The position numbers were made by a program, and so were the translations under genes. From positions 971-64,970 of the forward strand of contig CAVWCE010000026.1 of assembly GCA_963753275.1 (NCBI GenBank): a stretch of DNA of 64,000 nt, read 5' to 3'. The stretch is from an uncultured Alphaproteobacteria bacterium. GTDB taxonomy: Bacteria > Pseudomonadota > Alphaproteobacteria > Geminicoccales > Geminicoccaceae. Below, in pieces: positions 1-64,000 of this stretch. The notes below the pieces were generated by a model. It had not been told where the DNA came from and did no database searches. It was given only the letters and a program-made list of their open reading frames with translations. The first letter of the stretch is position 1. Each line of letters starts with the position of its first letter.

Positions 1-1773
1 CTGTTCGTCGAGGAATTGACCAAGACCGTGCTCGAATCCGGTCTGCTTACTGATGCCGGGGATCACTACACGCTCGCCGGCCCGCTCGTGCTGCTCGCAA
101 TTCCGGCGACCCTGCACAACTCGCTGATGGCCCGGCTCGACCAACTCGCCCCAGTGAAGGAGGTCGCCCAGGCCGGCGCGGTGATCGGCCGGGAGTTCTC
201 GCATGAGCTGCTCGCCGCCGTCTCACGCCTGCCCGAGGATGAACTCCGCAAATCCCTCAACCAGCTCGTCGCTTCGGAGCTGGTGTGCCGCCGCGGCTCT
301 TCACCCGACGCAATCTATACCTTCAAGCACGCCCTCGTTCAGGACGCTGCCTATCAGTCGCTCCTCAAGAGCACACGGCAACGATTCACCAGAAGATCGC
401 AAGGACGCTGGAGGAGCAGTTCCCGGCCACTGCCGAGACGCAGCCCAAGCTACTCGCTTACCACTACACGGAGGCGCAGCCCACCGATCAGGCGATCGAC
501 TACTGGCAGCGGGCCGGCCAACGCGCGTCGAAGCGGTCGGCGACGGTCGAGGCGATCGCGCAGCTCTCGAAAGCCCTGGAGTTGCTCGAAAGCCTACCGC
601 CGTCTGTCGAGCGAGACCGCAAGGAGCTCGGCCTGCGTATAGACCTGACCTCACCCCTGATCGCCTCCAAGGGAATGGCTGCACCCGAAATGGGGCAGAC
701 GCTCACCCGCGCGCGGAGCCTTTGCGAGCGACTCGGCGAGACGACGCAACTCTTCCCTGTCCTTTATGGACAGTGGGTGTTCCATCATGTCAGCGGGCAG
801 GTCGCAAGGGCCTGGAGTACGCTGAGGAGGCCCCCAAATTCGCCGAAGGTGAGAGCAGCGAGATCCCGCGGATGGTCGCCGATCGGACCCTCGGCATTGC
901 CTTGGTAGGGCTCGGCGAGCCCGCCCTTGCGCGGCGGCACCTGGAAGACGGAAACAGGCTGTACGACGCCGAGCGTCACCGTGACCTGGCGCTCGTCTAC
1001 GGAATGGACTTCTTCGAGGTCAACCTTGCCTATCTTGCACTGACGGATTGGTTTCTGGGCTTTCCGGATCGGGCACTCAGGGCGAACGAGGAAACGAATC
1101 GCTTTTCGCCCGGTCCCTATCGCATGCGAACAGCCTTTGTCATGCTTTGTGTTCGGGGGCCGGGACGTTGCACACCTTCAATCGCCAGTTCACCTCGGCG
1201 CAGGCTATCGGCGAAGAACTGATGCGGGTGGCCGGCGAGCACGAAATGCCGCAGTGGACGCTATTCGGGCGCATGTTCATCTCGTTCGGGCTCCTTGAGG
1301 GAGAGCAGGAGGAGGGCACGAGCACACTGGAGGCCTGCCTCAAGACATGTCGGGCGGTGCCCATGTTGGCGAACAGCACGCTCGCTCTCGCGAAACTCGT
1401 CGAGAGTGAGGCCCGGAAGGGAGAATACGAGAACGCCCTGAAATCCCTTGAGGAGGCAGACCGGATCATCGAAGCCGGCGGCGAACGCTGGGCCAGATCC
1501 GAAATCGTGAGGCTGAAGGGGGAGATCTCGCGTGCGCAATCCGCCAGTGCGGAGGCGGAGGCATGCTTCCGGCGAGCTATCGAGGTGGCACAGCGTCAGG
1601 GCGCGAAGCTATTGCAGCTCCGCGCGGCCGCGAGCCTCGCTCGTTTGTGGCAGAGCCAAGGCAGATGCCGCGAGGCGCACGAGCTCTTGGCTCCCCTCTA
1701 CGGCTGGTTCACCGAGGGCTTCGATACCGCCGAACTGAAGGACGCCAAGGGGGTGGTCGACGAACTGGCGTAG
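1..1773 (+). pseudogene. C-terminal part of a large signal-transduction ATPase with a TPR-like tail (COG3899/COG3903 type, the kind fused to adenylate cyclase or LuxR modules). The 5' end lies outside the window and the frame is broken at least 3 times.
   Basis: Family text continues across ORFs 16-642, 285-908, 203-1222 and 1048-1773: FKHALVQDAAYQSLLKS / HQKIARTLEEQFP..LLAYHYTEA..YWQRAGQRA / RHLEDGNRLYD / LRAAASLARLWQSQGR..LLAPLYGWFTEGFDTAELKDAK. Confidence 0.7.
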
Positions 1774-1814
1774 CTTCATGGCGAGGCAACTAACGAAAAC
1801 CAGGAGGCAGCAAG

Positions 1815-2884
1815 ATGATCTGGAGCCCTGGTACTGCTCTCGTGACCGCCGGCGTGGCGCTGGCGGCCGCGTGCGCGCTCGCGACCCCTGCCGAAGCGCA
1901 GGAGCGCGTGCCTGGAAGATGCAGAGCGCGTTTCCCAGCAAACTGCCGCACACCGGCGTCGCCGGCAAGCGCGTGGAGGCGATGGTCGATCGCCTCTCTG
2001 GCGGCAGTTTCGAGCTCAGGTTCTACGAGCCGGGCGCGCTCGTGCCGGCGCTCGAGTGCTTCGATGCGGCCGCGAAGGGCTCGGTCGAGGCCTGCTGGAC
2101 CACCGCGGCCTTCCACACCGGCAAGTTTCGGGCGCTGGCTTTCTTCTCGACGGTGCCGTTCGGGCCGCAGTACGGCGAGTTCTTCGCCTGGAAGATCTAT
2201 GGCGGCGGCGACGACCTGCAGAGAAAATTTACGGCAAGCACGGCCTCTCCAAGATCGATGAACGCGACCGGCCCCGAGACCTCGGGCTGGTTCAGGCAAA
2301 AGGTCGGATCGCTCGCCGATCTCAAGGGATGAAATGCGCTTCCTTGGTCTCGGCGCGCAGGTGATGCAGAAGCTCGGCGTGTCGACCCAGCTGCTGGCAC
2401 CGCCCGACATCTATCCGGCCCTGGAGCGCGGCGTGATCGACGCCACCGAGTTTGCGATGCCGGACATGGACATCAATCTCGGCTTCTACCAGATCGCCAA
2501 GTACAACTACTATCCCGGCTGGCACCAGCCGGCGTCGGTCGGCGAGCTGCTGATGAACAAGGCGGCATTCGAAGCGCTCCCCAAGGTGACCGGGCGATGC
2601 TGGAGGCGGCGTGCGGCTGGAACATCCACGTCACGTACGCCGAGTCCGAGGCGATGAATCCGCCCGCGATGAACGAGATGATGGAAAAGTACGGGGTCGA
2701 GAACGTGCGCTGGAGCGACGAGGAGCTGGCGGCGTTCGAGGCGGCCTGGGACGAGGTTCTGGCGGAGCAGTCGGCAGCCGACCCGACGTTCAAGAAGGTC
2801 GCCGACAGCTATCTCGCGTTCCGCAAGGTGTACAAGACCTGGGGCGACGCGCAGGCGCTCAAGGCGACCTACCTGAGCAAGTGA
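1815..2884 (+). pseudogene. TRAP-type transporter periplasmic solute receptor (COG4663-like); frame broken at least 3 times
   Basis: Signal peptide MIWSPGTALVTAGVALAAACALATPAEA. Family text is then spread over ORFs 1778-2332, 2334-2657 and 2597-2884 (FELRFYEPGALVP, GVIDATEFAMPDMDINLGFYQIAKYNYYPGWHQP, ADSYLAFRKVYKTWGDAQ). Paralog of 5280-6391. Confidence 0.8.
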
Positions 2885-2940
2885 GCCGGGCGCTGGTCGC
2901 CCATTCTGCGGGCGGGCTCGCCCGTTCGAGCCGCGGCCTG

Positions 2941-3015
2941 CCCACTCTGGTCTACGGAAGGTTACACACCGCCGATCTCAAGGACGCCCGGGCGCTGCTC
3001 GACGAGCTGCGCTGA
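2941..3015 (+). pseudogene. Orphan remnant of a COG3903-type TPR-tail C-terminus
   Basis: The last 24 codons of ORF 2611-3015 read PTLVYGRLHTADLKDARALLDELR. This parallels the end of the first gene (LYGWFTEGFDTAELKDAKGVVDELA). No upstream body is present. Confidence 0.45.
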
Positions 3016-3034
3016 CCGCTGGGCGCCCGCGGGT

Positions 3035-4617
3035 CTAGCCGAAGATCGACCTGGGGCAGCCAGGTCGCCATGCCGGGGAACAGCGCCAGGATGACCAGCA
3101 TCAACAGCTGGATCAGGACGAACGGCACGACGCCGCGGTAGATGTGCATGGTCGTGACCTCGGGCGGGGCGACGCCGCGCAGGTAGAACAGGGCGAAGCC
3201 GAAGGGCGGCGTCAGGAACGAGGTCTGCAGGTTGACCGCGATCATGATCGCCGAGCCAGATCGGGTCGAGGCCGAGCTGGAGCAGGACCGGGCCGACGAC
3301 CGGCACGACGACGAAGGTGATCTCGATGAAATCGAGGAAGAAGCCCATGACGAACATCAGCGCCATGACCACGATCATCGCGCCGAGCGCGCCGCCGGGC
3401 AGGCCGGTCAGGAACTCGTGCACCATCTCGTCGCCGCCGAGGCCGCGGAACACCAGCGAGAACAGCTGGGCGCCGATCACGATCACGAACACCAGCGAGC
3501 TGATCCGGGTGGTCGCGCGCATGACCTCGGTGAGCGTGCCGTCGCGCCAGGCGCGCCGCAGCGCCACCAGCAGGCCCAGCGCGAGCGCCAGGCAGAGCGA
3601 GCGCCGCGAGCGACGATGCCGGCCTGATCGCCGGCCGGGATCGCGCTGCGGCCGACGCCGCAGATCGAGCAGGCTGGTCAGCAGCAGCAGGCCGACCAGG
3701 CTCAGCGCGGCGGCGTAGATCGGCAGCGGCCGCTCGGGCGACGAGGCGCTGGCCGGCGAGCAGCGTCGCGCCGATCGCGCCGACCCCGGCGGCCTCGGTC
3801 GGGGTCGCGACGCCGGCCAGGATCGAGCCCAGCACCGCGACGATCAGCACGATCGGCGCGACCAGCGCATGGCCGATGCGGCCGGCCATGTCGGCGCCGC
3901 TCTCGGCGCGCGTCGCGCGGCACCGCGGGCGAGGACGCCGGCCGCAGCAGCGCGATCGCCAGCTGGTAGAGGATGTAGAGGCCGACCAGCGCCAGGCCCG
4001 GGAGCAGCGCGCCGGCGAACAGGTCGCCGACCGAGACCGGCTCGGGCGCGAAGTTGCCGAGCGCGCGCTGCGCCTCCTGGTGGGCGTTGGAGATCTGGTC
4101 GCCCAGCACCACGAGCACGATCGAGGGCGGGATGATCTGGCCGAGCGTGCCGGCGGCGCAGATCGTGCCGCAGGCGAGCGCCGGGTCGTAGCCGCGCCGC
4201 AGCATGGTCGGCAGCGAGAGCAGGCCCATCGTCACCACGGTGGCGCCGACGATGCCGGTCGAGGCGGCGAGCAAGGCACCCACCACCGAGACCGAGACGC
4301 CGAGCCCGCCGCGCATCTTGCCGAACAGCTGGCCCATCGCGTCGAGCAGCTCCTCGGCGACCTTGGAGCGCTCGAGCATCACCCCCATGAAGACGAACAA
4401 CGGCACCGCGATCAGCACCTCGTTGGTCATCACGCCGTAGATGCGGTTGGGGAAGAAGCCGAAGAAGGCGGGGTCGAACACGCCGAGCGCCGAGGCCGAT
4501 GCCGGCGAACATCAGCGCCGTGCCGGCGAGCGTGAAGGCGACCGGGAAGCCGATCAGGATCAGGCCGCACAGCGCCAGGAACATGCCGAGGTCGAGCCAC
4601 TCGGCGAGCAGGCTCAA
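3035..4617 (-). pseudogene. dctM: TRAP transporter large permease (DctM type); frame broken several times
   Basis: DctM text is spread over minus ORFs 3844-4986 (LSLLAEWLDLGMFLALCGLILIGFPVAF), 3702-4481, 3242-3889, 2962-3567 and 2952-3245 (NLQTSFLTPPFGFALFYLRGVAPPEVT). Removing one base near 3048 restores the expected C-terminus ..WLPQVIFG-stop. A TTG start at 4617 overlaps the dctQ stop. Confidence 0.8.
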
Positions 4618-5176
4618 AGCGCCGGCCTCCCGCGCGTCGTCGGCCGTCGCCGCGGCGCGCCTCGACGCCGCGCCAGCAGCGAGCGCGGAATGGATCGCGA
4701 GCGCGAGGCCCTGCAGCGCCACCAGGCCGGCGAAGACCAGGATCACGGTCTTGAGCAGGAACACCCCGGGGATGCCGAGGCTGCCCTCGGGCGAGCCCTC
4801 GCGCACCGCCCAGGCGGCGGCGACGTAGGGCCAGGCGACCCAGGCGATCAGCGCGCAGATCGGCAGCAGGAACACCACCACCCCGAACAGGTCGACCAGC
4901 GCCTTGGTCCGCGGCGAGGCGGCGCTGTAGAAGATGTCGCAGCGCACGTGGCCGTTGTGCAGCAGCGTGTAGCCGGCCGCGACCATGAACAGGCATGGCG
5001 TGCATGTAGACGATCGATTCCTGCATCTTGACCGAGCCGAGGCCGAACACGTAGCGCATCACGACGATCGACGAACTGCAGCAGCACGAGCAGCAGCGCG
5101 AGCCAGGCGACGCGTGCGGCCGAGCCCCTCGTTGAGGCGGTCGATCGCGCGCGCGAAGGCGCAGCAGCAGCGTCAC
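4614..5176 (-). pseudogene. dctQ: TRAP transporter small permease (DctQ type); frame broken
   Basis: ORFs 4430-5176 and 3844-4986 carry ..VVMRYVFGLGSVKMQESIVYMHA.. and ..AAGYTLLHNGHVRCDIFYSAASPRTKALVDLFGVVVFLLP.., both typical DctQ text. It lies directly upstream of dctM. Confidence 0.65.
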
Positions 5177-5279
5177 CGCGGCTCTCGGGCAGGGCCGGCG
5201 GCAGGTCAGGCCGGCCAGCGGAGCGGCGGGCGCCGCCCGCGCGCGGACGCCGCCCCGGAATCAGCCGGCAAGGCCGGCG

Positions 5280-6391
5280 TCAGCCGTACTGGAACGGCAG
5301 CGAGCGGGCGTTGTAGTAGCCCTGGTCGGCGATCGCCGCCCAGCCGACGCTCTTCGCCCGGAAGTCCATGTAGCTGTCGTAGATCTTCTGGGTCAGCGGA
5401 TCGGAGGCGCCGACCTCGGCCACGACCTCGCCCGAGACGCGGCCGATCTCCTTCAGCAGCGTCGTCGTTGAAGCGGCGCACGCTGGACGTTGTGCTGCTC
5501 GACCAGGACCTTGAGCGAGTCGGCGTTCTGGGCGTTGATCTCGGCGTACTCGCGCCACGCCTCGGCCTCGATCGCGGCCTGGATCAGCGCCTGCTCCTCG
5601 CTCGGTCAGGCCCTCCCAGACCTGGCGGTTGATCATCACCTCGCCGGTGGTGCCGGGCTCGTGCCAGCCGGGCCAGTAGTAGAACTGGGCGACCTTGTAG
5701 AAGCCGAAGGCGAGGTCGTGCCAGGGGCCGACCCATTCGGTGCCGTCGATCGTGCCCGACTGCAGCGCCGGGAAGATCTCGCCGCCCGGCAGGTTGACGA
5801 CCGCCGCGCCGAGCCGGCGCAGCACCTCGCCGCCGAGCCCCGGCATGCGGAACTTGAGGCCCTTGATAGTCGTCGAGCGTGTTGATCTCGCGGCGGAACC
5901 AGCCGCCCATCTGGGGGCCGGTGCTGGCGCGCAGGAAGGGCTTGATGTCGAACTGCGCGGCGAGCTCGTCCCACAGCGCCTGGCCGCCGCCATAGGCGAT
6001 CCAGGACGCGTGCTCCATCGGCAGGAGGCCGAACGGCACCGCGGTGAAGAAGTTGAACGCCCGGCGACTTGCCCTGCCAGTAGTAGGACGCCGAGTGGCT
6101 CATCTCGGCATTGCCGGCCGAGACCGCATCGAACGACTGGAACGGCGGCACCAGCTCGCCGGCGGCGAACACCTTGACCTCGATCTTGCCCTCGGACATC
6201 GCGGTGATGCGCTCGGCGAGGCGCTCGGCGCCGGTGCCGAGGCCCGGGAAGTTCTTGGGCCAGGTGGTGACCATCTTGAACTGCTTCATGCCCTGCGCGA
6301 TCGCCGGCGCCGGGAAGCTCGACGCGGCCGCGGCGGTCCCGACCAGCGCCCCGCCGGCGCCGACGGTCCTGACGAAATCACGACGCTTCAT
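5280..6391 (-). pseudogene. TRAP-type solute receptor with a Tat-like leader (COG4663-like); frame broken at least 4 times
   Basis: MKRRDFVRTVGAGGALVGTAAAA leader with an AGGAGAGG ribosome-binding site. Text continues over ORFs 5636-6457, 5584-6039 and 5280-5993 (KMVTTWPKNFPGLG, FGLLPMEHASWIAYGGGQALWDEL, IDGTEWVGPWHDLAFGFYKVAQFYYWPGWHEPG, DSYMDFRAKSVGW). Confidence 0.8.
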
Positions 6392-6617
6392 GCTGCCTCT
6401 CCTGCTTGGTGGTTGCCGCGCAGCCGGTATGAAATCAGCTGAGCCGGGAAAAGTCACGCCTCGGTCGTGCCGGTGCGCACGAACCGGCGCAACACGTCGC
6501 AGCGCAGGAGCGGCCTGATGTCCGGGTCGCGGCCGACGGTGCTCTAGGGGCCGGTCTTGGCCGGGCCCGGCAGCGGATCAGCAGGGGCGGGCTGGACGCG
6601 CGCGCCGGCCGGGCGGG

Positions 6618-7103
6618 TCAGAGGGTGGCGAGGATCGCGCTGGCGCTGCTCGCCTCGGCCTGGCTCGGGACCTCCTCGACCAGGAGCGTCCTGACCGTGC
6701 CGTTCTCGACCACCATGGCGTAGCGCCGCGAGCGCTTGCCGAGGCCGAAGCCGCTGCCGTCGAACTCGAGCCCGAGCGCGCGCGTGAACTCGCCGTTGCC
6801 GTCGGAGAGCATCTGCACCTTGCCGCCGACGTTGCGGGACTTCTCCCAGGCGCTCAGCACGAACGGGTCGTTGACCGCGACGCAGGCGACCGCGTCGACG
6901 CCCTTGGCCTTGAGCGCGTCCGCCTGCTCGACGAAGCCCGGCAGGTGGCGCTCCGAGCAGGTCGGGGTGAAGGCGCCAGGGACCGCGAACAGGACCACCT
7001 TCTTGCCGCGGGTCAGATCGGCCATCGAGACGTCCTTGATCCCCTCCGCCGTGAGCTGCTTCAGGGTCGCCGCCGGCAGCTTGTCGCCCACCTGAATCGT
7101 CAT
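6618..7103 (-). CDS. Peroxiredoxin, Prx5-like (AhpC/TSA family)
   Basis: Internal ATG of ORF 6618-7316: [34 protein letters not shown]. This is the characteristic Prx5 active-site context. Confidence 0.9.
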
Positions 7104-7293
7104 CGGAGCCTCCTCGTCCATGGTTTCCGGGCAGGTCGTTGCCGTGCCATCGCGGCGCCGCGTGCGCCGCGCGCAATCTGGCATGCCGGCGGCCGGCAGG
7201 CAACGATCGCCCTGAGGCTTTTTCAATCCCGGGGCGCGACCATCCGACCCCTTGCCCTTGCTGGTCGTTGCCATCCGGTCTAAGTGTTGAGCC

Positions 7294-7883
7294 ATGGCAA
7301 CCAGCCTGAGTTCCATCCCCGCCGAGAGCTCGCTTGCCGGGCAACTGTTGGTGGCGATGCCGCAGATGGCCGACCCGCGGTTCGCGCGCAGCGTGGTCTA
7401 TCTCTGCGCCCACTCGGTCGACGGCGCCATGGGTCTCGTGGTCAACCGGCTGATCGAGAGCCTGAGCTTCCAGAACCTCTTGGAGCAGATCGGGGTCGAG
7501 CAGGACGGCGCCGCCGGCCGCGACATGCCGGTCCACTTCGGCGGCCCGGTCGAGTTCGAGCCGCGGCTTCGTCCTGCACAGCACGGACTACATGCAGGAA
7601 CTCGACGCTCGTGATCGAGGACGAGATCGCGTTGACCGCAACCATCGACGTGCTCAAGGCGATCGCGCGCGGCGACGGCCCGCGCCACCGCGTGCTGGCG
7701 CTGGGCTACGCCGGCTGGGCCGCCGGCCAGCTCGACGCCGAGATCCAGGCCAACGGCTGGCTCTTGGTGCCGGCCGACCTCGAGCTGGTGTTCGGCCTCG
7801 ACAACGACACCAAGTGGGAGCGGGCGATCGCCAAGATCGGCATCGATCTGACCCTGCTCTCGAGCGAGGCGGGCCACGCCTGA
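7294..7883 (+). pseudogene. YqgE/AlgH family (UPF0301) protein; frame broken about twice near 7560-7610
   Basis: ORF 7294-7614 reads [49 protein letters not shown] 7284-7883 carries the tail ..[25 protein letters not shown]. Confidence 0.75.
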
Positions 7884-7939
7884 GGGCGCCCGCGGCCGTC
7901 CCGCTCCGGCCGCCTGACGCTTCTCCCCCGATCCGGCGC

Positions 7940-8911
7940 TCAGCCGCGCCCGTGCGGCAGGGTCCAGTCGAGCAGCGGCCCGAGCGGCACGATGCCGGTC
8001 GGGTTCACGGTCGCGTGGCTCGTGTAGTAGTGCTGCTTGATGTGGCCGAAGTCGACCGTGTCCGCGACCCCCGGCAGCTGGTAGATCTCGCGCGCATAGC
8101 CCCACAGGTTCGGGTAGTCGACCAGCCGCCTCAGGTTGCACTTGAAGTGGCCGACGTAGACCGGGTCGAAGCGCACCAGCGTCGTGAACAGGCGGACGTC
8201 GGCCTCGGTGAGCCGCTCCCCGGCCAGGTAGCGCTGGCGCGCGAGCCGCGCCTCGAGCTCGTCCAGGGTCCCAAACAGCGCCGTCACCGCCTCCTCATAG
8301 GCGTCCTGGGCGGTCGCGAAGCCGGCGCGGTAGACGCCGTTGTTGACGGTCTCGAAGACCCGGTCGTTGATCGCGTCGATCGTGCCGCGCAGCGGCTCCG
8401 GGTAGAGGTCCGGCCCGCGCGCGCCGACGCGCTCGAAGGCCGAGTTGAGCATCCGGATGATCTCGGCCAACTCGTTGTTGACGATCGTTGCCTTCTCCCG
8501 GTCCCACAGCACCGGGACGGAGACGCGCCCGGTGTAGTCGGGCTTGGCCCGGGTGTAGACCTGGTAAAGGTAGTCGAGGCCGTGGAGGCGGTCGCCGGTG
8601 GCGCCGGGGCCGGCCGCGAAGGTCCAGCCGTGCTCGGCCATGTGCCAGTGCACGACCGAGACGCCGATCGCCTGCTCGAGGCCCTTGAGCCTGCGCAGGA
8701 TCAGGGTGCGGTGCGCCCAGGGGCAGGCGAGCGAGACGTAGAGGTGGTAGCGTCCGGGCGCGGCCGCGAAGCCGCCGGCGCCGGTCGGTCCGGGGCTGCC
8801 GTCCGCGGTGACCCAGTGGCGGAACTGGGTCGCGCTGCGGACGAAGCGTCCATCGCTGCGCGGGGCGACCAACCCCTCGTCGTGCCAGACCCCTTCGACG
8901 AGTTGTCCCAT
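7940..8911 (-). CDS. yqjG: Glutathionyl-hydroquinone reductase (Xi-class GST, YqjG/ECM4 family)
   Basis: Intact 323-aa ORF with RYHLYVSLACPWAHRTLILRRLKGLE and the C-terminal GST fold. Confidence 0.85.
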   Translation of the reverse strand: MGQLVEGVWHDEGLVAPRSDGRFVRSATQFRHWVTADGSPGPTGAGGFAAAPGRYHLYVSLACPWAHRTLILRRLKGLEQAIGVSVVHWHMAEHGWTFAAGPGATGDRLHGLDYLYQVYTRAKPDYTGRVSVPVLWDREKATIVNNELAEIIRMLNSAFERVGARGPDLYPEPLRGTIDAINDRVFETVNNGVYRAGFATAQDAYEEAVTALFGTLDELEARLARQRYLAGERLTEADVRLFTTLVRFDPVYVGHFKCNLRRLVDYPNLWGYAREIYQLPGVADTVDFGHIKQHYYTSHATVNPTGIVPLGPLLDWTLPHGRG

Positions 8912-9062
8912 GCCCTCGCTCCTCTTGCCTCCTCTTCAGATACGTCGGGCGCGTCTGCGGAAACCGGCGGCCGTGCGAGTTCGCCAGCCGGCCGGTACCG
9001 CGATCCCGATCGCGCGGCGGGCGAGGTGTGCCAGGCCGGGGTTTGCCGCTGTCCGCGCCGGC

Positions 9063-9443
9063 TCACCAGCGCATCGTGCCGAAGGCCTGCGCGACGTCGG
9101 CGCAGCTGTCCGGGCTGTTGCCGCTCTGCTGCGCCTCCGCGTGGCGCCGGACCTCCCGGGCGAACACCGGCAGGTAGCGCATCTGGTCGATCGAGCCGGG
9201 CGGGAAGGTCTGATCGAACCAGGCGCCGATCACGCCGGTCGCGCGCGCCGTGTCGAGCCCGCAGCCGGCTGCCCGCCCGAGCAGCAGCGCCATGTTGTTC
9301 ATGCGCTGCAGATCGGCCTCGGATGCGGCCTCCGCGAGCTGCGCGGAGCCGATGCCGACGACCGCGGCCAGCAGGGTCGCCCGCCCGGAATGGCGCGCGC
9401 GCTTCGCGCGGTTGGCCGACCTGCGATCTCCGACAGGCATCAT
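9063..9443 (-). CDS. Hypothetical secreted protein
   Basis: High third-position GC and a signal-like segment RATLLAAVVGIGSAQLAEA. Start chosen at MMPVGDRRS. No family recognised. Confidence 0.5.
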   Translation of the reverse strand: MMPVGDRRSANRAKRARHSGRATLLAAVVGIGSAQLAEAASEADLQRMNNMALLLGRAAGCGLDTARATGVIGAWFDQTFPPGSIDQMRYLPVFAREVRRHAEAQQSGNSPDSCADVAQAFGTMRW

Positions 9444-9597
9444 GGTCGCACCGTATCGGCTCTGGCCGGAAATGGCCATTCGTTTGACCTCAATAACGGC
9501 ACTGGCCGGGCGAACGCCGGCGCCGGAGCTTGAAGACCGGGTCGAGCGATTCTACAGTGGGCCGATGGCTGACTGCCGACGCCGAGGGAGGTCTCCT

Positions 9598-10196
9598 ATG
9601 CTCCGAACCGATCGCGTCCGCTTTGCCGGCAAGCATCTTCCCGAGGCCGGCGCCTTGGCGCTCGCCGGGCTCGTGCTGCTGGGGTCCGGCGCCGCGGCCG
9701 AGACATCCGGAACTGGGCCCAAGGTGCCGCCGGAGTTCGAGCCGGTGCGCGCCGCGCTGGGCAAGTACCGCGACCCGGTGGTCGCCGTGCGCGACGGCTA
9801 TCTCTCCACTCTCGGATGCGTCCAGTACCCGGACGGCGGCATGGGCGTCCACTTCCTCAATCCCCGCCTGTTCGGCCCGGTGCCCGACCCGATGGCGCCG
9901 CAGATCCTGGTCTACGAGCCCGATGCCCAAGGCCAGCTGCATCTGGTCGCCGCCGAATGGTTCATCCCGCTCGCGACCGGCATCGCGAGCCGCCCTGAGA
10001 TCTTCGGCCAGCCTTTCCAGGGCCCGATGGAGGGCCACGAGCCCCTGATCCCGAAGGAGGTGCATCACTACGATCTGCACGTCTGGCTGTTCAAGGAGAA
10101 CCCGGCTGGCCTGTTCAACCCCACGAACCCGGACGTGGACTGCGTCGGCGCCTACGTGCTGAACGAGGGCCGCCGGCGGAGGTCCCGCATCACTGA
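9598..10196 (+). CDS. Hypothetical secreted protein; 3' end unresolved
   Basis: GAGGGAGG ribosome-binding site, then MLRTDRVRFAGKHLPEAGALALAGLVLLGSGAAAE. The conserved-looking body runs to ..HHYDLHVWLFKENPAGLFNPTNPDVDCVGAYV. The open frame continues to 10611 across the opposite-strand EF-hand gene, so the stop was probably lost to a frame error. Candidate stops are at 10160 (+1 frame) and 10194 (+2 frame). Confidence 0.5.
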
Positions 10197-10254
10197 GCGA
10201 GGCGGCGGGCGCGCCAGGCGTGGTTTGGCGTCGCCGGGCTTAGCCCCCGGGGGA

Positions 10255-10563
10255 CTAGTCGGCCGCCGGGCTGTCCTGACTGCTCTGGGTCGCCGCTGCG
10301 TGCTCCGTATCGTACCAGACCGACCACTCCTCGGGCGTGATCTGGCCGTCGCCGTTGCGGTCGATCCGCTTGAACAGATGCCGGGCGGTGTCCAGGTCGT
10401 GATCGGCCTGGGCGAGGTTCTCCCCGGCGATGCCCCCGCCGCAGTCCCCGGCTTGCTGGTCGGCCCCGCAGACCAACGCCGGCTCCTGCCCGCCCGCCGC
10501 TGGCGGGCTTGCGGCGAGCCCGGCGCCGGCCAGCGCCAGAGCCGCTGCAGCGAGCATGTTCAT
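10255..10563 (-). CDS. Small secreted EF-hand calcium-binding protein
   Basis: MNMLAAAALALAGAGLAA signal and the EF-hand loop DRNGDGQITPEEW. Confidence 0.7.
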   Translation of the reverse strand: MNMLAAAALALAGAGLAASPPAAGGQEPALVCGADQQAGDCGGGIAGENLAQADHDLDTARHLFKRIDRNGDGQITPEEWSVWYDTEHAAATQSSQDSPAAD

Positions 10564-10752
10564 GGCCTGCCTCCGTGGTCTCGTTGGTTGGCGCGCAGCA
10601 ACGCGGCGTAGTAACGGGGGCAGAGCAAAAACGATCCAAGGTGGCGTGAGCGCAGCGCAGGGAGTTCGCTCTCGTTGGCGGACGCTGCCGCTGCCCCACG
10701 ACGCCGGCGCGCCGGATTGGCGACCCAAGTCGCGCGGCCTAGCTTATCCGCC

Positions 10753-13223
10753 ATGCCGTCCGCCCCGACCGATCGACTGCCGCAGGTCGAAACCGCCGAG
10801 CTACCGCCCAACTTCCGCGACTGGTTCGCCCGCCGCGGCTGGCGACCGCACCGCCATCAGCTCGCGATGCTGGACGCCGCCCGGCGCGGGCAGTCGGCGC
10901 TGCTGGTCGCGCCGACCGGCGGCGGCAAGACGCTGGCGGGCTTCCTGCCGAGCCTGGTCGCCCTCGACCGCAGCCCCGAGAACGGCTTGCACACCCTCTA
11001 CGTCTCGCCGCTCAAGGCGCTGACCACCGACATCGCGCGCAATCTCCGGGCGCCGATCGAGGAGATCGGGCTCGCGGTCCGCGCCGAGACGCGGACCGGC
11101 GACACGCCGCAGAACCGCCGGCTCCGACAGCGCAGGGCGCCACCCGACATCCTCCTGACGACGCCCGAGTCGCTGGCGCTGCTGCTGTCCTATCCCGAGG
11201 CACCTGCGATGTTCGGCGGGCTTGCCACCGTGATCGTCGACGAGCTCCATGCGCTCGCCGCCGCCAAGCGCGGTCAGCTGCTGGCGCTCGGCCTCGCGCG
11301 GCTCGGGCAGCTTGCGCCGCGCGCGCGCTTCGTCGGCCTGTCCGCGACCGTGCGCGAGCCGGCGGCGCTGCTCGCCTATCTGGCGCCCGGCGCCCGGCCG
11401 GCGCGCCTGATCGAGGGCGCGCCCGGCCCGGCGCCGGAGGTGGCGATCCTGGTCCCGGACGCGCGCCTGCCCTGGGCCGGCCACTACGGCACCTATGCCG
11501 CGCCGGCGCTCTACGCGACGATCAAGGCCGCCGGGACCACGCTCGTCTTCGTCAACACGCGCGCCCAGGCGGAGCTGCTCTTCCGCGAGCTGTGGCGGCA
11601 CAACGACGACCTCCTGCCGATCGCGCTGCACCACGGCTCGCTCGCGGTCGAGCAGCGGCGCCGGGTCGAGGCGGCGATGGTCGCGGGCGCCCTCAAGGCG
11701 ATCGTCTGCACCTCCTCGCTCGATCTCGGCATCGACTGGGGCGCCGTTGATCTCGTGGTCCAGATCGGGGCACCCAAGGGCGTAGCACGGCTCCTGCAGC
11801 GGATCGGACGCGCCAACCATCGCCTCGACCAGCCGTCGCGCGCGCTGCTGGTGCCCGGCAACCGGTTCGAGGTGCTGGAGTGCCGCGCGGCGCTCGACGC
11901 GATCCGCGAGCGCACGCTGGATGGCGACCCGCCGCACCCGGGCGGGCTCGACGTGCTGGCCCAGCACCTGGTCGGGACCGCCTGCTGCGGCCCGTTCGAC
12001 GCCGACCGGCTGTACGCGGAGGTCCGCACCGCCCAGCCCTACGCCGGCCTGAGCCGCGCCGACTTCGACGCCGTCCTCGAGCTGGTCGCGACCGGCGGCT
12101 ACGCGCTCGGCGCCTACGAGCGCTTCCGGCGGCTGAAGCGCGGGCGCCGACGGGCTCTGGCGGCTGGCCGACCGGCGGCTCACAAGGCGCTACCGGATGA
12201 ACGTCGGCACGATCGTCGAGGCGCCGATGCTGCGGGTCCGCCTCAAGGGCCGCCGCCAGGTGCTGGGCGAGGTCGAGGAAGAGTTCGTCGAGCTGGCTGC
12301 GGCCGGGCGACGTCTTCCAGTTCGCCGGCCGCACGCTGCGCTTCGAGGGCATTCGCGCGACCTTCGCCGAGGTCAGCCTCGCCGCGCCCGGCCGCGAGCC
12401 GACGGTGCCGAGCTACATGGGCACGCGCATGGCCTTCACGACCCACCTCGCGGCCCGCGTGCGCGGCTATCTGGCCGAGCCCGAGCGCTGGCAGGGGCTG
12501 CCGGACGAGGTCGTCCGCTGGCTGCGCCTGCAGGGCGAGCGCTCGGCGCTGCCGGGCGCGGACCAGCTCCTGGTCGAGACCTTCCCGCGCCGCGCGCGCC
12601 ACTACATGGTGAGCTACGCCTTCGTCGGCTGGAACGCGCACCAGACGCTCGGCATGCTGCTGACCCGGCGGATGGAGCGCCTCGGCCTGAAGCCGCTGGG
12701 CTTTGCTGCCAGCGACTACATGCTGGCGATCTGGAGCCTCGAGCCGGTGACCGATCCGGCCGCGCTGTTCGACGTCGCGATCCTGGGCGAGGAGCTCGAG
12801 GACTGGATGGCCGATACCAGCCTCCTCAAGCGCACCTTCAGGAACGTCGCCGTGGTCGCGGGCCTGATCGAGCGCCGGCGGCCGGGAGCGGAGAAGAGCG
12901 GCCGCCAGGTCACGATCAGCTCCGACCTGATCTACGACGTGCTGCGCAAGCACGAGCCCGACCACGTCCTCTTGCGCGCGACCCGCGCCGAGGCGGCGGT
13001 CGGCCTGATGGACGTGCGCCGGCTCGCCGACCTCCTGGTGAGCGTCCAGGGGAAGATCGTGCATCGCGCGCTCGACCGGGTCTCGCCCCTCGCCGTGCCG
13101 GTGCTGGTCGAGATCGGCAAGGAGCGCGTCGCCGGGGAGGCCGACGACGCCCTGCTCGCCGAGGCCGCGGCCGAGCTGATGGCCGAGGCGCAGGGCCAGG
13201 TTGAGAACGGGCTCCCGACCTGA
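10753..13223 (+). pseudogene. Lhr-like DEXH-box helicase (ligase-associated DNA damage response helicase type); frame broken at least 3 times between about 12130 and 12400
   Basis: HRHQLAMLDAARRGQSALLVAPTGGGKTLAG (motif I), VIVDELHAL (motif II), HHGSLAVEQRRRVE. The C-terminal domain is in ORF 12405-13223 (SYMGTRMAF..WNAHQTLGMLLTRRME..). Confidence 0.8.
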
Positions 13224-13959
13224 TGATGGACAGTCCGGCGCTCGTCGCGCCTCGAGGCGCCCCAAGGCTTGGCAAAGGCGGCGCCGCGCCCTCCCTCGCT
13301 CCGCCACACCAGCCCCGGCCTCGACGTCCTCGACCCGGAGCCGCCGCCTCCGGACCACCCCCCTCTTCACCCTCGACAACGTGGTCCTCAGCCCCACAAC
13401 GCCGGCCGGCATTAGCAACGGAAGCCGCGATCCCCATGGCGATCTCCACCGCCCGCAACGCCCCTCGCCGGCCTCGACGGCAAGCTCGATGCGTTGATCG
13501 TGGTCAACCGCGAGGTGCTGTGAGGTGAGGGCGTCCTGGTGGTCGTCCGATCCACGGCTTGGCCGCCAACGCCCCGCAGCTAGACCTCAGATTTCCCATT
13601 GCAAGCGCAGCGGGCCCGGGCGATAGAGGTTGGGTGAGTTTGCGGCCAGCGTAGGGGCACGTCTCCTCCTATCTGCAAGAGAGCATTTCGCCGATACCAC
13701 ATAACTCTTGTGTAGACGCGCAACATCCTCGACCGTTGAAAGCCCGCGACGTGGGCACTCTCGACGAATACCTGACGAATGAATCCTCACAGACCAGCAA
13801 GAGCTGACTAAGCTCGAGCGAGTCATTCAGGATACCAGCACTACCCTAGTCCGAGCCTTCGTTGAGGAGAAGGGTTGGCCTTATCGACTGAAGCGCGGTG
13901 CCGAGAATTTGATCGAGGAGAAGCCGTCCATCGGCTCACACAGCACGACTGCGATGGTG

Positions 13960-14204
13960 ACACTATCGCTACTGTACTGCGTGCCCAATCCGATAGCGTC
14001 GTCCTTTTCGACGAGATTGACAATTTCCGGCTTGACCGTGACACACGACGCTACGCCAAGCAGGAGACTGTGCTTCAGTTTATGACGCCGGGAATGCTGA
14101 CAAAGCTGAACGATCTGCGCCGCGCCGAGCGTATCATCTTAGTCATCGCGACCAACTACGAGAACCGTATCGATCCGGCCATCAAGCGACCCGGGCGAAT
14201 AGAT
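13960..14204 (+). pseudogene. AAA+ ATPase fragment (Walker B to arginine-finger region only)
   Basis: ORF 13875-14330 contains SVVLFDEIDNF .. RIILVIATNYENRIDPAIKRPGRID. I found no Walker A upstream. Family text stops abruptly at about 14204. Confidence 0.55.
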
Positions 14205-14291
14205 CAACGCGAAGCCGAGCGCGACCAGAGCGTAGATCGCGCCCACGGTGATGCCGGCGAACAGGTTCGCGGCCACGCTGTCGATCTCGAA
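14199..14291 (-). pseudogene. Remnant of a LivH-type branched-chain amino acid ABC permease N-terminus
   Basis: Minus ORF 14139-14564 contains ..NLFAGITVGAIYALVALGFALIY, typical of the first LivH helix. It then runs into the antisense of the AAA fragment. Confidence 0.4.
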
Positions 14292-14595
14292 CGGCTGCGA
14301 TCGGCTCCGATCCCGCGGCTTGCCGTTTGACGGCGCCGCCGCCCTGGGCGAGAGTGCGAGCCGCGTGGAGAATTGCCGCGGCGGTGGCACGCCCAAAACC
14401 GCGCCTGTCGTTCTCGGAGAATCACCGCTTTGAGCTTGCCCAGGCCAGCAAACCTCCACATAATCGTCGCGTTGAATAGGAAGGCTGGGACGACGGGCAA
14501 GCAATGACAGGCGGGAGGGGTGGGGCGGCTCCTCACGTCGGGAGTTTATTTTGTCGGCCAACAATCAGGAGAGGCGATATGCCCGGGGTGCGACC

Positions 14596-15930
14596 ATGGC
14601 CCGCACGACGTCGTTGACCAAGCGGTGCCTTGCCGCACCTGGCCGAATCGCGCGGCTCTGCATGGGCCGGCGCGACCTGTCGGTCAAGGCCCAGCTTGCC
14701 ACCGGGGCCGTGATCTTCGCGCTCTCGGCATGGGTCACCGCGACCTCGGTCGGCTACCTGGGCAACCGCCACCTGCTGAGCGACAGCTACCAGCAGATCA
14801 GCAGGCTCGAGCAGGCGTATGCCGACCTGCAGTCCCGGTCCGAGCTCTCGACGACCGCCTTGCTGGAGCAGGTTGGTCGGCTCGAGGCGACCGCCGAGGA
14901 CCAGCGCGCCTCGATCCGCGACCTCGCCGCGATCCAGGACACCCTCGGACGGCAGCTTGACTCGCGCAATCGCCAGCTCGCGGGCATCGCCGAGCAGCGC
15001 AACTACGCCCGGACGCTGGTCGGCGAGCTCGAGCAGGCGATGGCCCAGGTCGAGGACCTGATGCAGAGCGTCGTGGCGGACAAGTCCGCGCTCGAGGAAC
15101 GGCTCGAGGCGACCCGGACTCGCCTCGCCGCGGTCAGCCAGGAGCGCGACGCCGGGCGCCAGGTCGAGGTCGGCCTGCGCTGGCAGGTCGCGCAGCTCGA
15201 GGGCGAGGTCCAGCAGCTGCGCAGCCGGCGCGAGACCGCGCAGCTCTGGCTCAAGGACTGGGTGCTCGGGAGCACCGAGGCGCTCGAGCAGCTGTTCGTC
15301 GAGACCGGGGTCGACCTCGAGGGCTTGATCGAGCGCGCTACGGCCCCCGAGCTCGGCCAGGGCGGCCCGCTCCAGGTCGCGGCGCTCGATCCGGAGCACG
15401 GTCGGCCGGCGCTGGTCATGCCGGCCGATCCGATGCGCAACAACATCGAGCGTCTGTCGGCCCTGCAGAGGCTGGCGCGCACCCTGCCGCTCGCCTCGCC
15501 GCTCGACCATTTCGAGCTGACCAGCGCCTACGGCAAGCGCCGCGATCCGTTCACCAGGGGCTGGGCGTTCCATGCCGGGCTCGACTTCAGCGCGGCCTCC
15601 GGATCCAAGATCCTGGCGACCGCGCCGGGCCGGGTGGTCCACGCCGGACCCGCCGGGCCTTACGGCAACATGGTCGAGATCGATCACGGCATGGGGGTCG
15701 TGACCCGCTACGGTCACCTCAAGTCGATCGGCGTGGCGCCGGGCGACGAGGTCCAGTTCCGCGAGGAGATCGGCGTGATCGGCAATACCGGCCGGAGCAC
15801 GGCGCTCCATCTGCACTACGAGGTCCGGATCGACGACACGGCCTACGATCCGGCGCGGTTCCTGGACGCCGGCCGCCTCCTGGTCGGAATCTTCGCGAAC
15901 GCGGGGCAGGACCCGGCCGACCAGGGGTGA
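14596..15930 (+). CDS. M23 (LytM-domain) metallopeptidase with a long coiled-coil N-terminal region
   Basis: Intact ORF. C-terminal text: FHAGLDFSAASGSKILATAPGRVVHAG..GNMVEIDHG..TRYGHL..IGNTGRSTALHLHYEV. The start is uncertain (14551, 14596 or 14662). Confidence 0.85.
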   Translation: MARTTSLTKRCLAAPGRIARLCMGRRDLSVKAQLATGAVIFALSAWVTATSVGYLGNRHLLSDSYQQISRLEQAYADLQSRSELSTTALLEQVGRLEATAEDQRASIRDLAAIQDTLGRQLDSRNRQLAGIAEQRNYARTLVGELEQAMAQVEDLMQSVVADKSALEERLEATRTRLAAVSQERDAGRQVEVGLRWQVAQLEGEVQQLRSRRETAQLWLKDWVLGSTEALEQLFVETGVDLEGLIERATAPELGQGGPLQVAALDPEHGRPALVMPADPMRNNIERLSALQRLARTLPLASPLDHFELTSAYGKRRDPFTRGWAFHAGLDFSAASGSKILATAPGRVVHAGPAGPYGNMVEIDHGMGVVTRYGHLKSIGVAPGDEVQFREEIGVIGNTGRSTALHLHYEVRIDDTAYDPARFLDAGRLLVGIFANAGQDPADQG

Positions 15931-16079
15931 GGCCGTACGTCCTGTCGCCCCACGACGCTGCTCTGGAAAGGGTCGGGCCGCGCGACTATCTCTCGTGATC
16001 GGCCCGGCCATCGACGCCGGGCTCCAGTCGACGGCGAGCCAACCGCAGGGAGCGGAATGCTACGGGCGTCCGGAGCTGC

Positions 16080-16487
16080 ATGACGGGTGAAGGCGAGGTT
16101 GGCACGACCGCGACGGCGACGCGGCCGCCTGGGATGGATCCGAACCAGCTGCAGCGGCGCGCACGCGAAGCATCCGAACTCCTGAAGGCGCTCGGCAACC
16201 CCCACCGGCTGATGATCCTCTGCCAGCTGCTCGAGGGTGAGAAGTCGGTCGGCGAGCTGGTGCGTTCAATCGGCCTCAGCCAGTCGGCGCTCTCGCAGCA
16301 TCTGGCGCGGCTGCGCCGCGACCGGCTGGTGAGCACGCGGCGCTCGGCGCAGACCATCTACTATGCGCTCGCGGGCGCCGAGGCGCGGGCGCTGCTGCAG
16401 ACCCTGCATGGCCTCTACTGCGGCCGCGAGCTGGCCGAGGCGGCGCTCGAGCGCAATCGCGCGGCGGTCGCCGCCGGAGCACGCTAG
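16080..16487 (+). CDS. ArsR/SmtB family transcriptional regulator
   Basis: LLKALGNPHRLMILCQLLEGEKSVGELVRSIGLSQSALSQHLARLRRDRLV. Its TAG stop shares a CTAG with the convergent anchor-subunit gene. Confidence 0.9.
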   Translation: MTGEGEVGTTATATRPPGMDPNQLQRRAREASELLKALGNPHRLMILCQLLEGEKSVGELVRSIGLSQSALSQHLARLRRDRLVSTRRSAQTIYYALAGAEARALLQTLHGLYCGRELAEAALERNRAAVAAGAR

Positions 16488-17449
16488 GCGGCGGCCTGCG
16501 GCGCGCCCGGGCGGCGCCCGTAGTAGAGCATCGCCGTATGGGTCGCCTCGGCGAAGAACAGCCAACGCTCGAGCGCGATGCCGAGGATGCCCAAGAGCGC
16601 GGCCAGCGTCGCGAGCAGGGCCGCGGCCCAGCCGGGCGCCGGTAGCGCCACGAGCGTCAAGAGGACACCCCCGCCGAGCCCGCAGGCGTAGGCCAGGGCG
16701 CGCAGCTTGCGCGCATGCCTGCGGGCGACGACGAAGCCCATCTCGTCGAGCAGGTAGTTGGTCTGGGTGTGCGGGGGCTCGATCATCCGCACCAGGCCTT
16801 GCGCACCGAGCCCGGTCGCGCTCTCGGGCGTGCTGCCGGGCGCGGCCGCGTCGATCGCGCGCCAGTACGCCGTCTTGAGCGCGAACGCCAGGACCGTCGC
16901 GAGCAGCGCGAGCACGGCGGCGCCGGCGCGCGCCAGCCCGAACCAGGCGAGCAGCAGGTGCAGCAGGAGCGCGCCGCTCATCAGGGCGAAGGCCAGGTAG
17001 ATCGGGGCGACCAACGGCTGATGCCACTGCCGGATCGGCTTGAGGGACGCGTAGATCATCCCGGTGCAATAGACCGTCGCGACGGCGCCGAGCGCCGCCA
17101 GGAGCGCGCACAGCGCGAACCAACCCCCCATCCGCTCGAGGCGGATCCAGCCGAGCGCGAGACCGAGCGCCGGCGGGTAGGTGAGCAGCGCCAAGGCGCC
17201 CTCGCGCGACAGCCAGGACGTCCGCCACTGGCTGACCGCGCGCCAGGCGCGCTCGGGATGGCCGAGATGCGCCGCCGACGAGACCAGCCCGAGCGTGATC
17301 AGCGCCAGCGCGAGACCGAGGCCGGCGGCTCCGAAGCCGCGCTCGCTCGGGACCAGGCCGAAGGGCGCGCCGAGCGCCAGCAGAAAAAGGAGGCCGTAGC
17401 CGGCGCCGGAGGCGGTCGTGAACAGGACGATCGAGGGCGCCGGGCGCAA
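16484..17449 (-). CDS. DmsC-like membrane anchor subunit of the Mo-oxidoreductase (SoeC-like)
   Basis: C-terminal 321 codons of ORF 16484-18097, multi-helix hydrophobic (APSIVLFTTASGAGYGLLFL..). A TTG start gives MRPAPSIV. It lies 8 nt after the ferredoxin-subunit stop. Confidence 0.75.
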   Translation of the reverse strand: MRPAPSIVLFTTASGAGYGLLFLLALGAPFGLVPSERGFGAAGLGLALALITLGLVSSAAHLGHPERAWRAVSQWRTSWLSREGALALLTYPPALGLALGWIRLERMGGWFALCALLAALGAVATVYCTGMIYASLKPIRQWHQPLVAPIYLAFALMSGALLLHLLLAWFGLARAGAAVLALLATVLAFALKTAYWRAIDAAAPGSTPESATGLGAQGLVRMIEPPHTQTNYLLDEMGFVVARRHARKLRALAYACGLGGGVLLTLVALPAPGWAAALLATLAALLGILGIALERWLFFAEATHTAMLYYGRRPGAPQAAA

Positions 17450-17457
17450 GCCGGGGC

Positions 17458-18198
17458 TCAGTCCGCCAGGATCCGGTCCAGCCAGGCGAGGAACCCGCCG
17501 TGCGGTCGCGCCGGCTCGAGCGCCGCGGGCGCGCCGAGATAGCCGGGCGCGGTCCTGCGCGGCCGCGGCGGCAGGTACTTGTTGGTCGGGCGGTAGCCCA
17601 TCTCCGGCATCAGGTCGTAGCCGCCGCGCGCGGCGACCAGGCGCGAGACCGCCGACTCCGGATCGGCGAGGTCGCCGTAGTGGCGGGCGCCCGCCGGGCA
17701 GGTCCGGACGCAGGCCGGCAGCCGGTCGACCTCCTCGAGGTTCTCGTTGTAGATGCGATCGATGCAGAGCGTGCACTTCTTCATCACGCCCTGGTCGGCG
17801 TCGAGCTCGCGCGCGCCATAGGGGCAGGCCCAGGCGCATAGCCCGCAGCCGATGCACAAGCCCTCGTCGACCAGCACGATGCCGTCCTCGGCGCGCTTGT
17901 AGGAGGCGCCGGTCGGGCAGACCGTGACGCAGGCCGCATCCTCGCAGTGCAGGCAGGACTTCGGGAAATGCACCGTCCGGCTGTCCGGCCCCGCGCCGAC
18001 CTCGAAGCCGTGCACCCGGTTGAGCCAAGCGCCGCGCGCCTCGGCGCCGTAGGGGTCCTGATCGGTCAGCGGAGCGGGGTAGCCGCCGGTGTTCCATTCC
18101 TTGCAGTGGACCACGCAGGCCTGGCAGCCGACGCAGGTGTCGAGGTCAATCACCAGGCCGAGGCGCCGGGGCGGCGGGGTCTGCGGCAGGCTGGTCAT
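17458..18198 (-). CDS. 4Fe-4S dicluster (four-cluster) electron-transfer subunit, DmsB/PsrB-like (SoeB-like)
   Basis: Intact 246 aa. Cys motifs CVGCQACVVHC, CLHCEDAACVTVC and CIGCGLCAWAC. No Tat leader. Its start overlaps the upstream gene's stop. Confidence 0.9.
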   Translation of the reverse strand: MTSLPQTPPPRRLGLVIDLDTCVGCQACVVHCKEWNTGGYPAPLTDQDPYGAEARGAWLNRVHGFEVGAGPDSRTVHFPKSCLHCEDAACVTVCPTGASYKRAEDGIVLVDEGLCIGCGLCAWACPYGARELDADQGVMKKCTLCIDRIYNENLEEVDRLPACVRTCPAGARHYGDLADPESAVSRLVAARGGYDLMPEMGYRPTNKYLPPRPRRTAPGYLGAPAALEPARPHGGFLAWLDRILAD

Positions 18199-21081
18199 GC
18201 CGGCCGCCTCCGACGCGCGCGGAACTCGGCGCCGTAGCGCGAGACCTGCGGCGCGGCGCCGAGGCTCGGAGGCGGCCGCAGCAGCGCGAACTGCGGCGCG
18301 CTGGCGCCGGCTTCGGCGGCAGCCGCCGGCTCGAGCCGGACCCGCAGGTCGTACCAGGCCGCCTGCCCGGTCACCGGGTCGGCGTTGGCGTAGCGATAGC
18401 CGCCTTCGCGCTCGGGCAGAAGCTCATCGATCAAATGGTTGAGCAGAAAGCCTTTGGTTGCCTCGGGCGCATCCGCGGCGAGGTTCCAGGCGCCGGGCCG
18501 CTTGGCGATCGCGTTCCAGGTCCAGCAGGTCTCGGGATTGACGCCCTCCATCAGGCGGATCTGGGCCTTGACCCGGCCGTGCCGGCTGGTGATCCAGACC
18601 CAGGCATCGTCCTCGATCCCGAGCGCCTCGGCTCGCTGCCGGCTGAGATAGAGGCGGTTGCTGCCGTGGATCTGGCGCAGCCAGGCGTTCATCCCGCCCC
18701 AGGAGTGGTACATCGCCATCGGCCGCTGGGTGATGGCGTGGAGCGGAAAGTCCTGCCCCTCGCCCGCGCGATCCTCGAACGGCGGGTACCAGAACGGCAA
18801 CGGGTCGAAGTAGGTCCGGATCCGGGCACGATCCCGCTCCGGCGGCTGCACGGGACCATGGCCCTCCGCGGCGAGGCGGAACCTCTGCAGCACCTCGCTG
18901 TAGAGCTGGAGCGTGATCGGCTCGGCGCGCGCGATGAAGCCCATCCGTACGGCGTAGTCGAGATAGGCCCGGTTGGCGTGCTTGAGGTAGCGCGCCTCGG
19001 GCGGGATCTCGCCGCGCCAGAAGCAGCCGTTCTCGACGTAGCGCTCGAGCTGCTCCGGGTTGGGCGGGCCCCTGCCCTCCAGGCGGCCGTCCGCGCCGCG
19101 CCAGCCCATCAGCGAGCCGACCCCGGGCTGGCGCTCGTGATGGACGAGGTAGTCGGCGTAACCGCCTGCAAAGCTCGGGCTGCCGTCCGCGTTGGTCATC
19201 CCGGGCAGGCGCAGCCGGTGGCCGAGGTCGAGCAGCACGTCCTGGAACGGCCGCACGTCCCGGTCGGGCGCGACCACCGGCTGGCGGATCGAGTTCGGCC
19301 GGGCCGTCGGCCGAGCAGATCGGCCGGTCGAGCAGCGAAATGCAGTCCCAGCGCTCGAGGTAGGTCGTGTCGGGCAGCACGAGATCGGCATAGGCGACCA
19401 TCTCGGAGAAGTAGGCGTCCGAATAGATGATCCGCGGGATGCGGTAGTCGCCGCCCGGGCCCTTCGCGGTCAGCATCTGGATCGTGCCGCCGACGTTCAT
19501 GGCCGAGTTCCAGGCCATGTTGGCCATGTACATGAACAGGGTGTCGATCGGGTAGGGATCGCCGTTGTGGGCGTTGGTGATCACCAGGTGCATCAGGCCA
19601 TGGGCGGCGAGCGGCGCTTCCCAGGAGAACGCCTTGTCGATCCGCGAGGGCGTGCCGTCGGCCTCGACCAGCAGGTCCTCGGGCCCGGTCGGGAAGCCGA
19701 GCGGCGCGCCCTGCAGCGGCCGCTCGGGCGCGACCTCGCCGGGTCCGCCCGCGGGCTGCGGCCCCGGCGGGATCGGCTTCGGGAACGGCGGCTTGTAGCG
19801 AAAGCCGCCCGGCACGTCGATGCTGCCGAGCAGGAGCTGCAGCAGATGCAGCGCGCGGCAGGTCTGGAAGCCGTTGGAATGGGCCGAGATGCCGCGCATC
19901 GCATGCATGCTGACCGGGCGCCCGACCATCTGCTCATGGCGCCGGCCGGACGCGTCGGTCCAGGGCTGGTCCAGCACCACCGGGCTGGCGAACGCGACCT
20001 GCGCCAGCTCGGCCGCGATCCGCCGGATCGTCGCCGCCGGGATCCCGGTCGCCCCTGCCACCGCGTCGGGACCGTAGGCGGGGTCGAGGTAGCGCTCGGC
20101 CAGCAGCTCGAACACCGGCCGCGCGTACCGCTCGCTCGGCAGCGTGACCCTGCCCTTGAGGTCCGGCCTCGCGTCCGGATCGTCCGCCGGGCGGACCCGC
20201 TGCCGCGCCCGGTCCCAGCACAGCGGCTGGCCGGCGCGGTTGCGCAGGACCAGGCCGTCGTCGGCGCCGCCCGGGTTGCGGATCACGAGCCACGCGGCGT
20301 TGGTGTAGCGGGTCAGGTAGTCGAGATCGATGCGGCCGGCGCGCAGCAGCTCATGGACCAGCGCCAGCACGAACAGGCCGTCGGTGCCGGGGGTGATGCC
20401 GAGCCATTCGTCCGCGATCGCCGAGTAGCCGGTGCGCACCGGGTTGACCGAGACGAACTTGACGCCGCGCCCCTTCAGCTGCCCGAGCGCGATCTTGAGC
20501 GGGTTGCTGGCGTGGTCCTCGGCGCAGCCGAACAGCATGAAGTAGCGGGTATGCTCCCAGTCCGGCTCACCGAACTCCCAGAACGAGCCGCCGATGGTGT
20601 AGATCCCCGCCGCGGCCATGTTGACCGAGCAGAAGCCGCCGTGGGCGGCGTAGTTGGGCGTGCCGAACTGGCTCGCCCACCAGCCGGTCAGCGCCTGGCT
20701 CTGGTCGCGCCCGGTGAAGAACGCCAGCTGCCGCGGATCGCGCGCACGGATGCGGCCGAGCCACGCCGTGGCCGTCGCCAGCGCCTCCTCCCACTCGATC
20801 TCCTCGAACTCGGCGGCGCCGCGCTCGCCAACCCGCTTCAACGGCCGGGTCAGGCGCGCCGGGGCGTAGTGCTGCATGACACCGGCCGCGCCCTTGGCGC
20901 ACAGGACGCCGTGGTTGACCGGGTGGTCGCGGTTGCCCTCGATGTAGCGGATCCGGCCGTCCTTGAGGTGCACTTTGATGCCGCAGCGGCAGGCGCACAT
21001 GTAGCAGGTGGTGGTCTTGACCTCGTCCGCGATCGGCGGCGAGGTGTCGACAGGCTTGCGTCCGAACAGGGAACCCTCCAC
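18195..21081 (-). pseudogene. Molybdopterin (bis-PGD) oxidoreductase catalytic subunit without a Tat signal (SoeA-like); one frame break near 19296
   Basis: ORF 18424-21081 (TTTCYMCACRCGIKVH..GVLCAKG Fe-S motif, long Mo-enzyme body) joins ORF 18195-19391 at ..LLDRPICSADGPA/NSIRQPVVAPDRDVRPFQ. Removing one base restores the frame. Confidence 0.85.
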
Positions 21082-21417
21082 GGCACATGAGGAGCGCCGC
21101 GCAAGCGCTTCCCTTGCCCTCCCGATCCTCTCCTATAGCGGCTTGCGCGCCCGCGCGCGAGGGCCGAGTTCCGCACGTGGCATGCTCAACCAGCGATCCA
21201 TAGCGCGCGACCGGGTGAACGTAGAGCATCGTGCAACTTTTCCGAGTGCGGGCGCGCGACCGCCGGATCCCGCCCGCGCCGCCGACGAGGGCCCGATCCA
21301 AAGCCGAGCCGCTGCGGCCGTGCCGCCGGTCATCAGCGCCGTGGCGGCCTCGCTTGACTACATCTCACCCCTCGGCAATGTTGCCGCGCAGTCGAGCGCC
21401 GGAGCCGCCGCCTTCCG

Positions 21418-22341
21418 ATGGACATCTACCTGCCGATCGCCGAGTTGTCGGTCAACCTGTTCCTGTTGCTCGGCATCGGCGGCGTCGTCGGGTTCCTGTC
21501 GGGCGTGTTCGGCGTCGGCGGCGGCTTCCTGATGACGCCCTTGCTGATGTTCATCGGCATTCCGCCGGCGGTCGCGGTCGGCACCCAGGCGAGTCAGATC
21601 CTGGCGTCGTCCTTGTCCGGCGTCATGGCCCAGATGCGGCGCGGCAACGTCGACTTCCGCATGGGCATGGTGCTGGTGGCGGGCGGCCTCGTAGGCGCCC
21701 TGCTCGGGGTCTGGCTGTTCGGGCTGCTGCGCCGGCTCGGCCACATCGACCTCGCGATCTCGCTCGCCTACGTCCTGTTCCTGGGCACGGTCGGCATCCT
21801 CATGCTGATCGAGTTGGCGGCGGCCTGGTTCAAGGTCCGGCGGCGCGGCGGGGCCGGCTTCACCAAGCGGCACCGGCATCTCTGGCTCCATGGGCTGCCG
21901 CTCAAGATGCGCTTCCACCGCTCGCGGCTCTACATCAGCGCCCTGATGCCGCTCGGCCTCGGCGTCATCGCCGGCATCCTGGTCGCGATCATGGGCGTGG
22001 GCGGCGGCTTCCTCATGGTGCCCGCGATGATCTACCTGATCGGCATGCCGACCCAGGTCGTGGTCGGCACCTCGTTGCTGCAGATCACCTTCGTCACCGC
22101 GGTGACGACGTTCCTCCACGCGCTCAACAACCAGACCGTGGACGTGATCCTCGCGCTGGCTCTGATCGTCGGCGGCGTGCTCGGCGCCCAGCTCGGCTCG
22201 AACGCGGGCGCCCGGCTGCGCGGCGACCAGCTGCGCATCCTGCTCGCCCTGCTGGTCCTCGCGGTGGGCGTCAAGCTCGGCCGCGACCTGATCACCACGC
22301 CGCAGGACATCTACTCGCTGGGCGCGGTGGGACAGTTCTGA
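21418..22341 (+). CDS. TauE/SafE (DUF81) family anion exporter
   Basis: Intact 307 aa. GIGGVVGFLSGVFGVGGGFLMTPLLMF and a second repeat GILVAIMGVGGGFLMVPAMIY. Confidence 0.9.
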   Translation: MDIYLPIAELSVNLFLLLGIGGVVGFLSGVFGVGGGFLMTPLLMFIGIPPAVAVGTQASQILASSLSGVMAQMRRGNVDFRMGMVLVAGGLVGALLGVWLFGLLRRLGHIDLAISLAYVLFLGTVGILMLIELAAAWFKVRRRGGAGFTKRHRHLWLHGLPLKMRFHRSRLYISALMPLGLGVIAGILVAIMGVGGGFLMVPAMIYLIGMPTQVVVGTSLLQITFVTAVTTFLHALNNQTVDVILALALIVGGVLGAQLGSNAGARLRGDQLRILLALLVLAVGVKLGRDLITTPQDIYSLGAVGQF

Positions 22342-23108
22342 TGCGGGCGCAGCGGCACGGCCTCGCAACGCTGACGGTCCTCGCGGTCCTGCTGAGCGCG
22401 CTGCGGGCCGACAGCGACGCGCGCGCCAACGGCCTGGTCGCCGATCTCTCGCAGCATCTGATCGCGATTACCACGGCCTTCGTCGGGACCAACGTGGTGC
22501 TGTTCGGCACCAGCGACGGGGAAGGCGACATCGTGGTCACGGTGCACGGTCCGCGCCAGGACCAGATGGTGCGCCGCAAGGCCGAGGTCGCCGGCATCTG
22601 GGTCAACCGGACCCGCCTCGCCTTCACCCAGGTGCCGGGCTACTACGCGGTGGCCGCCTCCGGTCCGCTGGACGAGGTCGCCAAACCCGACGTGCTGGCG
22701 CGCCACGAGCTCGGCGTCGAGCATCTCGAGCTCACGCCGATCGACGCCGCCGGACTCGAGATCAGCGAGATTACGGCCTTCCACGACGCGTTGATCCGCA
22801 ACAAGCAGCGCCAGAACCTTTACAGCAGCACGCCGGTGCCGGTGAACTTCATCGGCGAGCACCTGTTCCGGACCACGCTCTACTTCCCCGCCAACGTGCC
22901 GCCCGGCATCTATCGGGTGCAGGTGTTCGAGCTGACCGACGGCGAGATCACCGGCGCCCAGCGCAGCACGCTGGTGATCAGCAAGATCGGCATCGAAGCC
23001 GACCTGTTCGACTTCGCGCAGCAGCAGTCGGCTCTTTACGGCTTGATGGCGATCGCGTTGTCCCTGACCCTGGGCTGGCTGGCCGGGGTGATCTTTCGAA
23101 GGGGGTGA
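22341..23108 (+). CDS. TIGR02186-like alphaproteobacterial putative membrane protein
   Basis: Start overlaps the TauE stop (TGATG). Signal peptide, LVADLSQHLIAITTAFVGTNVVLFG, and a C-terminal transmembrane helix. Family assignment is from memory. Confidence 0.7.
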   Translation: MRAQRHGLATLTVLAVLLSALRADSDARANGLVADLSQHLIAITTAFVGTNVVLFGTSDGEGDIVVTVHGPRQDQMVRRKAEVAGIWVNRTRLAFTQVPGYYAVAASGPLDEVAKPDVLARHELGVEHLELTPIDAAGLEISEITAFHDALIRNKQRQNLYSSTPVPVNFIGEHLFRTTLYFPANVPPGIYRVQVFELTDGEITGAQRSTLVISKIGIEADLFDFAQQQSALYGLMAIALSLTLGWLAGVIFRRG

Positions 23109-23111
23109 GCC

Positions 23112-23633
23112 ATGGCTGACGACAACCCAGCGCACTCGTCCGAGACGGTCGAGCCGGCAGCACCGGCGCAGAAGGAGCGCGTCTTCCTGGTGGTGGTCGA
23201 CGAAAGCGAGGAGATGCAGAATGCGCTCCGCTTCGCCTGCCGCCGCGCCCGCAACACCCAGGGCCGGGTCGCCCTGCTCTACGTGATCGAGCCGGCGGAG
23301 TTCCAGCACTGGCTCGGGGTCGAGCGGGTGATGCAGGACGAGGCGCGGCAACAGGCCGAGCAGACCCTGCAGACGCTCGCCGCGAAGGTCCAGGCCGAGA
23401 CCGGCAAGCTGCCGATCCTGCACGTCCGCGAGGGCCGGCGGCGCGACGAGCTGCTGGCGATGGTCGAGGACGATCCGAGCATCTCGCTCCTGGTGCTCGG
23501 CACCGCGACCGGCCGGGAGGGGCCGGGGCCGCTGGTCACCTATCTGGTAGGCCAGATGGGTGGCCAGATGCGCGTGCCGGTGACCCTGGTCCCGGGGCAC
23601 CTGACGCCGGAAGAGATCGACGAGGTGACGTGA
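23112..23633 (+). CDS. Universal stress protein (UspA family)
   Basis: Lies 3 nt after the upstream stop. RVFLVVVDESEEMQNALRFA .. LLVLGTATGREGPGPLVTYLVGQ .. VPVTLVP. Confidence 0.85.
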   Translation: MADDNPAHSSETVEPAAPAQKERVFLVVVDESEEMQNALRFACRRARNTQGRVALLYVIEPAEFQHWLGVERVMQDEARQQAEQTLQTLAAKVQAETGKLPILHVREGRRRDELLAMVEDDPSISLLVLGTATGREGPGPLVTYLVGQMGGQMRVPVTLVPGHLTPEEIDEVT

Positions 23634-23860
23634 GCCGGGCAGCGGCGAGCATGCCCGCAGGCTTGGAAGTCCATGACCGTTCGGCATTGGACAACCGCCC
23701 GCGTTCCGGCATGTGCTGTCCCGGAACGAGCGGCGGCCGCGACCAATCCCGAAGCTACACGAGTACGTCAGGTAATTGACTGCGCGTCCGAAAGCGCTAA
23801 ATTCTGGCACCAATAGGAGCGCTCCGGCGTCGAGCAACGGCACCGCCATGGAGAACTACG

Positions 23861-24511
23861 ATGCGTCGCGCGCCTCTGCGGCTTGACCGCCGTCGGCTGC
23901 TCGCCTTGGCCTTCGCGGCGGCTGCGATGCCGCTGGGCTACAATGCCGCCTTGGCCGGTACGCCGGCGGCGCGCGCCGAAGCGGTGGTCGGCGAGCTGGC
24001 CGGCGAGGTCTGGGGGTTGTTGCGGAGCGGCGATCTCGACCCGCGCACGCGGCTCGACCGGCTGACCGGGCTGCTGCAGTCCAAGACCGACGTCGCACTG
24101 CTCAGCCGCCTGGTTCTGGGCCAGCACTGGCAACGCCTGACCGAGGCCCAGCAGGCGCGCTACCGGGAGTTGTTCGGGCAGGTCGTGCTCCGCAATCTGG
24201 CCAAGCGCCTGGATCAGTATGCCAGCGGCGCCACGGGTGCGCTCGACCAGCACTTTCGCATGACCGGCAGCCAGGCGGTCGGCAAGCAGGACGTCCTGGT
24301 CCGCAGCACGGTGACCACTCCGGCCGGCGACACCGTGGGCGTCGACTGGCGCCTGCGCAACGCCGCGGAGGGGCCGGTGATCATCGACCTGATCATCGAG
24401 GGCATCAGCCTGCTGGTCTCGCAGCGCTCCGAGTTCGCGGCGGTGATCGAGCGCAGCGACATGGAGGGCCTGCTGACGGAGCTCCAGGCGCGCGCGACCT
24501 CCGAATCCTGA
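23861..24511 (+). CDS. MlaC/Ttg2D-family phospholipid-binding periplasmic protein
   Basis: Tat/signal leader, then DVALLSRLVLGQHWQRLTEAQQARYRELF..VDWRL..GPVIIDLIIEGISLLVSQRSEF. Confidence 0.8.
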   Translation: MRRAPLRLDRRRLLALAFAAAAMPLGYNAALAGTPAARAEAVVGELAGEVWGLLRSGDLDPRTRLDRLTGLLQSKTDVALLSRLVLGQHWQRLTEAQQARYRELFGQVVLRNLAKRLDQYASGATGALDQHFRMTGSQAVGKQDVLVRSTVTTPAGDTVGVDWRLRNAAEGPVIIDLIIEGISLLVSQRSEFAAVIERSDMEGLLTELQARATSES

Positions 24512-24535
24512 CCCGCGCGACGTCGGGCGCGCGCT

Positions 24536-24982
24536 CTACAGCTTCAGCACCGATCCGAGGTGCTTGGGCAGGTCGCGCAGCGGAACCCTGGTCAGATCCT
24601 TGTCGATCTCGGCCACCACCCTGCTCTTGACCGGATCCGGCAGGAGCTCGCGCAGGTCGCCCAGCGTCTTGGGCGCTGCGACCAGCACCAGCCGCTCGAA
24701 ACGATGGGCGTGGACGGCCTCCTCGAGCCGCTCGGCGAGCTCGCGCGCGAACTCGTACTTGGCGTAGCGCTGCGGATCGGTCGGCGGCTCCATCGCATGG
24801 CGTCCGTGACCGCCGCTGTCGAAGGTCCGACCCGGCCGGTCGCTTCCGATCTCCTTGCTCTGCGCCCGGCTGCCGGTGAGCTCCTCCTGCTCGAATGCCG
24901 GCTTGAGCGGCTCGAACGCCTTCTCCTGCGCCAGCACGCGCGCCTTGGCGCCATCGGCAATCAAGACCCAGGTGGTCGGCAT
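24536..24982 (-). CDS. Host attachment protein family (PF10116-like)
   Basis: MPTTWVLIADGAKARVL..GRHAMEPPTDPQRYAKYEFARELAERLEEA..LVLVAAPKTLGDLR, from the internal ATG of ORF 24536-25135. Confidence 0.8.
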   Translation of the reverse strand: MPTTWVLIADGAKARVLAQEKAFEPLKPAFEQEELTGSRAQSKEIGSDRPGRTFDSGGHGRHAMEPPTDPQRYAKYEFARELAERLEEAVHAHRFERLVLVAAPKTLGDLRELLPDPVKSRVVAEIDKDLTRVPLRDLPKHLGSVLKL

Positions 24983-25056
24983 GGGGGCTCCTCTCCGCAA
25001 GCGTGGCGTCCCTCCGACAATAGGCCGCCGGCGCGGATTGTTCCATGCCGACGGCG

Positions 25057-25081
25057 GGATCGCCCGGCCACGGCCGTCGTT
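25057..25081 (+). promoter_or_regulatory. Candidate EcfG-type (general stress response) promoter upstream of the first HPF-CSD gene
   Basis: GGATC-N16-CGTT compared with the alphaproteobacterial EcfG consensus GGAAC-N16/17-CGTT (one mismatch), 66 nt upstream of the ATG at 25147. Confidence 0.25.
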
Positions 25082-25146
25082 AGTGATGAGACGACCCGCT
25101 CGCCGCGCCACGGTCCAAGGGGCGGACGCCAGCAAAGGAGACCGGG

Positions 25147-25719
25147 ATGCAGGAACCTCTTCAGATCGCGTTCCACAACATGGACAGCTCCCCTGCCCTC
25201 GAGCAGCGCGTGCGCGAGCTGTTCGACAAGGTCGAGCGCTACTACGACGGCATCGTCAGCGCCCGGATCGTGATCGAGGCGCCCCACAAGCAGGCGCACA
25301 AGAGCACGCTCGGCATCAGCATCAGCATCGGCGTGCCGGGGCGCGACATCGTGGTGAAACGCGAGCAGCGCGTCCACGAGTTCGACAATCACAACATCTG
25401 GGTGCTCACCGAGGCCTTCGAGGCGGCTGGACGCCAGCTCGAGGAGTACTCCCGGATCCGCCGGCACGACGTCAAGACCCACGAGACCGACCAGCGCTAC
25501 TCCCGGGTCGTGCGCCTTTATCCCGAGCAGGACTACGGCTTCATCGAGACGCCCGAGGGTCAGAACGTGTACTTCGCCCGCGCGGTCGTCCGCGACGGCA
25601 AGTACGACGCGCTCGAGGTCGGGAGCGAGGTGTTCTACACGCTCGCCGACGAGGAAGGTCCGATGGGGCCGATGGCGAGCAACGTCCAGCTGATCGGCGG
25701 CAATCACCCGATCCGCTGA
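25147..25719 (+). CDS. HPF/RaiA (ribosomal S30AE) domain fused to a C-terminal cold-shock-like domain, copy 1
   Basis: N-terminal MQEPLQIAFHNMDSSPALEQRVRELFDKVERYY..VIEAPHK (HPF/RaiA pattern). C-terminal YGFIETPEGQNVYFARAVV..VGSEVFYTLADEEGPMGPMASNV (CSD pattern). Confidence 0.8.
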   Translation: MQEPLQIAFHNMDSSPALEQRVRELFDKVERYYDGIVSARIVIEAPHKQAHKSTLGISISIGVPGRDIVVKREQRVHEFDNHNIWVLTEAFEAAGRQLEEYSRIRRHDVKTHETDQRYSRVVRLYPEQDYGFIETPEGQNVYFARAVVRDGKYDALEVGSEVFYTLADEEGPMGPMASNVQLIGGNHPIR

Positions 25720-25849
25720 TCGCACGACCTCCGCTGCGGTTTCAGGGTCGCTTGGAGCTGCCCTGCAATCGATCGACTATCCCGGTTCCGCGTGGTTGAA
25801 TGTCGGGGCAACCGCTCGGGGCACGAGACACCTTGCCGGGAGGTCGAGC

Positions 25850-26419
25850 ATGCAGGTGCCGTTGCAGATCAGGTTCCACAACATGGCGAGTTCGGAGGCG
25901 CTCGAGGCCCGGGTGCGGGAGCGTGCGGTGCGGCTCGAGCGCTTCTTCGAGGCGATCATCTCCTGCCGGGTGACGATCGAGGCGCCCCACAAGCAGCCGC
26001 ACAAGAGCACGCTCGGCATCACCATCGACATCGGGGTCGCCGGCCGGGAGATCGTGGTCAAGCGCGAGCTGCGCCACCACGAGTTGCGCGATGACGCCTA
26101 TCAGGCGATCGGGGTCGCCTTCGATGCGGCCGAGCGCCAGCTCGAGCAGCACGCCCGCATGCTGCGCCGCGAGGTCAAGACCCACGACGGCCCGATCTAC
26201 GCCCGCGTGGTCAGGCTCTATCCCGAGCAGAACTACGGCTTCATCGAGACCCCCGGCGGGCCCAACGTGTATTTCCACCGCGCCGTATTCGAGAATGGCG
26301 CCTTCGACCAGTGCGAGGTCGGCAGCGAGGTGATGTACTCGCTCGCCGAGGACGAAGGCCCGATGGGGCCGCAGGCGAGCCGGGTGCGTCTCGTGCGCGG
26401 GGCGCACCCGGTACGCTGA
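25850..26419 (+). CDS. HPF/RaiA-cold-shock-domain fusion, copy 2 (tandem paralog)
   Basis: MQVPLQIRFHNMASSEALEARVRE..TIEAPHKQPHKSTLGI..YGFIETPGGPNVYFHRAVF..VGSEVMYSLAEDEGPMGPQASRV. About 55-60% identical to copy 1 by eye. Confidence 0.8.
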   Translation: MQVPLQIRFHNMASSEALEARVRERAVRLERFFEAIISCRVTIEAPHKQPHKSTLGITIDIGVAGREIVVKRELRHHELRDDAYQAIGVAFDAAERQLEQHARMLRREVKTHDGPIYARVVRLYPEQNYGFIETPGGPNVYFHRAVFENGAFDQCEVGSEVMYSLAEDEGPMGPQASRVRLVRGAHPVR

Positions 26420-26542
26420 CGCCCTCGCGCCGGACCGCTTCTTACCGTCACCATACTGTCGTATCATTGCCGTAGCGGAGCCCGGACGTAGCGGTTCACG
26501 TCGGACGGCTCCGACGACAGCGCTCAAACGGGAGGTCAAGCA

Positions 26543-27584
26543 ATGCATGACGGATTGATGCGGGCGACCGCAGTCCATCTGGCCGCGGCGATCGCGGTCG
26601 CCTGGTCCGGATCGGCGCCGGCCACCGCCGAGGAACTGACCGTCTACACGGCGGTCGAGGCGGACGACCTGCAAGAAATACGCCGAACGGTTCAACCAGG
26701 ATCATCCCGACATCGAGCTCAAGTGGGTCCGGGACTTCGACCGGGATCGTCACCGCGAAGCTCCTGGCCGAGAAGAACAACCCGCAGGCCGACGTGGTCT
26801 GGGGCCTGGCGGCGACCTCGCTGATGCTGCTCAAGAACGAAGGCATGCTCGAGCCCTATGCGCCCAACGGGATCCTGGAAGCTCGATCCGAGGTTCCGCG
26901 ACACCGCCGAGCCGCCCGCCTGGGTCGGCATGGACGCCTGGGCGGCGGTGATCTGCTTCAATACGGTCGAAGCCGAACGGCTCGGCCTGCCCAAGCCGTC
27001 GTCGTGGCAGGACCTCGTGGATCCGGTCTACAAAGGCCACATCGTCATGCCCAACCCGGACTCCTCGGGCACCGGCTATCTCGACGTGTCGAGCTGGCTC
27101 CAGCTGTTCGGCGAAGAGGAAGGGCTGGCAGTACATGGACGCGCTGCACGAGAACGTCGGCAGCTACACCCACTCCGGCTCCAAGCCGTGCCGCCAGGCG
27201 GCGGCCGGCGAGGCGGCGATCGGGATCTCGTTCGAGTTCCGCGCCGCGCGGCTCAAGGAAGAGGGCGCGCCGATCGACATCATCGTGCCCGAGGAAGGCG
27301 TCGGCTGGGACATGGAGGCGACCGCGATCGTCAAGGGCACGGACAAGCTCGACGCCGTCAAGACGCTGGTCGACTGGTCGGTCAGCGAGAATGCCAACCG
27401 GCTGTACAGCGAGGGCTATGCGGTGGTCGCGATCCCGGGGCTCGCCCAGAAGCTCGAGCACATGCCCGAGAACCTCGAGGAGAAGATGATCGAGAACGAC
27501 TTCGACTGGGCGGCCTAGAATTGCGAGCGCATCCTGGCCGAATGGCAGAAGCGTTACGACTCCAAGTCCGAGCCGAAGAGCTGA
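26543..27584 (+). pseudogene. ABC transporter substrate-binding protein, putative 2-aminoethylphosphonate type (PhnS2-like; Fe3+-type not excluded); several frame breaks and an in-frame TAG
   Basis: Text is spread over ORFs 26543-, 26794-, 26858- and 27135-27518: [88 protein letters not shown]. After the TAG at 27516 the same frame continues NCERILAEWQKRYDSKSEPKS. Confidence 0.7.
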
Positions 27585-27698
27585 CGAACCGCCTTTGACC
27601 GGATCGGCCGGCCGGCTGCCTTCGGGCATCCGGCCGGCCAACCTCGCTGGCTCGGCAGATCCGCTCGGAGAAAGGCTGGCGAGCGGAGCTGGAATCAG

Positions 27699-28812
27699 AT
27701 GCCCCCGATCGAGCGCGCCGCGCGTCCGCCCTATCTGCGCATCGAGAGCCTGAGCAAGCGGTTCGGCGGCTTCACCGCGCTGCGACGACATCTCGCTCGA
27801 GATCTTCGAGCGCGAGTTCGTCTGCTTCCTCGGGCCGTCCGGCTGCGGCAAGACCACGCTCCTGCGCGCCATCGCGGGGCTCGACATCCAGTCGAGCGGC
27901 CGGATCGAGCAGGCCGGGAGGGACATCTCCGCCCTGCCGCCCGCGGAGCGCGACTTCGGCATCGTCTTCCAGTCCTACGCGCTGTTTCCCGAATCTCACG
28001 GTCGCCAGGAACATCGCCTATGGCCTCGAGAGCCGGCGCGCCGGGCGCGCCGAGGTCGACCGGCGGGTCGCGGAGCTGCTGGCGCTGGTCGGCCTCGAGG
28101 ACCAGGGCGACAAGTATCCAGCCCAGCTCTCGGGCGGGCAGCAGCAACGGGTGGCGCTCGCCCGGGCGCTCGCCCCCTCGCCCGGCCTGCTGCTGCTGGA
28201 CGAGCCGCTCTCGGCGCTCGACGCCAAGGTCAGGACGCATCTGCGCCACGAGGTCAGGCAGCTGCAGCGGCGGCTCGGCGTGACCACCGTCATGGTGACC
28301 CACGACCAGGAAGAGGCCTTGACCATGGCCGATCGGATCGTGGTCATGAACCACGGCGTGATCGACCAGGTCGGCACGCCGCTCGAGATCTATCGCGAGC
28401 CGGCGACGCGGTTCGTCGCCGACTTCATCGGCACGATGAACTTCCTGCCCGGCCGGGTCGCGGGTCCGGGCCGGGTCGGCATCGCCGCGATCGAGGTCAG
28501 CCTGCCCGAGCGGCTCGACGGCCTCGGCGCCCGGCACGCCGGTGACGCTCGCGGTGCGGCCCGAGGACCTGCTGGTGCAGGCGGCGCCGTCGCGAGCGGC
28601 CGAACACCTTCCCGGCACGGGTCGAGGGCCTCGAGTTCCTGGGCTCGTTCGTGCGCGCCGATCTGGCCCTCGAAGGCCTGCCCGGGCAGCACTGCTGCGC
28701 CGACTTCTCGATCAACCTGATGCGGCGCGAGGCGATCCAGGAAGGGCAGCAGCTGAACGTCACCTTGCCGGCGGAGCGGCTGCGGGTCTTCGCCGGAGAG
28801 CCTGGTGGCTAG
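27699..28812 (+). pseudogene. ABC transporter ATP-binding protein (PhnT2/PotA-like); about 4 frame breaks
   Basis: [19 protein letters not shown] (Walker A), [16 protein letters not shown] (signature), [12 protein letters not shown] (Walker B), and a TOBE-like tail. One extra base at about 27991 separates ..YALFP from [13 protein letters not shown]. Confidence 0.85.
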
Positions 28813-30502
28813 GGCGGCGCTCGCGGCGCCCGCGATCCGGCCGAAGCTCGGCCGCGACGCGCTGGCGATGCGCCTGCTGCTCGCGCTGGTCGGCGTCTAC
28901 CTGCTCGTCACGCTGGCGTTGCCGCTCTACGCCATGCTCTCGAAGAGCGTGGAGGCGAAGGACGGCAGCTTCATCGGGCTTGCCAACTACGCCCGCTACT
29001 TCGCCACGCCCGCCTTGTCCTACTCGATCTGGAACAGCCTCACCGTGGCGCTGATCACGACGCTGATCACGGTCCCCGTCGCGTTCGTCTTCGCCTATGC
29101 CCTGACCCGCAGCTGCCTGCCGGCCAAGGGCCTGTTCAAGACCATCGCGATGGTGCCGATCCTGGTGCCCTCGCTGCTCCCCGGGATCGCGCTGATCTAC
29201 CTGTTCGGCACCCAGGGCTTGATCAAGGGCGCGATGTTCGGCCACAGCATCTATGGGCCGATCGGCATCGTGATCGCGGAAGTGTTCTTCACCTTTCCGC
29301 ACGCCCTGATCATCGTCCTGACCGCGCTCGCGATCGCCGACGCGCGGCTGTACGAGGCGGCGCTGGCGCTGCGCGCGAGCAAGCCCCGGATCTTCTGGAC
29401 GGTGACCCTGCCCGGCGTGCGCTACGGCCTGATCAGCGCCGCCTTCGTGGTGTTCACCCTCGCCTTCACCGACTTCGGCGCGCCCAAGGTGATCGGCGGC
29501 GGCTACGACGTGCTCGCGACCGACGTCTACAAGCAGGTGATCGGGCAGCAGAACTTCGAGATGGGCGCGGTGGTCAGCGTGGTGCTGCTGATCCCGGCGG
29601 CGCTCGCCTTCGCCGTCGACCGCCTGGTGCAGAAGCGCCAGGTCGCGCTGCTCTCGGCGCGCGCCGTAGCGCTCGAGCCCCAGCCGAACCGGCGCTTCGA
29701 CCTCTGGATGCTGGGCTACGTGCTCCTGGTCAGCCTGTTCATCCTCGGCATCCTCGGCACCTGCCAATACGCCGCGCTCGTCAAGTTCTATCCCTACAAT
29801 CTCGAGCTCGGGCTCAAGAACTACCAGTTCGACCTGATGGACGGCGGCGGCTGGGCGTCCTACTACAACTCGATCGAGATGGCGCTCTGGACCGCGCTGT
29901 TCGGCACCATCGTGGTCTTCACCGGCGCGTATCTGGTCGAGAAGGCGCGCGGCTTCGAGAAGGGCCGCGCGCTGTTCCAGCTGTTCGCCATGCTGCCGAT
30001 GGCGGTGCCGGGCCTGGTGCTCGGGCTGGCCTACATCTTCTTCTTCAACGCGCCGAACAATCCGCTGAACGTGATCTACCACACGATGGCGATCCTGGTG
30101 ATCTCGACCATCACCCATTTCTACACCGTGGCGCATCTCACCGCGCTGACCGCGCTCAAGCAGATGGACCCGGAGTTCGAGGCGGTCGCGGCGTCGCTCA
30201 AGCAGCCGTTCTACAGGACCTTCTGGCGGGTCACGGTGCCGGTCTGCCTGGTGCCGATCCTCGACATCTCGATCTATCTCTTCGTCAACGCCATGACCAC
30301 GGTCTCGGCGGTGGTCTTCCTCTACGGGCCGGATACGACGCTCGCCTCGGTCGCGGTGCTCAACATGGACGACGCCGGCGCGATCGCCCCGGCCGCGGCG
30401 ATGGGCATGATGATCTTCTACACCAACGTCGCCGCGCGCCTGGTCCACGCGCTCGCCACCCGCGGCGTCGTCCAGCGCACCCAACGCTGGCGCGTGCGGT
30501 AG
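28805..30502 (+). CDS. Fused two-domain ABC transporter permease (PhnU2/FbpB-like)
   Basis: Intact 565-aa hydrophobic ORF. GTG start overlaps the ATPase stop. Confidence 0.85.
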   Translation: MARAALAAPAIRPKLGRDALAMRLLLALVGVYLLVTLALPLYAMLSKSVEAKDGSFIGLANYARYFATPALSYSIWNSLTVALITTLITVPVAFVFAYALTRSCLPAKGLFKTIAMVPILVPSLLPGIALIYLFGTQGLIKGAMFGHSIYGPIGIVIAEVFFTFPHALIIVLTALAIADARLYEAALALRASKPRIFWTVTLPGVRYGLISAAFVVFTLAFTDFGAPKVIGGGYDVLATDVYKQVIGQQNFEMGAVVSVVLLIPAALAFAVDRLVQKRQVALLSARAVALEPQPNRRFDLWMLGYVLLVSLFILGILGTCQYAALVKFYPYNLELGLKNYQFDLMDGGGWASYYNSIEMALWTALFGTIVVFTGAYLVEKARGFEKGRALFQLFAMLPMAVPGLVLGLAYIFFFNAPNNPLNVIYHTMAILVISTITHFYTVAHLTALTALKQMDPEFEAVAASLKQPFYRTFWRVTVPVCLVPILDISIYLFVNAMTTVSAVVFLYGPDTTLASVAVLNMDDAGAIAPAAAMGMMIFYTNVAARLVHALATRGVVQRTQRWRVR

Positions 30503-30742
30503 ACCTGGACGGTGCGCTGCGCGACCATGGCCGCCGACGCCTTTCCGGCCACCAGCAGTTATAGTTGCGACCAAGTCATCGCCGGCTGAAAGCCGAACGC
30601 CGATGGTGCGGTCACGGAAGCGGAGAACCGCGGTCCGGACTCTCCATCTCGCGGAAGCCACGAATGGCTAACTGCTGTCATTGACGGCACTTAATGGCGT
30701 GATTAGGTTGTTCTGCCGGAGCCTGGTTCCCGGAGGGTCGAG

Positions 30743-30985
30743 ATGGGCGTGCTGACGGTGCGGAAGGTCGACGATCAGCTGATCCGGGAGCTGAAGCTGC
30801 GGGCGGCTAAGCATGGCCGCTCGGCCGAAGCGGAACACCGCCTGATCCTAGAGCAGGCACTTCGACCGGACCGGCAGGCCCTGGTCAGAGAGCTGCGGCA
30901 GCACCGGCGCTCGCTCGAAGGACGCGACTTCGCTGACATGACCGAGATCATCCGCCGCTCGCGGGATTCGGGGTGGGAGGAATGA
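30743..30985 (+). CDS. Ribbon-helix-helix antitoxin (FitA/VapB-like)
   Basis: MGVLTVRKVDDQLIRELKLRAAKHGRSAEAEHRLILEQAL. Overlaps the downstream PIN gene. Local GC is lower than the flanks. Confidence 0.75.
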   Translation: MGVLTVRKVDDQLIRELKLRAAKHGRSAEAEHRLILEQALRPDRQALVRELRQHRRSLEGRDFADMTEIIRRSRDSGWEE

Positions 30986-31419
30986 ATGACCGCCTGGTAG
31001 TGGATGCGAGCGTCGCGACCAAGTGGCTGGTTCCGGAGGACGACAGCGAACGGGCAGAAATGCTCCTGACGAGCACGGCGCGGCTGCATGCTCCTGCTTT
31101 CCTTGCCATGGAAGTCGCGAACGCCCTGTGGCTGAAGATGCGGCACGGTGAGCTGGACGACGCGGAAGCGCGCGCAAGCCTGGAATATCTGCGGAAGATT
31201 CCATGGGCAGCATGGCAAGGCGAGGAACCGTTGCCGGAGACACTCAATCTCGCGAAGACCCTCGACCACGCCGTCTACGACTGCGCTTATCTCGCGCTGG
31301 CGATCCATCTCGATGCGATCTACGTGACCGCCGACCGGCGCTTCTGGCACAAGGTCCGGGCCAAGCCGGAACTCGCCGATCGCGTGCTGCGGCTCGAGGA
31401 TCTGGTGGCTCGGATCTGA
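30982..31419 (+). CDS. vapC: PIN-domain toxin (VapC family)
   Basis: MNDRLVVDASVATKWLVPE .. YDCAYLALAIHLDAIYVTADRRF. Confidence 0.8.
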   Translation: MNDRLVVDASVATKWLVPEDDSERAEMLLTSTARLHAPAFLAMEVANALWLKMRHGELDDAEARASLEYLRKIPWAAWQGEEPLPETLNLAKTLDHAVYDCAYLALAIHLDAIYVTADRRFWHKVRAKPELADRVLRLEDLVARI

Positions 31420-31432
31420 ACCGGGCGGCGCG

Positions 31433-32317
31433 TCAGCCCTCGCCAGCGCCGCCGGCGGGCTCGAGCTGGATCGTGGCGTGGTCGATGCCGTGGTCGCGCG
31501 CCAGCACCTCCTGGATCGCCTTCAGCACCCGGTCGTGGTCGGCGCCGGCGCGCAGCCGCGCGTGCATGGTGAGCAGCGGCCGCTCGCTGGTCAGCATCCA
31601 GGCATGGACGTGGTGGACGTCCTCAAGCTCGGGAATCGCCGCGGCCAGCGCCGCCCTAAGCTCGCCGACGTCGAGCCACTCGGGCGTGCCCTCGAGCAGG
31701 ATATGGCCCGATTTCTTGACCAGCACCCAGGCGCTCCGCAGGATCAGCAGCGCGACGAGGACCGAGAGCAGCGGGTCGATCGGCATCCAGCCGGTCGCGA
31801 CGATGACCAACGCGGCCACGATTGCCGCGACTGAGCCGAGCAGGTCGCCCAGCACGTGGAGCGCGGCGCCCTGGATGTTGAGGTTGGCCCGGTCGCCGCG
31901 GTGCAGGATCCAGAACGCCGCGAGGTTGACCAGCAGCCCGAGCACGGCGATCGCCAGCATCAGCCCGCCCAGCACCTCGACCGGCGCCAGCAGCCGGCGC
32001 GCCGCCTCGATGGCGATCCAGCCGACGATCGCGATCAGGGTCAGGCCGTTGACGAAGGCGGCGAGCACCTGGAAGCGGTGATAGCCGTAGGTGCGGCGCG
32101 CGTCGTGCGGCCGGCGGCCAATGCGGAACGCCATCCAGGCCAGCGCCAGCGATGCGCAGTCGGTCAGCATGTGGCCGGCATCGGCGAGCAGCGCAAGCGA
32201 GCCGGCGACGATGCCGCCCGCCACCTCCGCCAGCATGAAGCCGCCGGTCAGCAACATGGCGAGGAACACGCGGCGCTCGTTGTCGGCCGCGGCCTCCCCG
32301 TGCGCGTGATCGCGCAT
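31433..32317 (-). CDS. Cation diffusion facilitator family metal exporter (CzcD/ZitB-like)
   Basis: Intact 294 aa. SLALLADAGHMLTDCASL, YGYHRFQVLAAF, HVLGDLLGSVAAI. Confidence 0.9.
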   Translation of the reverse strand: MRDHAHGEAAADNERRVFLAMLLTGGFMLAEVAGGIVAGSLALLADAGHMLTDCASLALAWMAFRIGRRPHDARRTYGYHRFQVLAAFVNGLTLIAIVGWIAIEAARRLLAPVEVLGGLMLAIAVLGLLVNLAAFWILHRGDRANLNIQGAALHVLGDLLGSVAAIVAALVIVATGWMPIDPLLSVLVALLILRSAWVLVKKSGHILLEGTPEWLDVGELRAALAAAIPELEDVHHVHAWMLTSERPLLTMHARLRAGADHDRVLKAIQEVLARDHGIDHATIQLEPAGGAGEG

Positions 32318-32469
32318 GCGCAGGCTCAGGGCCGGCCTGCTGCGGCCGCAGCGCTCACCGGCTCAGGCGCGAAGACCAGGAATGGGAGCGCCATCATGCT
32401 GGCAGCCGGCGACACGCTCGGTGCCAGGTAACCCCCGCCGCGCGGCGCGGGAGGCCGCCCCTGATCGAG

Positions 32470-32676
32470 CTAGCGCGCCGCGCCGAGCGGCCGCTTGCGC
32501 GGCTTGATGCCGACCTCGGCGATGTCCTCGAGCTCAGCCAGGCGGCCCTGCTCGAGGCTCGCCGAGACGAAGCCCGGCGCCAGCACCTCGATGCGGCTGG
32601 CGCCGATCGCGCGCAGCCGCCCGACCACCTCGGCCTCGTCGTGCCCCGGCCGCGGCTCGGCCAGGACCGGGACCAC
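32470..32676 (-). CDS. Small ORF resembling the N-terminal pro-domain-like region of the adjacent S8 protease
   Basis: ..RIEVLAPGFVSASLEQGRLAELEDIAEVGIKPRKRPL parallels ..VEDLGGGFVSAQVAPRDVARLIADPAVRRVQSKKRSQP in the protease. GTG start. It may be a gene remnant. Confidence 0.35.
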   Translation of the reverse strand: MVPVLAEPRPGHDEAEVVGRLRAIGASRIEVLAPGFVSASLEQGRLAELEDIAEVGIKPRKRPLGAAR

Positions 32677-32805
32677 CTGACGGTCGCGCGCGTCCGAGCC
32701 GCCGCGCCGTCTGCTTCCTCAACAGCATGGCATCATCCTCGCAGCCGGCGCTCGTGCCGCCCTGGTTGCAGAACGCCCCGGGAGCGGACCGTTCCGGCGG
32801 CCGCA

Positions 32806-34583
32806 TCAGGCGACCGGGGCCAGCACCACGCCACGTCGAGCTTGCCGTAGCCGTAGCCCGGCGTCCAGGGCGCGCGGCCGGTGTGCGCATCGTGGCGCGC
32901 GCGCGCGGCGAGAATGTCGCGCGCCCGCGCCGTGGTCAAGGCCGGGTCGCGCTGCAGCATCAGCGCCAGCGCCCCGGCGACCACGGGTGCTGCCATGCTG
33001 GTGCCCTCGATGTGAGCAGGCGGTCGGCGACCCGGGCGCGCTCCGCCCAGCCCGCGAGCTCCGAACCGTCGGCGAGCGCCGCCGTGAGGTATTGCCCGGG
33101 CGCCGCGAGGTCGGGCTTCCAGCGGCCGTCGCGGGTCGGACCCCGGCTGCTGAACGGGCTGGCGCGCCCCGCCACCACCTGCCGGTCCTCCTGCGGGCCC
33201 TCGTCGCTCGCCCAGTCGCCCGGCTGACGTAGCTCGCGACCGCGAGGCAGCCGTCGCCGGTCGCCGGCAGGCCTACCGTGCGCGCGCTCTCGACCATCGG
33301 ATGGGCTGTGAACGCGGCAAAGCCGCTGTTGTTCATCCAGCCGTCGATACGGCCGATCTGCGCCCGGCGGCAGGTGAGGCGCAGCTGCCAGCCCGTGAGC
33401 AGGCGGTCGGCGATGAACGCGCCCTTGAAGCTCAGCGAGATCTGGACCTGGAGCGAGCGGCTCCAGGCATAGCGCCGCCGCGACAGCTCGAGGTCGAGGC
33501 TCGCCGACTGGTAGAAGTCGGTGTTGCCCGCGGTCGGCACCGGCACCGCCTGGCCGGACGGCGTGATGACCTCGATGTCGAACCGGTCGCGCTGGTCGTA
33601 CCACAAGGTCAGGACGGCGAACTGCCGCCCTCGCGTTGCCGCAGGACGTCGAAGCGGACGAGCTGGGACTCGCCGGCGACGAAGCGGTCGCCGATGTGGA
33701 TGCGGTCGCTGCGCTCGTTGCCGGCCGCGACCACGATCAGCTTGCCGGGGCCGACCAGCGTGCCGTGCAGCCGCTCCTCCTGGTCGGTGCCGTCGTGGGC
33801 GCCGAAGTGGTGCCCGAGGCTCATGTTGACCACGCAGGGTCGCGCCCCGGCCTTGCGGAAGATCCAGCTGACCGCCGCGTCGGTGTTGATGAAGTCGGTC
33901 TTGACCAGCAGAAAGCGCGCGCCGGGCGCCACCCCCTCGAAGGTCGCCACAGGCGCGAGCCGCCGGCGATGCTCGCGACATGGGTGCCGTGGCCGTTGTC
34001 GTCGCCCCCGGCCGGGCGGCGCGCGACCAGCCGTTCTCGAGCTGGGCCGTCGTGTACTCGCGGTCGCGGTTGGTCTGATCGAGCAGTCCCTCGACCCGGA
34101 GCGCGCCGTTCGCAGTCGCGGAACGCCGGGTGCGACAGATCGAAGCCGGTATCGACCACCCCGATCAAGCACGCCCGCGCCGTCCTCCGGAACGGTCCGC
34201 GTGCCGCTCGCGCGCAGGCCGATCTCCGGCAGCACGGCGGTCAGCGCGGCTGGCTGCGCTTCTTGCTCTGCACCCGGCGCACCGCCGGATCGGCGATCAG
34301 GCGCGCCACGTCGCGCGGCGCGACCTGCGCGGAGACGAAGCCGCCGCCGAGATCCTCGACCGCCTCGGCCGAGGCGGTCAGCAGGTTGCCGACGTGCTCC
34401 GGGTCGCTCGCCTCGATCAGGACCGCGGTGCGGGCCTCCTCGGGCGGCGCCTCGAGTCGCCGGGGTGGCGATCCCGGCGGCGCGCGCCGCGAGCGCCGGC
34501 CGCAGCCGCCGTTCGGCGCGGCCGACGAGCGAGGCGAGCGAGACCGATGCCTTCGGCGACAGCTTGAACGTCGACTTCTCCAT
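32806..34583 (-). pseudogene. Subtilisin-like S8 serine peptidase with no signal peptide; at least 7 frame breaks
   Basis: The catalytic triad contexts lie in different frames: IGVVDTGFDLSHPAF (Asp), DDNGHGTHVASIAGG (His), GTSMAAPVVAGALALM (Ser). Pieces are in ORFs 33609-34583, 34241-34600, 33821-34168, 32806-33981, 32960-33604 and 32733-32996. Confidence 0.8.
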
Positions 34584-34694
34584 CGCGCGGCGGTCCTCAT
34601 TCGCTCAGCAGTAGAGACCTACGCCATGGTACTTGCGCGATACGAGACAGGCAATCGATCGGCCAGGCAGGTCGACGGGCTCGGACTTGCGCCG

Positions 34695-35444
34695 CTACGG
34701 CCGGGCCAGGAGGCCGCCGTCGACGATCAGCTCGGTGCCGGTGATGTAGGCCGCCCGGTCCGAGAGCAGGAACAGGCAGGCCTCCGCCATGTCCTGCGGC
34801 GTGCCGACCCGGCCGAGCGGCACCGCGGAGGCGGTGCGGTGCTTCATCGCCGGCTCGGCCTGCCAGCGCGCCTGCATCGGGCTCTCGGTCGGCCCCGGCA
34901 GGACCACGTTGGAGCGGATCCCGTCGGCTGCGAACTGGATCGCGATCGACTTGGAGAGCGCCAGGATCCCGGCTTTCGCCACCTGATAGGCGTCCTGCGG
35001 CCGGTCGTCGCCGCGCAGGCACTGGATCGAGGAGACGTGCACAAACGCCCCGCCGCCGCTCGCCCTCATGTGGGGAATCGCATGGCGCGCGGTCAGCATG
35101 CAGCCGGTGAGGTTGATCGCGAGCACGCGATCCCAGACCGCGAGGTCGACCTCGGTCAGCGAGCGGTCCTGGCCGAACAGGAGGACGCCCGCCGCGTTGA
35201 CCAGGTAGTCGAGCCGCCCGTTGGCGGCGAAGGCGCGAGCGATCGCTTCGCCGACGAAGCGCTCGTCGCTGACGTCGCCCTGCTCGTAGAGCGCGTCCGC
35301 GAGCTCGACCGGGCGCTCCTTGAGGTCGATCCCGACGACCAGCGCACCCGCCTCCTGCAGGTCGAGCGCGACCTGCAGGCCCATGCCGCCGCCGGCGCCG
35401 GTCACCACCGCGGCCCTGCCGGCGAAGCCTTCCGCCCGGCGCAT
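34695..35444 (-). CDS. SDR-family oxidoreductase
   Basis: MRRAEGFAGRAAVVTGAGGGMGLQ (TGxxxGxG), YQVAKAG (YxxxK), NVVLPGP. This is the C-terminal part of ORF 34695-36809, 5 nt after the GS-like stop. Confidence 0.9.
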   Translation of the reverse strand: MRRAEGFAGRAAVVTGAGGGMGLQVALDLQEAGALVVGIDLKERPVELADALYEQGDVSDERFVGEAIARAFAANGRLDYLVNAAGVLLFGQDRSLTEVDLAVWDRVLAINLTGCMLTARHAIPHMRASGGGAFVHVSSIQCLRGDDRPQDAYQVAKAGILALSKSIAIQFAADGIRSNVVLPGPTESPMQARWQAEPAMKHRTASAVPLGRVGTPQDMAEACLFLLSDRAAYITGTELIVDGGLLARP

Positions 35445-35449
35445 CGCGC

Positions 35450-36809
35450 TCAGGCCCGCTCGAAGCCGCGGATCAGCTCGTGGTCGGTGATCCGGCGGTC
35501 GTACTCGAACTGCTCCCAGCGGGCGGCGTGCAGATAGTGCTCGACCACGGCGTCGCCGAACGCGGCGCGCATCGGCTCCGAGCGCTCGAGACAGTCGATC
35601 GCCTCGCGCAGCGTCTTCGGGATCTCCCGGATGTCCTTGCCCTTGTAGGCGTCGCCCGTGAAGGCGGGCTCGAGCTCGAGCTGCTCCTCGATGCCGTGCA
35701 GCCCGGCCGCGAGCAGCGCCGCGAAGGCGAGGTAGGGGTTGGCATCGGCGCCCGGGATCCGGCACTCGACCCGGAGCGAGGGCCCGGCGCCGACGACCCG
35801 GAAGCCGGCCGTGCGGTTGTCGCTGCTCCAGATCGCCTTGGTCGGCGCGAAGGAGCCGGCCTGGAAACGCTTGTAGGAGTTGATGTAGGGCGCGAGGAAC
35901 AGGGTGAGGTCGCGCGCCAGCGCGAGCTGCCCGGCCACGAACCGGGTGAACGTCGCCGAATGGCCGCCGGACCCGTCGGGGAACGCCGGCGCGCCATCGT
36001 CCGCATCGACCAGCGAGACGTGGACGTGGCAGCTGCTGCCGGCGAGGCCGAAGTCCCATTTCGCCATGAAGGTCACGGCCTTGCCCTGCAGGAAGGCGAT
36101 CTCCTTGACGCCGTTCTTGTAGATCGCGTGCCGGTCGGCCATCTCGAGCGCTTCGGCGTATTTGAGGTTGAGCTCGGCCTGACCCGGCCCCCACTCGCCC
36201 TTGGAGAACTCGACCGGGATGCCGGCGGCGTCCATGTCGTTCCTGATCTTGCGGATCAGGCCCTCCTCCTTGGTGGTCTGGAAGATGTGGTAGTCCTCGA
36301 TGTACCAGCCGGCGGTCTCGAGGCCCTTGTAGCTCTTCTTGCGCGCGACGCCGTAGGGCTCGTCGAAGACGTAGAACTCGAGCTCCGAGGCCATGTTGAC
36401 GGCGAAGCCCGCCGCGCGGGCGCGGGCGAGCTGGCGCTTGAGGATCGCGCGCGGGCTGTGCGGGACGTCCTCGCCATGGTGGTCGACCACGTCGCCCAGC
36501 ACCAGCGCCGTGCCCTCGAGCCAGGGGATCTTGCGCAGCGTCGCGAGGTCGGGCCGGATCGCGAAGTCGCCGTAGCCCTTGTCCCACGACGCCGCCGCGT
36601 AGCCCGGCACCGGCTCCATGTCCATGTCGAGCGCCAGCAGGTAGTCGCAGGCGTGCATCTCGTGCACCACCTGGTCGATGAAGTAGTGCCCGGTGACCCG
36701 CTTGCCGATCAGCCGCCCCTGCATGTCGGTGAAGCAGACCAGCACGGTATCGACCGCGCGCCGCGCGACCTCCTGCTTCAACTGCTCGAGATCCAGATTG
36801 CCGGCTCAT
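35450..36809 (-). CDS. Glutamine synthetase family protein (gamma-glutamyl-amine ligase, PuuA-like); one extra base at codon 3
   Basis: Intact body 35450-36781 (EFYVF, GEWGPGQAELNLKY, NSYKRF, DNRTAGFRV). The ATG at 36809 gives MSGNLDLEQLKQEV.. once one base near 36804 is removed. Confidence 0.85.
36696..36809. repeat. Left copy of a ~113-bp imperfect direct repeat (5' end of the GS-like gene)
   Basis: Aligns base for base with 38364-38476 (offset 1668). I count 5 substitutions and one extra base. Confidence 0.9.
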
Positions 36810-37258
36810 TGTTGCTACTCGCCGATTTAATGTCGAAATCGGAGTCCGGAGCGAAACGCCAGCGCGATCGATGCGAGGCCAGGCAAAGGCACCAACCGTG
36901 CCAAGCGCGATGGCGGCCGAGGTCGGCCTCCCACGTCTTCAGCTCCTCCTCAGTGTGAGCTCGGACCCGAGGATCTCGGACTTGCAGGCTGCGAAGGTTC
37001 TTGATCTCGAGCTTGGCCAGTTCGAGATGCAAGACGGGGATCATGAGGATAACCGAACCGATAAACCCCAACCAGTTCTTGACAGCCTTGATCGGGTCGA
37101 GAGCACCGAGGCCGACCACGGCAACGACGAGGGCGACTACGGCCGAAGCCGAGCTTGATCCACAGGCGGCGGATGAGGTCTGGCACGGCAGCGGGCTGCC
37201 GCCTACGCGCCGGGACGGCTGCGGCGAAACCAGCCGTACCGCTAAGCAGGGTCGTCAT
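36778..37258 (-). CDS. Possible small membrane protein inside the cassette; frame ambiguous
   Basis: ORF 36950-37258 (MTTLLSGTAGFAAAV..) and ORF 36778-37119 (..AVVALVVAVVGLGALDPIKAVKNWLGFIGSVILMIPVL..) may be one gene with a frame break. Two hydrophobic helices, weak ribosome-binding site. Confidence 0.3.
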
Positions 37259-37402
37259 CGCTCGTTCGAAAAGGCGGAGGTAGCGGCTCGTGCAGTGCTG
37301 TACGACGACCTCCGATCTCCCTCCTTCAAGGGAAGGGTCGTCTCCAGTGCCAAGGCGAGCCGTTGCAATACATTCGCAGTAACACGCTCGGTCAAAGTTT
37401 CC

Positions 37403-37822
37403 TCATCCAAGGCGATCGCTGGTGCGGGCCCCGCGTGTCGGGCGGGTCGCCGACTCGCCGATCGGCGCCAACTCTCGTGCGGACACGATCTGACCGTCCT
37501 TGTCGTAGACGATCACATCGAGGAATCCGCCGCAGCCCTCGACGAAGGACTTGATGTCGCCTACTTGGACCCGGTCCGAAAAGCCGTCGTCCAGATGTTT
37601 GAGATCATCGCTCGGATCGCCGAGCTTGCTGGCTAGCTCTTCATCCGACAGCCCGCTGGCCTCCCGCAGACGTCGCATCGCCCTGCCCAGCTCATGTACC
37701 CATCGGACCAATTCGCGCTCGCGGGTCTCGGCGCGTGCTTGACGGTCCTTTTCGTCTCGCGCGTCGCGGTGCCTCTTCTGATAAGCCCGGAACTTGTCAA
37801 GCGGGGGCCGTGCTTCGCTCAT
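37403..37822 (-). CDS. XRE-type helix-turn-helix protein (candidate antitoxin/regulator) with a basic N-terminal extension
   Basis: AMRRLREASGLSDEELASKLG..DDLKHLDDGFSDRVQVGDIKSFVEGCGGFLDVIVYD fits the XRE HTH pattern. Its ATG overlaps the upstream stop (ATGA). A GGAG motif lies 9 nt upstream. Confidence 0.6.
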   Translation of the reverse strand: MSEARPPLDKFRAYQKRHRDARDEKDRQARAETRERELVRWVHELGRAMRRLREASGLSDEELASKLGDPSDDLKHLDDGFSDRVQVGDIKSFVEGCGGFLDVIVYDKDGQIVSARELAPIGESATRPTRGARTSDRLG

Positions 37823-38229
37823 CAGTCGATCTCCGTGAGGTTCATGGTAGCAATACCATGAATTTGCCTCGCCCGTGCGATGGCCAGGGCCCTTTCGCCA
37901 CGCCTGGAACGAAGGGCCGTCGAGTACGCCATGATAGGAGTGATGATCCCCTTACCGTCGAGAGTGAACCAGACCGGAACCTTGCCGGAACCGATCAGCC
38001 GCCACTCCCACCGGTACAGATAGTGGCTCATGCCAAGTCGGCCCTCCTGGCTAGCATTAGGAAAAATTCTCTGATCGTCCTCCATGTCGAGCAAGCGGAA
38101 CTCCAGAAAGCTTCTCGGCCGGCCGCGTTCTAACCACGGGATTCTGTCCAGATCGCTCTCGAACTGCGAGGGCCAACCGGCCAGCTTGAGGCGTCCGCTG
38201 GGCGCGCTTCCTGGTTGCTGTTCAGCCAT
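37822..38229 (-). CDS. Hypothetical 135-aa protein, no family recognised (candidate toxin/effector partner)
   Basis: MAEQQPGSAPSGRLKLAGWPSQFESDLDRIPWLE..YLYRWEWRLIGSGKVPVWFTLDGKGIITPIMAYS.. Translationally coupled to the HTH gene. Confidence 0.5.
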   Translation of the reverse strand: MAEQQPGSAPSGRLKLAGWPSQFESDLDRIPWLERGRPRSFLEFRLLDMEDDQRIFPNASQEGRLGMSHYLYRWEWRLIGSGKVPVWFTLDGKGIITPIMAYSTALRSRRGERALAIARARQIHGIATMNLTEID

Positions 38230-38363
38230 CGAAACGCCGCAGCGTCGCGAAGGACGCCCGATATTCCGGCCAGGCCGTTCGGCCGCGGCGGCGTTCCGAC
38301 TCCTTGTGCAGATCCTCGGGCGCGAAATCCTCCTCAGGCAAGCAGACATGGATCCGGGCCAGA

Positions 38364-38476
38364 ACCCGTTTGCCGATCAGCCGCCCCTGCATGTCGGTGA
38401 AGCAGACCAGCACGGTGTCGACCGCGCGCCGCGCGACCTCCTGCTTCAGCTGCTCGAGATCCAGGTTGCCGCCCAT
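38364..38476 (-). pseudogene. Right copy of the direct repeat: an orphan 5' end (first ~38 codons) of the GS-like gene
   Basis: MGGNLDLEQLKQEVARRAVDTVLVCFTDMQGRLIGKRV, followed by unrelated sequence (ORF 38222-38494). Confidence 0.85.
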
Positions 38477-38667
38477 GGCGCCGCCGTCCCGCATTGGCTC
38501 GATGTCGAATTCGCGTGCGCCAGCCTAGAGGAGTTGGCGCCGGGCGAGAAGACGCGCGCGCACGAGGCCGCAGTCTGCGCGCGCGCCGGGACCCCGGCTG
38601 TGCTATTATCGCGATGCTGCAACCAAAGAAATTCAATCTGCGGTCCCCATGCGACAGGAGGCGGGAT

Positions 38668-39673
38668 ATGCCGACCCCATTCAGCGTGATGACCTGGAAC
38701 GTCGAGAACCTGTTCCGCCCGGCGGCGCGACGCCGAGCGCCGAATCGAGGAGCGCTACGGACGCAAGCTCGCGCTGCTGGGCGCCGTCATCGCCGCGATC
38801 GACCCGGACGTCGTGGCCCTGCAGGAGGTCGGCGGCGACGCGCCGCTCTCGGACCTGCAGCAGGCGCTCGAGGGCCGCTATCCGCATCGGCGGGCATCGA
38901 CGTCGCCGGACGGGCGCGGCATCGGCGTCGCGTTCCTCTCCAAGCTCGCGATCGCGGACCAGGACGAGCTGGTCGACTTCCCGCCCGGCCCGGCGCTCGA
39001 CATTCACGACCTCGACGCCGACGGCAGGGCGGTCCCGGTCACGCGCATGGGGCGCGGCGCGCTCCGGATCCGGGTGACCAAGGACGGGATCACGGTCGAC
39101 GTCCTGACCGCTCACCTGAAGTCCAAGCTCCTGAGCTACCGGAGGCAGGGCGGCCGGACGAGCTTCGTGCCGCGCGACGAGGGCGAGCGCGCGCAGGTCG
39201 CCGGGATCGCCCTGATGCGGCGCACCGCCGAGGCGATCACGCTCCGGCAGCACGCCAATCAGCTGCTGGAGGGCAACCCGACCACGCCCTTGGTCGTGCT
39301 GGGCGACCTGAACGACGTGCCCGAGGCGGCCACCAGCCAGATCCTGACCGGCCCGCCCGGCAGCGAGCCCCGGACCCCCGGCTTCGATCGCGCCGACCTC
39401 GGCGACGACGCCCGTCTGTTCAACCTCGCTCCGCTGATCGATCCCGCGCAGCGCTTCTCGCGCGTGCACAGGGGCGTCGGCGAGCTGCTCGACCAGATCC
39501 TGGCCTCGGAGGAGCTGTTTCCGCGCCAGGCCAACGGCCGGCGCAGCCTGCCCGAGGTCCGCAGCCACACCGAGTTCGCCGGCGGCCTCGCCTCGGTTAC
39601 CGAGGACCCGAACCTGCGCCGCGACGACGTCGCCCCGGACCACGCGCCGGTCAGCGCCGCCTTCGAACTCTGA
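38668..39673 (+). pseudogene. Endonuclease/exonuclease/phosphatase (EEP) family protein; one net +1 frame break near 38715-38735
   Basis: MPTPFSVMTWNVENLFRP, then in the +1 frame ..AERRIEERYGRKLALLGAVIAAIDPDVVALQEVGG .. VVLGDLNDVPE .. DHAPVSAAFEL (ORF 38813-39673). Confidence 0.8.
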
Positions 39674-39764
39674 GGGCGGGCCGCGCGCCGCAGCGCGCCG
39701 GCCTCGCTCACGAGCGCAAGGCAATCCCTGCCTGGCCCGCGACCCCGAACCGTGGCGAGCGGCG

Positions 39765-40841
39765 TCAGGCCCCCTTGTAGCGATAGGGCGGACCGGCGGC
39801 CTCCATCGTCGCGAGGTAGTCCTTGAGGATCTGCACGACCTTGGCGCTCCTCGGGCTCTGCTCGGCGATCTCGTCCCAGAACTCGAGCGCGGCGCGTTCG
39901 ACCACCGCCCACTCCTCTTCCGGGATCGTGGTCAGCTCGAGCTTGCCGCCCTTGGTGCGGTACTGCGCCTCGCCCCACCAGTACCAGTGCTGGCGGTAGT
40001 AGTGCGAGCTGTCCATGGACAGCCGGAACAGCGTCTTGAGATGCTCGGGCAGCGCGTTCCACTTCTCGGTGTTGGCGAAGTAGGAGCCCGCCCAGGCGCC
40101 GGAGATCGGGTTGGTGAGATAGTAGCTGGTCACGTCGGCCCAGCCGACCGTGTAGTCCTCGGTGATGCCGGACCAGCAGACGCCATCGAGCTCGCCGGTC
40201 TGCACGGCCACCTCGACGTCCTCGTAGGGCAGCGCCACCGGCACCACGCCGAAGCGCTGCATGAACCGGCCGCCGGTCGGGAAGGTGTAGACCCGGAGCC
40301 CGTTGAGGTCCTCGAGCTTGCGGAGCGGCTTGGTGGTCGCGAAGTTGCAGGGGTCCCAGGCGCCGGTGCTCAGCCAGGTGACGCCTTCCACCTCGGCGTA
40401 GGCCTCCTCCCAGATCTCCTTCAGCCCGTACCAGTTCCACAGCACCGGCACGTCCAGGCTGTAGCGTGAGGCGAAGGGGAAGTAGGCGGCGAACACCGCG
40501 ACGTCGACCGGCGCCGCCATCGAGTCGTCGTCGCTCTGCGCCGCGTCGATGGTGCCGGTCTGGACCGCCCGGAACAGCTCGCCCTGGGGCACGAGCTGGT
40601 CGGCGGTGTAGAGCTCGATCACCATCTCGCCGTTGGCCGCGGTGTTGAACGCGTCGATCGAGGGCTTGATGACGTGCTCGGCCAGAGCGGCGCCGGCATA
40701 GGTCTGCAGCCGCCACCGGATCGGGCTTTGCGCCCTCGCGATGTACGGCGCGCCGATCGCCGTGGCCGCCGCGGCCGAAGCCGTGGTCGCTCCTGCTGTC
40801 TTCAGAAAGTCGCGCTTGTTGATCCTGCCGGGCCGGTTCAT
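39765..40841 (-). CDS. TRAP transporter solute receptor (DctP family) with a Tat leader
   Basis: Intact 358 aa. MNRPGRINKRDFLKTAGATTASAAA, with family text throughout. Confidence 0.9.
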   Translation of the reverse strand: MNRPGRINKRDFLKTAGATTASAAAATAIGAPYIARAQSPIRWRLQTYAGAALAEHVIKPSIDAFNTAANGEMVIELYTADQLVPQGELFRAVQTGTIDAAQSDDDSMAAPVDVAVFAAYFPFASRYSLDVPVLWNWYGLKEIWEEAYAEVEGVTWLSTGAWDPCNFATTKPLRKLEDLNGLRVYTFPTGGRFMQRFGVVPVALPYEDVEVAVQTGELDGVCWSGITEDYTVGWADVTSYYLTNPISGAWAGSYFANTEKWNALPEHLKTLFRLSMDSSHYYRQHWYWWGEAQYRTKGGKLELTTIPEEEWAVVERAALEFWDEIAEQSPRSAKVVQILKDYLATMEAAGPPYRYKGA

Positions 40842-40950
40842 CCTGGTTGGCTCCTTTCGTGGTTGGTTGGCGTCCGCCCACGTCGTCGGGCTGGACCTGC
40901 TGCTCGAAGTTCCTTGATGGCCGCGTTGCTGGCTCCTCCCGCTGACGTCG

Positions 40951-42271
40951 TCACCCGTAGAACCGGCTCGGCAGCCAGAGCGCGATCTGCGGAAACGCCG
41001 TGACCAGCGCGAGACCGAGGATCATCACCGCCACGAAGGGGATGATCGAGAGATAGATGTCCTGCAGCGTGATCTCCGGCGGCGCCATCGCCCGCATCAG
41101 GAACAGGTTGTAGCCGAAGGGCGGCGTCATGTAGGCGATCTGGCAGGTGATCGTGTAGAGCACGCCGTACCAGACCGGATCGAAACCTAGCGAGATCACC
41201 AGAGGGACGTAGAGCGGGGCGACGATGACCAGCATCGCGGTGTCGTCCAGGAACATGCCCATGAGATGAAAGGACAGCTGCATCATGATGATCACTTCCC
41301 ACGGCCCCAGGCCCCACTGCTCGAGGAACAGGAGCCTGATCGCCTGCACCGCGCCGAGGCCGTCGAAGACCGCGCCGAAGCAGAGCGCGGCCAGGATGAT
41401 CCACATGAACATGCAGCTGATGCTCAGCGTCTTCCGGATCGTGTCCTCCAGCACCTGCCAGTTCAGCCGGCCCTTGAGGAGCGCGGCGATGGTCGCCGCC
41501 GCCGCGCCCACGGCCGAGCTTTCGACCAGGCTCGTCACCCCCATCATGAACAGCCCGGTCATGAGGAAGAAGATGAGGAGGGGAACGACGCCGGCGCCGA
41601 GCAGCCGAACCTTCTCGCTCCAGCCGACCTGCCGCTCCTCGGCGGGCAAGGCCGGCCCCAGATGCGGCTGGAAGTAGCATCGGATCGCGATGTAGGCGAC
41701 GAACAGGCCGGCCAGCAGCAGGCCCGGGAAGACGCCGGCGAGCCACAGCTGGCCGATCGGCTGGCGGGCGATCATGCCATAGAGGACCAGGACGACGCTG
41801 GGCGGGATCAGGATGCCGAGCGTAGCTGCCCGCCTGGACGACGCCGGTCACCATGATCTTGTCGTAGCCGCGCCGCAGCAGCTCCGGCAGCGCGATGCTG
41901 GCGCCGATCGCCATGCCCGCGACGCTCAGCCCGTTCATCGCCGAGATCACGACCATCAGGCCGATCGTGCCGATCGCGAGACCGCCCCGCACCGGACCCG
42001 CCCAGACGTGGAACATCCGGTAGAGGTCGTCCGCGATGCCGGACTCGGAGAGCATGTAGCCCATGTAGATGAACAAGGGCAGGGTCAGCAGCGGATACCA
42101 GTTCAGCAGGGCGATGCTGGCGTTGAACGGCATCTCCGAGGCGCCCTCGCCCCACAGCAGCAGGGCGAAGCCGGTGGCGACGCAGCCGATCGCGCCGAAC
42201 ACCCGCTGCCCGGTGAGCAGCAGGACCATCATCGACGAGAACATCAGCAGGGCGATGAGCTCGTAGCTCAT
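40951..42271 (-). pseudogene. dctM: TRAP transporter large permease (DctM); one frame break near 41800
   Basis: MSYELIALLMFSSMMVLLLTGQRVFGAIG .. VTGVVQAGS / LGILIPPSVVLVLYGMIARQPIG .. ALWLPSRFYG. The N-terminal part is the internal portion of ORF 40838-43174 and the C-terminal part is ORF 40951-41775. The start overlaps the dctQ stop (ATGA). Confidence 0.85.
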
Positions 42272-42780
42272 GCGAGCGGCTCCCCGCGCGCCTTCGCCAG
42301 GTCCTTGAAGAACACCGCGACGACCTGCAACAGCATCAGCGTGATGCCGATCGTCATGACGATCTTGATCGGCGCCAGAGGCGGCGCCCACGACGAATAG
42401 TTCTTCTGCCCGTACTCCAGCGCATAGAGCGTGCTGGAAACGCCGCCGACCAAAAGAAACACGAGATAGAAGATCAGGAAGGCAGCGGTCAGCACGTCGG
42501 CCAGCGCCTGTGTCCGAGGCGACCAGCGGCTGTACAGCAGGTCCATCCGGACGTGCGAATCCAGCTGCATGGAGTAGCCGCCGCCAAGCAGATAGTACGC
42601 GGTCAACAGGAACTGCGCCATCTCGACGGTCCAGATGAACGACACGTTGAAGAACGTGCGCGAGGTCGACGACAACAGCAGCACGCCCATCATGGCGAAG
42701 ATCGAGTACATCGCGAACCGGCCGATCACCCGGTTGATCGCCTCGACGTAGCGGACGTATGCCTTGATGGCGGAGGGCAT
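42268..42780 (-). CDS. dctQ: TRAP transporter small permease (DctQ)
   Basis: MPSAIKAYVRYVEAINRVIGRFAMYSIFAMMGVLLL.. Four hydrophobic helices; internal ATG of ORF 42268-42942. Confidence 0.85.
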   Translation of the reverse strand: MPSAIKAYVRYVEAINRVIGRFAMYSIFAMMGVLLLSSTSRTFFNVSFIWTVEMAQFLLTAYYLLGGGYSMQLDSHVRMDLLYSRWSPRTQALADVLTAAFLIFYLVFLLVGGVSSTLYALEYGQKNYSSWAPPLAPIKIVMTIGITLMLLQVVAVFFKDLAKARGEPLA

Positions 42781-43118
42781 CCCTTCTTCTCGTTGCTCGT
42801 TCTTCTGCTGTAGCCGATCGTCGCCTGCGCGCGCCGACCCGTCCCTCCCCTGAAGCGCGGACCGGCGCGCGACGCGCAGGAGCCGGGGCCGACCGGCCGG
42901 AAGCCAGGTTACAGCAATTCCTCGAAATGGAAATACCAGCATCGGCCGAGCTGTGCGATTCCGGTCCCGAGCGGCGATCGCGCACCGCAGCGGCGCGCGG
43001 CTTTAAGGGTTTGGTATTCCGCTCGCCGCTACCCTGTGGCAGGATCGGGCCGAGGTCGTAGCGCGACCGACAGAGATCGCGCGCGGCCTGCGCCTCAAGC
43101 CTGCGGGGAGTTCCGGGG

Positions 43119-43679
43119 ATGCCTGTGCGTGGCGCTGAACAGCCATCCTGCGATCGCCGGCGCATGCTCGCCATGACGCTCGGCGCGGGCTGCGGGCTGA
43201 TGCTGGCCGCGGCGCGGCCCGCGGCGGCCCGGGCCGCCGCCCGCCAGCTCGACTTCTACAGCATCCACACCGGTGAGACGCTCAGCGCGACCTACTGGGA
43301 GAACGGCCGCTATCTCGCCGACGGCCTGCGCGCGATCGACTACGTGCTGCGCGACTTCCGCACCGACGAGGTGCGCTCGATCGATCCCGAGCTGCTCGAC
43401 CTGCTGCATGGCCTGCGGCTGGTCATGGACTACGATCGCCCGATCAGCGTGATCTCCGGCTATCGCTGCCCGGCGACCAACGCGATGCTGGCCGCGCGCA
43501 GCAAACAAGTCGCCAAGAACAGCTATCACGTGCGCGGCATGGCGATCGACATCCGCCTGCCGGGACGGCAGCTGGCGTCGGTGCGCGACAACGCCAAGAC
43601 GCTGGCTCTGGGCGGAGTCGGCTACTATCCGGAATCCGAGTTCGTCCACGTCGACACCGGGCCGGTGCGCGCCTGGTAG
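43119..43679 (+). CDS. DUF882 / peptidase M15A (YcbK-like) protein with a Tat leader
   Basis: CDRRRMLAMTLGAG leader. ISVISGYRCPATNAML..SYHVRGMAIDIRL..GGVGYYPESEFVHVD. Confidence 0.85.
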   Translation: MPVRGAEQPSCDRRRMLAMTLGAGCGLMLAAARPAAARAAARQLDFYSIHTGETLSATYWENGRYLADGLRAIDYVLRDFRTDEVRSIDPELLDLLHGLRLVMDYDRPISVISGYRCPATNAMLAARSKQVAKNSYHVRGMAIDIRLPGRQLASVRDNAKTLALGGVGYYPESEFVHVDTGPVRAW

Positions 43680-43827
43680 CCACGTCCGCGGTCCTGCCGC
43701 TCTGGGCGCAGGCCCCGCGAGCTGGTACCAACTCGGACGCGAATATTCGGGAAATTGTCATTTCCTTTACCAACGCTGTTGCCTAACATGCGCTGGCTCA
43801 ACCATTGATGATCAGAAAGAGGGTTCG

Positions 43828-44100
43828 ATGACAATGCTTGCACGGGGTCTTCGCGTCGGCACGATGGTCGTGGGCATGGCCGTTCTGACGTCGGCATGTG
43901 CGCAGACTGGCGCGGAAGATAGCGCCTCGCTCGATCAGGCCCAGGCGGCCGCCGCCTCGGCGGAGGCCGCGGCCGACCGCGCGACTCAGGCCGCTGATCG
44001 CGCCGCCGCCGCCGCTGCCGAAGCCGCCGACGCGGCTTCGAACGCGCAGATGGCGATGGAGCGGCAGGACCGCATGACGCAGCAGTCGCTGCGCAAGTAG
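43828..44100 (+). CDS. Small alanine-rich secreted protein or lipoprotein
   Basis: MTMLARGLRVGTMVVGMAVLTSAC leader with a Cys, then an Ala-rich helical repeat region. Confidence 0.55.
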   Translation: MTMLARGLRVGTMVVGMAVLTSACAQTGAEDSASLDQAQAAAASAEAAADRATQAADRAAAAAAEAADAASNAQMAMERQDRMTQQSLRK

Positions 44101-44174
44101 CTGCCGACCCGTCGGCCGGCCGTCCCGAGCAGGCCGCTCGAGCGACGGTCCGTCCTGACGGGAAGAGCCGTGGT

Positions 44175-44211
44175 GGCGCCCCGTGCTGACGCGGGGCGCC
44201 TGCCGCGTCAG
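44175..44211. terminator. Two overlapping GC-rich hairpins between convergent genes
   Basis: GGCGCCCCG (44175-44183) pairs with CGGGGCGCC (44192-44200). CTGACGCGG (44186-44194) pairs with CCGCGTCAG (44203-44211). The second hairpin overlaps the stop of the minus-strand gene. Confidence 0.45.
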
Positions 44212-45146
44212 CGGGTGACCCGGATCGGGTAGCCGCGGCGCTCCATGACGGCCTGACGGACCCAACTCCAGTCCAGACGCGCCGCCTGATCGCCCGCTGC
44301 CGCCAGCAGCTGGTCCACGACGTGGCTGGGCAGGCTCGCCTCGAAGTGGCCGGACGCCTCCAGCTGATCGCTCTGCTGCTGAGTCGGATGCGCCTCGAGA
44401 TAGAGCCCGCCGTCGATCGCGCCGATCTTGATCGGCTGGTCGACCACGGTGACCTTGGTGCCGGGCTCGACCAGCTCGTAGAGCTCCTCGACGTCCTCGG
44501 GATACATGCGAATGCAGCCGCTGCTGGAGCGCCGCCCGATCCCCCAGGGCTTGTTGGTGCCGTGGATCGCGTACTGCGGCCAGCCGAGGTACATCGCCCG
44601 GGTCCCCATGGGATTGTCGGGGCCGGCCGGCACCGCCTCGGGCAGGGTCGGATCCTCGGCCCGCATGCGCGCGGTCGGGCGCCAGGTCGGATCCTTCTGC
44701 TTGCGCGCGACCGTGGTCGCGCCGAGCGGCGTCGTCAGGCCCTCCCGGCCGATCCCGATCGGGTAGGATCGGGGCGGCGCATCCGGGCTCTCGAAGTAGT
44801 AGAGGCGCATGTCGGCGAGGTTGATGATGATGCCTTCCCGATCCGCCACCGGCAGCAGGTGGACGGTCGGCAACACCAGGTCGAGACCCTCCCCCGGCAG
44901 CCAGGGGTCGGTGCCCGGATTGGCCGCGACCATCTCGACGTAGCCGAGCTTGAAGCGCCGCGCGACGTCCAGCAGCGTGTCTTGATACGCGGCGCGATAG
45001 GTCGTGGTCTCACGCAGGTTGCCGTCGTGGTCGAGCAGGCTGCCGAGGTCGCAGCCGCTCGAGAACCAGACCCCGACCAGACAGAGCGCGGCGGCGGGGC
45101 GCCGGCGCGCGGGCGACAACGGTTTCTTAGCTCTGCTCATGGACAT
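44208..45146 (-). CDS. L,D-transpeptidase (YkuD domain) with a LysM-like N-terminal domain
   Basis: YPIGIGREGLTTPLG..AMYLGWPQYAIHGTNKPWGIGRRSSSGCIRMYPEDV. Confidence 0.85.
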   Translation of the reverse strand: MSMSRAKKPLSPARRRPAAALCLVGVWFSSGCDLGSLLDHDGNLRETTTYRAAYQDTLLDVARRFKLGYVEMVAANPGTDPWLPGEGLDLVLPTVHLLPVADREGIIINLADMRLYYFESPDAPPRSYPIGIGREGLTTPLGATTVARKQKDPTWRPTARMRAEDPTLPEAVPAGPDNPMGTRAMYLGWPQYAIHGTNKPWGIGRRSSSGCIRMYPEDVEELYELVEPGTKVTVVDQPIKIGAIDGGLYLEAHPTQQQSDQLEASGHFEASLPSHVVDQLLAAAGDQAARLDWSWVRQAVMERRGYPIRVTR

Positions 45147-45214
45147 TGCTTCGGTCGTCGTGATCCACCACGAAACGGTTTACAGGTTCGGGCGTTTCGA
45201 TTGAACTAAGAGCC

Positions 45215-45853
45215 ATGCCTCAAGTCGGGCCGAAGCTGCAACAGACCGCCATGCGCCCTCTCGTCCTCCTCGGCCTCGCGGCCATGCTCCTGTCGACCGC
45301 CCTGCCGCTCGCGCCGGTGCAGGCGCAGATTCCTCACTTCGAGCGGGGCGTGGTCGACCTCGTGATCGTGCGCAAGAGCGCCCGCAGCCTGCAGCTGATG
45401 CGGGCGGGACGGGTCGTCAAGAGCTACCGCGTCGCGCTCGGCCGGGAGCCCGCCGGGCCCAAGCGGCAGGAGGGCGACGGCCGCACGCCCGAAGGCGTGT
45501 ATACCCTGGACTGGCGCAATGCCAACAGCGCTTTCCACCGCTCGATCCACGTCTCCTACCCGCGCGCGGGCGACGACGACCACGCCCTGCGCTGGGGCGT
45601 GTCGGCGGGCGGCCTGATCATGCTGCACGGCCTGCCGAACGGCGTGTCGGCCGACCGGATCGGTCATCCCGAGGTCGACTGGACGGACGGCTGCATCGCG
45701 CTCACCAACGACGAGATCGACGAGATCTGGACGCTGGTCGAGGACGGCACCACGATCATCATCTACCCCGAGCTGAAGCGGCCACCAAGGGCGCCCATCG
45801 GAACGTCCTCGACGATCTGCTGGCGCGCGGCCTGGCCAAGCCGGAGCTGGTGA
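45215..45853 (+). CDS. L,D-transpeptidase family protein (YkuD); the 3' end reads into the IS256 fragment
   Basis: PKRQEGDGRTPEGVYTLDW..IMLHGLPNG..DWTDGCIALTNDEIDEIW..TTIIIYPE. After about 45775 the text is no longer family-like. Confidence 0.7.
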   Translation: MPQVGPKLQQTAMRPLVLLGLAAMLLSTALPLAPVQAQIPHFERGVVDLVIVRKSARSLQLMRAGRVVKSYRVALGREPAGPKRQEGDGRTPEGVYTLDWRNANSAFHRSIHVSYPRAGDDDHALRWGVSAGGLIMLHGLPNGVSADRIGHPEVDWTDGCIALTNDEIDEIWTLVEDGTTIIIYPELKRPPRAPIGTSSTICWRAAWPSRSW

Positions 45854-46341
45854 TCGTCGACGGCGGCAAGGGTCTCGAGGCGGCGACTCGCCAGCCTGTG
45901 GGCGGACGTGCCGGTGCAGCGCTGCACGGTACACAAGGAGCGCAACCTGCTCGCGCACGCGCGCAAGCACCTGCACGACGAGATCAAGGCCGAATTCAAC
46001 GACATGGTTCACGCCAAGACGGCCGACGACGTACAGAGCAAGCGCAAGGCCTTCCTGGCGCGCTGGAAGCTGCGCTGTCGCGCGGTCGCCGACAGCCTGG
46101 AGGAGGCTGGCGAGCGCCTGTTGACCTTCCTGCGGTACCCGCCCGAGCAGTGGCGCTCGCTCAGGACCGCGAACGCCATCGAGCGTCTGCACGAGGAGTT
46201 CAAGCGTTGGATCAAGACCCAGTGCCTGCTGCCCTGCGCCGAGACCGCCGCCAAGCTGCTCCGAGCGCTGCTCGCCTAGGGTCAGATCACCGGCGCCGGC
46301 TCGACGGCTCGGTCACCCCGGGCGCCCATCGGAACTGTTGA
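45777..46341 (+). pseudogene. IS256-family (Mutator-type) transposase fragment, 5'-truncated and frame-broken
   Basis: ..KGAHRNVLDDLLARGLAKPELVIVDGGKGLEAA / VPVQRCTVHKERNLLAHARKHLHDEIKAEFNDM..RSLRTANAIERLHEEFKRWIKTQ..LLASGQI. No N-terminal half and no terminal inverted repeats. Confidence 0.75.
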
Positions 46342-46484
46342 ACCAGAAGTTCTGTTGTCGTTTGACCCCCTCCCCCTCGACGCCTAAGCTGGCCGGGCTT
46401 TTCAAGACGGGTCGTGACTTGGCGCCCGGATGTCCAAACCGGCTTTCATCAATCAGGGAGGTGTTCAAATGGCGGATCGTGCCC

Positions 46485-48249
46485 ATGGAGTTCCTGACCA
46501 GGCCCGCGTGGCTGGCAGGCCTGCTGGCGGCGGTGATCGCGGCGCCGGCGCTGGCGGCGGGGGAGACCACGCCGGAGCGGCTGCTCGCCGCCGACGACGA
46601 GCCGCAGAACTGGCTCAACCATCATCAGAACTACGCCGCCCATCGCTACTCCAAGCTCGACGAGATCGACCGCAGCAACGTCCAGGACCTCGAGGTCGCC
46701 TGGACCTTCGCGCTCGGCGGCATCGAGGGCGGCGGCATCTGGCCGCACGGCGGGCTCGAGGGCACGCCGATCGTCGAGGACGGCTGCGATGTACGTCACC
46801 GACGGCTGGGGCTCGGTCTACAAGCTCGACCTGACCCAGGGGCCGGGCAAGCTGGTCTGGAAGATGGACCCCGGCACCGACAAGGACTGGTCGGGCGCGG
46901 TGTCGTGCTGCGGCGTCAACAACCGCGGCGTCGCGCTGTGGCAGGACAAGGTGGTCTCGCACACCCTGGACGGCCGCCTGATCGCGACCGACAAGGCGAC
47001 CGGCGAGGTCGCCTGGGAGCGCCAGGTCGCCGATCCGGCGATCGCCGAGGTCATCACCGTGGCGCCGCTGGTGGTCAGGGACCTCGCGATCACCGGCGTC
47101 TCGGGCGCCGAGTACGGCATCCGCGGCTGGCTCGCCGCGACCGATCTGAACACCGGCGAGGAGGTCTGGCGCCGGCACACCATCCCGGCACCGGGCGAGC
47201 CGGGGCACGACAGCTGGGCCGACCAGCACGACGCCTGGAAGACCGGCGGCGGCTCGACCTGGGTCACCGGCTCCTACGACCCCGAGCAGGACCTGATCAT
47301 CTGGGGGGTCGGCAACCCCGGACCCGACTGGGACGCCGAATATCGTCCGGGCGACAATCTCTACACCAACAGCGCGATCGCGCTCGACCCGGAGACCGGC
47401 GAGATCAAGTGGCACTACCAGTACACGCCGAACGACCCCTACGACTACGACGGGGTCGCCGAGCACGTGCTGGTCGACACCGAGGTCGACGGCGCGGCGA
47501 AGAAGCTCGCCCTGCACGCCGACCGCAACGGCTTCGCCTACGCGCTCGACCGCACCAGCGGCGAGTTCGTCTGGGGCACCCAGTTCGTCAAGGAGCTGAC
47601 CTGGACCCGCGGCCTCGACAAGGCGACCGGGCTGCCGCTCGACTACGACCCGCAGAGCCAGGTCCAGACCTACGTCGCCGGCACGGCGCCCTCGCGCACC
47701 AACCCGGTCGGCACCGCCTGCCCCGGCAACATGGGCGGCAAGAACTGGCCGCCGACCGCGTACCACGCCGAGCTCGACATCTGGTACATCCCGGTCATCG
47801 AGAGCTGCAACGAGATGACCAACACCGAGATGATCCCGGGCGAGTCCTACAAGCCGCGCGAGTTCTTCACCGGCGGCGGGCCGCGCCAGCACCAGCCGAT
47901 CACCGGCAGCGTGACCGCGATCGACGCCAAGACGGGCGCGATCGTCGCCAAGCACGAGACCGAGTACCCGATGCTCGGCGGCATCCTCGCGACCGCGGGC
48001 GGCCTCGTGTTCACCGGCCACCCCTCGGGCGAGTTCGTCGCCCTCGACGCCAAGACGCTGGAAGAGCTCTGGCGCTTCGAGACCGGCTCCGGGATCAACG
48101 CGCCGCCGATCACCTACTCGGTCGACGGCAAGCAGTACGTAGCGCTCCTGGTCGGCCTCGGCGGCGCCTGGCCGAAGTGGTTCGTCGACAGCACCGAGGG
48201 GCTGGAGAAGGTGCAGCCGTCCTCGATGCTCTACGTCTTCGCGCTCTGA
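46485..48249 (+). pseudogene. PQQ-dependent alcohol/methanol dehydrogenase (quinoprotein, TIGR03075-like); one frame break near 46785
   Basis: Signal peptide MEFLTRPAWLAGLLAAVIAAPALA, then ..LEGTPIVEDG / MYVTDGWGSVYKLD.., the vicinal Cys pair VSCCGVNNRG, and PNDPYDYDGV. The start is uncertain (ATG at 46469 with an AGGGAGG ribosome-binding site in another frame). Confidence 0.9.
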
Positions 48250-48277
48250 CCGGGCGCTGCCCGGCGGCGTTCCTTCG

Positions 48278-48301
48278 GGGCGGGTCGCTTGCGACCCGCC
48301 C
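48278..48301. terminator. Perfect GC-rich hairpin between the convergent PQQ-ADH and cytochrome c genes
   Basis: GGGCGGGTCGC-TT-GCGACCCGCCC, followed by TTCGCC. Confidence 0.6.
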
Positions 48302-48310
48302 TTCGCCTGC

Positions 48311-48811
48311 TCACTTCATCGCGGCGCACTCGTGGGAGTTGGCGCCCCAGAACGCGACGCAGTCGTCATGGGTCGGCGCGCCCTTGCCCTGTTGCTGGGC
48401 GATCACGTAGTCGGCGACCGCCTCGATCTCCGGGGCGCGCAGGAAGGTCGCGGCCTTGGGCGGGAAGTCGGCGCCGAGATCGGCCTTGGTCGTGCCGCCG
48501 TAGCAGTCGGTCGCCTGGTAGGCGCTTCGGTCGTGATAGGGCATGCGCGTCGCCGGGCGGCCGCAGCGGATCACCTCGACCAGCATCGCGCGGTCGAGCG
48601 CGGTCTCGCGGAGCGACAGGGCGGCGCCGCCATAGCCGCCGCCGCCGCCGCCGTGCCACTTGTGGCAGCCGACGCAGTTCGCCTTCTCGTACACCTGCCG
48701 GCCGAGCTCGAGGTCGGCCGCCCCGAGCGGCGCCTTCAGGCTCAGCGCCGCCAGGATGCAGGCGGGCCACAGCAGCAATTTCGTGCGACCGAGCCGATGG
48801 CGCAGCGGCAT
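48311..48811 (-). CDS. Monoheme c-type cytochrome
   Basis: C-terminal 166 codons of ORF 48311-50401. Signal peptide and CVGCH heme-binding motif. Confidence 0.8.
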   Translation of the reverse strand: MPLRHRLGRTKLLLWPACILAALSLKAPLGAADLELGRQVYEKANCVGCHKWHGGGGGGYGGAALSLRETALDRAMLVEVIRCGRPATRMPYHDRSAYQATDCYGGTTKADLGADFPPKAATFLRAPEIEAVADYVIAQQQGKGAPTHDDCVAFWGANSHECAAMK

Positions 48812-48940
48812 GGATCCGGCCTCCCGGTGATTGGACCTGGAAAGCATTCTAGGGAGATGCAGCGGAGGTTGTGAAGCGGGGGCCGGACGCGCTATGGCTG
48901 GTGGCGCCGTGGGCGGCGCCGGTGACGAGGGAGGCAAGGG

Positions 48941-49600
48941 ATGAGGTTTCGGCTGCATGCGGCGCTCTGCCTGCTCGCCACAGCCGTGCTCGGCGGCCCG
49001 CTCGCCGCGGCCGAGGACCCGGGGCAGGGCGATCTGCGCGATCTCCGGGTCGGGGTGAGCGTGGACCAGCTGCCGGCCGAGGGCTACACCGGCTTCGCCT
49101 GCGGCCACGACGGCGCCGCGCCGGGCCCGAGCCTCGCCGGCTGGCAGGACTTCCGCCGCTGCCCGGCCGACGCGCAGGGCCGCCACGAGGTCGCCTTCGC
49201 GTTCGCCGAATCGCGGCTCGCCGCGCTCGGCGACCGCTGGGAGGGCACCAAGATCGCCGGCCACCCGGTGATCCCCTCGCTCCTGATCGACGGCCGCGGC
49301 ATGGTCCAGGGCCTGCGCATCGTGACCGATCCGGACGCCCGGCTCTACCTCAAGAAGAAGGCGTTCCTGTTCGGCATCCGGGTCATGGGCCGCTACGGCC
49401 GCGACGGCTGGCAGTGCACCGAGACGCCGCCGGGCGACGGCAGGTCGCCGGTCGGCGGCATGTTCATCGATCGCCGCTGCGAGAAGATTTGGCAGGGCCG
49501 CCGTCTCATTCTCGACACCGACCTCTATCGCGCCCTCGGGCAGGAGGGCCAGGAGTTCACCGGCGCGTCCCGGCTCGAGATCCTGCAGGCGACCGGTTGA
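48941..49600 (+). CDS. Hypothetical secreted protein
   Basis: MRFRLHAALCLLATAVLGGPLAAAE signal. Intact 219 aa with coding-like codon usage. No family recognised. Confidence 0.55.
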   Translation: MRFRLHAALCLLATAVLGGPLAAAEDPGQGDLRDLRVGVSVDQLPAEGYTGFACGHDGAAPGPSLAGWQDFRRCPADAQGRHEVAFAFAESRLAALGDRWEGTKIAGHPVIPSLLIDGRGMVQGLRIVTDPDARLYLKKKAFLFGIRVMGRYGRDGWQCTETPPGDGRSPVGGMFIDRRCEKIWQGRRLILDTDLYRALGQEGQEFTGASRLEILQATG

Positions 49601-49645
49601 GCCGGCTCGCGCCCGGGCACCTCGATCGGCGGCGGAGCGGGCGAT

Positions 49646-50500
49646 GTGACCAGCGAGCATCCGGAGCCGGTGGCCGCGGCGCCGATGGGCGAGGTCTACC
49701 TGGTCGGCGCCGGCCCGGGCGCCGCCGACCTGCTCACGCTGCGCGCGCTGCGTCTGATGCGGCAGGCCGAGGTCGTGGTCTACGACCGCCTGGTCGGCCC
49801 CGACATCCTCGAGCTCGTGCCGGCGGCGGTCGAGCGGATCTTCGTCGGCAAGATGCGTGATCGCCACGTCTGCCCGCAGAGCGGCATCAACCAGCTGCTG
49901 GTCGAGCTCGCCCGCGCCGGCAGGCGGGTGCTGCGGCTCAAGGGCGGCGACCCCTTCGTCTTCGGCCGCGGCGGCGAGGAGCTCGAGGCGCTGGTCGCCG
50001 CCGGCGTCCCCTTCCAGGTCGCGCCCGGGGTCACCGCGGCGACCGGCTGCGCGGCCTACGCCGGCATCCCGCTGACCCATCGCGAGCACGCCCAGACCCT
50101 GGTCTTCGTCACCGGGCATACCCGGGACGGCGCGCCCGACCTCGACTGGCCGACGCTCGCCCGCCCGGGGCAGACGCTCGTGGTCTACATGGGCATCAAG
50201 GCGCTCGCCGGCCTGTGCCGCAGGCTGATCGAGCACGGCCTGCCCGCGACGACGCCGGCCGCGCTGATCGAGAACGGCACCTACGAGCACCAGCGGGTGG
50301 TGACCGGCACGCTCGCGACGCTGCCCGCCCGCGCGCCCGATCCGGTGCTCGCCGGGCCGACCCTGATCATCGTCGGGGAGGTCGTCGCCCTCGCGCAGCA
50401 CCTCGCCTGGTTTTCCGGCCCGAGCGAGCGCCGCAGCGCCCTGCTCAGCGACGCCGATCGACCTCAGGGCGGTGTTGACGGCCGGTCGGCCGCGGGGTGA
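49646..50500 (+). CDS. cobA: Uroporphyrinogen-III C-methyltransferase (SUMT)
   Basis: [34 protein letters not shown] .. [16 protein letters not shown] .. VAPGVTAA .. TLIIVGEVV. Confidence 0.9.
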
Positions 50501-50519
50501 GGTGGAGCTCCTATCCGGC

Positions 50520-51812
<1,293 letters not shown>

Positions 51813-51826
51813 GATAGGAGGGGGCG

Positions 51827-52828
51827 ATGCGGCTGGTGCAGTTCAGCGAGGCGAGCGGCCAGCGCCGGGTCGGCCGGGTCGATGGCGAAGCGGTCGAGAT
51901 CCTGGGCGGGGTCGGCGCCGTCTACGAGCTGGCGCAGAGCGCGCTGCGCAGCGGCCGGGGGCTCGCCGAGCTCGCGGCCGAGGCGCCGAGCGCGGGGAGT
52001 GCTACGCTGGAGGAGCTGCTCGCCGCCGGCCGCCTGCTGCCGCCGCTCGACCATCCGGACCCGGCGCACTGCCTGATCACCGGCACCGGGCTCACCCACA
52101 TCGGCAGCGCCCAGGCGCGCGACGCGATGCACCAGGTCCAGGGCAAGGCCGAGGCCGAGCTCAGCGATTCGATGAAGATGTTCCGGCTCGGCATCGAGGG
52201 CGGCAAGCCGCAGGGCGGCCGGCCCGGGGTCCCGCCCGAGTGGTTCTACAAGGGCGACGGCAGCATCGTCGCGGCGCCGGGCCAGCCGCTCGCGATGCCG
52301 GCGTTCGCGCTCGACGGCGGCGAGGAGGCCGAGATCGCGATGCTCTACCTGGTCGACGACGGCGGCCGGCCGCGCCGGGTCGGCTATGCGCTCGGCAACG
52401 AGTTCTCGGACCACGTGCTGGAGCGCCAGAACTACCTCTACCTCGCCCACTCCAAGCTCAGGCCTTGCGCCTTCGGGCCGGAGCTGCTGCTGGGCGAGCT
52501 GCCGCAGGACGTGCGCGGCACGGTCCGCGTGCTGCGCGGCGAGCGCTGCCTGTTCGAGGCGGAGTGGCTCTCCGGCGAGGCCAACATGAGCCACACGCTC
52601 GCCAACCTCGAGCACCACCACTTCAAGTACCCGCTGTTCCGGCGCCCGGGCGACGTCCACGTCCACTTCATCGGCGCCGCGGTGCTGAGCTTCACCGCCG
52701 GCGTGCGCACCGAGGAGGGCGACGTCTTCGAGATCGCGGCCGAGGCCTTCGGCACGCCCTTGCGCAACCCGCTCGCGCGCGCGGCGGAGGAGGGGGAGGA
52801 GGCAATGCTCCACATCGAGGCACTCTAA
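51827..52828 (+). CDS. Fumarylacetoacetate hydrolase superfamily protein (GguC/AraD1-like)
   Basis: Intact 333 aa. MRLVQFSEASGQRRVGRV..CLITGTGLTHIGSAQARDAMH..PEWFYKGDG. Subfamily assignment is from memory. Confidence 0.65.
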   Translation: MRLVQFSEASGQRRVGRVDGEAVEILGGVGAVYELAQSALRSGRGLAELAAEAPSAGSATLEELLAAGRLLPPLDHPDPAHCLITGTGLTHIGSAQARDAMHQVQGKAEAELSDSMKMFRLGIEGGKPQGGRPGVPPEWFYKGDGSIVAAPGQPLAMPAFALDGGEEAEIAMLYLVDDGGRPRRVGYALGNEFSDHVLERQNYLYLAHSKLRPCAFGPELLLGELPQDVRGTVRVLRGERCLFEAEWLSGEANMSHTLANLEHHHFKYPLFRRPGDVHVHFIGAAVLSFTAGVRTEEGDVFEIAAEAFGTPLRNPLARAAEEGEEAMLHIEAL

Positions 52829-52853
52829 CGGCCTAATACTCGTCCCACAAAGA

Positions 52854-52957
52854 CCTGACCGTCCCCCCACCCCGGCCCTCCCCCGCAAGCAAGGGGGGAG
52901 GGAGACGATGGCGGCCGGCCTAGCAGACCGCCCCCTCCCCCTCGACGGGGGAGGGTT
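52854..52957. repeat. Composite G/C-rich REP-like palindromic element (two hairpin units in inverted orientation)
   Basis: CCCCCACCCCGGCCCTCCCCC-GCAAGCAA-GGGGGGAGGG, and later CCCCCTCCCCCTCGAC-GGGGGAGGGTTGGGGTGGGGG. The outer arms are mutual reverse complements apart from GG/AA. Confidence 0.7.
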
Positions 52958-53139
52958 GGGGTGGGGGTGATGAGGCGCGATGAGACGATCGGAAGATAGT
53001 GTGGCTGCTATAACTCTCATCTCGGCGAGCACTCCGTCTGACTCCGATTGCTACGCCTCGCGGCGGCCGGAGCCAAGCGCTGCCCGCGGGCCAGCCGCCG
53101 ACCGCCGGTCCCGTCCTTTCTGCCCGCCTCGCACCGGCC

Positions 53140-54247
53140 TCAGCCATCGAGCGGCACGTACTTGCCGTCGCGCCAGACGAACCAGGCGAAGGGGGTGATG
53201 CCCTCGACATCGCCCTTCGCGTCGAAGCCGATGCGGCCGAGCACGGTGTCGAACTCGCCGTCGTGCAGCGCCTTGATGACGACTCCGGGATCGAGCGTGC
53301 CGGCGGTCTCGACGGCTTGCGCCCAGGCCTGCACCGCGGCGTAGACGTAGAGCGTGAAGCCTTCGGGGTCGTAGCCGCCCTTGCGGAAGCGCTCGACCAC
53401 CGGTGCCGCGACGGCGGCTGGCTCGCGGGTCGGGTCCGGAGGTGAACATCGTGCCTTCGCCCGCCCGGCCGGTGATGAGCCAGAAGTCCTCCATGCTGAG
53501 GGCGTCGCCGCCGATGACCTTGAAGCTGTGCCCGAGATCGGCCGCGTGGCGGATCAGCAGCGCCGTGTCGGGGCTGTGCGCCGACGAGTAGACCACCTCA
53601 ACCCCCTGTCGTGCGAGCGTGTTCACCAGCGCGCTCCAGTCGGCGGCGGCCGGGTCGACGACGACGAACGCCATCTCCTGGATGCCGAGCTCGTTCAGCC
53701 GCTTCTTCGTCTCGGCTGCGAGCCCGCGGCTGTAGACCCCGGGGGTGAAGACGATCGCGATCCGGTCGGACGCGTGATGTCGGGCGAGGTGCTCGGCGGC
53801 GATGCGGCCTTGCAGGTCGTCCCGCCCGAAGGTCCGGAACACGTTCGGCCAGCCGCTGTCGGTGAGCGCCGGGTTGCTCGCCGACGGCGCGATCATGATC
53901 ACACGGGCCGCCTCGTAAACGGGTGCCGCGGCGATGGCCGCCTCGGAGCAGGTGTGACCGATCACGGCGGCCACCCCCTTGGCGATGAGGCTCCTCGCGA
54001 GCGCCACGGCCTGCGCGGGGTCGCAGAAGTCGTCACCATGGATCAGGTCGATCTGCTGCCCGAGCAGCCCGCCCTTGGCGTTGATGTCCTGAACGGCGAG
54101 TTCGGTGCCACGCTCCCACTGCTCGCCGTACCAGCCGAGCCGGCCCGTCATCGGCGCCGCGGTGGCGATCAGGATCTCGGCCCAGGCAGACGCCGTCGTG
54201 CTGCCGAGAGCAAGGAGCGCGATCAACAGCATCATAGTCCGCCGCAT
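53140..54247 (-). pseudogene. Branched-chain amino acid ABC transporter substrate-binding protein (LivJ/K-like); frame break near 53400-53440
   Basis: ORF 53051-54247 (ILIATAAPMTGRLGWYGEQWERGTELAVQDINAKGGLLGQ..) joins ORF 53140-53400 (..ERFRKGGYDPEGFTLYVYAAVQAWAQAV..WRDGKYVPL). Confidence 0.8.
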
Positions 54248-54302
54248 CGTCTGCCTCCTAAAGGGCGCCTCAGATCTGCAGCCGCCGCCGATACAGGCGG
54301 GC

Positions 54303-55554
54303 TCAGGCGAACATCGGCAGCGGCGCGAAGTCGCCCCCCAGCAGACCGTCGGTGTCGGGATAGCCGAGCCAGCCGCCGGCGACCGTGGCGTAGACGCGGC
54401 GGAAGTCGGTGGTGTGGCGGAGGTTGTCGCCCTCGACCAGGTCGGTCAGGCTCGGCAGCGCGCCGTAGTAGCCGCCCGCGACCGGCTTGCCGATCACGAA
54501 CATCGGGCCCGCGGTGCCGTGGTCGGTGCCGAGGCTGGTGTTCTCCGGCACCCGCCGGCCGAACTCGGAGAACGCCAGCAGCACCACGTCGTCGGCGCGC
54601 CCGATCCGCTCCATGTCGGCCATGAAGGCCGCGATCGCGTCGGCGGCGTAGGTGAGCAGCCGCTGGTGCAGATCGTTCTGGTGGACGTGGGTGTCGAAGG
54701 CGTTGTTGCGGAACGAGGCGTAGTAGAGCCGCGCCGGCAGGTCGGCGGCGATCAGCGCCGCGATCTTGTCGAGATCGAGCGGCACGAGGCCGTAGTCGAT
54801 CGGCGTCCGGTAGCTGGCCCAGGCCTCGCGCACCAGGGCCGACGCGTCGAGCGCGCTCCGCGCGACCTCGAGCAGGTAGCGGCGCGCCGGGTTGTCGACG
54901 CCGTCGGCCGGCGCGACGTGCTCGAAGACCGGCTGCTCCTGGAAGAAACCCGCGCGCTGGAACGTGCTCGGGATCGTCGAACACCACCGGGACGTGCTCG
55001 GCGCTGCGCACCGCGAGCGACTGGGTATCGCCGACGTTGACGACGAAGTTGGGCGTGCCGGCCGGGTCCATCCCGTCCGCGAGGCGGCCGACCCAGCCGT
55101 ACTCGGCGCCGCTGTTGGGCGCTGCGGTCTGCCAGTAGGCCATCGAGGTGAAGTGCGAGAAGGACGGGTTGTCGTAGCCGCAGCCATGCACGACCGCGAG
55201 GTCGCCCGCCCGCCACAGGCGCTCGAACCCGACCATGCCGGGGTTGAGGGCGAAGTGGTCGTCGAGCCTGAGCAGCCCGTCCGGCTTGAGCCCGATCGTC
55301 GGCCGGTGGCGGTAGTAGGCGTCGTCGCCATAGGGCACCAGCGTGTTGAGGCCGTCGTTGCCGCCCGACATCTCGAACACGACGAGGATGCGCCCGTTCG
55401 GCGCGCGCGGCGGCGCGACCGCATGGGCGATCCGCCCGAACACCGAGTGCGCCGGGATGCCGCCCAGGGTGCACAGCGCGGCCGCGCCGCCGAGGCCGGC
55501 GCGCGCGAGCTCGCGCCGGGTGATGCCACGCTCGCGCAGGAACTTACCGTCCAT
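54303..55554 (-). pseudogene. DUF1501 domain protein (sulfatase-like fold) with a Tat leader; frame broken near 54960-54990
   Basis: RRELARAGLGGAAAL leader. ILVVFEMSGGNDGLNTLVPYGDDAYY .. SEFGRRVPENTSLGTDHGTAGPMFVIG. Confidence 0.8.
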
Positions 55555-55592
55555 GGCTCTGTCTCCCGTGCGACCGTGCGGTCGCTCCGCCG

Positions 55593-57464
55593 TCAGCCGA
55601 GCTGATACTCGGGCTGGCTCATGATCAGGTGGACCAGCGCGCGCAGCGGGTCCTCCAGATAGCTCGCGGCGCGCTCGACGTCGGAGGTGCCGAGCTCGCC
55701 GTCGAGGAAGTCGACCAGCATCGCGGCGCTCGGCCGCGCCGATCGGCACGCTCATCAGGCGCGCGAGGAAATGGTCCACCACCTGCTCGCTCGTGGTCAG
55801 CCCGGCGGCGCGCACCATCGCCGCGAGGTCGACCTGGAGCGTCGTGCGCGGGATCGGCTTGACCCTCTCGATCGCCATCTGCCAGCCGCGGTAGGAGCCG
55901 TAGCGGGTGTTGAAGTCCTCGTCGCGGTCGGCGAGCATGTTGGACTCGGCCATCCCGCCGGCCCCCGCGCCCGGCCCCGCGCTCGCCTCCGGCATGGTGG
56001 CGCTGGTGATGTCGTAGCCCTGCCGGATGCGCTCGTGCACGGCAAGGATCGTCGGATCGGGCGCATGGCGGTCGTGGGGCACGAAGTCGATGTCCGGGAA
56101 CAGCACGGCGAGCGCGAAGTTGCCGCGCTCCAACAGCAGCCCGGGCGTGATCCAGCTCCGCCCCTGCGCCCAGCCGGCCACGGTCGGGGGCCAGAACAGC
56201 GCCTGGCCCATCGCCGCGGTCGCCTCGTTGAAGTCCGGGATGCCCGGGATCGCCGTGGCGCCGAGCTTCTTGTAGGTCGACACCACGAGCTCGACCGGGC
56301 CCTTGATGTGGGTCCCGAGCGAGGCCGGGCTGTAGAAGTCCCGCGCCAGGAAGATCGTCCGCAGCAGCGGCTTCAGCTCGTAGCCGGCCTCGCGCAGCAC
56401 CGCGCCGAGCTGCGCCTGAAGCGCGGGCGGCGAGGTCCTCGCGCACCAGCTCGCGGTAGATCTTGCCGGCGATGAACTCGGCGGTCGCCGGCTGGGCGAG
56501 GATGATGTCGATGACGTCGATCCCGTCGAAGCCGGTCGCTCACGCCGAGCACGGTCTTGAGCGCGTCGTCGTGCTGCTCGGCATGGACGACGAAGGTCAG
56601 ATCGTCGGCGTTCCAGCCGGTGAACGCGCGCGCCGCCTCGCGGATGTCGCTCTCGCCGTAGTGGCCCACGCCCATGGTGAACAGCTCCATGATCTCGCGG
56701 GCGAAGTTCTCGTTGGGCGCGCCCTTCACGTTGACCCCGGCATCGAGGAAGTAGAGCATCGCCGGGTCCTGCGCGACCGCGAGCACGAGGTCGCGGAAGT
56801 TGCCGGTGGCGTGGCGCCGCAAGGTCGCGTTCTGGAGCAGCATCTTGCGGACGTCGCGGACCTTGTCCTCGCTGGTCGCGAAGTGGCCGTGCCAGAACAG
56901 GGTCATGCTGCTCTTCGAGCGGGCGCCGCGTGTTGAGCATGCGCTCGGCCCACCAGTAGGCGAGGCGCCGGGTCTCGAGCATGCTCGCGCGCAACCAGTA
57001 GAAGAACTTGTCGACCACCGGCTGGATGCGCCGGTTGCCGGCGGGCTTGACCTTGACGCCCGAGCGCCTCGCCGGTCGCCTTGGCGAGCTCGGTGGTCGC
57101 CGGCCGGCTCGGCGGGAAGTCGACGAGGCCGGGATCGTGGATGTCGGACGGCTCGAACTCGGGCAGGCTGATCGTTGGCGATGGCCTCGTAGTCGACCAG
57201 ATGCGCGACCGCCTCTTGCGGCGTCATCGCCGCGAGCGCCGCGATCTCCTCGGGCGTGCCGCCGAAACCCGCGCGCCCGAGCAGATGCGCCGCGCGGTCG
57301 TAGCTCCAGTCCGCCGCCGCGATCGGCGCGAGATCGCCCTGCCACGCCGCCGGGCCCGGCCCCTTGCTGGGGAGACCGTCGCCAGCGGCTGCCGTTGCCA
57401 GCACCACCAGCCCGAGGCCGACCACGGCGCCACCGACGCATGCCTGGTTCAACCGAGACGGCAT
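55593..57464 (-). pseudogene. DUF1800 domain protein; at least 5 frame breaks
   Basis: MTLFWHGHFATS, DPAMLYFLD, NENFAREIMELFTMGVG, FTGW, and a tail ..LIMSQPEYQLG. The pieces are spread over ORFs 56373-57587 and 54232-57441 and over frames not listed in the track. Confidence 0.75.
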
Positions 57465-57634
57465 GAGCAGCCCCTCCCTGCAGCCTGCGCTACCATCGGT
57501 CGCCGCGCGCGGCGGGTCAACTGCGGGCACAGAGCTTTGGATGCTTCCGCGCTCGCTCCAGCTGGAGCTTGACCTGGTCAGTGGCAACGCCTAGCTAGGA
57601 AGAAAGCCGCTCTGCTTCTTCCTGGACTTCTGTC

Positions 57635-57886
57635 ATGGCGCTCAATATCAAGGATCCTGAGACCGACCAGTTGGTTCGCCGGCTCGCCCGCCTGACGGGG
57701 GAGAACATCACTCATGCCGTCAAAACCGCGGTCCGGGAGCGGATCGAGCGCGAGGAACGGGGGCGGGGCAAGGCGTCGGTCGAGGAGCTGATGGCGATCG
57801 CGCGGCGGATCGCCGGCGCGCCCGATCGGGATCCCCGGACGCCGGACGAGATCATCGGCTATGACGAGCGCGGCCTGCCGCGCTGA
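57635..57886 (+). CDS. vapB: VapB-family antitoxin (PSK/Rv0623-like)
   Basis: MALNIKDPETDQLVRRLARLTGENITHAVKTAVRERIE. Confidence 0.8.
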   Translation: MALNIKDPETDQLVRRLARLTGENITHAVKTAVRERIEREERGRGKASVEELMAIARRIAGAPDRDPRTPDEIIGYDERGLPR

Positions 57887-58276
57887 TGGTCGTCGATTCA
57901 TCCGCGATTCCTGGTCGTGCTATTCGGGGAACCCGAGGCCGACGCATTCTTGCGCCATCTGCGGGCTACGGTCCGACCTCTGCTTTCGGCCGCGAACTGG
58001 CTCGAGCTCGCGATCGTGATCGATGGCCGCAAGGGGCCGCAGTGGCTGCCGGAACTGGACGCCTTCCTGGAGGGCCTCGACGTGATCACCGTTCCGGCAA
58101 GCCTGGGCCAAGTGCGGATCGCGCGTGAGGCCTATCGCCGCTTCGGCAAGGGCAACCATCCGGCCGGGCTCAATTTCGGCGACTGCTTCGCCTACGCGCT
58201 CGCCAAGGAACGCGACCTGCCGCTGCTGTTCAAGGGCGACGACTTCGCCAGGACGGACCTGCGCCCGGCATTGTGA
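57886..58276 (+). pseudogene. vapC: PIN-domain toxin VapC; one extra base near 57910
   Basis: MVVDSSAI / (L)VVLFGEPEADAFLRHL .. LNFGDCFAYALAKERDLPLLFKGDDF. Removing one C restores the frame. Confidence 0.8.
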
Positions 58277-58314
58277 TCAAGCGCTGCCGCGCTCTGCAAC
58301 GTCCGACGTCGTCC

Positions 58315-60043
58315 TCACAGGTCCACGTAGCTCTTCAACTCGACCTTGGCGCCGGGGTGGGTGACCGCGCCCTTCTCGGCCGGGCCGACGGTCTGGGCGT
58401 ATTTCCAGAGCTGCCGGAGGGGTACTGGGTCGGGCGCGACTGCCAGAGGCGGCGGCGCTCCTGGAGCTCCGCGGCCGGCAGCTCGACGTCCATCGTGCCG
58501 GCCTCGGCATCGATCGCGATCACGTCGCCGTCCTGCAAGAGCCCGATCGGGCCGCCGACCGCCGCCTCCGGCCCGACGTGGCCGATGCAGAAGCCGCGCG
58601 TCGCCCCCGAGAAGCGGCCATCGGTGATCAACGCCACCTTGTCGCCCATGCCCTGGCCGTAGATCGCCGAGGTCACCCCCAGCATCTCGCGCATGCCGGG
58701 GCCGCCCTTCGGGCCCTCGTAGCGGATCACGATCACCTCGCCGTCCCGGTAGCGGCGCTCCTGCACCGCGGCCATGGCGTCCTCCTCGGTATCGAAGCAG
58801 CGCGCGGGGCCGCGGAACTTGAGGGTCTTGAGCCCGGCGACCTTGACGATCGCGCCTTCCGGCGCGAGCGAGCCCTTGAGGCCGACGACGCCGCCCCAGG
58901 CGGTGATCGGGTTCGAGGTCGGGCGCACCACCGGCTGGTCGGGATCGAAGCTGACGTCCGCGAGGTTCTCGGCGATCGTCCGGCCGGTCACGGTCAGGCA
59001 GTCGCCGTGCAGGTAGCCGCCATCCAGCAGCGCCTTCATCAGGAGGGGCACGCCGCCGGCGTCGTGCAGGTCGCGCATCACGTACTTACCGGCGGGCTTG
59101 AGGTCGGCGATGTAGGGCGTCCTGCGGAAGATCGCGCAGACGTCGTGGAGGTCGAACTCGATCCCGGCCTCGTGCGCGATCGCCGGCAGATGCAGGCCGC
59201 CGTTGGTCGAGCCGCCCGAGGCCGCGACCACCACCGCGGCGTTCTCGAGCGCCTCGCGGGTGACGATGTCGCGCGCGCGGATGCCCTGCTCGAGCAGGCG
59301 CATCACCGCCTCGCCCGAGGCCAGGGCCCACTGGTCGCGGGTCTCGTAGGGCGCCGGCGTGCCGGCCGAGCCGGGCAGTGCCAGGCCGATCGCCTCGGAG
59401 ACGCAGGCCATGGTGTTGGCGGTGAACTGGCCGCCGCAGGCCCCGGCCGACGGGCAGGCGACCTCCTCGAGCGCCTGCAGCTCGTCGTCGGAGATCGCGC
59501 CGACCGCATGCTGGCCGACCGCCTCGAACACGTCCTGCACGGTCACGTCCTTGCCGCGATAGCGCCCGGGCAGGATGCTGCCGCCGTACATGAAGACCGA
59601 GGGCACGTTGAGGCGCACCATCGCCATCATCAGGCCGGGCAGCGACTTGTCGCAGCCGGCGAGGCCGACCAGGGCGTCGTAGGCGTGGCCGCGCATCGGT
59701 GAGCTCGGTCGAATTCGGCGATCACCTCGCGCGACACGAGCGAGCTCTTCATCCCCTGATGGCCCATCGCGATGCCGTCGGTCACGGTGATCGTGGTGAA
59801 CTCGCGCGGCGTGCCGCCGGCCTTGGCGACGCCGCGCTTGACCGCCTGCGCCTGGCGGCCGAGCGCGATGTTGCAGGGCGCGGCCTCGTTCCAGGTCGTG
59901 ACCACGCCGACGAACGGCCGCTCGATGTCGCCGCGGGTCAGGCCCATGGCGAAGTAGTAGGAGCGGTTGGGCGCCCGATCGGCCCCGACCGTCGCGTGCC
60001 GGCTCGGCAGCCTGGACTTGTCGAAGACCGTGTGCCTGGCCAT
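58315..60043 (-). pseudogene. ilvD: Dihydroxy-acid dehydratase; at least 3 frame breaks
   Basis: [65 protein letters not shown], and tail [22 protein letters not shown]. Two extra bases about 16 nt apart at about 59697 and 59713. Confidence 0.9.
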
Positions 60044-60193
60044 GCCCGGTGCTCCCCCTGCGTTCCGAAGTTGCGCGCTTGGCGCCACCTATAGCCGCGG
60101 CGCGTGGCGACTGGCTAGCGGGCGTGGATCGGCGTTGAACTGCGCGTCCGCCGGGGGCACACTCGGCTCCCTTTCGCCGGAGGGCTGCCGTCC

Positions 60194-60959
60194 ATGCGCA
60201 GAGAGCTCGCGTCGGGAGAGATCCTGTTCCGGCAGGGGGAATCCGAGCGACTGGGTGGTGCTGGTCCGCTCGGGCCGGGTCGAGGTGCTGCGCGAGACCG
60301 GCGGGGACGCGATCCTGCTCGGCACGGCGCGCGCGGGCGAGTTCATCGGCGAGATGGGCGTGCTCGAGGCGCGGCCGCGCAGCGCCACCGTGCGCGCCGC
60401 GACCGACCTCGAGGTCGAGCTGATCGAGCGCACGGCGTTCCTCGAGCGGGTCAGCCGCGATCCGGCGCTCGCGCACAAGCTGCTGACCCGGATGAGCCGC
60501 CGGCTGCGCCACGTCGAGGACCTCCTGGCGCGGCTCCACGCCCGCAGCCACGACCAGCTGCGCCGCCCGGCGCTCGCCGGCGCGCGGCCGGCGCTCGAGC
60601 TGCGCGCCGCCACCTACGCGGCCAAGTTCTACGTCGGTCTGGAGCCGATCGCGATCGAGCACCTGCCGTTCACGGTCGGGCGCGCAGCGGGACCCGACGA
60701 GGTGGTGGCGGGCGGCGCGGCCGACCTCGCGATCGCCGAGCCCGAGCCCTATCGGCTCTCGCGGCTGCACTTCGCCCTGCTGGCGGAGGGCGACGGGATC
60801 TGGCTGCGCGACCTCGGCAGCGAGCTCGGCACGATCGTCAACGGCACGCCGCTCGGGCGCGACTTCCCGCACGACGGCGTGGCCCTGCACGCCGGCGCCA
60901 ACGCGGTGGTCGCCGGCGGCAAGGGCTCGCCGTTCGAGTTCAGCGTGGTCCTGAGCTGA
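60194..60959 (+). pseudogene. Cyclic-nucleotide-binding domain fused to an FHA domain; one extra base near 60242
   Basis: GEILFRQGE / (P)[34 protein letters not shown] (cNMP-binding pattern). [30 protein letters not shown] (FHA pattern). Confidence 0.75.
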
Positions 60960-60971
60960 AGGATGGCGGGG

Positions 60972-61239
60972 TCACGCCACCGGCTGATAGAGCACCCACT
61001 GCTCGGCGCACAGGTCGAACAGGATCTGCCAGCTGCGGCTTTGCCGGCGCGCGCGCCGATCGGGGGCGCAGCGCTTGGCGGCCATCAGGCGCCTGGCGAT
61101 CCGGGCGTCCCGCCGCGCCTTGAGGCGCTCGATCGCGTCGAGGTCGTGGGCCAGACCGCTGCGCCGGAGCAACAGGGCGAGGTCGTCCCAATTGTGCTCG
61201 ATCAGCGCGCCACCACTGGGCCGAGGTCTGGATCGTCAT
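60972..61239 (-). pseudogene. Small hypothetical protein; probable frame break
   Basis: MTIQTSAQ.. (ORF 60940-61428) appears to continue in ORF 60972-61172 (..LLRRSGLAHDLDAIERLKARRDARIARRL..). No family recognised. Confidence 0.3.
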
Positions 61240-61457
61240 CGCCTGGGCTCCGTCAGCCGTCCCGGCGTATCGCCGTCGTGAGGCTTCGCTTCGGGATAGG
61301 AACGGCCCAGAGCGGCGGCCGGTTTCCGCGCTGCGGCAAGATGACCGGAGGCAGATCCGCCCGCTCGCCGTCCGGCGAGTCGTGCAGCTCGGTCTCGATG
61401 CAACCTGGACGCGGTATTCATCCGCCATTCACTTGGCCCGGGATAGAAGTCCCGGTG

Positions 61458-61820
61458 ATGCGCCCGCTTCGTCTCGCCCTGACCGCCGTCATGCTCGCCG
61501 CGATGATCGTCCCGACCGTCCTGCCCACCTCCGGCGGCGCCGCGGTCGGGTCGGTCGTCGCGCGGCTGAGCGCGCCCGGGACGGATCGGGCGGCCGGCAG
61601 CGCGGTCCCGGCCAACAGCGCCCTCCGGATCGCCGACCGGCAGCCGCTCGACGCGGTTCTGCGCTCGATCCGTGAGCGCTTTCCCGGCCGTGCGCTCGAG
61701 GCGCGCCAGATCGAGCGCGACGGACGCGCGGTCTATCGGATCAAGTGGCTGGGGGACGACGGCAAGGTGCGCGACATCCTCGCCGATGCCGCGACCGGCG
61801 CGATCGTACGCGTGCGCTGA
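61458..61820 (+). CDS. PepSY domain-containing secreted protein
   Basis: Signal peptide MRPLRLALTAVMLAAMIV, and ..AVLRSIRERFPGRALEARQIERDGRAVYRIKWLGDDGKVRDILADAATG. Confidence 0.75.
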   Translation: MRPLRLALTAVMLAAMIVPTVLPTSGGAAVGSVVARLSAPGTDRAAGSAVPANSALRIADRQPLDAVLRSIRERFPGRALEARQIERDGRAVYRIKWLGDDGKVRDILADAATGAIVRVR

Positions 61821-61878
61821 GGCCGCCGCTGCCGCCGCCGGTCCGCGCCGGAGGCCCCCCGCTGGTGCGGGACGCGCG

Positions 61879-62085
61879 CTAGCTGCGGCGGGAGTTCAAC
61901 CGCCAGGGCAGCCGCAGCTCGGCCGTCTGCCCGTCCATGTTCCAGGGATCGCTCGCGGCGTTGGCCGCGGCGCTCTCGGTCTCTGGACCCAGGCGGCGTC
62001 GGCGCGGGTCCTTGGTCACGATGTACTCCACCTCGGCGGTTCTCTGGCCGCGGCGGATCCGCTCCACTCTGACTTTCACGCTCAC
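61879..62085 (-). CDS. Small hypothetical protein
   Basis: GTG start and mostly G/C third positions (VKVRVERIRRGQRTAEVEYIVTKDP..). No family recognised. Confidence 0.3.
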   Translation of the reverse strand: MSVKVRVERIRRGQRTAEVEYIVTKDPRRRRLGPETESAAANAASDPWNMDGQTAELRLPWRLNSRRS

Positions 62086-62574
62086 CCCCTGCGTCGCTTG
62101 GGTGGGGCCAGTATAGCGACTACGGCGCTAATTCCAAGACGGACTTTCACGCGCCGGTAGACAATGCGATCGCCGCCGCGCGGCGGGTGCGGCCGGACGT
62201 TCGCCGAAGTTTCGGACGTGAGCGGCGCCCGGGAGCCCGCCGACCCGCGACGAAAGATGCTGGAGCATGGCCTGGTCCTCGGTCCGCTCAAGGGGCGCGC
62301 ACCGCCAGCTCACAACCGCTGATCGGCACAGCCGACGCGCCTCCTCACCGAAAAAATAGCGCAGCCGATGCCCGGCACAAGTGAGCCAGTCCACAAAACG
62401 CGCAACATCGGCCAAGAGTTCCGGCTCGCCCCGCCTGGTTCACAGAAGGTTAAGCTCGATCGTGCTTGGCTCCACGGCGCGGGGTGGCGAGAATGCCCCC
62501 AGGTTCCGCCCGCTGCGGCGCGCCGGAAGCGCCGTGGTCGCGGCTCCGATGAACGAGCTCTTGCGGGGGACGGG

Positions 62575-63246
62575 ATGCGGGTGCTGGTGGTCGAGGACGA
62601 CGCGGATCTCGCCAGACAGCTCAAGGACTGCCTGGCCGACGCGGGCTATTCGGTCGATCTCGCGCGCGACGGCGAGGAGGGCCACTACCTCGGCGCCAAC
62701 GAGCCCTACGACGCCGTGGTGCTCGACCTCGGCCTGCCGGTCGTGGACGGCATCCGCGTGCTCGAGCGCTGGCGTCAGGAGGGCCGCAGCATGCCGGTCC
62801 TGATCCTCACCGCCCGCGACCGCTGGAGCGAGAAGGTCCAGGGCTTCGATGCCGGGGCCGACGACTACGTCGCCAAGCCGTTCCACATGGAGGAGGTGCT
62901 GGCGCGCCTGCGCGCGCTGGTCCGGCGCGCCGCCGGCCATGCCTCGGCCGAGCTCGCCTGCGGCCCGCTCCTGCTCGACACCCGCTCGGCCCGGGTCAGC
63001 GTCGACGGCCAGCCGGTCCGGCTGACCGCCCAGGAATACCGCCTGCTCGCCTATCTCCTGCACCACCAGGGCCGCGTGGTGTCGCGCACCGAGCTCACCG
63101 AGCACCTCTACGACCAGGACTTCGATCGCGACTCCAACATCATCGAGGTGTTCATCGGCCGGCTGCGCAAGAAGCTCGGCGTCGACCTGATCGAGACCGC
63201 GCGCGGCCTGGGCTACCGGCTGCGCCCGCCGGCCGACCGCGACTGA
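62575..63246 (+). CDS. OmpR-family response regulator
   Basis: MRVLVVEDDADLARQL..VVLDLGLPVVDG..DDYVAKPF..winged-helix TAQEYRLLAYL..GLGYRL. Confidence 0.9.
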   Translation: MRVLVVEDDADLARQLKDCLADAGYSVDLARDGEEGHYLGANEPYDAVVLDLGLPVVDGIRVLERWRQEGRSMPVLILTARDRWSEKVQGFDAGADDYVAKPFHMEEVLARLRALVRRAAGHASAELACGPLLLDTRSARVSVDGQPVRLTAQEYRLLAYLLHHQGRVVSRTELTEHLYDQDFDRDSNIIEVFIGRLRKKLGVDLIETARGLGYRLRPPADRD

Positions 63247-63263
63247 GCGCGGCGGCGCTCGCC

Positions 63264-64000
63264 ATGCGGCGCAACTCGCTCGCCTTCCGCCTGGTCGCGA
63301 GCGCGGCGCTGTGGTGCGCGCTCGTGCTGAGCGGCGGCGGCTACCTGCTCTCGACCCTGTTCGGCGACACCGTCGAGCGCAACTTCGACGCCCGGCTCGC
63401 GGTGCTGCTCGAGGGGCTGGTCGCCGGCAGCGAGATCGGCCCCGAGGGCCCTTTGGAGCTGCGCCTGCAGCTCGGCGAGCCGCGCTTCACCCAGCCGCTC
63501 TCGGGCTGGTACTGGCAGGTCAACCAGGGCGAGCGGACGCTCGATCGCTCGACCTCGCTCTGGGATCAGCATCTGCCGGTCGCCGCCGCGGGCGCCGGCC
63601 TCACCCCCGAGGATGAGGGCATCACCAGCGAGATCCCCGGCCCGCTCGGCCAGACGCTGCGGCTCCTGGTGCGCGCGATCAGCCTGCCGGACGCCCCCGA
63701 GCCGCTGCTCTACGCGGTCGCCGGCGACCGGGCGGAGGTCTCGGCCGAGAAGCGGCGCTTCGACCGCCTGCTGTCGCTGGCGCTCGGTGTCCTGTTCCTG
63801 GGGCTGCTCGGCGCGCTGCTGCTCCAGGTGCGGATCGCGCTCTTGCCGCTGCGCCGGATCGAGGGCGCGCTCGCCGCGATCCGCGCCGGCACCGCGCGCC
63901 GGCTCGAGGGCCGCTTCCCCGCCGAGCTCCAGCCGCTCGCGCTCGAGCTCAACGCGCTGCTCGACCATAGCGAGGCGCTGATCGAGCGCGCCCGGACCCA
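63264..64000 (+). CDS. Sensor histidine kinase, N-terminal part (continues beyond the window)
   Basis: Open frame from the ATG at 63264 to the window end. It is absent from the ORF track because it has no stop. Transmembrane helix, periplasmic region with SGWYWQV, second transmembrane helix, HAMP-like LPLRRIEGALAAIRAG. Confidence 0.8.
   Translation, partial: MRRNSLAFRLVASAALWCALVLSGGGYLLSTLFGDTVERNFDARLAVLLEGLVAGSEIGPEGPLELRLQLGEPRFTQPLSGWYWQVNQGERTLDRSTSLWDQHLPVAAAGAGLTPEDEGITSEIPGPLGQTLRLLVRAISLPDAPEPLLYAVAGDRAEVSAEKRRFDRLLSLALGVLFLGLLGALLLQVRIALLPLRRIEGALAAIRAGTARRLEGRFPAELQPLALELNALLDHSEALIERART

Follow-up and report, generated by a model that had tools for sequence, protein, structure and literature searches.

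The question raised by this locus is why the 5′ end of a glutamine synthetase (GS)-like gene is present twice, as a direct repeat on either side of a GC-poor interval. The window, that is the whole stretch of DNA analysed here, comprises 64,000 nucleotides from an uncultured member of the Geminicoccaceae, and all coordinates refer to it. The first-pass annotation had interpreted the arrangement as site-specific or Campbell-type integration of a circular element that brought its own copy of the gene's 5′ end. Its observation was confirmed overall. Its interpretation survived in part: a target-site duplication is excluded, the 5′ copies are diverged, no integrase is present and an empty site exists, but a site-specific element found no support.

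The two copies of the GS 5′ end

The GS-like gene lies on the minus strand (35450-36809) and encodes a glutamine synthetase family protein with a match of 325 bits to PF00120 (Gln-synt_C) over residues 109-436. The protein scores below the NCBIfam cut-offs for GlnA (type I; 228 versus 429 bits), type III GS (228 versus 470 bits) and gamma-glutamylputrescine synthetase (197 versus 650 bits); judged by these profiles it is GS-like, and no substrate is assignable from the family match. Downstream lies its conserved partner, a short-chain dehydrogenase (SDR) gene (34695-35444, minus strand). On the other side of the interval, a leader/promoter region (38477-38669, minus strand) separates the right copy from a divergent gene for an endonuclease/exonuclease/phosphatase-like (EEP) protein (38670-39673, plus strand), which is frameshifted at 38729 in the window. 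Beyond it, the gene for a DctP-like TRAP transporter substrate-binding protein (39765-40841, minus strand) marks the TRAP-type version of the locus. Exact-protein look-ups of the window DctP and SDR returned no record.

The repeat had been described as 36696-36809 and 38364-38476, at an offset of 1668, with five substitutions and one extra base, and this was borne out by an alignment extended to the ATGs of the two copies, at 36809 (left) and 38476 (right). The gap-free core (36696-36803 versus 38364-38471) matches at 96% with a spacing of 1668, the extra base sitting in the left copy. Such a repeat is far above chance, and no comparable repeat family occurs within 34000-41000. Both copies indeed represent codons 1-38 of the minus-strand GS-like gene. 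The left copy (L) runs on into the GS body; the right copy (R) is an orphan stub, still on a leader of the type found at empty sites. The annotated continuation of L into a 443-aa body is correct from the TTG at 36781, where the in-frame ORF begins and where the deposited gene (443 aa) is likewise called, but not from its ATG, after which an extra C at ~36804 breaks the frame with the GS body. The start MSGNL... is in frame in relatives at 97-99% and in L082, a metagenome contig (JGI 3300045996) that is 95.8% identical over window 39519-36682. L082 is an independent assembly and has both copies, so the suspicion that the repeat might be an assembly artefact was not upheld.

Only 4 nt distinguish the R stub from the 5′ end of an empty-site relative, L167. 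Since the stub carries a 9-bp deletion in L082 and frameshifts in a distant relative, L083 (ENA), it is not maintained as coding sequence. We also considered R as a leader peptide translationally coupled to the first gene of the insert, which was ruled out by a stop 35 nt upstream in L082 and by the frameshifted stub of L083. The internal substitutions, all synonymous, had been taken as the mark of two diverged functional copies; this is weaker evidence than was claimed, as later changes are few, and in the ancestor of the window and L082 the copies differed at codon 2 only (GGC/AGC), a non-synonymous difference. The exclusion of a target-site duplication stands: insertion sequences leave a short identical duplication of 2-14 bp and have terminal inverted repeats and a transposase, whereas here 113 bp are repeated with 6 differences, and neither inverted repeats at the insert ends nor a transposase were found. 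An 11/12 match in the untranslated regions (36830-36841 versus 38502-38513), thought to hint that the homology once extended further, is absent from L082, L083 and a third relative, L081. It coincides with a weak promoter-like hexamer, a candidate from the sequence.

Among ~165 loci searched by tblastn, duplicated GS 5′ ends were scored only in the window, L082 and L083. A separate and shorter duplication (leader plus codons 1-8) surrounds a different insert in L001, for which L128 represents the empty site; it was detected only by DNA comparison, not by tblastn, and is a second, independent case of GS 5′ duplication.

The two copies have not diverged independently. Comparing the L copy of the window with that of L083 gives 17 differing sites; R agrees with the L of its own locus at 10 of these and with the R of the other locus at 4. 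Within L083, a 44-nt stretch is identical between R and L, and the mismatches are concentrated towards the ends on either side of it (permutation p=1e-4). By these alignments, the copies evolve in concert by gene conversion. Their likeness reflects that process and not a recent event; the architecture is common to the window and the much more distant L083.

A rare three-gene cassette

The interval is GC-poor, as had been noted (62.2% G+C versus 69-73% in the flanking genes), and a domain search of the ORFs of 36778-38494 agreed with the annotation of three minus-strand genes without integrase or transposase. The insert consists of the last ~27 codons of a permease gene, followed by a very rare cassette (~10 instances among billions of proteins). 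The first gene (ORF135, 37822-38229; 135 aa) is intact, has a dN/dS of 0.13-0.23, and yielded only 4-5 relatives in sets of 5.8 and 1.84 billion proteins. Its stop is overlapped, at 37822, by the start of the second gene (XRE/HTH_31, 37242-37822), which encodes 192 aa in relatives and is frameshifted twice in the window (~37423 and ~37298). The HTH_31 match of the second gene, at 26.5 bits, is just below the cut-off of 27; PF13560 is recorded for proteins P0005 and P0007. The third gene (ORF115, 36827-37186), for a small membrane protein of 115 aa in relatives, is also frameshifted in the window (~37140 and ~36882). It is kept in L081, L082, L083 and L084 with a dN/dS of 0.15-0.32, and a distant module, L166, has a homologous third gene. 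With dN/dS of 0.13-0.33 overall, and dS of 0.5-1.2 between lineages, the cassette genes are real and old. On every cassette-clade contig that reaches past the third gene, GS (or a gene in its position) follows ~20-25 bp downstream.

Frameshifts number at least five in the 1.5-kb cassette and GS start, versus one in ~11.5 kb of 14 syntenic core genes. This clustering rules out uniform sequencing error, and the frameshifts represent either real decay or a locally poor consensus. The cassette has a GC3 of ~0.70 versus 0.94-0.97 for the flanking genes; that it stays so low at a dS of ~1, in genomes with a GC3 of ~0.95, could hint at repeated re-introduction.

What the cassette encodes may be suggested by its resemblance to HigBA, a toxin-first type II toxin-antitoxin (TA) system. 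As in HigBA, a small-protein gene is followed by an adjacent, overlapping XRE-HTH gene, and the module is low in GC and patchily distributed. An AF2 model of ORF135 from 4 sequences was unusable (pLDDT 42), but one from 6 sequences was usable (pLDDT 79.8) and predicted a b-a-a-b-b-b-b-a topology with a weakly HigB/RelE-like fold. Its top Foldseek match was HigB2 of HigBA2 (5jaa_D; E=0.11, TM 0.38/0.47, not significant); against 6af4 the TM scores were 0.47/0.53, likewise not significant. The second protein has a weak profile match to the HigA2 antitoxin (7ewc; E=0.024), which is not significant either. Unlike HigBA, the module has no Pfam or PADLOC toxin match: ORF135 had no sequence match in Pfam, PADLOC or the PDB (profile search), and PADLOC and PHROGs searches returned only weak generic HTH matches. 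It differs further in the conserved ~100-aa C-terminal extension of its HTH protein, in its conserved third gene for a small membrane protein, and in always adjoining one GS gene in this clade. From sequence and model together, the cassette may be a HigBA-like TA module that would oppose its own loss, and may represent a new variant with a membrane partner.

Relatives of the locus and the origin of the junction

The upstream end of the insert identifies its source. Positions 38273-38363 (minus strand) correspond to ~27 codons from the 3′ end of a gene for an amino-acid permease of the APC family, joined to GS codon 38 without loss of frame. Their identity to the 3′ ends of the L081 and L128 permease genes is 81-82%. 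Because the SPEEEFAL tail is conserved in >20 distant permease homologues that adjoin GS, this is a genuine permease remnant. GS codons 37-38 meet it at a 4-nt microhomology, GGTC: a GS sequence ...CGG GTC|ACC and a permease sequence ...GCG GTC|TAC give ...CGG GTT CTG GCC CGG in the window. In L081, by comparison, the intact permease gene is followed by ORF135, the HTH gene, ORF115, GS and SDR, and there is no duplication. L081 is 82% identical to window 38231-34699, the 3′ end of its permease gene matches window 38347-38280, and it is collinear with the window on both sides (L081 186-8081 with window 50535-43215, and L081 13753-15414 with window 32296-30653). We are therefore dealing with one locus in two forms, not with an islet in foreign ground. 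Taken together, the permease remnant, the microhomology joint and the collinearity of the whole insert with the L081 locus identify the insert, as far as sequence can, as a piece of the homologous chromosomal locus with arbitrary ends.

The empty site that had been predicted was found in L167 and L168 (94-95% nucleotide identity), where only one GS 5′ end is present and the insert is missing; L085 is also empty, with a single GS 5′ end. L167 carries the EEP gene, the untranslated region, a single GS and SDR at 93-95% nucleotide identity to the window. Its positions 1-1110 match window 39475-38364 at 92.9%, and the first 113 nt of its GS align to both window copies. The leader that precedes R in the window precedes the single GS gene at empty sites, and the N-terminal extension of P0018 (L168) is this leader translated, immediately upstream of full-length GS. 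Rfam gave no match on leaders or cassette contigs. L083 shows the order DctP, GS stub, permease remnant, cassette and GS, although its junction has decayed and the statement that it is the same junction consequently rests on an imperfect alignment.

Evidence of autonomous mobility was not obtained. Site-specific integration of a discrete element was not borne out, there being no att site and one end being a permease remnant. An integrase-less mobile islet is likewise disfavoured, the insert being a fragment of a chromosomal locus collinear with L081. A search for copies in plasmids, phages and viral contigs found none, and tyrosine or serine recombinases were absent from the cassette proteins, the other ORFs of 36778-38494, and contigs L081-L084. 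Within its clade, the cassette was found only at this GS locus.

We consider it probable (roughly 0.6) that the window carries a hybrid between two forms in which the same chromosomal locus occurs, produced by recombination of the type known as homology-facilitated illegitimate recombination (HFIR). The version of close relatives (type B) has the order TRAP transporter, (EEP), leader, GS and SDR, and that of L081 (type A) the order amino-acid permease, three-gene cassette, GS and SDR. DNA of a type-A locus would have recombined with a type-B locus by an ordinary homologous crossover in or beyond GS. The other end would have been joined illegitimately, because the upstream sides share no homology, with GGTC linking the donor permease tail to codon 37-38 of the resident GS. 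Since this joint would have fallen inside the gene, resident codons 1-38 would survive as the dead stub R on the original leader, and the incoming 5′ end, L, would now head the working gene. Later RecA-type exchange between the 113-bp direct repeats would keep the copies alike through gene conversion; the same exchange could precisely delete the cassette and regenerate a type-B locus. Some of what HFIR is expected to leave can be seen here: an illegitimate joint of short microhomology at one end, a segment contiguous with the anchor, a donor-type locus (L081) and empty recipient-type loci (L167, L168, L085). The polarity could also be the reverse, with the TRAP block incoming and the cassette side resident. 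No genome in the species-level group of the window is known to carry a type-A locus.

After codon 38, the GS body shows no raised divergence from L167 and L168 that would betray a donor tract (2-5 mismatches per 100 nt versus L167), a comparison made with no close donor available. With a diverged donor, HFIR would frequently be expected to show one, which makes its absence a point against this mechanism.

Alternative explanations and known systems

That absence is what would be predicted if the crossover had been confined to the repeat, as in the Campbell-type part of the first-pass model, shorn of site specificity. A 1.67-kb fragment (permease tail, cassette and GS codons 1-38) would have circularised at GGTC and entered a type-B locus through one homologous crossover inside the 113-bp GS 5′ region; such a circle could later loop out, as the direct repeats make plausible, and re-insert likewise. 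The structure obtained would be exactly that observed, and in sequence terms it is the same product as that of linear DNA joined at one end by homologous and at the other by illegitimate recombination. The empty site and the independent duplication in L001 suit it as well. We nevertheless regard it as unlikely, given that it calls for two rare events: a fragment has to circularise illegitimately in a type-A cell, and the non-replicating circle then has to reach a type-B cell, where only 113 bp of homology would serve for entry. Neither a circle nor a copy in plasmids, phages or viral contigs was found, and the ends, with a gene remnant among them, are as arbitrary as would be expected of a chance fragment. 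A doubtful extension of this idea is that the permease tail, the HigBA-like cassette and GS codons 1-38 form a recombinase-free islet that targets by homology. If so, it would loop out by exchange between the flanking GS 5′ repeats and re-enter GS in any related genome through a single homologous crossover or one-sided-homology capture, the TA-like pair would select against loss, and the persistently low cassette GC3 would reflect life as a circulating element. The GS 5′ end would then be a recurrent landing pad, with L001 as another instance.

A single illegitimate deletion would suffice if the ancestor had carried tandem paralogues, TRAP-DctP-leader-GS_A followed by permease-cassette-GS_B. 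Loss of the DNA between codon 38 of GS_A and the permease tail would leave a stub, later made GS_B-like by gene conversion of the kind demonstrated between the copies. DctP lies next to GS in many genomes and permease-GS adjacency is likewise common, yet in ~165 related loci the two transporter types never occur together in tandem, nor do two GS genes on one strand. Moreover, L167 and L168 have the leader on a single complete GS, and an additional precise R x L deletion would be needed in each, which makes the scheme improbable. Much less credible still is a decayed site-specific island, with the 113-bp repeat as attL/attR at the GS 5′ end and the integrase since lost. Direct repeats around a low-GC segment would fit, as would the precedent of SXT/R391 elements, but neither recombinase genes nor remains of them turned up in six cassette-bearing contigs, and one boundary is what is left of a permease gene and is collinear with a chromosomal locus. 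In L081 the cassette adjoins GS without a repeat, and searches of plasmids, phages and viral contigs found no member of the family. As for an assembly in which GS 5′ ends from two strains were collapsed or chimerically joined, the clustered frameshifts in accessory genes suggest an uneven consensus quality in the window, but the chance is negligible when the same copies and junction recur in independent assemblies from other samples, L082 (JGI) and L083 (ENA).

Under the HFIR reading, the locus would be an unusually complete natural example of accessory-gene capture with one homologous flank. The donor-type state, the empty recipient-type state, the hybrid with its microhomology joint and an older, decayed and gene-converted copy were all recovered from public data. 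A mobile element should not be deduced solely from a long imperfect direct repeat that surrounds DNA of low GC content; gene remnants at the boundaries and synteny with relatives can separate a scar from such an element.

Elements of the SXT/R391 family insert at the start of prfC and bring a replacement 5′ end with them. The window resembles them in having a duplicated or replaced gene start, a gene that remains functional and an insert of atypical composition. It differs in having neither an integrase nor a defined att core, and in being bounded by a remnant of a neighbouring gene and collinear with a relative's chromosomal locus.

The closer parallel would be HFIR and the analogous arrays of orphan fragments at Rhs, CDI and T6SS effector-immunity loci (PMC5361080). 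As at those loci, one conserved gene would serve as the homologous anchor, the non-homologous end is joined at a short microhomology, and a displaced piece of the resident gene would remain as an orphan beside the new module; the event also recurs at one locus, here in the window and, independently, in L001. In contrast to those cases, the event is read here from sequence and not from an experiment, the orphan is the 5′ stub of a metabolic gene and not a 3′ toxin tip, and the joint lies inside the anchor gene, where it would have produced a 113-bp direct duplication that was later homogenised by gene conversion.

The repeated 5′ end of the GS-like gene

The segments at 36696–36803 and 38364–38471 form a gapless core of 96% identity at a constant offset of 1668, and are, as the first-pass annotation had read them, one sequence repeated, with 5 substitutions and one extra base when the alignment is extended to the ATGs at 36809 and 38476. 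Both copies contain codons 1–38 of a minus-strand gene (35450–36809) encoding a PF00120 catalytic domain (325 bits); since the protein falls under every NCBIfam equivalog cut-off, we refer to the gene as glutamine synthetase (GS)-like. The left copy (36696–36809) is the head of the working gene and the right copy (38364–38476) is an orphan stub. Both copies are also present in L082, a JGI metagenome contig that is 95.8% identical to window 39519–36682, so the duplication did not arise in assembly.

The extra base lies right behind the ATG of the left copy, and places that ATG out of frame with the GS body. The in-frame GS ORF of the window begins at a TTG at 36781, and the record deposited for the source contig calls an identical 443-aa product; MSGNL... 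is read in frame in L082 and in relatives that are 97–99% identical. A frameshifted membrane-protein ORF of the intervening DNA extends to a TGA that overlaps the in-frame TTG (TTGA, 36778–36781), and a window-specific CTG-to-TTG change makes both the stop and the start. The overlap could be a compensation for the broken ATG, or a coincidence.

Related loci with a single GS 5′ end were found. L167 (ENA ERZ1758388) has an endonuclease/exonuclease/phosphatase-like (EEP) gene, the window's leader, one GS gene, a short-chain dehydrogenase (SDR) gene and a cation-efflux gene; its identity to the window is 92.9% over 39475–38364 and 95.3% over 36803–34603, and the first 113 nt of its GS gene align with both window copies. 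In L168 (94% nucleotide identity), the window's leader passes directly into a full GS gene, and in L085 (90%) a single GS gene follows DctP, an unrelated ORF and a leader. The presence/absence that had been predicted from the window therefore exists within one species-level group, with the site filled in the window and L082 and empty in L167 and L168. The EEP-family gene of the window (38670–39673) has a frameshift at 38729 and is intact in L082; the ORF at its position in L167 runs off the contig end.

The intervening DNA and its source

The DNA between the copies has a G+C content of 62.2%, versus 69–73% in its neighbours, and its genes have a GC3 of ~0.70, versus 0.94–0.97. Read in the gene sense, it begins with ~27 codons (38363–38273) that share homology with the 3′ end of a gene for an APC-family amino-acid permease, followed by a 135-aa ORF (38229–37822), an XRE/HTH_31 gene whose start overlaps the stop codon of this ORF (192 aa in relatives, with two frameshifts in the window), and a small membrane-protein gene (115 aa in relatives), which is also frameshifted in the window. 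All three cassette genes are real, with a dN/dS between lineages of 0.13–0.33. Frameshifts in the window are concentrated in accessory genes, with at least 5 in the cassette and GS start versus 1 in ~11.5 kb of core genes, and so reflect either real decay or a locally poor consensus.

The cassette genes are extremely rare. A word-indexed search of 5.8 billion proteins returned four proteins related to the 135-aa protein and five related to the HTH protein, and a full HMMER scan of 1.84 billion representatives with a profile of the 135-aa protein found five. Two distant members (L165 and L166) both retain a 135-aa-like gene and, overlapping it downstream, an HTH gene; the membrane-protein gene is also seen in L166, the L165 contig stops right after the HTH gene, and neither short contig contains a GS gene. 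Cassette GC3 is near 0.70 in all lineages (L081 10001–11397; L082 1280–2681; L083 566–1950), with no amelioration at a dS between lineages of 0.5–1.2 and a host-gene GC3 of ~0.95.

Two weak, independent hints suggest that the HTH and 135-aa proteins may be a HigBA-like pair: the profile of the HTH protein has a match to HigA2 (7ewc) with E=0.024, and the 135-aa protein as modelled with AF2 (pLDDT 79.8) is closest in fold to HigB2 (5jaa_D), at a non-significant E=0.11 and TM 0.38–0.47. The 135-aa and membrane proteins have no match in PADLOC and nothing better than E=0.09 in PHROGs; the HTH protein gives weak HTH-type matches only. Searches of plasmids, phages and viral contigs returned nothing for the cassette.

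The source arrangement is seen in L081, a 254-kb contig with the order intact permease, 135-aa ORF, HTH, 115-aa ORF, GS, SDR. It is 82% identical to window 38231–34699 and has no second GS 5′ end. The 3′ end of its permease matches window 38347–38280, and the permease remnant is genuine: more than 20 distant permease homologues, encoded beside GS genes elsewhere, share its conserved tail motif, SPEEEFAL. The sequence at the joint is ...AAG CGG GTC|ACC in GS, ...GCG GTC|TAC in the permease (L128-type) and ...AAA CGG GTT CTG GCC CGG in the window, which places the crossover within the 4-nt microhomology GGTC.

The window and L081 are collinear on both sides (L081 186–8081 with window 50535–43215; L081 13753–15414 with window 32296–30653). 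Their sole difference at the locus itself is that where L081 has the permease body, the window has TRAP DctQM, DctP, EEP, the leader and GS codons 1–38. In other genomes, permease–GS and DctP–GS adjacencies are both common and never occur together. The window therefore carries one locus in which two architectures are combined, a hybrid and not an islet set in foreign surroundings. The TRAP DctQM reading frame of the window (~40951–43174) seems split near 41775.

Gene conversion and variability around the GS-like gene

L083 is far more distant (72% amino acid identity in the 135-aa protein; dS ~1.2) and has the same order as the window: DctP, GS stub, permease remnant, cassette, GS. Both ends of its stub are decayed, with indels, and the centre contains 44 nt identical to its own functional copy, including L083-specific states (clustering permutation p=1e-4). 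The functional copies of the window and L083 differ from each other at 17 sites, of which 10 show each stub agreeing with its own genome and 4 show it agreeing with the other stub. These patterns are concerted evolution of the copies by gene conversion. Set against L082, the window shows that the two copies differed at codon 2 alone in the common ancestor of the two contigs, and each copy has since gained a few private changes. The exclusively synonymous internal differences had been taken to indicate two functional copies; this is not required, since recent conversion from the selected copy and small numbers suffice.

An independent second duplication, of the GS leader and codons 1–8, occurs in L001, where copies that are only ~74% alike (5147–5262 and 5880–5973) flank a different, unique 650-bp insert; the empty site is found in L128 (1510–1589). 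Duplication of the GS 5′ end is thus shown to be more than a single accident. L001 also has a third, short piece of the leader, at 5627–5641. Several relatives have a conserved ~85-nt leader (CTTTGATCCCGGCA...GGCATGGCAGAAAGGCGGTTTCACGAAC...GGACAAGGCGCCATG) upstream of GS (L001 and L002, both 5890–5973; L128, about 1500–1580; L085, about 1036–1110), which is without a match in Rfam and differs from the leader of the window, L167 and L168. Sequence upstream of GS is variable in nearly all relatives examined, and L086 has a further 1.1-kb insertion (813–1909) upstream of the leader, relative to L089 and L018. Downstream, a ~2.3-kb subtilase-like (S8) gene with DTG and HGTH motifs and several frameshifts (32288–34603) lies between the SDR and cation-efflux genes of the window, and is not at the corresponding position in L167 and L081. 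The slot downstream of the cation-efflux gene (window about 30650–31420; L167 4394–4950) contains different toxin-antitoxin pairs, PIN plus FitA-like in the window and L081 versus PemK plus MazE-like in the close relative L167.

Origin of the hybrid locus

The simplest account is recombination between a locus of the L081 type (permease–cassette–GS) and one of the type found in close relatives (TRAP–leader–GS). The two types have GS and everything downstream in common, and share nothing immediately upstream. The incoming DNA would have had one homologous arm, and its other end would have been joined illegitimately, at GGTC, a process of homology-facilitated illegitimate recombination. Because the joint fell 38 codons into GS, the resident 5′ end would have been left as a stub, whilst the incoming 5′ end would keep the gene whole. 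The 113-bp repeats are substrates for conversion and presumably also for precise deletion, which would restore the TRAP–leader–GS arrangement. No terminator-like site was found within the cassette, so transcription from the old leader might continue through the cassette into GS.

The first-pass annotation had proposed site-specific or Campbell-type integration of a circular element carrying its own GS 5′ end. Half of this holds, in that the insert brings a GS 5′ end of its own and an empty site exists, but the insert is not a site-specific or self-contained mobile element. A Campbell model without site-specificity, in which a circularised fragment enters by a single crossover within the repeat, gives a product identical to that of the linear route. 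In its favour, divergence from L167 is not raised in the GS body just past codon 38, as this model would have it; against it, it needs more rare steps and there is no sign of a free form. Deletion between tandem paralogues could also have made the structure, although no such genome was seen. For recombination between the two locus types, synteny does not reveal the resident architecture, and a TRAP–leader–GS recipient is the simpler choice for the window's group because empty relatives exist.

Homology-facilitated illegitimate recombination is summarised in PMC5361080, where it is proposed to explain the arrays of orphan immunity genes at T6SS loci and where earlier proposals of it for orphaned 3′ regions at Rhs loci are cited. 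The locus described here belongs to a known kind of recombination scar; it is documented with unusual completeness and carries a rare module.
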